A stretch of 64,000 nucleotides of DNA, taken from contig OX597816.1 of assembly GCA_951406725.2 (NCBI GenBank), positions 100,254,001 to 100,318,000 on the forward strand. The letters run 5' to 3'. The translations under genes were made by a program, and so were the position numbers. The notes beneath the pieces were generated by a model, which searched no databases, had not been told where the DNA came from, and was given only the letters and a program-made list of their open reading frames with translations. Positions 1 through 64,000 of this stretch are shown here, in pieces (position 1 is the first letter of the stretch; each line of letters opens with the position of its first letter). The stretch comes from Octopus vulgaris (lineage: Eukaryota).

Positions 1-370
1 TACTTCCATTATTTATTTTCTTATGGTTATAGCCACAGTATTCTTTAAAGTGTTTATTGTTTCTTACATTATTTAATATTTACTTCTAAATTCTTTGAAG
101 ATTTGAATTTTAGCAGTCTACATTTAAAAAAAAATTTGACTTTTTTTTGTCATAATGCATATTGTACCATCTGTTTATTTTTTAGTTTTGATTCTTCTCC
201 AATATCTCACTTTGCACATTTCTACATTTTCATTTCGTGCACACTTTTCCTCTCTAAGTTTCTCATACCTCTGCACTTCACTTTCATATTTCAACATTTT
301 CATTGTCAATATCTGTTGTTGGGCTACTCATGGTTTCCTTATAACAGTTATTCTTTTATTGTTATTGGGC

Positions 371-1891
371 AACATACAGGGGGCTTCCATGGCGTACAGG
401 GAGGCTACGGTTTTGGTTCCCGCAATGAGGAGGGAACCAGACTACTAGAGTTCTGTGATGCAAATGATCTTATGGCTTGCAATACTAACTTCAGGAAACC
501 TGCCAGTCACCTAGTCACCTACTGTTCTGGCAGACACACTCACCAAATTGACTACATCCTTGCCAGAAAAAGGGAAAGATGGCTGCTTATAAATGCTAAA
601 ACCTTCCCAGGCAATGAATGTACCCCACAACATAGACAGGTAGTTAGTGACTTCAGGAGCAGGGCTAAATGGATGTCCAGAAGACGACCAGCATGGAGGA
701 GAAGGGTCTGGAAGCTTAAAGATCCTGCGAATGGACAGAGATTTAGAGATCTATTACTAGAAGCTTTTGACAAAATAGAAAGGGATATAGCTTCACACGA
801 TGTGGAAGTCAACTGGAGGTTTCTACGGGACAACCTGCTGAGGGCCACTGACCAGATCTGTGGATGATGCAAAGTCCCTTCTCGACCTAAAATAATGTGG
901 TGGTGGAACAATGTTGTTGACAGGGCTATTAGAGAAAAGAAACAGGCTTGGAAGGACTGGAAGAATGAGGGTTGTAAGGAATTGTATCAGACTACCAGAA
1001 GGGAAGCTAGGAGACAGGTTTATTTAGCCAGAGAGGAAGCAGATAAGAAAAAATTTGCCAATGTTCCGCACCATGAGGACCAAAGACTTGAGGTGCTTCG
1101 TGTTGCAAGACAGTGTGTGAAAGAGAATCATGATGTCATAGGAGAGAAATGGATCTGCATAGATGATGGTTCACTTGCACTTAACAAGGCTGCAAAGTGA
1201 GAGGTCTGGAGACGCTACTATGAAAGGTTGCTCAATAAAGAGAATAAATGGGAGAAAGAGAATCTGCTGAATGTCGACCCAACAGAGGGACCAGCTATCC
1301 AAATTGAGAGTACCTTCTAGATAAAGCAATTAAGAGTATGAAGACAGGGAAAGCCCCTGGCCCATCAGGAATCACCGCAAAGATGCTCAAAATATCTGGC
1401 GGTGTTGGCTATAGCCTCGTCACCTGTATAGTTAATCAGGTGATACATGAAGGAGTCATACCCAATGACTGGTGTAGCATCACCATAGTCAACTGCTACA
1501 AAGGTAAAGGTAATGCTTAAGATACAAATAATTACAGAGGTATCAAGTTGTTGGATCAGGTAATGAAGGTCACAGAGAGGGTCATAGCCCAACTAATTAG
1601 GGAAAGAGTCAGTTTAGATGAGATGCAGTTTGGGTTCATGTCAGAGAAAAGCAACACTGATGCTATATTTCTGCTAAGACAGCTGCAGGAGAAATACCTA
1701 GCCAAAGATAAACCTCTGTACCTGGCTTTCATTGACATGGAGAAAGCCTTTGACAGGGTCCCCCGATCCTTTATCTGGTGGCCAATGAGGAAACTAGGGA
1801 TAGATGAATGGTTAGTGAGAGCTGTACAAGCCATGTACAGGGATGCTGTCAGTAAGGTGAGGGTTGGCAACAAGTACAGTGAAGAGTTCAC
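371..1891 (+). mobile_element. RTE-clade LINE fragment (APE endonuclease C-half to RT N-half), disrupted and 3'-truncated
   Basis: ORF pieces: GGYGFGSRNEEGTRLLEFCDANDL..NTNFRK..QIDYIL (APE endonuclease), WWWNNVVDRAIREKKQAWK, MKTGKAPGPSGI, QFGFMSEKSNTDAIFLLRQLQEKY..AFIDMEKAFDRVPR (RT). Several stops and frameshifts; homology ends near EEF at about 1890. Confidence 0.92.
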
Positions 1892-2217
1892 AGCTAACTC
1901 CTTTATTTTTCTACACTTTCAATTCTTCCATTGTGTACTTTTTATAGAAAATCAACTTATATCCTATTTTTACTTTATATGATCATTTCACTTCATGTCA
2001 GTTGAATTTACTTACACAGCTCAGACACTTAAACAAACAGAAAAGTAGTGGTACCTAACAAGTTACATATCATGTCACTATATACATATCTATATAAGCT
2101 CTCACCTTCCCATTTTTAGAAATGTATCTTTTAGCATATATTTCACTGATATGTAATTGTCTACTTTTATAAATCTACCTGAGATCAAGGAATGCTCTTT
2201 TTTATGATATAAACAAT

Positions 2218-2440
2218 CATCATCATCATCATCATCGTAACATACATTTTCCCATGCTCGTTTGGGTCAAACAGAATATGTGGTGGTAGATTTTCTACAG
2301 CTAGATGCTCTTCCTGTTGCCAATGCTCACCAAGTAAGGTGATATTCCCACATTGCCAGACATATTTCCATGGAAGATTGGAAATGCAATACTGCTTATA
2401 TGAGGGTTGCACTCATTTATGACGATCATGCAATGTTAAG
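2218..2440 (-). mobile_element. Decayed RTE-tail-type SINE copy with (GAT)n tail
   Basis: catcatcatcatcg..ttttcccatgctcgtttgggtcaaacag..tttctacagctagatgctcttcc matches the reverse complement of the repeat at 40900-41057. Confidence 0.6.
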
Positions 2441-2489
2441 ACAAGGAGACACTAACATAGACACATACAGATGCATACATGTACATATA

Positions 2490-2595
2490 TATTCTTTCAG
2501 TTCTTTAGCCCAGGGCTATAGTAGAAGACACTTGTTCAAGGTGTCTGCTATGGAACAGAACATGAAACCATGTGGTTGGGAAGAAAGCTTCTTAG
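2490..2595 (-). mobile_element. tRNA-headed SINE fragment
   Basis: ggctatagtagaagacacttgttcaaggtg..aaaccatgtggttgggaagaaagcttctta is shared with the copy at about 55030-55105 and, inverted, with 47835-47940. Confidence 0.55.
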
Positions 2596-3179
2596 CTGAA
2601 ATAATTAAACTCACAATTAAAATAATTGACAATTTTTCTTTATTTTCTTTCAAATTTTGACATTGAAATAACTAAAATGTTAAAGAATTGAAAGTTCAAA
2701 CTAAATTTTGGTTTAATAATAGGTGGTGTACAAACATTTTAAAAGTATTGATTTGATTACCAAATATCTGAATATAGAGATTACACAAAAAGTGCCTTTT
2801 GAACAAAATTTCTGAAACATATTTGCCGTATGAAAGTTTTATGTAGGCCTATACAATTTGTTTAAATATACAACTAAATGAACCAGATACTAGAATAAAA
2901 TTAAAGATGATCTCAGAATGTGAAAAAAAAAAAAGAGTAGATCTTTTGTTTTGATATTTTCATTAGTATTATAAAGTTAAATATTCAACATGTATGTGTG
3001 TACAGTGTGTGTTTGTGCACATGCACACATGCATAAAATATGAGCTAAAGTATGTAGGCTATAACTACTTGAAGAAAAGACAATATACAGATCTTGACTG
3101 AGAAGATGGTGGCAAATTTGGGGACTTTTATGTTAACAGGGGAGAAAGAGCAATGTGCAAAGCTTTTACAAAACTACCT

Positions 3180-3475
3180 TATTACTGAGTTTGACGTGAC
3201 TGATATTCAACATGAACTGCTGTAGGTTCTTGCCTGTGGCAAAGCATATGCGGATAGTGGGTTCCAGAGAACTACAGTTTTGGATAGAAAGATTGAGAAA
3301 AGTGCTTCATGTCAGGTTTATGAGTTGTGACAAGTGATGGAGAGGCAGTTGCAGTTTGCTGGTTTAAAGAGCATGTATTTAATGTGAATGTAACAGAGAG
3401 AGAAAACAGTATATTTGTGAGCCAATGATTGTAGATTACTGGTGTATGTGAATCTTTATGAATCAGCTGGACATT
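3180..3475 (-). mobile_element. Highly decayed 3' end of a CR1/Jockey-group LINE
   Basis: Minus-strand translation includes IFLSKTVVLWNPL, resembling the SFFPRT..LWNSLP C-terminal motif of CR1-group ORF2. Confidence 0.4.
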
Positions 3476-3629
3476 TTATAATTTAAATATTTTATTTATT
3501 TATGTTTTTTTTATATGCTATCATATGTTTGTATATTTAGCAGATTTAAGAGCAAAACTCTACTCCTTGCACTTTGCATTCACATACATGTCACAAAGTT
3601 TTAAATATTTCAGTATGGATGACAGCCAC

Positions 3630-4298
3630 GATTGGCACTCTATTCAAGGCAGATTGAATGTCTATGTAGATACAGCTATGCTGCATGGCTGTGAAATGTG
3701 GGCTATGAGTACAGAGGACCTGTGAAGGTTTGAAAGAAATGAAGCCAGCATGCTCCACTAGATGGGTAATGTCACTGTGTATGTACAACAGTGTAAATTA
3801 TTTAAGAGAGAAAACTATAGTGGTATGGTCATGTGATGTGTATGAATGAGGACAGCTGCATAAAGAAGTGCTGATCTCTAATTGTGGAGGGAACCTATGC
3901 AAGGGGTAGACCAGAAAAATGTGAGACGAAGTGGTGAGAAAGGATTACTAAATGTTGGGCCTCACTGAGGAGATGATGAGGGACCAAGACTTCTGGTGAT
4001 CTGCTATGCTTGAGAAGACACATCAAGCTAAGTAAAACTGTGGTCATTCATACATACAGGCATGTCTTCTATGGTGTGTTCTGGCACCATGTAAAAAGCC
4101 CTCATGCCAGTGCCACATGAATGCACCCAGCACACTCTGTAAAGTAGCTGGCATTAAGAAGGGCATCCTGCAATAGAAACCATACCAAAACAGACATTTG
4201 GAGCCTGGGAGCTCTCTGGCAGGCCAGCTCCTGTCAAACAGTCCAACCCATGCTAGCATGGAAAACAGACTTTAAATGAGGATGATGATAATGATGAT
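3630..4298 (+). mobile_element. RTE LINE 3' end with 3' UTR and (GAT)n tail
   Basis: YVDTAMLHGCEMWAMSTEDL*RFERNEASML (RTE C-terminal MLxGSETW motif), decayed GRP..W region, then ccaacccatgctagcatggaaaacagactttaaatgaggatgatgataatgatgatg. Confidence 0.82.
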
Positions 4299-6263
4299 GT
4301 ATATGTATATATCTATACATATAAATTTGACATGGGCAATTCTTACTTGTCTTGGGATTCATGGTCAAACAGATGGGTGGAATTGCATGAAAAATTACAC
4401 CGATGTGATGAATGATCCAGTGGTGATGCTGAGCTTTGTATTTCTTCATAGCTTACATAGTTACCAGGATAATCTACCATAATAATACTCTTGTGTTTAT
4501 GAATGAGAAAGGAATGGGTGATAGATGGTTAAGGAAGGGGTGATGTCATACTTGGTAGTGTATGCTGAAAAAATTAATCAAACAGCATTTCAACTCTGTG
4601 AATATACGTGTGTGTATGTAAAAGAGGGGTAAGTGAGTGTGTGTGTGTGTACACGTGCATGCACAATGGAAGTGGGATGGTTCATCTTTGTTCGCTTAGT
4701 ATTTGGGTTTATTTTTTGATTTGGTTGAATCTTGGTTGTTTTTTTTTTTGTGTGGTCAGTTATTTTTAGCGTTTTGACAGAAAAAGGTCATTCTAAAATT
4801 ATGTTTTAATGTCAGCATGCCCAAACAAGTCGAATGCTTACACAGAGCAGGTTTTACAGCCACATCATCCAAACTGACCGAGTGAAAACGGGCTTAGCTG
4901 CTAGTATATATATATATATATATCATAATCATCATTTAGCATCTGTTTTCTGTACATACATATAAGTCAAATTTATTACTTCCTGGAGAACTGAAGCGAT
5001 ATTTACTGTTGACTAAGTCATGGTGTAGAAATTACTTATAGTTCTAGATCTCTCTGTAAACTTATGAAGTACTTGGCACTTACAGGTAGTACATAAAAAC
5101 CATTAAATATGTTATAGACAGTATTATTGGCATCAATACTTATTCATTTATTTCATATTGCATAATAAATTAGATACATAACTGATTACTCTTGATATTG
5201 TCCTGTTATAGATCTTTCACTTACACTGTTAAAATTCCTAACCTGTGCCAGTTAAGTAAACTGTAAATTTGCGATCATGCTTGATTAAAGTCTATTCTGA
5301 AACTTATCAGGTTTTAATAGATGATTTTTAAGACTCTAATGAACCAACTGCTCAGTTTTGTTCTTTAAATGGTTGTTCTTTGATATAAACTTGGCAAAAT
5401 TGTTAGAGAAGTTTTTTGGGGGTTTTTTCTATGTGTAGTAGGTAAAATTAGATGAGAAAATTCTGCTTTCTAATGACTTGCTTACATTAGAATATCTTGA
5501 AACCTGGCCTAGCCATGTGATCTGGATAATACTCAGTTCTCCATTTGCAAACTTCATCATTGTGAAAATCATAAAAATATTATATACATTGTAGTCTATA
5601 AGATTGCGTACACTGATATTTGTTGAATATAATATATTTAAATATTTGTATATGTTTGTGTATATATACATACACATACTTAACCACACACAGGCACACA
5701 CACAAATAATGTGTCCAACTAATCTTATTTATTATCATTTTTGTTATTAGTTTAGCTACTATGTAAGTCATAGCATTTATTTCCAAGGATTTCAAACATA
5801 ACTTATATAAATCTTGGGCTCACTGTTCTTTGTAATTCTGTTTGTTGTAGGTTTTCATAATTTGTGTATCTATTTCCATCATTAACTGCATTGTTGAAAT
5901 TGTCCATAGTTCAAGTGCTTCCTTGTAGAAAATAATAGTATTGATAACATTATTACTATTTCCATAGGATTCAGTGCTGAATTCTAGTTGTATATAATGC
6001 ACAGTATTAGCTCTAAGTACTGAAAGGAATATTTATAGACATCTTAAATTCTGTTTGCACTAAACAAATATGTACAATAAGAAGTATTGTCCACCCAGTT
6101 GATGTGGTGGATTTTTAATTTTCAGTATCAAAAGTCCTCTTTCTAAAAGCTTTGAACTTCAGAAGGCAGTTTATTAGAGATAGCAACTTTGATATCAGAA
6201 TCATTCTGAATGATGAAGTAACTCTTGCATCATGATACTTTCTACTGAGTTAAAAAAGAAGGG

Positions 6264-6500
6264 GATCCACTGTTTGATATATCCATAGAGAGCTACAATT
6301 TGGAAGAGATCAGTGACCTTTTTGGGTTGATTAACCTGGATATCCTAAATGACTGTACACATCTACACAGTTTGACTCTGTACATGGATGATCGCCTGAC
6401 AATCTTTGGAATAATTTTATAAGCATCCTCAAAGGTTTCAATCTAACTATAACTCTTACTATTGACAAATTAACAAAGGTCAACTTAGATGTGATCATAT
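6264..6500 (+). mobile_element. Penelope-like element reverse-transcriptase relic
   Basis: Frame from 6264 reads DPLFDISIESYNLEEISDLFGLINLDILND..LYMDDRL (YMDD at 6381-6392), matching the PLE RT pattern FDVxMGSYDGAEICELVGL..LYRDDGL; followed by a KGFNLTIT..LTKVN-like segment. Confidence 0.65.
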
Positions 6501-6699
6501 ACAGCAAGGCAGGTATGTGTCTGAGGTCACCACTCTTATGTAAATTTTGCAATTCCTTTGGCAAGACATTGAAAAGTTGAGGGCATTTGAACTCTTAAGC
6601 TATTGCAGGATGTGGTCTTGACTTTCAATAAGGAGAGTGAAACTTTTGGAGACTATGCAATGACAACTAGTTCAGGGATAGGTATATATATAAATGGAA

Positions 6700-6945
6700 A
6701 AAAAATGCAATAGAGGACATTAAAACATTTGGACAGATAGCCGATACAAAGGCAGACAAGAGAAACAACAATTAGAAGGACAGGCAAAAAAGACAGGTCA
6801 TTTGTGGCTTTCCTCTCAGTCCTTTCTGCTAAGCAGTGCAGGTTCAAAATGCCAAAGACTTTTCCATTCTCCCCAAGCATCAACCTAATACGCCTGTTTG
6901 TTCTTCCCTCACCCATCTTCGTCTTTTGCTTTCTGTAAATTTGAA

Positions 6946-6946
<1 letters not shown>
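6700..6946 (+). mobile_element. Decayed non-autonomous PLE-type repeat (same family as 16645-16830), 3' end abutting the TA array
   Basis: 6820-6945 aligns by eye with the reverse complement of 16645-16770 (cctttctg..aaagacttt..ctaatac..tcttcgtcttttg..tttc). The HHR core here is degenerate. Confidence 0.55.
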
Positions 6947-6994
<48 letters not shown>

Positions 6995-7032
6995 TACATG
7001 TATGTATGTATGTATGCATATATATATATGTA

Positions 7033-7076
<44 letters not shown>

Positions 7077-7159
7077 CATATATATATGTATATATATATA
7101 TATATATATACACACACATATGTATGTATGTATGTATGCTATATATATATATATGTATG

Positions 7160-7197
<38 letters not shown>

Positions 7198-7272
7198 ATG
7201 TATGTATGTATGTATATGTATGTATGTATGCATATATATATATGTATGCATATATATACATGTATGCATATG

Positions 7273-7319
<47 letters not shown>

Positions 7320-7450
7320 GTATGTATGTATGGATATATATGTATGTATGGATATGTATGTATGTATGGATATATATGTATGTATGGATATATATGTATG
7401 TATGCATATATATATGTATGTATGCATATATATATGTATGTATGCATATA

Positions 7451-7481
<31 letters not shown>

Positions 7482-7538
7482 GTTTGTAGGGTGGAGTCTT
7501 CGACTTGGCCTGAGCATGGACTCAAATGAAATGAAATG

Positions 7539-7591
<53 letters not shown>

Positions 7592-7600
7592 CACATATAC
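6947..7600. repeat. Compound (TA)n/(TATG)n microsatellite array with a ~60-bp unique insert at 7482-7541
   Basis: Directly visible. Confidence 0.97.
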
Positions 7601-10219
7601 ATATACTGAAGTTTGAAATTAGCATTTGGAAAATCTGTTAGATATATATAAATCACTGCATATCTTTCCCATCTTTTGTCTTAGTTGCTTAGTTGTTGCA
7701 TTGAAGATATTTTTTTCATGTAGCATCATTGTATTGCTTCGACATCTGCTGTTGGAGCATTAGAATTTGATGGCCATTGTTGTGAGCAGTAGTTCAGGCA
7801 GCTGAGGAGATATTCCACAAAAGCAGTTCCACAAAAAAGAGGACAATTATAATGTATAATTACTAAACCAATATTATCCTATTTTTTATTAATTGACAAG
7901 AGAGAGATGTGTGATAGTAGTGTTTTACTACAATATTAATCAAACAATAAAATGTTAGCATCACAAAGCCAAAATGACATGAAGCATCATCAACTGAAAC
8001 CAAAGTTCACATCATCTTGTACGACTGCCTGCAGAGTTTAGGTCACAAGAAAGCAGTGTTCATTAATGTTAATGCTCACTTCTAAAATATAACATGAATT
8101 TGGTTTGCACAAATGATAATATCGTCTGTATTTATCATCAACCTACCCTGTCTCTTCCTTATACTAAAAGCTATGTGGGATGTAGAGTGTGATTCTGGAG
8201 AGAAGTTCTTTTTGCTTTTTAATTTCTCTGAAACTGGAGATGTGGCACATGTCAAAAGTAGGTTTTAACATACCTGCCCACAGAGACTGTCTGTAGAAAA
8301 GCAGCAAGAGGCTATTTGCACTTATTTATAATTGCATTATCAGCTTACATTCACTATTTTCTAAGCTATAGTTCATTGTTAAGTTAATTTCAGATTAATT
8401 TGCTACCACTTTTAAATTAACAATGTTGGCAAAGTACAACTTTTCTGAACTTAGAAGTAAGTCCTTCTTTGGTAAGCAGCTACTTAAAAATCAACAATAT
8501 TTACTTCTAGAATGGCAAATAGACTGTCAGCAATGATTTCCTGAAAGTTGTTTCCCTTCATGTGAAACGCACTTATACCTATCCTCCTTTTTCCAGTGTG
8601 GAATATGCAATCATGGTTTATAGCACTTCATAAATAAGACTGGATCTATTTAATTGAAGTTTATTATTACATTTAGCAATTTTATGACTCTTAGCTTCTA
8701 TGTAACATCAGTTCTAGCAAGGTACAAATGAGACAATATCAAACTCCATACTATGCTTTCCCTTGAAAATTTTTGTCACTAGTATTATGTCAGAGACTAA
8801 GCCAGTGAATCCCTTGTTTTCACTGCAACATGACTTGTGACTGTCCACCTGAAATGAGCTGATTTAAAAATAGCCCATGGACTAGCAGGTAAATAGTTTT
8901 TAAAATAAGTTTGTTGTTGACACATCAACACATTTTTAACAAATGACATTAAAATCTAGAAATTAGTAAATTCTTATAGTGTGCATGTAGATATGCATTT
9001 GTATATATTTATGAAGTTATTTCATTAAAAGTTGGATACAACTTACCTTTCTATTTAGTTTAGTCTGCAGAATGTCTATGACCTCAGCCTTTTTTTTCAA
9101 AGATCTTCTCTAATTGAGCAGATCTTTGATAAAATATATTCTGTCCATGGTAAATGTGGTTTGTATATTTTGGATTACATGTGTATGCTCTTTATGAGAT
9201 TACAGAGTGTAATCTGGGAGAATTTGAATACTATTTCCTGCAAGTCAAGTATACAGACTCCTTTCTTGGTTTGTTTCAAATGTAGTTTACCAGTTTGGTC
9301 TTGTAACTATTGTTTAATAGGTTTTGCTTTATAAGCCACTTTTATCTATGTAGAATAAAGTGTACAAGGATAAGTGTGTTCTTCAGAATGAATTATTAGT
9401 AAGTATCACTGCCATCAGAATTAAGATCAAGACATTTATTCTGTTATAATTATCATCAATGTTGCTGCCTTAATCATCATTACTATGGTCACCACAGTCT
9501 CCTTCTTAATTTTTGTTTACCATTAAGATTGCTGATGCCATCAGTGATCACTTTAGATTATTAAATCTGAATAATTTGTTAATAACACTTAATTAATTAT
9601 GACATCATTAATATTAATACTGATGATTCAAATCATTTATATTTGACCTACATGTTTTAAATGTAGAACATGAAAGTTGAGACATTTTGTTGGATAATAA
9701 ATTGGAAAATTTTATTTCTATCTAAGTTTTTCTCATTCACTTTTGGATCTAATAATTGTAAATGATTTTAAGACCAGAATATAATAGTAGGCTATTGGCT
9801 GGTTGCTCCTAAAAATGAGACGCAATTATTTTCTCTGTGTTTTCTAACTAATATTTTTTAATATCTGCATTCATTATCTTAGAATTCATACAATTCTTGG
9901 GGATATATCGATATTAATGTCCTGTTTTGTTCTCTTTGATACTTTGTTTGCTGTCTTTATTTGCCATTTCTTAAAATATATTTTGATATTGTTTTTGATA
10001 TTATTTGTTTATGAATTATTTTTTATGATTTTTAATTTATGTTCACATGTTTATTTTATTAATATTTTGTTTATTTATAAATTATATAACCCCTTTCCTT
10101 ATCATTTATTTAATTTTATATTTTCATACAATAATAAATTTTTTTAAAAAGTGAGGTTATTTCTTTGAAAAAGAATTTTTGATGATTGCCATTTTGTTTT
10201 TCCCCCTTTGACCATTTAG

Positions 10220-10588
10220 TCTTTGAGTGACACTGTGAGACAGTTGGTTAAAGCTTTTAGCCAAAACAGTGGTCTGGCACATTCTGTACGTGTTCACTCT
10301 TGGAATCAACGTCATACAATAAGTGGTCATGAATTCTCCATGAGTTCAAGCAGCATAAGTACCAGAGTGACCAATGCTACTACTTCAACCATCACATCCA
10401 CCAATAATGCTGCTATAACTTTAGCAGCAAATAAATCCACCACTGCTGTTGCTACCACCACCACTACCACCACCACCATCGCAGCAACAACAACTACTGC
10501 TGATCTTAAACCTTCAACTGATGCTAAGTTAAGAAAAATAACTGAAGATAAGGCTTCAAGACACAGCATCTGTATAGATACAATTCTG
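10220..10588 (+). CDS. Probable internal coding exon (369 nt, phase 0-0) of an unidentified host gene; Ser/Thr/Ala-rich with a poly-Thr run
   Basis: Polypyrimidine tract and acceptor ttttgttttccccctttgaccatttag|TCT; 123 open codons SLSDTVRQLVKAFSQNSGLAHSVRVHSWNQRHTISGHEF..KASRHSICIDTIL; donor CTG|gtaggt; GC above flanks; no TE motif. Confidence 0.72.
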
Positions 10589-11033
10589 GTAGGTGAACAG
10601 CACATTACTTTCTCCTGCCTGAGAAATACCAGCATTCAATCATTCTGCATTGTGGCATATGTACCTTACCTATCAATACCTACCAATATTGTATCTGACA
10701 TACCTTTCCTTGACTCACAGATTCCCTAACATTAAAACTAAACATTTAAAATTTATAAGAAAAAAAAAGAAAAGATGAATTGATTCATGTTAGACATGGA
10801 TTTCAATTGTTTGGTTCTAACAATTTCTTCATATGATTTGGATTATTAACATGATGAAGTTCTTGCTTTGGATACATTTTACTTTTTGTTTAGTGGTGGT
10901 TTATGGTTTTCGTTTGGTTTCTTTGTTTCTGCTCATTTTCATTTCATTTCCTTTGTATTTCTGCATTTGACAACGCATGATCAGTTCATTTCATGTTAAT
11001 TTTTTCCTAACTATTGACATTATTTAAGGGTTG

Positions 11034-11036
11034 TTA

Positions 11037-11122
<86 letters not shown>
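11034..11122. repeat. (TAC)n trinucleotide microsatellite
   Basis: Directly visible. Confidence 0.95.
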
Positions 11123-11123
<1 letters not shown>

Positions 11124-12344
11124 ACATTCTAATAATTGTTTTATTTCATTCAGTTTGTTAATGTCTTTACTTCTAATCAAGCACAATACTGGCTAATAGT
11201 CACTAAATTTGAAACGTGCAATGAAAGCAATTTAGAAAAAAAATTGATTTTTATCATGCAAAAGCATTTATTATTTAGGTCACTTGCATTTGTATTTTCT
11301 TAATATTTTCCTAAAATCAATCTATGTCCAATAAACTGACAAAAGATGGGTAATAGAATGAAATTGCTTACTACTGGAACACATTAATTGGGAACACACA
11401 TTCTAGAACAACATGAATTATCAATTTATGTGTATCCCTAGTTAAATATTTAGAAAAATAACTATGATAACTACAGTAACTAAGTCATGTTACAGTTAAA
11501 TTATACAAAGACAATTATTTGTAATAATTCTAATCTACTGTAGCAAAACTGCATAAAGTATTCTGCTATAATGTTGTATTTGTATATTTCAAGTAGTTAA
11601 TTCTCTAACAAGGATGAAATACTCAGGTAGGTGACTATAGGTTAATGGATTGGGAGTAGAGTAAAAATACATTTGATGGATAGAATACCAGACCTTTGCA
11701 AATTAGTTCTGAGATATTTTGATATTAATTTCTTATAGTTAGATGAACTGACTCACCTAGAATAAATTTTTCTGCTCAGAAATACAATTAGAATCCTGCA
11801 TTGGATTTCATCTTGTGAATCATGGACTCTGAGTTTAGTAGTAGATGTATTTGGTCATTTTGACCTTTAATAATATATACTGAGCTGTGATATATCATCA
11901 TGATAGGCAAACTAAAGCTGTAAATATTACCTATCAATTATAAAAGTAAATTATTTCTAATTCAATATAAAAATACTAGAACCTACACTAAGTATTTACT
12001 CATGGCACATGACTGATTCTGATTATGTGGTATATTATTTAAGTTACTCAATCCTTACATAGATTGGATAGGTCATCTTCAACATAGTGTTATGTCACTT
12101 TTGTAAGGTTCAACCACTTCAGATCAACTTTCACAACTTTGTTCTGTCCTCATTGATCTTCCATTTCCATAGATTCCTTTCTCTTGGATCATTAATTAAT
12201 TCATTACTCACTTGTGATCCTCTATAAGCATCATGCCTTCTTTATCATCTCTCTAGTATACTATAATTGATTCTTTTTATAATCTAGTACGTAGTTTTGC
12301 TCTAAGTTTGTGCTCCTTCATTAGCATTGCCAATCCAGCAGAAA

Positions 12345-14175
12345 AAGCTTACTTGATTTCTTTGTAGCCCTTGCACATACTCCACATCCACTGTCCAACT
12401 TGCCTGCATAGTGTTGCCATCTGAGCAATGTGCACATGGAAAGTTGCTTTGTTGCTCACGTGGATTCCCAGGTTGCACACCAACTCTAACTCTGGGATTA
12501 CATTGCCTGCTGGTCCCATGTACTTCAGTTGTAGTTTGTATGTGGGTTGATTGTGGAGCGCTTGAAATTTTGCAGCATTGAACTGCATATTATTCTCATC
12601 TGCCCACTTATATATTGCATTCAGGTCATTCTGCAGTCTTAGGATGTCAGTAGGATCTTTGATCGCCTGCAATACTTTTGTATCATCGGCGTGGCTGGTA
12701 AGTGTGGCTGAGGGCATATCCAAGAGAGCAACCACAAACTGTAGTGGTCCAAGCTCTGTTCCCTGGGGGACTCTGCTGAAGATTGTTGTCACTTAGAGAG
12801 AGCACCCTTTGCTGTGGCAGCCTGACTTTTGCCCTTCAGGAAATCATGCAGTCACTCTGCCAGTCTACCTGCAATACTGAGGTCATGCAATTTGTGACAC
12901 ACCACCCCATGCTCGATCTTGTCAGAGACCTTGGCAAAGTCAAGATATATCACATTTGAATGGTTGAGCTGTTGTTTTAGTACCCAGTTGAAGTGCTGTA
13001 GTAGCTGTGTTAGGCAGCTCCTTCCAGGACAGAAGCCATGTTGCATGCCTAAGCAAGTCATTTTCTTCTAGGAATGTGGTCAATTTTTTTCTGACAATGC
13101 ATTCCATGATCTTGATAACATGTGAGGTCAGAGAGATAGGCCTGTAGTTTATAGCATCTGCTCTGCTTCCTCCTTTGTGGACAAGGCAGATTATTCCTTC
13201 TTTTAACATTTGAGGAAATGTACTGCATTCAAGGGAACTCTGAAAAAGCATTTGCAGTGGTTTTGCAAGAGTTTTCTTGCATGTTTTTAACAGAATTGCA
13301 GGGAGTCCATCTGGGCCTGTGGCAGAGTATGAGTTTATCTCATCAATGGCTGAGAATACATCCTCTTCTGTAATATCAATGTAATTGATGGTTACCTTTT
13401 TCTCTTGTAGATTAGGTGTTGAACTCATCAGGTCTGCTTATTTTCATGTTTTCCAGTGAAGTGAAAACACTATGGAATTTTTTATTGAGTGCTTCATTTA
13501 TCCTCTTGGGGTCTAGAGTCAATGAGCTGTTTTCATCAAAGGGTAGCCCTATCCTGTAGTGCATTGAGGCAGACTCTTTTGTGAACTTGTAGAAGGCTTC
13601 AGGGTTCCTTTTTATATTTTCCACCACCCTGGCTTCTCTGTTTACCCTTTCTTTTTCATGGGAGAGTCTGATTTTATTCTCAGTCTCTAGGGATGCCATT
13701 TTGAGGTAGGGATTTTTGCTGTGTTTAAGTGATTTGAGATCTTTATCCTCCATCTCATTAGGATACTCCTATCATGGGGTATAATTTTCTTATGTGTAGT
13801 GGCTTTCTTCTCTGGGACAAACACATATGGTTCATATTATTGACATGAACTCATTGAATTTCATGTCAGTATCTTGCATGGACAGACTTTTAAGCCAGTT
13901 TTGCTGGAGTATCTCTTCGTTGATAGACTTCCAGTCAGCCTTGTAGAAGTTCAGGTTGGCTAGTGCTTGGGATCCAGCTGTGTGATATGATTCTTTAATT
14001 AGCTTTGGACCATATATTTAGTGAGTTGATGGTGAGAGTTTTATGTTGTGGATAAGGTTCATATTGTTTGTGAAGCAAAGATCCAGGATATTGTTATTTC
14101 TGGTTGGGGAAAGTTTGGTCAGCTCCATGAACATTATTTTTGTGATATCTACTAGAGATTCTGCCTGATTGCATT
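12345..14175 (-). mobile_element. CR1/L2-group LINE ORF2 relic (endonuclease C-terminus plus RT), frameshifted
   Basis: PTRNNNILDLCFTNN (APE end), SATGPDGLPAILLK, NYRPISLTSHVIKIME, QHGFCPGRSCLTQLL, IYLDFAKVSDK, VPQGTELGPLQF, HADDTK. Confidence 0.92.
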
Positions 14176-15519
14176 CTTACTTATAAGTAATATTTTGAAC
14201 TATGTTTAATCATTCTGAATGTCCTTTATTTTGAAGTTCATTAATTCATCTGATGAAAAGGGTTTCTTTACAATGATATGATATTTTCATTAATCAATTA
14301 AAGGAGTCATTAGAAACAGATGTAATGGATTGACAGCTGTACTTCTATTGTTATTCATGTATGTATGTATAAATTTAAGTCACAGTATATGAATTCAAGT
14401 AATCTGGTGGTACTCATAAAAAAAGCTCATTAATGCATCATTGTACAAAACATGAAATATATAGCATGATAGAAGTAAAAATGACAAGGAGTGCATAAAG
14501 TCATGAATGACAGAAATAGTTTGATGAAATTTTATTTAACAATATTTTCTGCATTTTGCATTAATGCAGACATCTAAGTAACTTATTTATTATTAAATAT
14601 ATTAATATAAATTTACATGTTTTTATGTTATGAAACAATTTTTTTCATGTTTAAATTTTCTTATTGTTAAATAAACTTTGTCAACAAAATATTTCTCTGT
14701 CATATTATTATTTTTATAATAGCCTTTACATAAGTAATCCTCCTAATTTTGTACCTCTAGAAATTTATATTAGCTTGTATATAATAGCACTGGTAACTTC
14801 ACAACTTATAATATACCTCTTAGATTATAATTAATATATAGTTAGCATGTTCTATCGCCCCAGTATTCCTTTAGTAAATGCCAGTGATCAGTCTTTATAG
14901 ATTCCACCTAATAAGAAAATAATTAAGTATATGAATGAATATCAAACTAATTCTATATAATTTTTTTCTCTCTCTATTCTCGAAAAATTTGGTATATATT
15001 CAAAATTTATCTTTTTGGTTATAATATTCTTTTTGATAACCATAAATTTTATTGTTATACAATATAACATTATTGTTTAAATCAATCACCTATAGTATCC
15101 CATGATAAAATTTCCTCTGTATTATCCCCATTGGTCTTGCCTCTAACTGGTAATTAACATCTTGATTTGAGGTCTTCCACTACCCAACCTCATTATAGCC
15201 AGTTACTTTATACTACTTCAAAAATAATCTTGACAAGTTTTATGACTATACCCACTATGATTCTGTCAACTCCCTCATGCCCTTTCCTAACAGACACTAT
15301 TCCCTAGTCTCAGATTTGATAAACAAGACTAATAAATTAAAACTGAACCAAAATCAGTGACAAGCTATGACCCAAACAGAATTTTTCCTGATGTCTTAGA
15401 AACTTCTAAGCTGAAGTGACAATAGCATGGATTTTGTCTGTCTTCTTACCATCTCAGAGGATTTAAGTAAAATTATACAAATGTATCCATCTGATTAAAA
15501 AAATTCTATCTATGTATTT

Positions 15520-15607
15520 ATGTAGCTGAGGATAGCCCTGCATTTAACTTGATGCAATGATTGCATTGTTCAATTAAATGGGGCTGCTTGAAACGGTCAT
15601 ACTGCAT
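15520..15607 (+). ncRNA. Type I hammerhead ribozyme-like motif (partly decayed), left arm of an inverted pair
   Basis: ATGTAG-CTGAGGA(15526-15532)-long stem II (AGCCC/GGGCT, CATTTAA/TTAAATG, TTGA/TCAA, TGCAA/TTGCA)-GAAAC-GGTC-ATA-CTGCAT. Stem I has 6 bp; stem III has a C.A mismatch consistent with CpG decay. Confidence 0.62.
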
Positions 15608-15632
15608 TACCTCTGGATATCCTGTTATTTTG

Positions 15633-15681
<49 letters not shown>

Positions 15682-15743
15682 ATATATGTGTGTGTATATA
15701 TATATATAAAATCAAAATAAGCAACAAGGATATCCAGAGGTAA

Positions 15744-15835
15744 TGCAGTACGATCGTTTCATGCAACTCCATTTAATTGATCAATGCAATCATTTCATTA
15801 CATCAATTTAAAATGTAGAGCAATCTTCAGCTGCA
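15744..15835 (-). ncRNA. Type I hammerhead ribozyme-like motif with intact core, right arm of an inverted pair
   Basis: Minus strand: TGCAG-CTGAAGA-extended stem II-GAAAC-GATC-GTA-CTGCA. Stem I is TGCAG/CTGCA; stem III region is the palindrome ACGATCGT; predicted cleavage after the GUA at 15749. Confidence 0.72.
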
Positions 15836-15974
15836 CAAAGAGAATTTAATTAAATTAGAACAGAAGGGCACATTAATATAATTTTACCTAAAATCTCCAA
15901 GGAGTTAAGGAGATGGACAGAGAACATGTTGTACCAACAACATCATAGTTGTAACTTATTATATATATATATAT

Positions 15975-16560
15975 AAACAGCTCAAGCATCATCAAACTCA
16001 CCAAAATATTTGCTGGTGACTCCAGGGTCCAGAAAATCATCAACAAAGAAGACTGAATTGAAATGCATTCTGATCTACATGCTGTAAGCCAATAGGTAGA
16101 CAAAAACAAATTAAAGTTAAGGGAAAATTTTGAACTGATGCATTTTGGAAAAAAGACTACATTCAAACAACCATTTTCTCTTCTATCAGAGGAACCACTT
16201 ACAGCATCCAATAATGTCAGAGACCTAGGGGTAATTGTTGACAATAATCTGAACTGGAGTGTGCACATTAACAAAATGTTGACATAGCTCCATAATGAGT
16301 TTCTAAGGTGTTCAAAACTTTCTGGTCCAGGGAGCAAGATGTCATCATTCCTGTCTTCTCTTTTGTGACAACATCCAGAATATTGCTACCCCTGTGGTCT
16401 CACTACACAAAACAAAATATCACGAGAACTGAGTCACACTAGCAAGCATTCACTTAAAAAATTAAAAGCATGACTGACCTTGATTATTGGGATCACCCTA
16501 AAACATTGAAACTTTATTCTCTCCAGCTCTACCATGAGTGCTGCACCAGTTGCACAATGG
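15975..16560 (+). mobile_element. CR1-group LINE 3' RT fragment
   Basis: KIFAGDSRVQKIINKED*IEMHSDLHAV..FELMHFGK..SNNVRDLGVIVDNNLNWSVHI, then LDYWDHPKTLKLYSLQ. Confidence 0.85.
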
Positions 16561-16730
16561 GGAGAATACACCACTATACATATATATATGTGTGTGTATA
16601 TATACATACACACACATATATATGTATATATATATGTGTGTGGAGAATTCACGAAAGAAACAAAAGACGAAGACAGGTGCTTTAGAAAAAAAACAGATGT
16701 ATTAGTATAACGCTCAGGAACTGAAAAAGT

Positions 16731-16766
16731 CTTTTACGTTTCGAGCCTACACTCTTCTACAGAAAG
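16731..16766 (-). ncRNA. Minimal type I hammerhead-like motif (A6U core variant) within a ~190-bp PLE-type repeat at 16645-16830
   Basis: Minus strand: CTTT-CTGTAGA-A-GAGT GTAG GCTC-GAAAC-GTA-AAAG. Stem I CTTT/AAAG, 4-bp stem II, loopless palindromic stem III (ACGT). Confidence 0.6.
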
Positions 16767-17554
16767 GAACATAGAAAGAAATGAGGAGAGAAAAAAAATG
16801 TGTGTAGTGGCTACCGATCTATCATGGCGACTCATATATATATATATGTGTGTATATATATGTGTGTGTATATATATATATATATACATACATACATATA
16901 TATATATGGATGAATGGACAGACAGACGGACGGACAGATGGATTGATTGATTATGAAAATTTGTATTTTTATTTATATGTTGTTCAAAGAGTTCCTGCCC
17001 TATCAGTTATGTGTGATGTAGTAGTAATATTTTTCCTTGTCCAGGAAATTTACAAGTAAAGTTATAAACCTTGATAACAGCTAGTAATTTTTCAGAATTA
17101 TTCAACAGCTTGACAATAAAACCTTCAACTTAAATTTGTGTGAAAATAGGCTACAGTAAAGGTATTAAAGATATTATGTAACATTAGGAAACATCTGAGA
17201 ATTAAAATTTGTTCTCAGATTTGCTATTCCAAGAACTTAGCATTACACCTCAGCTTTCAAAATAATTTCTCCAAGTGTAATTGTGTCTCTTTACAAAGTA
17301 ACAATATAAAGTGTTTGCTACTGTTCACTAATGTTCAGTGAAGGCATTCATAAGGAGGTATAGAGGAAATTGTTACCTGTATTATCTTCTAAAATGTAGT
17401 GCAAATAACTCTTCTGAGTAATGATATAGTGTTGTGAGTAGTGGACTAAAATATTCAGCATAATATTTTGCCATCACTGTCATAGTTTCATCTTTCAACC
17501 ACTGTTTATTGTTGGTACATTTTAAAAAACACAGTTAATATTAAAAGTTGAATA

Positions 17555-17745
17555 AAGGCAGTGAGCTGGCAAAATTCTTTGTATGCCGAGTGGCAGTTCC
17601 TCCATCTCAAATTCTGCTGAGGTTGACATTGCCTTTTATCCTTTTGGGGTCAATAAAATTAGTACCAGTTGAGCACTCGGTTCAATATAATTGACTTATT
17701 TCATTGCTTGAGCTTGCCAGCCTAGTGTCAAAATACAAAACCAGT
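17555..17745 (+). mobile_element. SINE copy (aaggcggcgagctggcag-type family), CpG-decayed
   Basis: aaggcagtgagctggcaaaa..aaattctgctgaggttgacattgccttttatccttttggggtcaataaaattagtaccagtt; related copies at 45640-45830 and 59720-59860. Confidence 0.65.
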
Positions 17746-19028
17746 ACTAAATTTGAATTAAGTCAAGATTTTAGTTTTATATAAGAGAAACAAAAAGCAT
17801 AATGTGCATATCTTTTTTAATGTTATTAACTTTATTTAATTTAGGTAAAATATAAATAACTGTAAATCAAAGTTGGCTGTATTCTCCACTTATTGGGATC
17901 TTATTCTTTATGACTATAGTATTGAAAAAAGTAACTATGATAGATATTCTTAATACTATAGTTCTTAATTGAAATAATAAAGTAATTTGACAAAAGTTTT
18001 ACCTTGTTATTGTTTTATTGTTATTGAGACTACATACTAAGAAAGAGAATTATATATTAAATTACATATTTCATTAGGTATAAATCGTTACGTTTATTCA
18101 TTTAATATCAATTGCTTTATAAAGCATTGTTAATTAAAAGGTCAAAATATGGGTATTGACACACAGCAGTATGAATAGAAAAGTGTCAATATATATATAT
18201 GTATATATATATTTTATCCTTATAATTTATTAACATCATTTTATGAAGTGGATATTAATAAAGAAAGATAAGAGTTAATAACTAATGAAGCATATAATTT
18301 AACATATAATTCTCACACTTAATTTTATATATCTCAATACAAATGAAACAAAACTGTCAAATATGAAATATTTTATTTCAGTTAAAATCTGCTGTATATA
18401 AGTTATTGTTGGTTTCTTCACTTGTATTGTCACAGAAAATATGTAAGATCCCAACAAACAGTATGCAGCCAACATTGATTATCAACTGTGTATTTTTTCA
18501 ATTATATATATTTAAACACATACACACACCTACATATATACACAAGCACATACTTTATCTCCTCTTCTACTTTGGAGCAAGTTTTATGCTAAGTTTTAAT
18601 TTTTAAAATATTTTCCATTTTATAGTTAAATCCTTCTGAATTATTTTTATTGGAAGTTATTTACTTGGTTTTGCTAAGAATATTATCAGGCTGCAATGAA
18701 GTAAATGCTAGAAGAAAAAGGTAACAATATCAAGTGATGTAATAAGAGAGCTGCTCAGCCTACAAGAAGAAAATCAGGAAATTATGTTCATTACTTAAAA
18801 TGTTGATTATCAGATGACAGATATTTCAATATTGAAAATTAAGGACTCAAAAATAAATATATAAAATGAAATAAGACAAAACAACAATAACAATGAGAAT
18901 TTTTCTTTTAGTGATTACTGATGAGATTAAATCTGCAACTTTAAAACTAGCAATAACTTATAATTCATTTCTTTATATTTCAACAAACTTAATTTATATA
19001 TATATATATCTGTGAACAATAGTATGTA

Positions 19029-19140
19029 TTATCATCATGATCGTTTAACGTCCATTTTTCATGCTAGCATGGGTTGGACGGTTCGACCGGGGTCTGGGAA
19101 ACCAGGAAGCTGCATCAGTCTAGTCTGATCTGGCAGTGTT
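19029..19140 (-). mobile_element. RTE-tail-type SINE, relatively young, 5'-truncated
   Basis: atcatcatgatcgtttaacgtccatttttcatgctagcatgggttggacggttcgaccggggtctgggaa, closely similar to 41508-41600. Confidence 0.75.
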
Positions 19141-19218
19141 TTAACGTCCATTTTTCACTCTGAACATTAGTGAACAGTAGCAAACACTTTATATTGTTAC
19201 TTTGATATATCAGTATAA

Positions 19219-19330
<112 letters not shown>

Positions 19331-19697
19331 ACATACATACACGTATTAAAGCATCAGAAAGGAAAATAGGGTGTTGATATTTGTTTAACCATAATTTAAA
19401 CATGACCAAAGTATCCCATCATTGTTTTTTTAATGTATAGTGAATCTACGAATGTATTGGCCAATGTGTATGGTCTTGTGTGAGGGAGATTTCATTACTA
19501 TTTCTATCAAGTTGAATGCCACTCTAGAGCTCTTACATGGATTACATATAATGTGCTGAAATGCATAGCAGAATACTTCATGTACTGAGTCCTGCCTGCA
19601 CACTGAAATGCAAGTATGTACAAACACACACACATTCACTCACTCATATATATGGCTGTTTAGTTAAGAAATGTATTTCAAAGTCATAAGCTTCTAT

Positions 19698-20244
19698 ATT
19701 TAAACATTTTTGCCACCATGGACTTATCTTATACAAATCAACCAAAACCTTGTGAATAAAACTTGATGAGACAAAAGTGGATGACCAAATGGATAGTAGC
19801 AGATATTCAGTTAGTGATTCATGTCATAAGTCCTTGTATACATAAATGTAAATAGGCCTCTACTTCAATTACCCCCATAAGAAATAATTGAACTCCAGAG
19901 GACAGTAATGTCAAACCTTTTGCTGTAACTTGCCTGGAAAGTCTTCTGGAATTCCATTTTCTATAATGGAATTAGAAGTCATATTTGACTTGATGGCTTC
20001 ATCCATCCATATATGTTATAATATTGTAATTTTCTCAACTGTTAACCTCAGTTTTATAAATAAAATAATTTTCAAAATTGACATCTACATTATGCTTATG
20101 TCAAATTCTTCAAAATTTATGCCTACATTATGTTTTTACCCAAATATTCCAAAATCTACACCTACTTTTGTCTCATCAAGTTTTATTCACAAGGTTTTGG
20201 TTGATTTGTATAAGATAAGTCCATGGTGGCAAAAAGGTTTAAAT
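19698..20244. repeat. 81-bp near-perfect inverted repeat (19698-19778 / 20164-20244) with a 385-nt spacer
   Basis: Arms are exact reverse complements except one mismatch (19706 opposite 20236). Confidence 0.95.
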
Positions 20245-21769
20245 TATGTCTTGGTTAGTTTGATCCCCACCATTTTCATGTCTCTTATTTAAGAATATAT
20301 TCATAATATCAAAATCAATTCAAGCTAGAAAATTTTATTTCTAAATTAAGAGTATTAATATTGTGTTTAGAATTGACGTTACAATTTTAAAAATTATTGA
20401 AACTGATTTTTCAGGATTTCCATTGTTATAAGATATTTGTTTAGGCATTTCTGATTAGATGTTTCTCCTCTTAGAATATTTCTGATTTTTCTCTAGTTTA
20501 TCCTTTAAGTACTTCCCAGTTTAGCTATTGTAGCACTTATTACTTGTGCACAGGATATTATTGAAGCTGTTTTTGCATTGCAGATATTCTTTGATATGGC
20601 TGAATTTCACTAAGAAATTTTCAAAGTATAATGTTATTTTTCTATACAGTTCTGATGCAGATTGGCTGAATTTTTCCAGTTAGAATCATTGTAGCTAAAG
20701 TTACTTTCCGCTTCAAAGTAGCTGTGGGTCTTATTTCAGATAAGCTGAGTATTTGTTTTTGAGGTGCTAAATCATTGTTATCACCATCACCACTGCTGTC
20801 ATCTCCTCTTGTTCTTCCCAGCGCTTGTATGTAAATAGGAGTGGGGACAGAAAACCTGTGTGTGTTGAGGGTTAGAGTTTGCACGTATGTCTGGGAAGAA
20901 TGAAGGATAGCTAGAGATGGGTAGTGGGTGAGAGGGTGAATATAAGGAATGAAGAACAATGAGTGAGGGTCAATGATAAATGTACATTAGAGGGAAGGTA
21001 GGGAAGAGTTAGTGATGACCATAGGGTTGAGAAGTGGATTTAGGGAATGTGGGAAAAAGCAAAGAGGTGATTGATGGTACATATGAATTGGGGGAAAGGT
21101 AAAGAAGAACAGGTGATGACTGACCATGCAGAAAGGGATGAAGAGCTGCAAAGAAATTATGATAATACAAAACAATAAACAGTTGCAGGATGAAATGGAG
21201 ATAACATGTGGGTATGTAGGATGAAAGTATGGGAGGGAAGAAGCAGATGCAATGCATGGAGAAAGTGAGAGATGTATGTTAGCAGAAAAGGAGTGTACAA
21301 CATTAATGCAGATATATTTTTTAATATTTCCTTGATACCAAGTCATTCAACAATTCATATCATAAAATTATATTGATAATTGAATGCATAGTTTAAGTCA
21401 GGTCAGGTGTTTGTTGGTTTTCAGTGCACTGATGATCTGACACTTGGCTGTACAATATGCTTCTGTACATGAAAGAATGACATTTAGTTGTTAATTTCCT
21501 TTTCCAAAGTAAACTGAATTGAAGTACATAGTGAGTTTATGTGGTATATCAGAACTTGAATAACCTCTTCATGTCTTCAAGTACAAAGATATCATTCTTG
21601 TAACTTAAATAGGCTGTACCTTTCAGTATTGTACTAACTATACCTAAGCTATTAAAGTAACCGATGTAGATTTTAGTAAAAACTGGAGATGATTTATAAA
21701 CCTGCAATCAGTCCTTTCACTTGTGGTAACATTCATATTTGGTCTATGAAAACATAGCAACTGCAACAG

Positions 21770-22235
21770 AGCCAATATTGTGCTTAAATGTATCCAATAT
21801 TCTCTGTAGAATGGACTGCATACGACATCAAGTCAATAGGATAGAAAACAGAAATCACCTCAAACACACAAAACCAAACAGTTGATAAGAAAAACTAGAT
21901 TGGTATGTCAAAAGGCGAATTTCATTGAAAATTTTATAATCATGTATCATTCAGACACACTAACAAAAGAAACAATGTGGTATTGGTAAATCACATTTGG
22001 AAACTAAAGGACAATAACATACGTTGTAACATCAAATGGAAAGTTTTAAGATGAAAACCATATGCAAATAGAGCAAAGAGATGCAGCCTCTATATAGCAG
22101 AAACAACACATCCTGCTTAAATTCAAGAACAACAGCAACTATCTGAATTCCAGAAGTGTAATGTTCACCAGTTACATCCATAAAGACAAAATATTATCCT
22201 ATACATTTAGAAAATACCTCTTACACCATTGATAA
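21770..22235 (+). mobile_element. Penelope-like element GIY-YIG endonuclease relic (3' end of ORF)
   Basis: NIVLKC (GIY-like), N*IGMSKGEFH*KFYNHVSFRH (YIG-like), NHIWKLKDNNIRCNIKWKVLR*KPYANRAKRCSLYIAE, YLNSRSVMFTSYIHKDK. Confidence 0.8.
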
Positions 22236-22789
22236 CAAGCCAGCTGAAAGAAACACTACATTTTTTCCCTCTCAGTTAAGAAAACTCCCAACAGTTGTAC
22301 TCCTCTATGCACACAGAACCAACATAGTGCACATATCACCTCATCTAAATACACAACCACCACTACATTCCTTATCATTCCCCTTAAACATCCTATTCAC
22401 CTAAAATAACACATGCAGCAACAATGAATTCGAACATTTTATATATTTTAACACAATTAAAAACATATACTTTAAAGTATTTTCCTAGTTAATACTGAAC
22501 TCAATAACTGCTGACAATCCAAAGGCCACATCTTACACTTAAATTCTACTGAGGTAAACCCTTTTGAAACAAAAATACACTTACACATTAGAATTGGTTT
22601 TACTCACGTTTTTGACAACCTGATAATTTGAGGAGAAAATGGTACCAGCTTCAACTAAGCTTAGCCATGTATCTTTCTCTAAACATGCAACTTAAGTTAT
22701 CTCTAACATAATAAAATATTCATGACTCTTCAATGTATGGAGTGTTTAAGTTGCAGAATCTACCAACAAATAAGCAGTACACACACACA

Positions 22790-23215
22790 TTGTATAGCTG
22801 TAGTTAAGAAGTTGTATCACAGCCACATGGTTTCAGAACAGTGCCATTGCATGGCTCCTTCAGCTGACCAAAGATTTGTTGGTAGATTCAATAGATGGAA
22901 ACCAAAAAATCCCATAATATATATGTATATAAATATATTTAGGCCTATTCACATCTCTTGCCTTGACATTTTGTAGTCACTGTAAACAAATATCACTGTC
23001 AAATAGTACTATTAATTTGCAATTGTCTGTGAAAACCTGTCTAGGGGGTTGTGCTGTCAGTATTCAAATGATTAAGTGATTAAATATTACATTGTTTGAA
23101 AGCAGGTAAGAGTTGGTGACATCAAGATCCTACATCCATTGCAAACTTGCTTCGACAAATTTCATCAAACCCATACAAGCATGAAGAATTAGATGCCAAA
23201 ATTATGAGGATGTGA
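22790..23215 (+). mobile_element. Decayed tRNA-headed SINE(s) ending in an RTE-type tail
   Basis: atagctgtagttaagaagttg..agccacatggtttcag..gaccaaagatttgttggtagatt..atggaaacc; tail aacccatacaagcatgaagaattagatg..gatgtgatgat. Confidence 0.55.
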
Positions 23216-26200
23216 TGATATATAAACACGCGCACACACACACACACATACATACATATATATATAGTAATGTTTATATTCCAACATAATGTGGCAGTCC
23301 TGTAAAGGACGATGTTACTGTTGTTTTAACCCCAAGAAAACATCTTTTCCAACTGGCTAATGACACACAGTATGTGTCAGTATATAGCGTTTACAAGGGA
23401 GGTCATTGCTCCCTTCTCTAGCCTTATGTGATACTCTGGTACTATTATTGTATTTCTCTCACTCAGAGATTTAAAACAAGTTGTTTTTTCTCAATCAGCA
23501 ACTGTGTATCGCTGAAAGAATATATAGTATTTGCAAGTGGAGATAGCTTTTGTCACTAGGTGGTGATTGTCTCACACTGAGGATGGATAACATTCAGAAA
23601 CCCAGGTCTGTGAGTATCATGTAAGGAAAGAGATGGGAGCATGCATGTATATATATGTTGATCAGACAGGTTTCTGCATATTTTCCTTTTATCAAAATAC
23701 ACTCTCACCACTTTTTTTTAGAACAAACGTCCCCAAAGTACTGTCCATTGAAATTAAACTTTGAACCACTTGATGGCATATATGCATGTGTATAGGCATG
23801 TATGTATACATGCAAGGCTAATAGTACTACATTCATATGCAGTTCTATTAGTCATTGTGCTATTAGAGTACTATGGAATACATTTAGTTTATACTGTATG
23901 CTAAGAAGTTTTGTGTGTTAGTATACCTTTTAATACCTTCACAAAGCCATTAGACTAAACTCTTATATTACTATAAAGTTAAGCTGAAGGGATATAGTGT
24001 GTCCTTTGGATATGGTGTTAATGGATTTCATTTCACATTCCCACAAATTCTTGCTATTGTTTTATCTTGATAAAACATGTTTGGAATCAGAATTAAGGGT
24101 TGCACCCAAAGACAAAAAAAATATATATGTAGAAAGATTTGCTTTTAACTCACAGTCATCTTAATACTTATCCATTAAAATCATGTATATACTCTTTGTC
24201 CATAACAGCTTTCAAACTTTGACATGAAGATACGAGTTGATCAAATGCACTTCAAGCAGGATGCTTTTCCTACTGTAATCTACTCCAAACCAAAAATAAT
24301 AGTGGTACATGTTGTGAGTCAAGCAACTGTTGAAGGTAGACTTATATACCAACTCATCACTTAAAAAATAACTGGACATGATTTGAATTAATAACCAAAT
24401 TATTTACAGCCCAGCATTTTGAACCTTTAGTATTTGTAGTAAACAGTGATTTTTTACCTTGCAATCACATACTGAATTGTTTTCAGAAAGTATACATGTA
24501 TGATTATATTTCACTATCTTTCATTTCATAGTAAATTTTAGTAGGAAATTATTGCTAATAATATAACGAGACTCCTCTGTCAAAATGATGGATTATAATT
24601 AAGATGGTTCCATTTGATATTTGAAGGCATTGTGGATAGTACATTACAAGAAACCACCATACAGACAGGAGAACACTCATAGAACAGTAGTCCTTAAATA
24701 AAGGACTACATGTAATATTGTGAGTGGGTTTCATATGAAAAACTAGTATGTGTGGTTAGAAGATGCATTGGGTTGTTTGAGGAGAAGATGTATTCAGTTT
24801 ATTGCCAAATGTAGTGGTAATACTAATACATATTACTATATTGGTTTCTGAGGCTTTGATTCAGTAATTATGCTCTTTTATCACACAGCTGCAATATTTA
24901 TTTTTTAGCGTGCTTGCACATTCATACACATATAGGTATGTTCATTTTTCTGTGTGTGTGTGTGTGCATGTGAGTATGATGTGCATTCATTGTGCAAAAA
25001 TGTACACACAAACATGCATATACATCAGTAATTATTTATATTTAACTGTGAGTCATAAAATTAAAGGAATACTGTGACAAAATGGATATTCAAATACTTT
25101 AAAGAGCACAATGTTGAATATCTTATGCATCAAGAGTAGAATTTAATTTTATTGAATTTAATTTGAATGATATTTCTATTTATAATAATGGTAAAAGACT
25201 AATATCATTCCCATTAAACATTTAAAATTAATATTTTAATGTATTAAAAATATACTTCATGTTTTAAGCTGTGATAAAATATTTACCTGATATTCCTATG
25301 TAGTTGTTTGAAAATTATATTTCTTGATGATATCCTTCTAAGATCTATATTGAATTATGCCTATGATGTCAAACGTGTGGGTGTTTCATATGTAGGTGTT
25401 GACGTATGTAAGTAATTGCTATGTTTTAGTGATATAACTATGGAGCTGAGGGCTATGTTTGTTCTAGAAATCATATAGAGTTTTTCCCCATTGATGTCTA
25501 TGCAAAAGGAATAATGTTAGTAAAATACTAATTTCACAAATAGATGTGAAAGTTGCTAAAATATTGAAAAAATACTTAATTTAAAGCAGGCTTGATTGTT
25601 ATAAAGTTAATTTCTCTCAGCACTGAGTAGTGAATATTTTTCTGGAATATCTGGATGATGATGATCTATGATTATATCAAGTTTGTTTGAAATCAAAATT
25701 GTATTTATTTTGAAATATAAAGAAGTGACTCAGCCCAAATTGATGACAAAATAGTTTTGTTTTGTGGCATACAAAACTCTTATGTTACTATTAAAAGGTG
25801 ATTGCAACAATTTTAAACATTTTGTTTAGTATTGTAGTTACTGTTTGCTCTGTTTTATCTCATTTGATAGTCAAAACGTTTTGTAACAATTTACAATGTA
25901 ATTATATAAATAAATTTTGTAATGAAAGCACATCTATTCATTGAATATTGTTTCATATATGAAATTAAACAGAAAAGATGTGTTTGATTATTTCATGATT
26001 AAGTTGTAACAGAACAAATTATTTCATAAGATTTTGTTTTTATTCACGTTTGCAACATATCCTTGCATTGGTTCCTTTGTTAATAAGTGTAAGACTCAGG
26101 CAAAAATGAAATCTTAAAAAAAGCAACTCTCATACCAAAAATAAATTAGATACTTATACATATATTATTACATTTTTTCTTTTAATTGTATCTTATTAAT

Positions 26201-26999
26201 GATACACTAACACAGACAAATATGTGCAATGCACATACATGCACACACACACACACTAATAATAATAATAATAATATGAAATCAAAAAACATTTCTGGAA
26301 TAATAAAAAAACAATGGGAAAAGTAACAGCAAAATAGAATTCTACGTAAATAACTTTAAACATAGCGTTTAAATTTTATGCACTTCTTTGTTTGGAACAT
26401 CAAAAAATATATATGAGAGAATAGAAAAGAAGATAAAATGTTTCTTAAAGTTAATCCAGCACAATGAATTAACTGCCAAGCGAATAACACAAGTACATAC
26501 AATGGTACTTTTCATATATGGTAGTTTTCACATATAGAAAAGTATGTAGGTGTAAGGAAGTGTGTGTGATAAAAACATGTGAGTGTGCACAGGTGTATTT
26601 GGAGATGGGGGATATTTAAGTGCACAGGTAGGTGTTTTTCAATGTCTGAGATGTTGGTTTGAAAGGTAATAGTATTTGATAAAAACATGATTAAATGTTT
26701 TAGAGGTGTAGTGTGACAGTGTGTGTTTATGAGAGAAAGGTAAGAAACTAATGGGGGTGAAGTACACAGAAGATATGTGGTGATGTTGAAGAAAGACAGT
26801 GTTATTAAAGAAAACCAAAGCAGTTATCAATCCCAGTTGAGTAGGCTATGTTAAGAGGGAAAATTTGCTGTTATTTACAGTGCAAATAGGACATGAGGTC
26901 TATAGTGTAAAACAACATTGATGATGTAAGTTGCTTGTAGGTATAAATAGAAGACTGAATTGGTTTTGTCATATCAAACATCTAAAAAGTGCTTTTAAG

Positions 27000-28800
27000 A
27001 TGATTGGCTAGTCTTTGACTGGTTTTACCAACATGCAGCAACCCAATAAAACAGTCATCAGGGAGGGGGGGTTGCAGAAGAATCAAGAGAAGCAAAAGGA
27101 TTCAGGTTGGTGTGGTTTGTGATGAGAGAAGTCAGGACCAGAAAGTCATGTGGAATGTAAGTGCATCTCAAAGAAAGAAATGTGTTGAGAGAAGAAGTGG
27201 GAAGTAGCTGGTTCAAATTGGATGAGATGGAAATACCTTAGAGTAGATCATTAGAGCAGTAGGGTAGCAGGGTGGTAGATGATGAAGAAGAAAAGGCAGT
27301 TGGTAGTAGGTTAAATGTCAGCCCAACAACATAAAATAGTGTACTATTTAGTGTGACTAGGTATAAAAGTTGGAGTTATGTGTACAGAGCTAGCAGAGCT
27401 GAAGGTATTGTAAGTAGGGGGTCATAAATTTTGTGTGCATAAGGTGAAATAAAATGGAAAATTGAAGTAGAAATGAAAGTCATTTGGTTTGTAAAGAACA
27501 CAATTGGAGAAGTTGGTATGATCAACTGAGAGAGAAATGTCAAGGGAATCAGCTGAGGTGGTGGAGATGGTAGACAGGAAATCTAAAACTGGATGGGAAG
27601 AGTTCATAAGGTAAAGGAGATGATGTATTGATACAGTAATCAACATAAGTGTATAGTAATGGGATGAGTGTGGTGAATTTGGTGAAGATTTGGGCCTCTG
27701 TATGATCAACACACTGTTGCTGAAGTTCTTTGTGATTTCCATGGCAACTCCAGTAACCTGTTGGTAGAAGTTAATGAGGAACAGTAATTGGGTTTGAGCA
27801 TGGTACAATGGTCAGGGAAATATTTTAGGGTAGTGGCCCTTCATTATAAGTGATAATTGTGTACAGGAACTGAATGCTCATAGTGAAAGAACCATGAGCA
27901 ACAGGAAAGGGAAAGATTTGAAGAGGAAGATGTTGGGTTTGAGGTTGTAATTGTGTTACAGAAGGGTTAGAGATTGTAAATGTTTAACAGAGGGGCTTGG
28001 GGCTGTAAATATGTAACAGAAGGATTTGGGGTTGTAAATGTATAACAGATGGGCTGTAACCAAGAGTGAGAGGAGCTTGTTTTGGTATTTGAAAATAAGT
28101 TCAGTGAATCAGTTGTGCATGGAAATAGTGGAATAAGGGAAGTTATTGGTTTTATGGATCTTGAGCAAGAAGCAGACAGTGAAACTATGTAATGCACAGG
28201 GTAACATTAATGGTTGTGAGAGTGGGGAGAAAGGAGATATGAGTTAGCATATGTTCAAAAAGCAATTTACACTAGAATAGGGGTTTGAGTTGAGAAGTTG
28301 CTGAAATCAGACCACTACACCACCAGAGAACCACACATGTCAACTAGCTTGGTAACAATATCCTATCAGTGCCAGTGATGTGCAGAGTTATGCTCAGGTG
28401 ATGTTAAAGAATGTTAAATGTTTCAAAATCAAAGTGGTTCACTGTGTAGAGAAGCTTGTAAAAATGCTTCTAAAGTTTTTAACTGTCAGTGGTTAGGAAT
28501 CCAATCTAATATATATTAGTTAAGGTCAGCAGAGTGATCAGAGTTACTAGTTATAAGCAATTTCTGTAGTGGAAAAATGGCATATAGCACTGACTGTCAG
28601 AAACCACTTGAAGTCAGTCTGAGCCTGGAATAAATGAGGTGAAGGGTATGAAGCAGAGATTCCAAGGATGGAATGTCTAATATTGGTAAGATGTAGGCTG
28701 GAGGGTTGGGAGTAGAGTAATAATAGCATTTGAGGGAGAGATAGGTTTTAAGACTGTTGAGATAGTAGATGTTACGTCAACGATGAGTTGAGCTTACTTT
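27000..28800 (-). mobile_element. Old Penelope-like element RT relic (second subfamily)
   Basis: ORF 27422-27808 has YQQVTGVAMEIT and HPVLDFLSTISTTSADSLDISLSVDHTNFSNCVLYKPNDFHFYFNF, matching PLE RT motifs Y.Q..GVAMG and HP.LKFT..S...FLDI..YKPTDSH.YL. Outer boundaries are uncertain. Confidence 0.7.
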
Positions 28801-29651
28801 CTTTGGCATGGAAGAAGAAACTGAATAAAAGTCTGTTGAATTGAAGGGAAAAGTTATGAAATGGGTTATGAAAGCATTTAACAATAAGTAAAGCAGATTC
28901 AAGTTTATTAAAAGTACATTTGGCCTTTAAGATATAACAATATCAGAAACTGTAAAATTATTTGGAAGATAATAGAACATGCCAAGCCATATGATCAAGG
29001 TGATGATGGCTGTGATCTTTGTCATTCATGGAAAATGACTATTGCTCCATAGGAATTCTGTCTTAAATACTCGTTTAGAGCTAACATATTTTTGGTATCA
29101 TAGTTCAAAATATTTGTTGATATATATTAAAATGTCTAATAGCTGAACACCAGATAACTTTTTATTGCACTGATACTTGCCCCAAATAAGTCAAATATTT
29201 TCTTTTGTTTGTATACATTTCATGTTGAATGATTTGTTGTCATAAATCAGAATTTTTCATATTGAAATATTTCAAAATGCTTAGTGCATGAATGTTAAAG
29301 AACCTTGTATTATGTTGTTACACATTCTAACCAAATCAGAAGATTTTTCTATTGTCAATGTACATATTCAACATTATTCATTTCATGTATAAATATGAGA
29401 TGGATTGAGTCATTTTATTACTTTTGAATCAGTAAAATGTGAACCTCAGAATTGCAATTTAAAGGTTTCAGCTTCAAATAAATTTTATATTATTCTAAAT
29501 TTTATTGAATTTATTTTTCTTCTGCACTGTTTTATATTGTTGTATATTTCCATTATACTTCTCTCTTTCTCTCTTCTCATATATGCATGCATATACTTTA
29601 TGTGTGTGCTCAGGTATGTGAAGATACATGTACATTACACATATAAATATA

Positions 29652-29700
<49 letters not shown>

Positions 29701-31267
29701 GTGTGTATATATACATATGCAAACATAAGTTTGTATGCATGTATACACACATACGTACATATGTATACATAGAGAGAGAGAGAGGAAGGGAGGAGGGAAA
29801 TACAGTGATAGACTAATAGATAGATATATATGTTTTATGTATGCGCAGCTGTATGTGTAGATATTTATAAATGTATATATATATTAATTAGCACATTCAA
29901 CCTCAACTGGATGTGTTATTTATAGCAATTAAAATTGCAGTAAATGTCCCAAGAAATAATTTCATTTAAACAACAAATGCTAAAAAGCACTTATTTCATC
30001 AGCACAGATAATTGGTTGATATTTCATGAGCACTGGCAGATAGTACTGTTGTATTATTTGATTTCACTGTATGGATCATCAACAACAGTCAACCAAACAC
30101 TGAATGCCAGACAAGAAATCAATTAAAATAATATAATTTAGCACTGGCTAAACAGTCAATGATGTCACAAAAAGCTGGAAAAAACAATAGAAGGGTCCAG
30201 TGAAATTGCTGTGGGGAATGGAATATCCAATGTTTGGGACTGAGTTCTTTGGCAAGTATGAGGAGAGAGAAGCACAAACTCATCCTCAATTTCCAAATCC
30301 TACTCTTTGACCCCACAGCCACTTCAATCTTTCCCACAGCACCTTTACTTATCTTTAAAAAATGGTAGGAATTTTAGCTGCATCCTAGTTAGTAGTTCTG
30401 TACACAAAAACCAAACATTTTTAAGTGCAGTCATTGATAGTATGGCACCTGCCTCTACATGAACAATACTACAACAAACACTGGGCCTAAGTTTCAGTAT
30501 CTCATTACTCAAAACTTTTGTTCCTCATCTTCCAAACTCATACTGTATCATCTGCTAACTTTGCAGTGCTCTTTGTATTGGAGAAAGAGACTATCACTTT
30601 GTCAATCACTTTCAAGAGTAGATTCAAAGCACACTGTTACATAAGCCTGGCCAATCTGTTGTCACCTACTTCAACATAACAGGCCATTCCATTACCCACT
30701 TATCAATGTGTGATACTTCCACACTGATAGATCTGCATGCTCAAGGAAATGGAAAAATGTTACATTTTTGAACTGATACCATGTCAAATGAACGGTTTTC
30801 TTTCTACTCCCACACCTCAATGTTCAGCAGTCACATTCTTATCTCTAAAATCTTATAAATTACCTCGTCATTTGTTTGGTTTCAGATATCAGGTCACTAC
30901 AACAGAATGTAATGAAGTGTGTTCTGGATGATCTATTGCAGTTAGACATACAAAGATGCATGCAACACCCACTGCTGAGTTCCAAATAACTGCAATAATA
31001 AAATGTACATACAAACTAATAACTTATACATACAAACTAATATCTTATAACTTCTGTTTATAATTATATAATATGTTACATATTTATCATATCATACCTT
31101 GATACTATGTAGACTAAGATCCCCGTTGACAGGCCACAGATATTTATAAAATGTTAAACACTTTCGGTATGCAAATTAGGGACTCCTTCATAGAGTAACT
31201 GCTGCATTTGTTGAGTATATAAACAGTTTGGCTGCTTGTTTCTCTGGAGAGTGTCAGAATGATGTGG

Positions 31268-31315
31268 ATGCCTCTGATGAGAACCCAATAAGGTTTGAAA
31301 ATTGATTAAGATTGT
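31268..31315 (+). ncRNA. Decayed hammerhead-like motif
   Basis: CTGATGA(31274-31280)-GAACC caataa GGTTT-GAAA(31297-31300). Stems I and III are eroded; a (TA)n array begins about 80 nt downstream. Confidence 0.45.
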
Positions 31316-31379
31316 TCATAATTTTTTTCAGTCTGCAGAGAAATGACTAAAATTTGCCCTGTTTATAATTATACCATGT

Positions 31380-31432
<53 letters not shown>

Positions 31433-32339
31433 ATAGATATATTGTTGTGGATGAGGAGTAATTTCGGTTTTAATGCCTTATCATTTAACACAGTCACTGG
31501 CTCAATTTCCACTCATTATTTTTCTTTCCTAAAATTTTCATTGCTTCTTGCAACCTCTTCAATAGTTGATCATTCTGTCTGTTATCGGAGCTGTGTTCTT
31601 TTTGTTTGTGCATCAGTGTGTTTGTGTATACAGATATGTATGTATGTATTCTGCATGTATGTATTATGTGTGTGTGTCTCCTTGTGCATGCCTGTGTGAG
31701 TGTGTCTATGTGTATGGATTTGTGTGACTATGTGCATGCGTCTTTTATGTATGGATGTGTCCTTATGTGTGTGTGGAGTGTGTATCCGATCATGTGTTTC
31801 CATCTCCTTTTATGTATGTATGTAGGTATCTATCTATGTATATGTGTGCTTGTAAGTCCATATTACCTATGTACCTATGTATCTACTTAGCTATATGTTT
31901 TGCTACATACCCATTTACCTACCTATATATATATCAATGTGTGTTGCAAGATGCCTGATGTGAAGTCATGTGTTGAAACGGACATTGTTTTATTTCAAGA
32001 TGGTCATTTTCATTTATTTATTTTCATTTTCGCCAAATAAGCATATGTGCTCTATATTTGTTCTTCACTAGTTTATTACTATTCTTATTTTTTTTTAAAT
32101 TTTAACTTATGACCATTGGGGGTGTAGTTCCTTGTAAGTTTTCATCACTTTTTTGGTTTTCCTGTCCATTTTCTCATGCTCATTCTTTGTCCACCTAACA
32201 ACACCTGTGCCATATCACATTAAGGAAACAGCCCATATTTTCATTACCCTGATCTTGTTTCTTCTAATGATCCCACTTCCCATAATTAATTTGGTTCTTC
32301 CTTCATTTCACTTTCCTTGATTTTGATTATTATTATTTA

Positions 32340-34877
32340 ATATGTCGCACAGTATCCAATATTGTGATATTGTTGATTGAAGATATTGTGTCTACCAGAT
32401 ATTTGTACTGTCTGTCAAGTCACAACAAGGACCTCAGATAGACAGGACTTTACTTAATATACATGTAGTTCCAAGTAATGCCGATTTTTGTGATACGACT
32501 AGATTGTAAGGTATTTCTAAAGTTTCCAGATGTCTTTCAGGTTGGGTGGTATTGATCCCAATGCTCCAATGACAGTAGGGGCAACCTTTATGTTTGACTC
32601 TTGTACTTGCCATATCTTGGCAATCTCAGTTCTCAGGCCTCCATATTTATCGATTTTTTTCCTCTTTCTTTCATATGTTGATTTCCTGGCACTGCCATGT
32701 CGATCAATATCATTAGGCACTCTTTTTTGTCCCTCCTAAAATACTTTGTCTGTCTGGAAGTCAAAACCCTAGAGGATTTTTGCCTTCCCCTTTTTGTCTA
32801 TTACCTCTTCCAGTATATGTTGGTACCAAGCACCCATTACATCATACCCATACTTCTGGCATAGTAGCCAATGAATGTTTTGGGCCAGCTTGTCATGTCT
32901 GCACTTGTACTCTTTCTGCACAAGACTTTCACAAGCACTAACAATGTGAGTCACACTTTCGACCCTCTTCCCACATATTCTGCAGAAGTTTGTTGCACTT
33001 CTGTGGTATATATCTCTTTTCACTGAGTTGGCATTCAATGCCTGATCCTGGGCAGCGATGATTAGGCTTTCAGTATTTTTTTTTAGGTCAACCTTGCTGA
33101 GCTGCCTCCATGATGTTTCCTGATCTTTTAAGTTGTTAGTTTCACGGTGGAAATGACCATGTAATTTCATGCAGAGTAGGGTTTTTTCCTCTCTCGGCTG
33201 TTCATGATTAGAATTCATGAGCACTCTCAAGTCCATTTTTGGTAAATCCTTCTGGATTAGCAGCATACTGTAGCAGGTCTTGTTTTCTGTTTACCAAATA
33301 TTCTGACATGTTTCTTCTTTGACTGTTGATGCACTCTCATATGCTAATCATCCAACGTTCACCTTTACCCCTCTTTATGTAGAGCCTCTGTACAGTCGCC
33401 TTAGAGTGGAGGGCACCATGCATTGTCATTGCCTTTCAGGTAGTTGGATCAAGTTGGTTAGTCTCCCTTGTGTCCATTTCAGGATGGGTGCACTATAGTA
33501 AATTATAGCAACAGTCCATATGTTGATGGCAGTCACAAGGTTCCTTTATATCATTTCTCTGTGTAAGATATTGTCCAGCACTAGGATCCCAAGGTACTTG
33601 TACCCATCATCATCCAGGTCTTCCATTCTCTCTCCATTTGGCACCTTCTATGCCCCTACAATCTGCTCTTTTCTCCTGTTTCAAAGTAAGTGCATGCTTT
33701 AAGATACCAAATAACATCCGTATATCCTTGATGCACACCTGTACAGTCTCATCCAGTCTCTCCATTTCAGGCTCTGTATTTGCGAACAGTTTTAAATCAT
33801 CCATGAAGAGAAGGTGGTTGAGATGAGGTCCTTTCTTTTTCAACTCATAGTACACATTGATTTTACGTAGGACTACAGAAAGTGGGATTAGTACACACAT
33901 TTTCTCAGCTATTCCACACACATCAAGTGTTTCTAAAATCCACGAATGCAGCAACATGTCATAAGAATTTTTTTAAAGTCTATCCAGGCCATACACAAGT
34001 TTTTTGGTACCGATTATAGTTTTTTGTAAAAACCTTGTCTATCACAAGGTGGTTTTTTTGTGCTCTTGGATCCTTTTTGGCATCCGTTTTGTTCTACTAG
34101 AAGTAGATTGTTTTCTACAAGGAACCTTTGTATTTTCCCTGCGAGGATGCCTGCTAACACTTTTCATAGGAGGTTAAGACAAGCAATGGGTCGGTAATTA
34201 CCAACTCCATTGCCCTTTGACCAATCTTTAATCAACAATGTTGTCTTTCCCTCTAGAATCCACTCTGGAACTGCTCCACTCTGTAAGCAATTGTCTAATT
34301 GCAATGCAATTTGCTTGTGTGTTGACCTAAAACACTTGAGCCAGTAACTTTGCATTCTGTCTGGTCCTGCCACTTTCCCGTTTGGCAGTTTTTTTACCAG
34401 TGCAATTTCATCCTCCGTCGTTATGCGTACATGGTCCTGATGTGGAGCCTCCGAGTGATAGAGTTTGGATCTCACGGAATGAGTTCACTCAGTGCTGTGG
34501 TTGTGGGAAACTTCTTGCCCCCAGAGATTATTCCAAAACTGGTGGGTTTCCTCTGATTCAGGAGGTATATTATCTTCTGTATCTCCTCCTAAGCTCATAA
34601 AAAACTACCTCTGGTTATTTAAGAATAACTGGTTTTGCTGGAACAGCAATATATAATCAGTGTAGTGTTGCACCTTTAATGTTTTCGCCCACTCACATTT
34701 TAGGGTTCTGATAACAGTTTTGAAGTCTTTCTTTTCTATTTGGCATTTTGCATCAAGACATGTTCTTGCACCTTTATTAGCATTTTTCCATTGCCCTTTG
34801 AACCATTCCTCTATGCAACTCAGATCTTTATGCAAAGTTTTAATATCACCTTCAATTCTCCACTTCCACCTCAGCTC
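32340..34877 (-). mobile_element. R4/Dong-clade non-LTR retrotransposon (RT plus CCHC finger plus restriction-like endonuclease), 5'-truncated and disrupted
   Basis: KVAGPDRMQSYWLK, NYRPIACLNLL, HLLFMDDLKLFA, TESLIIAAQDQAL, CRICGKRVESVTHIVSAC..YKCRHDK, KIDKYGGLRTEIAKIW..VIGALG, QKSALLGT with stop at 32434-32436; flanked by (TAA)n-like tracts. Confidence 0.92.
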
Positions 34878-34894
34878 ATTATTATTGTTGTTAG

Positions 34895-35190
34895 GACACA
34901 TGACCTAGTGATTAGAGTGTTGCACTCACGATTGTGAGATCATTGTTTCAATTCTTAGGCCAGGTGGTGTGTTGTGGCTCTTGAGCAAAACACTTCATCT
35001 CATTTTGCTTTGCGATCAGTTAGACACCTAACACATGGTACACCATGCAGCTGTTCAGACAATGTTGATTTGATGGAGAGAGTGAGTTAATGTGTGGCAG
35101 AAACATTTGATCACTATAAACAAATCATTTGTGCAGGCCATTCAGCAAAAAGCTGAATGCTCACACATTGTCTTTGATGGGAGTGTCCAT
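34895..35190 (+). mobile_element. tRNA-headed SINE
   Basis: acatgacctagtgattagagtgttgcactcacgattgtgagatcattgtttcaattc (degenerate A/B boxes); the segment aaacatttgatcactataaacaaatc also occurs at about 55502. Confidence 0.65.
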
Positions 35191-35632
35191 TGTAAATATA
35201 TATATATAAATACATATATAATGTGTATATATAATGTATCTGTATATTTATAAGTATATATATGTATATATGTGTGTGTTTGTGTACATATATATATGTG
35301 TGTGTGTATGTACTGTATAATAGTAAGCACTTGGTTATAAATACATAGGTACACATCCAGTTGTATATTGGATATTTAATATCCCTTAGTTGGTTTCTTA
35401 ACCTCTAAATCATACAGACATATACGTATGTATGTATACACACACACACACACACATATGTATGTATATATAGGTATATATATCTACAGATATGTATATA
35501 TAAGGTAAATGTATAGGGATGAATTATCCAGGTGAGCACTGCAGTAACTCTTAGTTATATTCCAGGTTATGGCTAACTGCATCAAGTAGTAATAAGTGCA
35601 AATGATTGCTTAGTGTTAGCAATCCTGCTGTA

Positions 35633-35716
35633 ATTCTTCTGATGGGTAACTCTGGATTCACTTCTCTGGATCATGGATAGTATCAAGAATGTAGATTTCA
35701 AACAATTATAAAGAAT
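35633..35716 (+). ncRNA. Decayed long-stem-II hammerhead-like motif
   Basis: ATTCTT-CTGATGG-(imperfect long stem II)-CAAAC-AATT-ATA-AAGAAT. Stem I ATTCTT/AAGAAT is intact; the core carries substitutions. Confidence 0.42.
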
Positions 35717-37044
35717 ACAGAGACTGGTATGTTATCAAAGTTTTCCCTTAATTTTACAGTTGGTCATACTGCATAATTAGTTGGTCTAAATGATGTACAC
35801 ATTTTTCTGCTGCACAGAATATGAGCAGTTGCACATACAACCCAGCATAATCTTATGTGCACCTTTATTCAGGGTCCTTCAACAAGTGTGGTTGAAAGTG
35901 AAAATCCAATATGGCTACAAAGTTTATTCTTAGGATGACCTCAGCTTAACATCAGTGCCAGGGTTGAAATTGGGAGTTTAATTTGTACTATAATGGGAAA
36001 AGCTGCTTATTAATTAGGTATGTAACAATAAGTACTAAAAGAAAGCAATTATCAAAGGGTTGACCATCTGGAAATATTTTTATAAATTCATGTTCTAAGA
36101 AATTTCCTATAATTCTGATTTCTGAAGTTTATTGAATTTTTTTCATGGCATTCACTGTGTCCACTTCTTCACAAATCTAAATATCCATTGCATTCACTGC
36201 ATAGTATTCCATTTTTATTTGCAAAGTCTCACTTTCTCTTTTAATGTTTGCATTTCAAGTTTTAATTTGCTATTTGAAAGACTGACAGTTTATTCTTTTA
36301 ATATATATGTAAAAACATTATTTAATGAATGAGAATTTAAAAAAATACACGGATAATTTTTGTAAAAAAAGATTAAAAGTAATTTTGTTGTTATGGCGGT
36401 TTGGAATGCTATAAGCCTTACAATAATTTTCCTTTTTTACTTAAAAAGCATAGGAGGAGCCTTTTCAGTTTAAAAAAAAAAACCTGAACAAATTGTTAAT
36501 ATTTTCAGAAGAAATGGTGAACAATTCAAGGGAGGTTTCACTGTTGCTTCTAACACAATCTAACCACTCCCCTTTCACTCTCACATATATTGGCGTTTTT
36601 TTTTCAATATTTTTTCTCCCATTAAACACATTTTATGGAATGATGATGCCAAAGTAACACACGTGTTGTCCATTGGTGGGAAAAAACAACAAAATATACT
36701 GTAATCTAAATTTTTAGTCCCACTGTCACTTTGAAATCACAGTCTGTTCTCTGACAAAACTTCGTGCTGCATCACTTTTGTCAGTGAACAGGTGGTTTCA
36801 AAGCAACAAAAATATTTTGACACATATGCAATTTAAATGTTGAAGTGAAACTGTTTTTTTGTGGTCTTGAATGGCTTACAAACATCTTCCATGCTGCAAT
36901 TGTTTTTGTTTCAGCACCCAATCTTAGATCAAGTCACTTGCTTTGCAAGTACATTTCCATGATCTTTTTAAATCACTGTGGATATTATCAAGTGGCTAGC
37001 AGAAAACCACTTATATATATATTTCAATTAGGTCAAAGTATATT

Positions 37045-37295
37045 TTAGCCACTCTCTGCTTCAAGACAACTCTGGAATCTGACACATGCATTCCTTACTG
37101 TGTACTTGGGAAGATCTTCAAATACCTCTTTGATCTAAGGCAGAGCAGCTGGTGTCTTTAACAACTGCACCCCTGATGTTTGAAGATATATTCTGCCCCT
37201 GAACATCTGTTGGGATTCACATGTCCTATTTTGCCCACAAGTCCTATGATACTGAATCAAACTGTTATTAAATACATGTAACCCCTACCAAATGT
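37045..37295 (-). mobile_element. Tc1/mariner-superfamily transposase C-terminal relic
   Basis: Minus strand IKEVFEDLPKYTVRNACVRFQSCLEAESG*, matching the ACxRFRxRLEAVxxAxG terminus. Confidence 0.65.
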
Positions 37296-37740
37296 GTTGA
37301 ATACTACTTTCTTTCATTTGTTCACTCACTTATATAGATGTACTGTATGCACTCACACACACATATGCATATCTCAAATCCTCTTTTAACACCACCACAT
37401 GGCCCGCTGGTGTTTCAGTGACATTTCCTTCATAGGAAGCATTTGAATTAGGCTTCCAATGGGGGTTACCATAATTCATCCAAGTCATCCATACACTGTC
37501 ATCTTTTACACTTCTCTATATTACTGAAAATTTAACAAATCTCTCTGGTCAATTTTCCTTCCTATATTCTAACATCCATGAGGTTCATTTTGACATAGAT
37601 CCCATGCATCACATCTGTCTCTCTTGCAAACACCTCATCATGTTTCTCTCTGGGGCACAATCTCTGCTTGTACAGCCTCAATCTGCTTTTATATATACAT
37701 ACTTATATCAGTCTATCAGTTTGTTTGTCTGTCTGTCTAT

Positions 37741-37791
<51 letters not shown>

Positions 37792-37820
37792 TATATATAG
37801 CTGAAAAGATTTTTTTAATA

Positions 37821-37912
37821 TAAAAATTTATTAATTATATTAAAGTATCTCAGAAACAAACAGGTGTTAACCTGCTTTTAAGAAAGATTTTTATATAATT
37901 AATAAATTTTTA
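37821..37912. repeat. AT-rich hairpin with perfect 20-bp arms
   Basis: TAAAAATTTATTAATTATAT (37821-37840) pairs with 37893-37912; inner CAGGT/ACCTG stem. Confidence 0.8.
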
Positions 37913-39162
37913 ATTTATCACTTTTTTTTCAAGCATAGTGACTATGTCAAGGAATTTTTCTTCAATCTTTTACACACACACATGTATGTTTATATAGATG
38001 TGCATGTATATGTATGTAAGCATATATGTATATTTATATGTTCACAGATACATATAATGTATATGCATGCATACATATACATCTCTATGCGTACACATAT
38101 ATGTAGAGAAATGGATAGATAGGAATGTGTGACAAAGAGAAATTGTGAAAAACTGCCTCCTCTAGAGTGTTATGTAAACTAAAGGGTTTGTGTTTGAATT
38201 TTCATTTATAATTTAATAGTATTTTCTAAAATTTTTCTCACACAACTGGAATAATTTTCAGTGGTAAATATTTAAGTATGCATTTCATAGCATTAAGTTG
38301 GAGTTTTGAATAGAACTCCAGAAAATGTTCTTACATTCAAATTATGATGACAGGTTTAATTTAAATATCAATTCTTTTGTTAAGTGAGTTGATATTAAAT
38401 TAGTTAAATTTCCCATTTTTTTGAAGGAACTTAATGTTAAACATAAACTACTGAGAAAAAAATCCTGAAAGATTTTTGATCTAGAGGGAAATTCTATGGG
38501 AAATTATTTTTGCAGTTGCTACTTGACTCCTAAGTGAAATTAATTAAATTTCCCTTTCACAAAGTATAAAAGAATAAACACACATGCACCTCTCTCCCAC
38601 ACACACATGCATGCACTCATACACTTGTCTGTGAGAACAGAATTGGTATAGAAAAAAATTTATAGCAGCAGTAGTGTAGCAAAGTAAATAATATTGAAGA
38701 AACACTAATCAAAATTATTCAAGATGGAAATAATCTATCAGTTTTGCTTAGAAGGGATAATGTGAAACTAAGTTAGATGTTTAAATTTGTAACTGTATAT
38801 TTGCTAAGATATTCTCATCATACATCTTTACGGTCTGATCCAAGAGCTTGTTTTCCAATAGAAAGGAATAAAAATGTCAAAAGATATTTGTTTTTGCTGC
38901 AGTAGCGACTGCAGTGGCTGCTACTGCTGCTGGTGATGATGATGACTATCATTATGATTAGAGTCCTATTATGAACTTGTGCCAGCAGTGACGCTAGTGT
39001 CACTGACATCACTTAATAGATGATGGCCTTAACTTGTTGTCTGCTTACCTATAAGTTAAATTTGGTCAATATAGCTGCTAGAACTGTTTGTAATGAAGAA
39101 TAAAATATCACAAGTATTGCTTTTAGTTTAGAGTGAACACATTTAAGTTACTCATATACATG

Positions 39163-39195
<33 letters not shown>

Positions 39196-39383
39196 TCACA
39201 TACAATTCAATGTGTCAGAAACGAAGTGACAGACATAAAATGTCAGAGAGAGTTTGTGTATGGATATAAACAGTGGAGTTATCAGATTCATACTCATGAA
39301 AAAAGCTGGAGGGTTGATTGATATGACACTTGAGGTAGATGTAAATCAGTGACAAACAGGTGAAAAGATGTATTATTGGTAAA

Positions 39384-39485
39384 TGTATATATATATATGT
39401 ATATATATATGTATATATGTGTATATATATGTATATATAAGTGTGTGTATATATGTGTATATATATATGTGTATATATATATATG

Positions 39486-39517
<32 letters not shown>

Positions 39518-39736
39518 TGTATATATATATGTATAACCACATGCTTTCACACACCAACTTTCTCACCTATATATATATATGTATATATATATATGTATAT
39601 ATGTATGTATATATGTATATATATATGTATATATGTGTATATATATGTATATATGTATATATATGTATATGTATATATATATATGTATATATATGTATAT
39701 GTATATATATATATGTATATATATGTATATGTATAT

Positions 39737-39768
<32 letters not shown>

Positions 39769-39839
39769 GTATATATATGTATATGTATGTATATGTATAT
39801 ATATATATATATATATGTATATGTATATAAATATATATG

Positions 39840-39888
<49 letters not shown>

Positions 39889-39889
39889 G

Positions 39890-39920
<31 letters not shown>

Positions 39921-40267
39921 GTATATATATATGTATATATATATATATATATGTATATATATGTATATATATGTATATGTATGTATATGTATATATATAT
40001 ATATGTATGTATGTATGTGTATATGTATATATGTATATGTATGTATGTATGTGTATATGTATATATGTATATGTATGTATGTGTATATGTATATATGTAT
40101 ATGTATGTATGCATATATATATATGTGTATATATGTATGTATATATATATATGTATGTGTATATATATGTATGTATATGTATATATGTATATATATATAT
40201 ATGTATGTATATATATATATATATATATGTATGTATATATGTATATATATATATGTATGTATATATG

Positions 40268-40298
<31 letters not shown>

Positions 40299-40689
40299 GT
40301 ATGTATATATGTATATATATATATGTATATATGTATTTATATGTATATATATATATGTATATATGTATATATATGTGTATATATGTATATGTATATGTAT
40401 ATATATATATGTATATATATGTGTATATATATGTATATGTATATATATATATGTATATAGATGTGTATATATGTATATGTATATATGTATATATATATAT
40501 GTATATATATGTGTATATATGTATATGTATATATGTATATATATATATGTATACATATGTATATATATGTGTATATATATGTATATATATGTGTGTATAT
40601 ATATGTGTATATATATATGTGTATATATGTGTATATATATATGTGTATATATATGTATATATATATGTGTATATATGTATGTGTATATA

Positions 40690-40724
<35 letters not shown>

Positions 40725-40725
40725 T
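39384..40725. repeat. ~1.3-kb (TA)n/(TATG)n/(TG)n low-complexity array
   Basis: Directly visible; source of the long YIYI pseudo-ORFs. Confidence 0.97.
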
Positions 40726-40899
40726 CATATTATGCATGACTGAGGCATGTATATTATGTATATATTTACCTTATTTCCTTATCTATATACTTTATGTGTG
40801 TAACTACATATATTTTGTTTCTGTATATATCCATATATTTTATGTAATTATATACATGCAGATGTGTTTGTGCTTATACACATACACACACACAAGCAC

Positions 40900-41057
40900 C
40901 CATTACACTCTCGGAGTGGTTGGCATTAGGAAGGGCATCCAGCTGTAGAAAGCTTGCTAGACTATATTGGAGACAGATACGGCCTCCTGGCTGCCAGTGC
41001 TCAGTCAAACCGTCCAATCCATGCCAGCATGGGAAGCGGACATTAAATGATGATGAT
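40900..41057 (+). mobile_element. RTE-tail-type SINE
   Basis: acactctcggagtggttggcattaggaagggcatccagctgtagaaa..aatccatgccagcatgggaagcggacattaaatgatgatgat; shares its 3' end with the RTE copy ending at 4298. Confidence 0.78.
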
Positions 41058-41130
41058 TTTATATGTATGTATGCATGCATATGTGTATTTATAAATAAAT
41101 ATATATGTATGTATGCATATATACACACAC

Positions 41131-41175
<45 letters not shown>

Positions 41176-41507
41176 CACACACATATATGCATACATACAT
41201 ATATATATATATATATTATATATATATATATATATGCATACATACATATATATTATATTTATAAGTATACACATATGTATATGCATGCATATGTGTATTA
41301 TATAAATAGATATATATGTATGTATGCATATATGTGTATATATAAATATATATATATGTATGTATGCATATATGTGTGTGTATATATAAATATATATATA
41401 TATATGTATGTATGCATATATGTGTGTGTATATATAAATATATATATATATATGTATGTATGCATATATGTGTGTGTATATATGAGTGTATATATATATA
41501 TATATAT
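41058..41507. repeat. TA-rich microsatellite with internal ~38-bp higher-order units
   Basis: Repeated tatgtatgtatgcatatatgtgtgtgtatatataaata-like units at about 41355-41480. Confidence 0.9.
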
Positions 41508-41600
41508 CATCATCATCATCGTTTAGCGTCCGCTTTCCATGCTAGCATGGGTTAGACGGTTCAACTGGGGTCTGGGAAGCCAGAAGGCTGCACCAGGCCA
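41508..41600 (-). mobile_element. RTE-tail-type SINE, 5'-truncated
   Basis: catcatcatcatcgtttagcgtccgctttccatgctagcatgggttagacggttcaactggggtctgggaagcc. Confidence 0.78.
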
Positions 41601-41720
41601 TCGTCTGTAATGAGTGTGAAGAAAGAAATAATTGTATATATGAATATATGTATGCATATATAAATGTGTGTGTATATATATTTATATATATATATATGTA
41701 TGTATATATATATATGTTTG

Positions 41721-41762
<42 letters not shown>

Positions 41763-42000
41763 TGATCTATAATCAGTGTGAAGAAAGGAATAGTTAAAAC
41801 AGAAAGCAATAGATGGCAAGACACTGTGTTGAAAAGAACCTTGCCCAACACATAATTATGGGCAAGAGAATGTAAAAATGATGATTATGATGATTGGAAT
41901 ATTTTTCTATGTATAAGCATGCATGTGCGTATGCATATATGTATATATGCTCACACACACACATATATATTTGTATATACATACACATACAAATATGTAT

Positions 42001-42056
<56 letters not shown>

Positions 42057-45000
42057 CCATACATGCATATATACATATATATACGTACACAGCTACATAA
42101 ACAGATGCATAAATACATATCTAACACACACACACATATGTGTGTGTATATATTTATGTATAATGTGAGGAGATGGGGTTATCAATTGAATTGTATTTTG
42201 AAAAGTTAAAATACCTAGAATGAAAATGTTAAAAAGTAAAATGTGAGTTGTAGAATTAAAAAAGTGGTAGTGATAAGTAAACCCTTTAAGAAAGAAATGG
42301 CTTAAAGGTATGGAGACATTAAGTTAGAAAACAGGGAAATACACATAATAAAATATAAAATGGACAGAATTATATAACAATCAATTTTTTTTATAAATAA
42401 TAAAGTAAGGATAAGGTTTAACAAAAATAAGCATGTCTGTTTTTATATGTATATTTATATTTTTTTAATGTTACCAGTTGAACTATTAGTTGATAAATAT
42501 CTAACTGATTTCTGAAAGAAAAATATATTAAATGATAATTTTGTCAAAGAATTTGTAGTTGCTTCTTTTCTTGAAAATACTACCAAATATCACTGATTGA
42601 TTAGAGCAGTATTTTAGATAAAACTGAAACTATAAATGTGTTAAAATTAAAATACCAATGATTAATTGCTTAAATCATTTTTTTTATATATTCAAAAGTA
42701 ACAAAACATATTCTGTCTTGAAGACAGCCCTTAGCCATGATCACATGCCATCTGTTAAATTGTTACCAGGCATAGTAACTATAGGAAGCTATCTATACTT
42801 GCTGCTTCTACTGCTGCTACTGCTGTTACTACTACTATTATTACTACTTGTGTTTATAAGGATGCAGTTACTTTTTAATGCTCACTGTTACCACTACCAT
42901 ACAGCCACTATGATCTTCATGACTATCATGAGTATCATCATTATCAACATCAACCTGATTGTTAGCTGTTGTCATTATCTGGAGAGCTACTATTCTATTG
43001 TAAGAGCAGCAATGACAACAGAAATATAAGCCATTGTTACAGTGGCAGCCAGCATAAAATCTCAGAGCAATACAAAATTCTCAGCATCATCCTCTCTGAT
43101 CAACATTTCTCTCCTTCAAACTCTCTCTCCACCTTTCTGTTACAATAAATTCTATCTTTTAACATTATTCACTGCTATAATGCATCAACATTGTAGTTGT
43201 ATCGTAGTACTGAGCCATTAGTTGTTGTCATTGTCAACAGTGTGGTAGTTATGAGATATTGACTATGATTGCTGTTTGTGTTGCAACTCGTGTGATAGAC
43301 AGGAATGGATAGCAGATTATGCACTATCAAAGTTGCAGTGGATTCTCTATGCTTAAAAGAGTCAGTGGGAAGAGATTAGGAATAGCAGTTTATTTGAAAA
43401 GGACACATGAGAATTTCTTACATTTAGTTTCTTTTGAAATTAATATATTGAGTCAGTGAAAGGGTGCCTGTCTCCTGTTATGTCATTGTCATGCTACTAC
43501 TCAATGAAATTGACCAAGTGAAGTTGATATTAGAAATAGTACTTTACAAGTGCAACAGATTTGGAAGAAAATTAACTAGAGAAGATCTAAATTCTAGATT
43601 ATGAAGACCACAAAGATAAGAAAGATAGATTATTGTATAATAGAGATGATGGTGATAAGGTGAAATACTATGGGAGATTAGAACATACTCACAAAAATGA
43701 AATGAAAAGAAGGAATGTATGAAAAGAAGTGGAGGAGAGTTTGAAGTAAGAGTAAAGAATAGAAATAAAAGAGAGAAAGAAAGATATAGGAAAAAGAGAA
43801 AAGTAGCTATGGTTGAGTGAGGGGGTGGCAAAAGCAAAGCAGATAAACTGAGAGGCTGAGGCAGGAATGCGGAAGGACTGTAGGTTCTAGAAAACATTCA
43901 CACAAACACATATGAAGCAGCAAAATCTTGGTAAAATATAACTGAATACAAGTGGATTATAACACAGACGTTTAGTGCTAACTTTCAATGCAAATGTAGT
44001 AGGAAATCACACGGCATTCCTACACTGCAGTGACCTGAGAGTGTTGGAATGGAGAAATGTGAGAAGGAAAAATGCACACAGTTATACATATGCACAGATA
44101 TATTGATGCACGTGTGTTACCAGAGATAGTGATGAACAGAACTACTGACCACTTGCTAAAGAAGAATCAGTCTGTTGAAATTATTGGAAAGAATGTAATA
44201 TCTATCAGTCACCAGGGAACGACATTATTGATAAGTCAGAACCAGTAGTTGTGAAATATTCTTTATTTTGGTAAGTCACCTTAGACAGTGTACAATGCAG
44301 CATGCTTGCATATAAGTATGTGGAAGGGCGCAGATATGTACACTATTGATGTCTGTTTAGGCTTGTGGTGAAGAAAATTTATTTGAAACTTTTTTATAAT
44401 TGAAATGATTTTAAAATATTTTCGTAAGAAACTGATCCATTCAAATAACAATATTACAGGAATAACAACAAAAACAAACTGTAAACATTGTCACCCATAG
44501 AATGCACATATATAAAAAGAATCTGTATTGAGCTACACTGTTATACACAAATATTAAGGTGTATATGCGTGTATTAATAGATGTGTTAATAAGTTTGTAA
44601 ATATAAACAAATATGTACATAGATATTAAACACTTTCAAGAAACTAGATTTGCTAGGTGTTTCCCTTTTCATATTAGATCAAACTCTCTTAGTCTATTTA
44701 TGCATTCAGTGTTGGTTGGTTGGTGGTGGGAAAGTGATATTTGTTTCTATTACCGTTGATTCCTTATGTTTATGTCGGCCAGTTTAGACACTTTCCTTCT
44801 TTTTAATCATTCTTTCATTCACCCTTGCCTTATAGTTTTCTTGTTTGTGTTTTCTTTTTCTTTACTGCTATAAGTTTTAACTGAGTAAATGTATGTTTAT
44901 ATGGTATGTGAAGAATGACGTTCTTAGCTACACATGGATTACAGGTGTAAGTGAAAGTGAAAATGCACGCATGTACACTCCCACACATACACTCACTATG

Positions 45001-45639
45001 TTAGCAATGGAGAGGAAGTGAGTGTAGAGCTGTGTTAATGCTGCTTGGTATATTGTTCTATGTAGAAATACATATATAGCACATGCACGCATAAAAAAAA
45101 ATAAGAAATACATATTGAATGTTGATTATATAAAACGATAGCAAATCAACTTGAAATATATAATAGAATAAATATATCGATGTGTAAATGACACATCTGT
45201 ATGTTTTCATAGAAACAAATCTATAGTCAACTAGTCGTGTGTATGCGTAGGAATGTGTGCGTGTGTATGAAACGGTAGAATCCGAATAAAGTGTCTCCAT
45301 CGGCAAATAGTAACTCAAAAAGTCATGTGTCAAGAGACAGACATTTAAATGTTTTAGTACTGATTTTCTCGTAAATGTGTGTGTATGTGTAAGAGAGAGG
45401 GGAAGGAAGGGAGTAATGTTTTGAAAATATTTTCTATTTTTAACAGTTAATGAAATGGAAATAATTATAGAAGGAAAAGTAGTGGGCATTTAAAGATTCA
45501 ATAGACATTGAGCAGCTGCTTCAATCAAAGATTAGTGATAATTAGAATAGTAGTGATGGAGGAGAGTGGGGATCATGTTACACGATTCCCACCACAAATA
45601 CTACTATAATTCTAATTATAGTTAATATTATTTGGCGAT

Positions 45640-45830
45640 TTGAAGGTGGTCGATTGACAAAATGGATAATGCATCGGACGAAATGCTTTGCGGTATTTAG
45701 TTACGACCCCTCACATTCTGAGCTGAAATCCCTAAGACGACGACTTTGCCTTTCAATTTTCTGCGGGTGGTATAATGTACAGTTTTCTCCAAGGTTTCTG
45801 GTTTTGAGCCTATGTAAGAAATTCTTATCA
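45640..45830 (+). mobile_element. SINE copy retaining CpGs
   Basis: gaaggtggtcgattgacaaaatgg..cggacgaaatgctttgcggtattt..cattctgagctgaaatcc..cgactttgcctttca; same family as 17555-17745. Confidence 0.65.
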
Positions 45831-47721
45831 CACGAATTATAAAATACTAACATAGTTATTTATAGATGATTTTTACCATTTTTACAATTTTATTGAAACT
45901 TATGGGATAGCGTGGAATAGTATTAACTGAATAAAATTATGCTGTTTATTCATGTAATATTTTCAGATTAATATTGTTTTCTCTAATAATAGTTCTTGTT
46001 CTTCTATTATTAGAAAAGTCGGTGGATTTGATAGTCTTATATCCATGGCGCTTTCTATTTTCGTCACTATTGTAATTACCATTATAGTTAGTGTTGGTCA
46101 TTATTATCTCCGCTACTTTACGCTATGATTACTACTGCTATCATTGCTCTGATTACTGCTGTATCCACAGACATCTTTGACACTTTAGTTAGGATGGTCG
46201 CTAATCGTCAATTTTATCGTGCTACTCATCGCAAATCTTTATTGTCAGCATACACATACATGTAGTGTGTGTATGTGATGGATGGAATTCTTACACGGAA
46301 TTCGTGGAAACAAGAGAGAACGTTGGCAAGCAACTAGTCTGTCCACGGTGGTCCCTACAATAAACTATTCGTACTGCTGTTCGATATGAATGTCACACAT
46401 ACCTTTATTATTTGTCGGGTTCTACTACTACTCGTCTGCAACACATCGACACCTCATTTAGCAACTTGAAACCTTATTTCCCTTAGACTCAATATAGCAG
46501 TTTCTTTCATCTATCCATTTTTACTTTTACTTTTCTATTATCTCTCAGGGGCATCTCTAGCAACAACCTGTTTCTTTCTCACACTCCATTCAAAGTATTA
46601 ACTTCGAATACTTAAGCTTAATAGTCTCCAGCTGCACATCGTTTCCATGCATTACTTATTTCCCCTCGCCTTCGATAAACGCACGAAACCTGACGAACTG
46701 AAATGCTAGATTCAATTTGTCTTTAGTGGAGAAATGGCAGGAAGTCTATCTACCACCCGATCATTCTACTATTTCTTTTCCTTTTCAATGACTTCTCTGT
46801 TTTCATCCCTTCGTATATTTTTACTCTGCAAACGAAAATATACGGAGCTTTATGTTTGCAGTTACCTCATTCGATTTTCTTACTTCGTTGAAATGCATAT
46901 TCTGCCTTACAATTCGACAACTGCGATGTTTCTAATAATCAAAATATAAATATAATAACATTACCACTCAATTTGGCTCATATTAACTCGTGCATTTATT
47001 TTAGCTGCAGACTATGCACTATTTCGTGTAATTTAATAGTTCCTAATGTTATCAATATCTCCAGTTTTCTTTTATTTTGAATAACACGCAAAGAGAGAGA
47101 TAGAGAGAAAATGAAAGATCATTGCTTGAAAAATAAAACGACTGAGAAAACAGTTGTGGCATCGTCCATCGCTATGAGTGCCATATCTAGCGGTTCATTT
47201 GCAATTGTAGTTGCCTCATTCAAGAATTCAAACTGACTTACGTCACTGAACAGAAAAAAAAAGTGGATTTAAAAATCAAATCAAATGTGTTATAGCATAA
47301 TGTGTATCTGTGTGTATGTTAAAGGATTCCACTGTGCTTTTGAAATTCGTTTGCTGTTTCCTTCGTTTCCCTGCTTCATCTTGAAGAGTCTGATTTCGTT
47401 GTTTTAAGTTAATCTTCGATTTGTTTATATCGGAAATGCGATTCCTTGAAATGTGTTGCCGGTTAACAATTTTTGTTTAAATATTAGATGGGGTTGTGGT
47501 GGGGTATTTATAAGTGAAAGTCAATATTACACGAAACCATATTTTGTTTTCTCTTAATTGTTTCATTCATTATCGTTATCACAGTTTCACCTTACTGTTC
47601 ATATTTCCTGATCATGTTAACACTGTTACCCACTCTTTCGTGATATTTCAAGCAACATGCTTTTACCGATTTCATTTCATTTAATTATCTATTCATTCAT
47701 TTATTTATTTATTACTATTAT

Positions 47722-47834
<113 letters not shown>

Positions 47835-48298
47835 GGTGAGGTGTGGATGAATGGTTAAGAAGTTTGCTTCATAATCAAGCAGGCATGGTTTCAATTCGGC
47901 AGTGTAGACAAGTCTCATCTTTCCTATAGCCTCAAGTGGCTAGATCGAGACTGAGTAAAATGGAGGTCAGATGAATTGTACCTGCATTATGCTGATTCTG
48001 CCCCCAAAATTTGCATTGAGAGTACACATATGTTGAAATACTCAAGCATTTACACACTAATACAATGAGCCTTTTAGTGCAGGTGATTGAAAAGCTGAAC
48101 ACTTATAGTCTCTCATTATGATAGAAATTCTAAATATACATATATATGTTGATATATAAACGTACAATACTATATTATAAGATATATTAAACACGTTATA
48201 ATATAAGTGGCTAAAGCAATTTAAAACCGAAATGGTAGAATACATAAGGGTGTAAAATAGCACCTACAATTGCTAGAAATAAGAGCTAAAAATATAAC

Positions 48299-48574
48299 TC
48301 TAATAGTCACAGAAAATCTCTAACCTCATGAGATGTTCAAAGGGACTGTGAGCAGCAAGCCACAACATCTTTCTCCAGCGAGATAAAACTCACTGAATGA
48401 AATAATTTGGTAAGACCCTATCATATGATTTCGATATTGAGAGAGAGAGAGGGTGAAGAGTTACATTTGTTTTGAGCTTAGAGTCTGGTGAGACGTTCAT
48501 GGGGCTAAGCCCTTTGTGGATGCAAAACCATTAGTCACTCTATGACCGGACATTGATTTAACTACTTATAAATA

Positions 48575-48605
<31 letters not shown>

Positions 48606-48674
48606 ATGTATGTATGTGTATATATATATATATATGTATGTGTGTGTATATGATGATATATATATATATATTTG

Positions 48675-48711
<37 letters not shown>

Positions 48712-48814
48712 AGTATGTATATATGTATGTGTGTGTATATGTATATATATATGTATGTGTGTGTATGTGTTATATATATATATATATATGTATGTGTGTA
48801 TATATATATATGTA

Positions 48815-48860
<46 letters not shown>

Positions 48861-49277
48861 GTGTATATATATATATATGTATGTGTGTATATATACGTGT
48901 ATATAATATATATATATGTATGTATATATATATATATGTATGTGTGTGTATATATATATGTATGTGTGTGTATAATATATATGTATGTGTGTGTATATAT
49001 ATCTAATAGTCACAGAAAATCTCTAACCTCATGAGATGTTCAAAGGGACTGTGAGCAGCAAGCCACAACATCTTTCTCCAGCGAGATAAAACTCACTGAA
49101 TGAAATAATTTGGTAAGACCCTATCATATGATTTCGATATTGAGAGAGAGAGAGGGTGAAGAGTTACATTTGTTTTGAGCTTAGAGTCTGGTGAGACGTT
49201 CATGGGGCTAAGCCCTTTGTGGATGCAAAACCATTAGTCACTCTATGACCGGACATTGATTTAACTACTTATAAATA

Positions 49278-49278
<1 letters not shown>
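48299..49278 (+). repeat. Apparently identical ~277-bp direct repeat (48299-48575, 49002-49278; period 703), each copy carrying a decayed hammerhead-like motif and followed by TA/TG microsatellite
   Basis: No differences seen by eye. Motif TAGAGT-CTGGTGA-stem II-CAAAAC-CATTA-GTC-ACTCTA at 48479-48542 and 49182-49245. Confidence 0.9.
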
Positions 49279-49310
<32 letters not shown>

Positions 49311-49385
49311 ATGTGTATATATATATATATATATATATAAACGATGATGATGATATATATATATATATATTTGTATGTGTGTATG

Positions 49386-49418
<33 letters not shown>

Positions 49419-50200
49419 ATATGTATGTGTGTGTATATGTATATATATATATATATGTATGTGTGTGTATATGTATATATATATATATATGTATGTGTGT
49501 GTATATGTATATATATATATGTATGTGTGTGTGTGTGTATATATATATATGTATGTGTATATATATATATATGTATGTGTGTATATATATATATATGTAT
49601 GTGTGTATATATATATATATATGTGTGTGTATTATATATATGTATGTGTGTGTATATATATATATGTATGTGTGTGTATATATATATGTATGTGTGTGTA
49701 TATATATATATGTATGTGTGTGTATGTGTATATATATGTATGTGTGTGTGTGTATGTATGTGTGTGTATATATATATGTGTGTGTATGTGTATATATATA
49801 TATATGTGTGTATGTATGTATATATGTATGTGTGTGTATGTATGTGTGTGTATGTGTGTATATATATATATATGTATGTGTGTGTATGTATATATGTGTG
49901 TGTATGTATATATGTATGTGTGTGTATATATATATGTGTGTGTATGTATATATATATATTTGTGTATGTATGTATATATATATGTATGTGTGTGTATGTA
50001 TATATATATGTATGTATGTGTGTGTATGTATATGTATGTATATATATATGTATGTGTGTGTATGTATATATATATATGTATGTATGTATATATATATATG
50101 TATGTGTGTGTGTATGTATATATATATATATCTTTGTGTATGTATAAATATGTGTGTGTGCATGTATATATATATATATCTTTGTGTATGTATAAATATG

Positions 50201-50233
<33 letters not shown>

Positions 50234-50265
50234 GCAGATGCACACACACACGCACATGTATATAC
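49279..50265. repeat. ~1-kb (TA)n/(TG)n/(TATG)n array
   Basis: Directly visible. Confidence 0.97.
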
Positions 50266-50274
50266 GAAAAAAAA

Positions 50275-50435
50275 CCATCATCTCGCATTTGTCTTTCATA
50301 CTGGCATAGGCTGGCATAGTATAGTTAGATGGTATCCAGTGAGGGCTGTGTCATGCTCCAGTTGCTTCTTTACATGGTTACAAACGTTGAATGCCCTTCC
50401 TAATGCCAACCACTTAACAAATTGTACTGGATGCT
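50275..50435 (-). mobile_element. Decayed RTE-tail-type SINE
   Basis: tttcatactggcataggctgg..gttgaatgcccttcctaatgccaaccactt is the reverse complement of the 40900 family. Confidence 0.6.
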
Positions 50436-51149
50436 TTGAATAAGAGATGGGGCAGAGTAGAAAGGTTTTGGAGCCAGAAGCTCTGGAAGTGTTGGTGGGT
50501 AATTGATTGTAAGAGTGTAGGAAAAGTGTTAGAGATGGAATAGAGGTGAATGTAGGTAAATAAAGGTGGGGAAAGAATTGGTAGTAAATGTGAGTTGGGG
50601 CTCTGGAAGAAAGGGTGAACAGCAGCACAATAATGAAACATTGTAAAGAGTATGGATAAGTGATAGGGACAAGTAGCATGGATTGATAAAGATTGCAAGA
50701 GTAGGGGACCGGGGGGAGAGTGAGAGACATATAGTGATAGGGTGGAGGTCAGCAGTATGTAAGAATGAATAAAGTGAGTTGTAAACAAAGGTGGAAGATA
50801 GTTGATAGTAGACATGAGAGAATATTAAGAATAAAGTATGTATGACTAGATGATGTAGTTCAGCAGAAAGAAAAAATAACTGGTTGCACAGAAAGGTTGA
50901 TCATTGGAAAATAAGAGTGAGGAGGAATGAGAGATGGGTATCAAAAGGAATTGCTTCAAGGGAGGGATAACTTGTTGCACAGAAAGGGGATGACATATGT
51001 AAATCTACTCTCATTTAATTACAGTGGAAGAATAATGCAGTAGTTAGGAAAGTGATGGAAGGATGAAAGGTAGACAAAATATTGGGAGAGACAAATTGTG
51101 GGCTGTGGGGCAAGTTGTTCATGCTCACATAGTGAATTTAAAACCTTAG

Positions 51150-53935
51150 TTTTGCTTTTATGGGCAGGTCATCTTGGGTACTGCTTATCACCATTCACAT
51201 GAGTCTTTTGTAATTTCTGTGAGGTTCAAAATACTGATTTCAGCCTTCAATACTATGTCTCCCTGGATTTCCTATTCCATAGGTTCCATCCACATAAAGT
51301 GATTACTCTTCTTTATCTGGTCTGTACACTGACATTGTACATCTAATGGAGGATGCTTCCTTCATTTCTTTCTAATCTTTGTAGGACATTCAAGGTAGCA
51401 TTGTGACTGTTATACAAACTCTAGCTACCATTGTAATAGATAGTGGTATTAGGTCATCTAGATAACAGAAGTCAACTATCACTCAAGATCTTCCTAGGCA
51501 TTTGAAGAAATCTATTTCCCATGTGCTGTTAGTGTTTATTACTCCTATGCGTATGTCATATACAAAGTCTACTTTCCCTATTAACTTGCCTTTGATACCA
51601 CTGCACTTCTTGTGAGTCTATAGTTTGCATTGGGTAGACAAATGGAATTTCTTCTTATTCCTTTTCTGTATATTGAGCAAGGCTATGTTTTCCTGCTTAC
51701 TAAAGGTCTGGTCTTTATTAAGCGAGCTTCAAGGTTTTTTTATCACCCCTGTAATTTTGTTTTTAATTCTATTATATGAACAAGGTCATCAGCATCCATA
51801 AGTTCCTACATGTATCTAGTCTGAAACTCTTGTGTTATGGCTTAGAGGACTATGATGAATTGAAGGGGACTGAGAATGGGGCCTTGGCAGAGTACTTCTG
51901 CACACATGATTCACAATTCGTCAAGATATAAAATGTTTGTGTTTGAGCCTTCTAAAACTTTTAGCAAACTATCAAAGTAATACAACAGCTGTTTTATGCA
52001 GTTCTGCAACAAAGAAAGTCTTTTGACTCCTGGAGATACTAGCTCTACAGGAATTTAGTTTGATCACATCATTCTTTGAAATACTTTAATGACATGAGTA
52101 CCAAATGAGATTTGGTGGTAATTTACAAATGATCTGTTTTCATCTTTGAAGACTAGGGTGACATGTTGCGATAGGAAGTGCTTTGATATATAATCTGTGT
52201 CAAGCAATTTTCTCCAGAGCTTAGCAACAGAACATGTCATTTGGTGTTGGCATTCCTTCAGGACCCTAGTAGGATATCTGTCAGGGCCTACTGTAGAGTA
52301 ATGCTTAATTTCATTTATTACTGCATTGGTTTCTTGAGTGTTGAATGATGGCATGTTGTTGTCTGTTTCACTGATACTAAGTCAACCCTTGGATTACTGA
52401 AGGCAGAGCATTATTGTTTCTGTATAATCTCTCTTATTTCTTTAGTATAATGGTGAGGTTTCTGTTATCATTTATCTGGGCACTTATAAGTGAAACAGCA
52501 TTCCTATGCTAGTCAGCAAAATGAATGCAATGCATTTTGGTTGTATTTAATTTTATTAATGACCAGTCTTCTTCTGCAGACCTTTGTTGATGTAAGTTTT
52601 CAGATAATTTTTTTGCATCTCAAGTGTTCTAGTTACTGTCAATTGTGGGTACTATATATTTCAATAGTTCTTTTTTATCTTCTGATTTTTCTGATGAGAG
52701 TTTTATCTCTCTTGGAAACATCTATTTTTACAAATGAGTTCTGTTGGGTAGCTTTGAACATATATTACTGACTATATAGATAAATTTTTACCAAACTATT
52801 TCATTATCAAAAGAAGAGCAAGGATCAGTCAATAAGTTATAGATCATGCCTAATTTCTTCCCAATCTTGTTTATACAGATTCCTGTTGTCAAACGGATGT
52901 GCTGGAGTGAGTTTAGTTATTTGATTTTGGTTTTGAAAATTAAGATTGTAGAGTACCACATCATATTCAGGGAGATGTTTTGGATGGTGCTAGAATGTCT
53001 TGTTTGAACTAGTTCCCAGATATGTTTTTGTGTCTCATTGCCTCAAACATGAATTGGGAAGAAAAAAGCATCCATAACATTGAAGAGCAGATTAGTACTT
53101 GGGCTGTTCATCTATTATAAGCTTATGTAAATGTCTTCTTGGTCACCAGATATTTCAAGCACCATTCTTCATGAACATTATTAATAGACACTGACCACTG
53201 TAGATTGCCAATGTTTACATATCTCCTTCAAATAAATGCCTATTCCATCTAAGGACATGTACATGGAGTTACTATTGCAAAGAAATTAACAAAAAATAAC
53301 AATCTGATACACTTGATTGCCAAATATATTTATGATAACTTTTGATAATTCTACTGCTGCTTTTCTTAGTGCTAAGATACTATTTTCTGGCTTCAATGTA
53401 TTTGTAGATTAGTACACATAGAGAAGATGGGAGTCACCCATCACTAATATACTTCCAGATTTGTGCTTTTGAATAAAGGATATAACTTGATTGAGACACT
53501 CTCAAAAACACTTGAGGATCCTTGAGGAGACCTACACAGGACTACTTATTGTTAAGTTATTAACTTTATATAGACACAGATTCACAGTAACCATTGGAAA
53601 ATATATCCTTTGGATCTATGGGAAGGAAATCCTTGAGAAACATGATGGCTCCTCCTTTATTTCAGGTTGAGTTATCTGCTTGGATAGATGAACAGCAGAT
53701 TAGTATGTGGACTTTTCATCTATTATACACTTACATCAGTGTTTTCTCGGCATTTGGATATTTTGAGCACCATTCTTCATGACCATTATTAATAGACTCT
53801 GACCACTATAGACTGGCAATATTTAAATGTCTACTCCATCTCAGAACATGTACATGGAGCTACTATTGCAAAGAATTTAACAAAAATTAACAATCTGATA
53901 CACTTGATTGCTAGATATATTCAAGATAATGTTTA
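51150..53935 (-). mobile_element. Heavily decayed CR1/L2-group LINE with a duplicated segment at its 5' side
   Basis: ORF 52064-52354: AVINEIKHYSTVGPDRYPTRVLKEC..LWRKLLDT..NYHQISFGTHVIKVFQRM, homologous to 12940-13428. Outer limits are approximate. Confidence 0.7.
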
Positions 53936-54006
53936 TCTAGCTTCTTTTTAACCAATGAATACATATATATATTATATATATGGACAAACACAAACATGAT
54001 TATATA

Positions 54007-54049
<43 letters not shown>

Positions 54050-54053
<4 letters not shown>

Positions 54054-54440
54054 AAAATATTATTATTAAGTAAGAAAATGGAGAGATTTAATGAATATAG
54101 ATTAATTTATTAATTAATTAACATTGCCTACAATTGTTTCAATTTACACTCATTACAAGTTACAAAACATATATCAGTTTGCATTTTGAAGATTTTGAGA
54201 TACTCCAACAAACTGAGTATGTTGGAGTATCTCAACTGATCAACATGTAACTGCCTTAATGTTCTTTTGTCCTGCTGATATTTTACTTAAAATCTTCAAA
54301 ATACAAACTTAGTTTACTATATATATTTTGTAATTTGTAGTAAGTGTAAATTGAAACAATTGTAGGCAATATTAATTAATTAATAAATTAATTTATATCC
54401 ATTAAACCCCTACATTTTCTTATTTAGTGATGATATTTGA
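54050..54440. repeat. Imperfect ~150-bp-arm inverted repeat with an internal perfect 16-bp hairpin
   Basis: Arms at about 54055-54198 and 54288-54438 (e.g. ttaatttattaattaattaacattgcctacaattgtttcaatttacact versus its reverse complement); TTGAGATACTCCAACA/TGTTGGAGTATCTCAA at 54195-54235. Confidence 0.9.
54267..54369 (+). ncRNA. Long-stem-II type I hammerhead-like motif (A6C variant)
   Basis: TTGTC-CTGCTGA(54272-54278)-long AT-rich stem II-GAAAC-AATT-GTA-GGCAA. Stem I TTGTC/GGCAA; palindromic ACAATTGT; GUA site ends at 54364. Confidence 0.58.
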
Positions 54441-54604
54441 TATTTATAATATATTTATTGAAGAGATATCTCTTAATAATATAATATATTAAACCAGTGT
54501 AACTTAAATGGAACCATCCCGATAAGAGGGTTTTATATCCTTATAATGACTCTGAACGAGGTATAAACAGTAACCGCACGACAATGTGAAGTATATTTGC
54601 CATC

Positions 54605-54651
<47 letters not shown>

Positions 54652-54794
54652 TTTTATCTTCTGCTCATCTTTCAAACATTTATATATGTATATACTATAT
54701 GTGTGGGTGTGTGTCTGTATATATACACAAATATGAATATATGCATGTGCATATATATAGGTATATATGTATATATGTGTGTGTGACATGTAAA

Positions 54795-55400
54795 AGGCAC
54801 CCACTACACTCTTGGAATGGTTGGCATAAGGAAAGGCATTCAGCTATAGAAACCAAGCCAAAATCAGACTAGAGCCTTGTACTGATCTCTGGCTTACCAG
54901 TTCCCATTAAGTCATCTAACGCATGTCAGCATCAAAAACAGATATGAAATGATGATGACAATGATATATATATATAAGGGGTTCTTTCAGTTTTCATCTA
55001 CCAAATCCACTCACAAAGCTTTGGTCAGCCTGAAGCTATAGTAGAAGACACTCAACCAAGGTGCCACACAATGAGACAGAACCCAGAATCATCTTACCAC
55101 ACAGCTACACCTATACCACCCATCCTCGCACTTATATCAGCCACGCCAGCACCTGTGTATATACAGATGTATATATCTTTGGGAGTGTATGTCTGTGTTT
55201 GTGTTTGTGTCATGTTTGTCCACCATTACCACTTGAGAACTGGTGTTGGCCTGTTTACATCTGTATAACTTGGCATTTCAGCAAAACAAATCAATAAAAT
55301 AAGTATCAGGTTAAAAAAAAAAAAAGTACTAAGGTTGATTTGTTTGACAAAACTCTTCAGTCAGTGCTCAGCATGCAGTCCAGTGACTGGAATAAGTAAA
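54795..55400. mobile_element. Cluster of decayed SINEs (RTE-tail type on +, 54795-54965; tRNA-headed type on -, 54975-55110; further SINE body to about 55400)
   Basis: Motifs shared with the copies at 40900 and 2490. Confidence 0.6.
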
Positions 55401-55606
55401 ATATGATTTCTCTGTGATCATTTCAATATCTGGCCTTACAGACGTGTGTAGCTCAATATTCAGTGTCAATTTGATATAGGTAGGGAGCTTATGTGCAATG
55501 CAAACATTTGATCACTATAAACAAATCTTGTGTGTTATTTTTTTGGCAAGACATTTCAGAATTCCCAACTGTAGTTCTAATGATCCAAGAGTCCATAATA
55601 TGTGTG

Positions 55607-55676
<70 letters not shown>

Positions 55677-56243
55677 TAAATCTATAATGTATGTATGTGT
55701 GTATGCATGCATGCATACACATAAATGTGTAGAAATTGGAGCTAGTGAAGTCTCAGATATTCTCTAACAACCTCATCTGACTTTTTAGAGGTATAGCAAG
55801 GAGGCAGGTTCTCCTACCATACATATAGCGTCTCAGCAGTAACCCTCTCTAGCCAGGGATTGAGCCTAAGGCCCTGTTCAAAGACGTGGGGATGAATTCC
55901 AGTGTATGGCTGCAGTTAGAACACCTTCTGTGTCCTTTCTTGCCCGTCACAAAATCATAGTCTCCCTTACAGCTGCCTATGTCATGTCTTAAAGTTTACA
56001 GTGTTCACAAAGCATTGAGCTGCAGTTATGATGTTGGCATTTTGATACGCAGTGCGAATCATCATGGCACAGATAACTCTTTTCCAATAATCTGATGGCT
56101 TCTAGTCTTCCATGTCAGCTAACGTTCTCTCAACTGCTACTTTAATCTTTATGATCTTCAATGCCTTTAATTATTTACCAATGCTCCAACCTGTTTTTGA
56201 TGAGAGGAGAGATAAAATATTGTCAAATTTAACCCAAATGCCC

Positions 56244-56276
<33 letters not shown>

Positions 56277-56359
56277 CCAAAATGTTGGAATGGATTAGAT
56301 AAAATCCAGGTTACATATGTTCAATAGCTTGTGAAACCTTGGAAGTAGTAAATTATACA

Positions 56360-57150
56360 AATGAGGGGTAGACCATAAGTTGCTCTTCAGGCTAAGTATA
56401 CTTTGATTATATTAAGTTTACATCGTCGTTGGGAGATCTTGCGTAAACTCATTGGAGATTTGATCAAAATGCAATATATATGTATACATGCCTTGTACCA
56501 AAGGCAATAGAAAGGTTTGCATAAAATTTATCTTAACTGACATAGGTCTTTCAAATTACAAATGATAAAGTAATTTTTCTGCTATACTACTCAATATAGT
56601 CTCCCTCACAAGTGATACGTTTGGGCTTTTGTTGATCCCAACTCACAAATTCTCTTAGAATAATTCAGGTGTGCCCTCTTTTACTCTCTTTTTCACAACC
56701 ACTTTCATCTCATATGTTTCATCAAATCATAGTCCCTGATTAATGTTTGTCATTGGCTTTTCTTTCAGTGGTGGAAATTGGAGAATATCAGATCTAGGCT
56801 GTATGGTAGAAGAGGGAGAACTACATCATCCCAATTTGCTTATGGACTAATTTGTTGTTAAAAATACTTGAAGCTTCACATTATAGGATTTTTCATATTC
56901 TTATTTTAGGATTTCTTCCTAATGGCTTCTTTAAGCTTTTGGTGTGTCTCAATGTACCACTTGCTGTTCACAGTATAGCCACATTCTAGAAAATGAAGGA
57001 AAATAACCCTCTTGCTATCCACAAAAATATTCCCTATGATTTACTGCTTTGATCACTGATTCTTAAACTTCTTCAGCCTTGGAGAAGCTGATGTGACATC
57101 ATTCCATGGACTTGAGCCTTCATTTTCAGATCATAAAGATGTCGGATTTT
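56360..57150 (-). mobile_element. mariner-family transposon 3' relic with candidate TIR
   Basis: Minus strand LPYSLDLIFSNFH (YSPDLAPSDFHLF motif) and KRITCEGDYIE*; TIR-like atgaggggtagaccataagtt at about 56361. Confidence 0.72.
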
Positions 57151-58829
57151 TTTTATTCTCTGCTCATTTCTCAAACATTTAACATGAAAAATAAGGAAGC
57201 AAGTGAGCTCAGGATCATTCATAGTGGGTATCAAAATGTTGTATATTAAGACTAGTACTCATAAAAATGTCTTTCATCAAAAAAGAAATGTTGTATCACT
57301 AGTATTAGTATAAGGAAGACCTTCATATAGCACTTGCATTAAGAAAATTTAAACATCAAGAATGATTTGTAGATTTATCACCTGTAAATTGTTTTTAAAA
57401 ACTGCCCCAATACGAATTTTTTCAAGAAAATACTGAGATTCAGTTCTTAGATAATATTTTCCACAACTATCATTCTATATTTATATGTAGTGTGTGTGTG
57501 TATACATTTATGCATGCATACACACAAACATTCATACATACATACATGCATGCATGCATATATGCATACATGCATGCATGCATACATACATACATACATA
57601 TGTATGCATTGATGAAATAATTTAAGACCGTAAAAGTCATGTTATTAAAATCTTTTCACACACTTCAAAAGAGTTTGTTAAACATATTTACTATGTAAGC
57701 ATATAATCTAAAATGTGGTGGTGTCAAAGTGACTCCTGTTAGAAGTTCACAAAATATGTTTACTACAGACAAAATTCTAGTAAGGGTGATAGTAATTTTG
57801 TAAAGGTGTAAAACTTGGCAAATAGCAAATTATTGTTTTCTGTTAGTGATAATGATGGGCAGAAAGAGAAAAATTGAAAAGTTGGTTGATATATTTGTGG
57901 CAAATAACCAAAAGGCTCAGTTTCATTTAAGGAGAGAAAATTGTCTGATGTTTTGTGGTTGAATGACTTTTTGGCTTGTGTAATGTCAAATTTTGGCATG
58001 ATTTCATGTTTGAGGAAGATAAACTCATTGTTGGAGGTGCTAAAGAGAAGCCTTAGGGAGATATTCTGTTGCAAAAACAGAAATTGATGTACTAGTTGAG
58101 AAGAAATATTTTGGGAACAAGTTCAAATGTTTAATAATTATAATTCTGAGAAATATTTCAACTGATAAATTATGTATATTGAAATGTTTCCATGTTTGCA
58201 TCATAAAATATATTTTGATATCTGCTTCTAGATTATGTGAAACTAATTTTCTGAAAATTTTACGTTTAGATTTTAAATCTTTTCATGTACTTATTTTAAT
58301 CTAGTATAATGGATGTGTAGATGTACTTTTCCTAATATCATTTACATAACCACAAATTAAGACTAGTTAATTGATGTTAGTTTAGTGAACTGATATAAAG
58401 TAATTTAATTGCCATAGGCACAACTCAAACAGAAGCTGCTACTTTTTTTCCCCTATTACTCAAACCAAATAATCTGCTCAGTCAAATAGTTGATACTCAT
58501 TTTATTTGCTCCATTAGCATATAATCATATATCTTTAAGCATATATCCCTTTTAATCCCTCTGGTAAAGCTCATATCTACAATAACATCAAAACTATTTG
58601 TTTCACCTTATTCTGTTCTATGAAGGCTGGTGTATTTAGGTTGAAATGAAGTAAAGTGCTTGATGCTGTTGTTTGACTGCTAATTTTTGGTGCTGGACTC
58701 AGTTATGAAAATAAAGCTAATCTATTACTCATTTTATCAATAATAAACTATCAGTAACTTTAAACATGATCTTTAGGAAAGATTTGTTTATGAATATAGT
58801 TTAAGAATATGTTTAAGAATATAGATAAT

Positions 58830-59053
58830 TTCCTTCTTATCAACTTGCCTGAGACTTTCATTGGTTCTTGGGAACATATTTCCTGTATTAAAGTGACCTA
58901 AATTAAAACTTTCCATTAAAATTTCATGTTAGTTTATGTTCCAACCTAAGCTTAATAATGACAAAGCTATTTTACTATATTGGTCATTATATTTGAAATC
59001 TATTGAAAGAAAAAAGAGTTTTTCAACAGCAATACAGTAATGAAAAATGTTAA
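58830..59053. mobile_element. Possible piggyBac-type MITE relic
   Basis: Ends in cagtaatgaaaaatgTTAA; body ttaataatgacaaagctattttacta resembles a common cephalopod repeat. Recognition only; the left TIR is not clear. Confidence 0.3.
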
Positions 59054-59719
59054 AAAGAGTTATTAAATTTCACCTGATTTTCAATCTTCACTAAAAAGAG
59101 TGGAAAATATTTTTCTTCGCAGTGTATGTCGTTCATTGATAGACAGAATGTAGTTGACTGACATTAAAGGAATGTGTTTAAGAAGAATAACTAGTAATAT
59201 TCCTTTTGAACGGGTACATAGGATTAAAGATGCAAAAATGAAGGTAATTTAGATAAGTGAAATAAATGTTGGAGCTCAAATAAGAATGTCAACATTGATG
59301 AAGTGGAATTCAGAAAGAAAACTTTAAGTACAACCCAAACTGTATGACTGTGAGTAGAATTCTGGTCAAATATATTAACTTCACATTGAAAGCATTCACT
59401 TGAAAGGTTTTTATGCTAAAATCTGTCAAAATCATTTCTATGAAAACTCTTCATAATATTCACTTATATTTTTCTATTGTTAGCTGAAAGGAAACCATAG
59501 TTGGTGAGTACTTGGGAGGTCATAACATTTAAGATATTTGACTAAGAAAATTGAATTTTAACTTTCATATGTAGAGATGAATAACAAAAATGTTTTAAAT
59601 TTGATCTTCACCAGCATCTGTCATTGATTTAACAATTTGATCTAGATTACCTCAGATATTCTAACAACATGAGTCTTCAGTAGATAATCCTTTGCTGCAA
59701 AATATTGAAATCAAATATT

Positions 59720-59860
59720 GATTTCTAACTGCAACACTCACAGAAATTTGTAGAGGAGAGCTATGGTTGATTAGATCAGTCAGTACTTTACAAGTACTTA
59801 TTTTATTGACCCTGGCTGAATAATAAACAAAAGCAATACCAGTGGAATTTGAGCTTAAAA
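59720..59860 (-). mobile_element. Decayed SINE (17555/45640 family)
   Basis: gtacttattttattgaccc..aaagcaataccagtggaatttgagcttaaaatgta is the reverse complement of the family body. Confidence 0.5.
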
Positions 59861-60544
59861 TGTAGAGAAATACAATTGGGTAAAACAATTGTTTCTGTCA
59901 AAGACCATATTTTCAAAAAGAAAAAAAAAAATAGATATTAGGGTTTCACATTTTACTATGGATGAAGTAAAAGAGTTATTCGATTTTCACTGCTTGTTCC
60001 AAAATATGTTGTTCAAATGATTCTAATATTTCAGTAAATCTTTTTTATGACAAATGACAGACAATACTTATATTTAAATTATAATCATAGCATATAAAAA
60101 TACAGGGTATTGATGAAAACTGTAACAATTTTAAAATGTTTAAATTTCAAGTTTAATGTGCATCATTAAATTACATTGTTGCTACTAGATTACTTTAAAT
60201 GTAATTTTATACTTGTAAATAATTATTTTAATGTTGGCATGAAACTGGTTTATGAGAAAAATTCAAATGTTTGCCTTTCTAAAAGTTTAGTACTTCTACT
60301 TCTGTAATTTCGAATTGGTGTGAAGAAAATGTGTCAGGTATTTGTATGCTGTTAATTCATATACAAACAACTCATTCTCTCGCTTTCTCTCTCTCTCCAC
60401 ACACACACATGCATACACACATACATTCATACATACACCTCACACATACTTGCATATATACATGCATGCATGCATGCATACATACATACATAGCCTCTCA
60501 TGGACTTATGAACATTACTTCATCTCACATATCAAAGACTATCT

Positions 60545-61080
60545 AAGAGTAGGAGATTGCTGGAAAATATCTAGTGGAAAATTAGAGCAGCTGCCCAAAA
60601 ATCATGATTTTTGACTGTGACATGATGCTTTTGCTAAAAAGAATATACTATACTATCCACAGAAAAGTACTGTCTTATTAAATACTTACATACTTATCGA
60701 CACATGGAATGCTGGCAGAACATTCTCATAAAAACTTGTACCAAGTGCAAATGTAACAGGCCTGATATAGTTATTTGGGACAGGAAGAAAAATGTTTTGA
60801 CATAGACATTGGATGTCCTGTTGATGTAAATATCTCTCCCAAAACTCTATGAGAAGGAAAATAAGCTGTTTCTCTACCCTGGTTATAAATTCACATGTAT
60901 ACTAATAAGCAGTGGTGCACTTGGGTGTGTTAGTAAATGCCTAAAGGACATGTTAGAAAATATTGGCTTTTTGAACATAGACAAAGAGCAGCTGCATGTT
61001 ATGGGTACAGCTTGTAAGTTGAATAGTAAAAATATGCAAGACTTTCCTAAAGTTTAGTATGTTACAATTATTGTTGTTAT
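60545..61080 (+). mobile_element. 3' relic of an RLE-type (R4/Dong/NeSL-like) non-LTR retrotransposon
   Basis: L*HDAFAK (RHD-like), CNRPDIVIWDRKKN, IDIGCPVDVNI, SGALGCVSK: PD-(D/E)xK restriction-like endonuclease; ends in attattgttgttatt. Confidence 0.68.
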
Positions 61081-61222
61081 TTAACCAAATTTGATATTAT
61101 TATCATCCAAAATTGGTAGAGCTTTAATTTCTGCATTAGAAACCTGCTCCCTCCCTCTAAGATGAATACTAATAAATACATAAAAGTGAAAAGACATACA
61201 CACCATACGTGCGCGCACACAT

Positions 61223-61223
<1 letters not shown>

Positions 61224-61277
<54 letters not shown>
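61224..61277. repeat. (CA)n microsatellite
   Basis: Directly visible. Confidence 0.95.
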
Positions 61278-61279
<2 letters not shown>

Positions 61280-64000
61280 ACATGCTCACACACCTGGATC
61301 TCATAATGATTTAATTCAACCCAAAAATACTGGTTGCTCTGTTGAATATTCCATCAGGAGTCAAAATCAAGTGTTTTGAAAAGTGCTTAAGAAGACTTTT
61401 GGAAGGTGTGTGTATATGGAGATATCTAGTATTCTAAACGAGATAAGACACTGCAAGTCTGTTGTTTGATTCATGTTTGAATTAGGCATGAAGATGGGGA
61501 AACATGCAGAGGGGAGTAGAGATTTATTTATTGTAGATTTTGTTCCAGTTGATGAAAGTAAGGTCATGGGCACAAATGACAATTCTGATTTTGATTACTG
61601 CATAGTTAAATATTTTGTTCCCATTTGGTGTAGTGATTTTTTTCTCAAATAATATGGTCTGTTATGAGTAGATTTTTTTTTACACGAATTTTAATGAGAA
61701 TAGTTGTATTATATGCATTGCTTAAAAGCAGCTTTTATATACTGGAGAGCCTTAATAACCAATCACATTTTGACTTCTAAGACAACATAAAAAAGGTTAC
61801 TTGGTTAACATCACATTTGTGTGTGAAGTTCTGTTCATCGATTATTAATCAAACTGAAACACAACACATGTGCACAACACATTCACACTTTCACTTATTT
61901 ACCTTCTCACATACATTGTAATTATATCAATATACAATGTAAACACTTTTATGAAACAGGAAATAAATATCAAAACAAATAATGTAGTGAATTTAAACAA
62001 AGTGAACTGAAATAATACATAATTAAATTTTATATTTATTTGATAAATGACTAAAGCCAAACTAAACAGCCTTTAGTCATGGAATTCTAATCGTATGAGA
62101 TTATCACACAAATAAAACATTTTTAGATAGTCAAAATATTTTTTCACATTGAAACAAAACTGTTGCAAAAACAGTTATTTTCTATTCAAACAATACAACT
62201 AATTAGAAATTAATTGTTATGTGATTAAGAAAATCACACATTAATGTATAATGAAAAGAAAAATTAAATCTAAACTAATTGTATTTTTTTAACCAAAGGC
62301 TGATGTAAATTGTTCAGTAGGAAGTTTTATGATGTAATACTTTAAACATACATGCAGTATTTTGTGTTCTACATCTTAATATTGTTTTAATAAGTTTACA
62401 TATTCTTGGATCTTGCACAGTGATGTGCTTGTAGAATTGTTTACTACTAATACTAAATGTATATAACCTACAAGGGTCAATTCAACCAACTGTAAATCTT
62501 AGTTAAAAAAGTTAATACTCGAGGCTTTATATTTTAATCAGTGAGCTTACTGGTGCTTATCATCCTTTGGTACACAAGCAGTAGGATGAGAGATAAAGAG
62601 AATGATAGTAGAATGGTACAATGGTTGGAGAGGAAACAACTGTTTAATGAGAAAGTAACAAGATGAAGGAAAGAATGACAAATGGTAGATTAATATAAAT
62701 ATAAATGTGAGAAAGATCTAAATGTAGATAGTATACATTGTAATTTCCATTATCTCAGCAATCATAGAATTTTAAGTTTGTTTCTCCAAGCTTTCGTGGG
62801 TGGGACAAGTTTTTCCAGCATAGTATTTGACACCATATCACAGTCCTTTGTCATTTCCTTCATGAGTTTCAGATCTTCATTTCATATCTTCTATGGTTTT
62901 TATGTATGCAACTCTTCATTATGCAATGAACATCTTCCATAAACATCATATACCTATGCAAGAATTGTCTTCTCTCTCCCAAATTTAAGTTTAGCTAAAC
63001 TATTGCTCCATCCTGAGGATGGAGGTAAAGAAAATGATCACAGCCAAATTGAAAAAAAGCTGTCATAGACAGATAAGTGGGATCCAACAGGAATGAAAAT
63101 AAAAAAATATATATAAAAATTATAAAATTGAAACATTATACACTTTTAACACATATTGAACATGATAAACAAATAAAGTCTCACTTTTTAAAAAAATTGC
63201 CAGATTTCACTGAAATAGGTAGTTAATTCTGGGATACTCTGTATAAAATCATCATCATTATCATTATTTTTTGCGGGCTTTCCATACTATTGTGGTACAA
63301 GCATTAGTGAAGGAGTTTCACTCCATAAGAGTAGGGGGTCCTCACCTCTGTGTTCATTAATTCAAAGCTACAAAGCTGAGTAACTGAAGAGAACAAGGGT
63401 GGCAGATGAACCAGGGTAGGTGGAAAAAAAAAGCAAAAGTGTGATAGTAGAAACAGAGCAGTTGAAATGAGAGGGTGGTTTAGAAGCTGAGTGGGTGATA
63501 TGTAGTAAAAGTTGAATAAAGAGTAAGATTGAATGATTAATGTTAATACCAAGTAACCTTGATTGAGTAAATTACGATTTACATATTTTTTCTTTATTAC
63601 TTTATATGTTTCAGTCCTAAGGTTGTAGTCATACTGGGGCACTCTGTGTGTGTGTAAACACAGACATACATACATGCATACACTCATATGTTTCTTGGTT
63701 TGTGATTATAATTTACATTATACAATAACCATAGATGACATAAATTATTATTATTGAAACTCACATTAAATTATATGCAATCATTTTACTTTAGAATTTC
63801 TGTTCCAAAATCTGATTCAATCTTATATAGTAATAAAGTCAATCTATGTAAGTGTACATATGATCTTAAAATTTCTAGGAATTCATTGTTCAAATAATTT
63901 TCCTTTAAGAGTTTTCTTATTCATTATTTTTCAAATCATTTTCATAATTCTTTAAGCAGAAAGGAATTAAAATTTCCAAAATATATCATTGGGATGTCAA

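Follow-up and report, generated by a model that had tools for sequence, protein, structure and literature searches.

The window, as the whole 64-kb stretch of DNA analyzed here is called, contains two type I hammerhead motifs on opposite strands, which point toward each other from either side of a 72-bp (TA)n/(TG)n microsatellite (15637–15708). The plus-strand motif (15520–15607) is composed of stem I (15520–15525 paired with 15602–15607), the core sequences CUGAGGA (15526–15532) and GAAA (15590–15593), and a helix II of 57 nt (15533–15589); its predicted cut lies after 15601, and its stem III is damaged, with 6 of 8 dimer pairs left. In the minus-strand motif (15743–15836) the corresponding elements are stem I (15836–15831 with 15748–15743), CUGAAGA (15830–15824), GAAA (15760–15757), and a helix II of 63 nt (15823–15761), followed by a stem III that is a perfect 8-nt palindrome, ACGAUCGU, at 15757–15750. 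Both motifs, read directly from the sequence, are located where an earlier note on this DNA had placed them, with a helix II of about 60 nt in each and a predicted minus-strand cut after 15749. The stem I sequence UGCAG/CUGCA given in that note has to be amended to UGUAG/CUGCA for the plus-strand motif, and the type I core (CUGANGA, GAAA, and UH), which had been considered intact in one motif, is present in both, the damage to the plus-strand copy being located in stem III. Positions 10.1 and 11.1 form a U.U mispair in both motifs, instead of the G10.1–C11.1 pair of the type I hammerhead.

The sequences carrying the motifs are referred to as the plus arm (14700–15637, 938 bp, plus strand) and the minus arm (15708–15956, 249 bp, minus strand). 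The earlier note had described two copies of about 150 bp facing each other across about 70 bp; the facing arrangement and the repeat tract were found as described, but the inverted homology of the arms is longer (15435–15919, 74% identity by blastn). Beyond the 5′ end of the minus copy lies a (TA)8 repeat (15960–15975), so that this copy has TA repeats on either side, as expected for an insertion into a TA tract. A short palindrome marks the start of the minus arm (15947–15956); in many young copies the sequence breaks off there or switches to an inverted copy. Decayed reverse transcriptase (RT) fragments of LINE type were observed on both flanks (12300–14200, minus strand; 15976–16560, plus strand). 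The core pattern with a long spacer matched the 64 kb three times, compared to a mean of 0.01 matches in 100 shuffled sequences. The third match (14250–14324), beside the two facing motifs, belongs to a plus-strand motif at 14241–14333, which has a 56-nt helix II and a 9-bp stem I and is followed by a TATG repeat. It represents another high-copy family (941 candidates), reached 27.6 bits with the covariance model described below, and has a stem I incompatible with that of the plus arm for dimer formation.

Whether the hammerhead fold is real was assessed on a structure alignment of 25 of 85 motif matches, chosen to span the subfamilies of the window's lineage. The core letters were invariant across the 25 copies, 88.7% of the 550 cells were paired, and 12 of 22 pairs showed change on both sides (4 of 6 in stem I, 4 of 4 at the base of helix II, 3 of 8 in the distal hairpin, and 1 of 4 in stem III). 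None of 500 shuffles reached the covariation score, although kinship among the copies inflates this test, which related sequences can pass without any structure; controls with slid pairing positions were paired in 24–53%. At 10.1–11.1 the aligned copies had G–C (n = 7), G.U (n = 4), A–U (n = 1), or no pair (n = 13). With RNAalifold alone, the base of helix II was missed, while stem I, the distal hairpin, and stem III were recovered. Within young copies, 2 of 348 core cells were substituted as compared to 70 of 4,169 elsewhere; this conservation is slightly above that of the remaining sequence and resembles neutral decay, and the comparison between subfamilies was therefore relied upon instead. 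The earlier note had held that helix II stays paired despite its different sequence in the two copies, and had named covariation as a check; the changes on both sides and the invariant core between subfamilies bear this out.

A covariance model built solely from 14 distant relatives assigned 63.8 bits to the minus-strand motif and 53.2 bits to the plus-strand motif, with a best background match of 16.3 bits. Scoring against the Rfam hammerhead models, as the earlier note had suggested, left both motifs without a match either at the gathering score or at E ≤ 10. Sub-threshold miRNA-like Rfam matches to the palindrome (E ≤ 10) were rejected. A tandem of the minus-strand motif had its minimum free energy (−49.2 kcal/mol) in the dimer fold, in which stem III has 8 pairs, and the hammerhead fold of its monomer lay 3 kcal/mol above the minimum; the dimer fold of the plus-strand motif was 12.4 kcal/mol above the minimum of its tandem. 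Among the eight motifs tested in this way, the dimer fold was within 0.1 kcal/mol of the minimum for two and 2.4–12.4 kcal/mol above it for six, and the energies are thus only suggestive. The sequence is a genuine type I hammerhead motif with a palindromic stem III suited to dimers, as had been proposed; it is predicted to cut only as a dimer, the minus copy being predicted to be competent and the plus copy to be damaged.

Copies elsewhere in the genome (2.8 Gb in 227 contigs) reveal the element from which the arms derive. An endonuclease piece of 108 aa had 17,084 first-look candidates, 150 of which were scored, and twenty longer regions contained ORF pieces of up to 839 aa with RT motifs and a CxCx5C linker. 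In the ORFs of L106, L107, and L113 the RT is followed by a GIY-YIG endonuclease that is C-terminal and whose GIY-YIG-like core lacks the inner cysteine pair and shows CxxC preceding the conserved E and CxH following the conserved N, but no CCHH. The motifs RWK and DKT occur in L113, and DKT also in L125. Pfam detected GIY-YIG in one of two proteins (E = 0.0008, below the gathering score), and the sole match of the endonuclease piece was a sub-cutoff winged-helix domain. RWK, DKT, CxCx5C, CxxC, and CxH are listed as features of the Hydra clade of Penelope-like elements (PLEs) in section 11 of Craig 2021 (PMC8557442), and the RT resembles, by eye, the excerpted Hydra proteins of its supplement. 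The putative placement in the Hydra clade is based on these motifs. An origin from Naiad elements was rejected, as the endonuclease is C-terminal and carries Hydra motifs. Several of the Hydra ORFs (L106:1895–4411, L107, and L109) contain long Asn-rich inserts around a conserved block between the RT thumb and the endonuclease.

The link between this coding region and the arms is provided by single loci. RT and endonuclease remains lie directly upstream of plus arm-like sequence in L121 and L122, and in L123 the whole 938-bp plus copy was matched at 80.7%, downstream of endonuclease remains. These three loci match the plus arm at 73–81%, L124 does so partly, and L125 showed no match to it. The Penelope-like origin proposed in the earlier note is thus borne out by copies in which the sequence continues into remains of RT and GIY-YIG that carry Hydra motifs. 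Its distinct non-autonomous element is not supported, as L121, L122, and L123 run from ORF remains into plus-arm sequence. For the minus arm, one of 25 loci (L180) contained, within the flank examined, an 89% relative joined to an endonuclease end in the same direction. The exact subfamily with the 63-nt helix II was found directly behind endonuclease remains in none of the 25 loci, and its short copies could therefore partly stem from a non-autonomous donor. An intact ORF was found for neither window subfamily. L113, of a more distant subfamily, has two direct repeats of 983 bp that are 99.5% identical, 4,199 bp apart, and contain the motif in each; the upstream motif is followed by a conserved leader and the start of the ORF, and the downstream motif by a TA tract. 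Two small leader hairpins behind the motif (L011:1655–1740, L113:1455–1550, and 20 further aligned loci or copies) are kept across subfamilies, mostly through sequence identity and less by compensatory change. The 3′ ends of genomic copies lie immediately before or behind these hairpins, which both window arms lack.

The relationship between the two arms was analyzed by genome-wide searches and tree calculation. The minus arm had 651 first-look candidates, and the best of the 40 that were scored were 95–97% identical. The stretch upstream of the plus-strand motif yielded 1,653 candidates, of which 40 were scored, with main matches of 76–89% over 14900–15500; other copies reach further 5′ than the plus copy. 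In a tree of 65 rows the two arms were located on opposite sides of a branch with 100/100 support, although the loci had been picked by likeness to each arm, which favors separation, four duplicate loci were omitted, and the bootstrap had not fully settled. The arms are 80.5% alike, and their nearest other copies are 91% and 97% identical. As the arms thus belong to different subfamilies, two separate insertions are likely, and the simplest reading would be that these occurred at different times and in opposite directions into one TA tract. Taken together, we regard it as about 85% probable that both arms are 5′-truncated 3′ ends (3′ UTR and pLTR) of Hydra-clade PLEs, of an older (plus) and a younger (minus) subfamily, which probably entered one (TA)n tract successively and in opposite orientations, the microsatellite being the likely shared target, and that each carries a hammerhead predicted to cleave as a dimer only.

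Alternatively, the palindrome might have arisen by a single insertion event, through inverted duplication during retrotransposition, or represent a two-armed mini-element. Inverted copies are indeed common in the family: 10 of the 29 distinct loci matching the minus arm have the head-to-head inverted partner typical of such elements, and opposite-strand pairs 100–700 bp apart are reported in the portions consulted of Cervera 2014 (PMC4209133). These usual pairs are head-to-head, but the window pair is tail-to-tail around a microsatellite, and a convergent partner was found in only two of the 29 loci, the window locus and L029, which also combines two subfamilies. Among the first 100 listed matches of the genome-wide pattern, 11 neighbor pairs within 1 kb comprised, by eye, 8 divergent, 2 convergent, and 1 tandem pair. 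The tail-to-tail order, the different subfamilies of the arms, and the TA repeats on both sides of the minus copy make a single event highly improbable. Because the arms come from two subfamilies, the palindrome looks incidental, a likely by-product of shared target choice. It is also rather unlikely that the short minus arm is itself a retrozyme- or SINE-like non-autonomous unit of about 250–335 bp that spreads by means of the Hydra enzyme. Ten of 27 other listed loci start within 8 nt of the 5′ point of the window copy (reference positions 1799–1814), as such a unit would, but the remaining 5′ ends are scattered, 25 loci carry upstream 3′ UTR, no tandem arrays were seen in the examined loci, and the short palindrome at the shared 5′ point could be a hot spot of truncation.

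Other explanations concern what the motifs do, or no longer do, and were addressed with RNA reads and predicted folds. Of each of three raw RNA runs about 6% was sampled; 265, 328, and 197 reads on both strands fell on a young copy, and the read ends showed no pile-up at the predicted cut, with even depth across it. The RNA ends that the earlier note had suggested looking for at a cut of the 15749 type were thus not detected in these samples, which are weak tests as the species of the runs may differ from that of the genome and most reads come from decayed copies. At 94% likeness, 19, 21, and 8 reads were assigned to 14000–15630, of which 44 of 48 fitted in part only. No locus-specific reads were seen in the sampled runs, and no poly(A) tail occurred among the loose read ends listed. 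The sampled reads hence speak neither for cleavage nor for transcription of the window locus. RNA reading through the locus is predicted to fold into the palindrome hairpin (−233 and −211 kcal/mol) rather than into the ribozyme. The earlier note's expectation that transcription in either direction yields both a ribozyme and a dsRNA hairpin is thus borne out, by prediction, for the stable hairpin only, which would bury the ribozyme. A host regulatory module consisting of a bidirectional ribozyme and a dsRNA hairpin, serving as a source of editing or small RNAs, could draw on this very stable hairpin and on the presence of the family in RNA reads of both strands. The mutually exclusive folds, the few and mostly partial reads at 94% likeness, and the recurrence of convergent pairs as by-products (the two among the first 100 listed matches) leave very little room for it. 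Somewhat less remote, but still improbable, is that the motif of the window subfamilies is a relic, whose U.U mispair and long helix II left the donors catalytically dead. The sampled reads without cleavage ends would agree with this, as would the weak cleavage of those metazoan PLE hammerheads that were assayed in Cervera 2014 (PMC4209133), but the core is invariant over 25 copies of many subfamilies with covarying stems. Moreover, natural U10.1–U11.1 is the best-tolerated mispair according to the cited part of Perreault 2011, and an axolotl ribozyme that contains it is active (Cervera 2020; PMC7229834).

In the preferred reading of two successive PLE insertions, the pattern of integration would follow from the element's own replication. 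The traits (TA)n insertion, pLTRs, and inverted 5′ copies, which are those of Hydra-clade PLEs, were all found. The window's subfamilies were represented by 76 distinct motif copies, of which 40 had a microsatellite 20–59 nt after the cut and 24 had one at 110–179 nt, after a further leader-derived tail; five had a tail but no microsatellite within 200 nt, and seven fitted neither pattern. None of 45 3′ segments began at the cut site, and integrated copies thus appear to come from a template with an intact junction. The full element would have the structure pLTR–ORF–pLTR, each repeat containing a hammerhead. Present together on a single transcript, the two motifs would pair via the 8-nt palindrome, swap their stem I strands, and release unit-length RNA. 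A (TA)n tract would be nicked by the endonuclease, and the start of reverse transcription would lie about 40 or about 125 nt beyond the cut site, on a template whose junction is uncut or religated; synthesis would often stop early. Since only one motif of this family is present per direction of transcription at the window locus, neither has a partner in cis. Both window motifs are likely passengers, because the plus copy is damaged, the minus copy lacks a cis partner, and the palindrome would trap the minus copy.

The long helix II may have a role of its own. An AUUAAA hexamer lies inside it in both motifs (15573–15578, plus strand; 15772–15777, minus strand), in each case 23 nt before the predicted cut, where it might act as a polyadenylation signal. 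AAUAAA or AUUAAA was found within helix II in 80 of 105 distinct long-helix motifs (loci biased to the window's lineage). In nearly all carriers of the seven largest clusters the hexamer ends 22–26 nt before the cut, and a U/GU-rich tract follows the cut in most copies of six of these clusters. Poly(A) sites usually show this order of hexamer, cut, and U/GU-rich tract. The hexamer was in excess, with 14 of 25 clusters against 3.1 by shuffling, a difference inflated by kinship. Long helix II could thus conceivably be a functional module that holds a polyadenylation signal inside the ribozyme; given the placement of hexamer and tract, folding and 3′-end processing would be rivals for a single site, and in the upstream pLTR the signal could be masked by the hairpin. 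We consider this possible but doubtful: the sequence is AT-rich, the clusters are related, a hexamer in helix II occurs by eye in only about three of nine lineages and is absent in about six others, and no poly(A) read was among the listed loose ends. If true, more than 12,000 motifs not seen by Rfam would be latent cut-or-stop signals in the genome.

The element resembles the Hydra-clade PLEs as far as these are described in the consulted parts of Craig 2021 (PMC8557442) in its C-terminal GIY-YIG domain, Hydra motifs, (TA)n target, and type I hammerhead with palindromic stem III near the 3′ end. Several Hydra families in File S2 of that study have flanking triplets identical to those of the minus-strand motif, and in 14 of 25, counted by eye, helix II starts with the U.U that the earlier note had remarked on in place of G–C; this mispair is not atypical. 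In contrast, helix II has about 12–26 nt in the listed Hydra families compared to 57–63 nt in the window, and Hydra-1_Obim has a short helix of other sequence. The listed Hydra elements are also generally smaller (<3 kb) than the element found here, whose unit measures about 4.2 kb and includes Asn-rich inserts as well as a 3′ UTR of more than 1 kb. The minimal PLE hammerheads described by Cervera and de la Pena (2014; PMC4209133, portions consulted) share the location in pLTRs, the dimer-type palindromic stem III, many solo truncated copies, opposite-strand pairs, and thousands of copies per genome, but differ in a helix II of 7–8 bp, a conserved G10.1–C11.1 pair, and an extra base after A9. 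The excerpts of a 2019 review (PMC6765202) give the same pLTR location, stem III type, and opposite-strand pairs. A helix II of about 50 nt is recorded in File S2 of Craig 2021 (PMC8557442) for two PLE-X1 elements of spike mosses, flagged there as deviating; these plant elements are endonuclease-less and rDNA-targeted and belong to another clade. Metazoan non-LTR retrozymes, in the extracts of PMC7229834 and Li et al. (2026; bioRxiv 10.64898/2026.07.22.740005), likewise have type I hammerheads and derive from pLTRs, and axolotl HHR_Amex2 (PMC7229834), whose helix II has U.U at its base, cleaves. Retrozymes consist of non-coding units in tandem (PMC7229834, same extracts), whereas the copies found here are dispersed truncations of a coding element; no tandem array was present at the window locus, whose sequence continues, in copies elsewhere, into ORF remains. 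A literature search on octopus, Penelope, and hammerheads with long stem II returned, as far as it reached, no description of the long-helix variant. Thus, as far as these searches reach, what appears to differ from published work is confined to the length of helix II in a Hydra lineage of animals and to the abundance of this variant.

This abundance is considerable. The long-helix pattern (50–66-nt spacer) had 12,515 exact matches in the genome compared to 31 for the reversed control, and the short-helix pattern (8–37-nt spacer, same stem III) had 4,614 compared to 50. Stem I had at least 4 bp in 21 of the first 30 long-spacer loci, taken unselected, as compared to 3% at random. The long-spacer matches are spread over several unrelated-looking families beyond the window's own. 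Long-helix motifs thus outnumber short ones in this genome and escape Rfam, and descriptors restricted to short helices would undercount animal ribozymes. The window locus itself is ordinary retroelement debris, and the family matters modestly. A lineage with G–C, G.U, A–U, and U.U at 10.1–11.1 and near-identical paired pLTRs offers a natural test series for the dimer-cleavage model, which for Penelope replication still awaits proof in vivo. About one quarter of the first 100 listed matches belong to a family that is very uniform and apparently young, its helix II measuring 51 nt (e.g., L142:1501–1570). Among the matches listed, short-helix families have many non-standard 10.1–11.1 pairs (A.G, A.A, A.C, A–U, U–A), and one retrozyme-like array of short-helix motifs (G000:C1:33099609–33105375) has at least 11 listed copies, mostly with a period of 545 bp.
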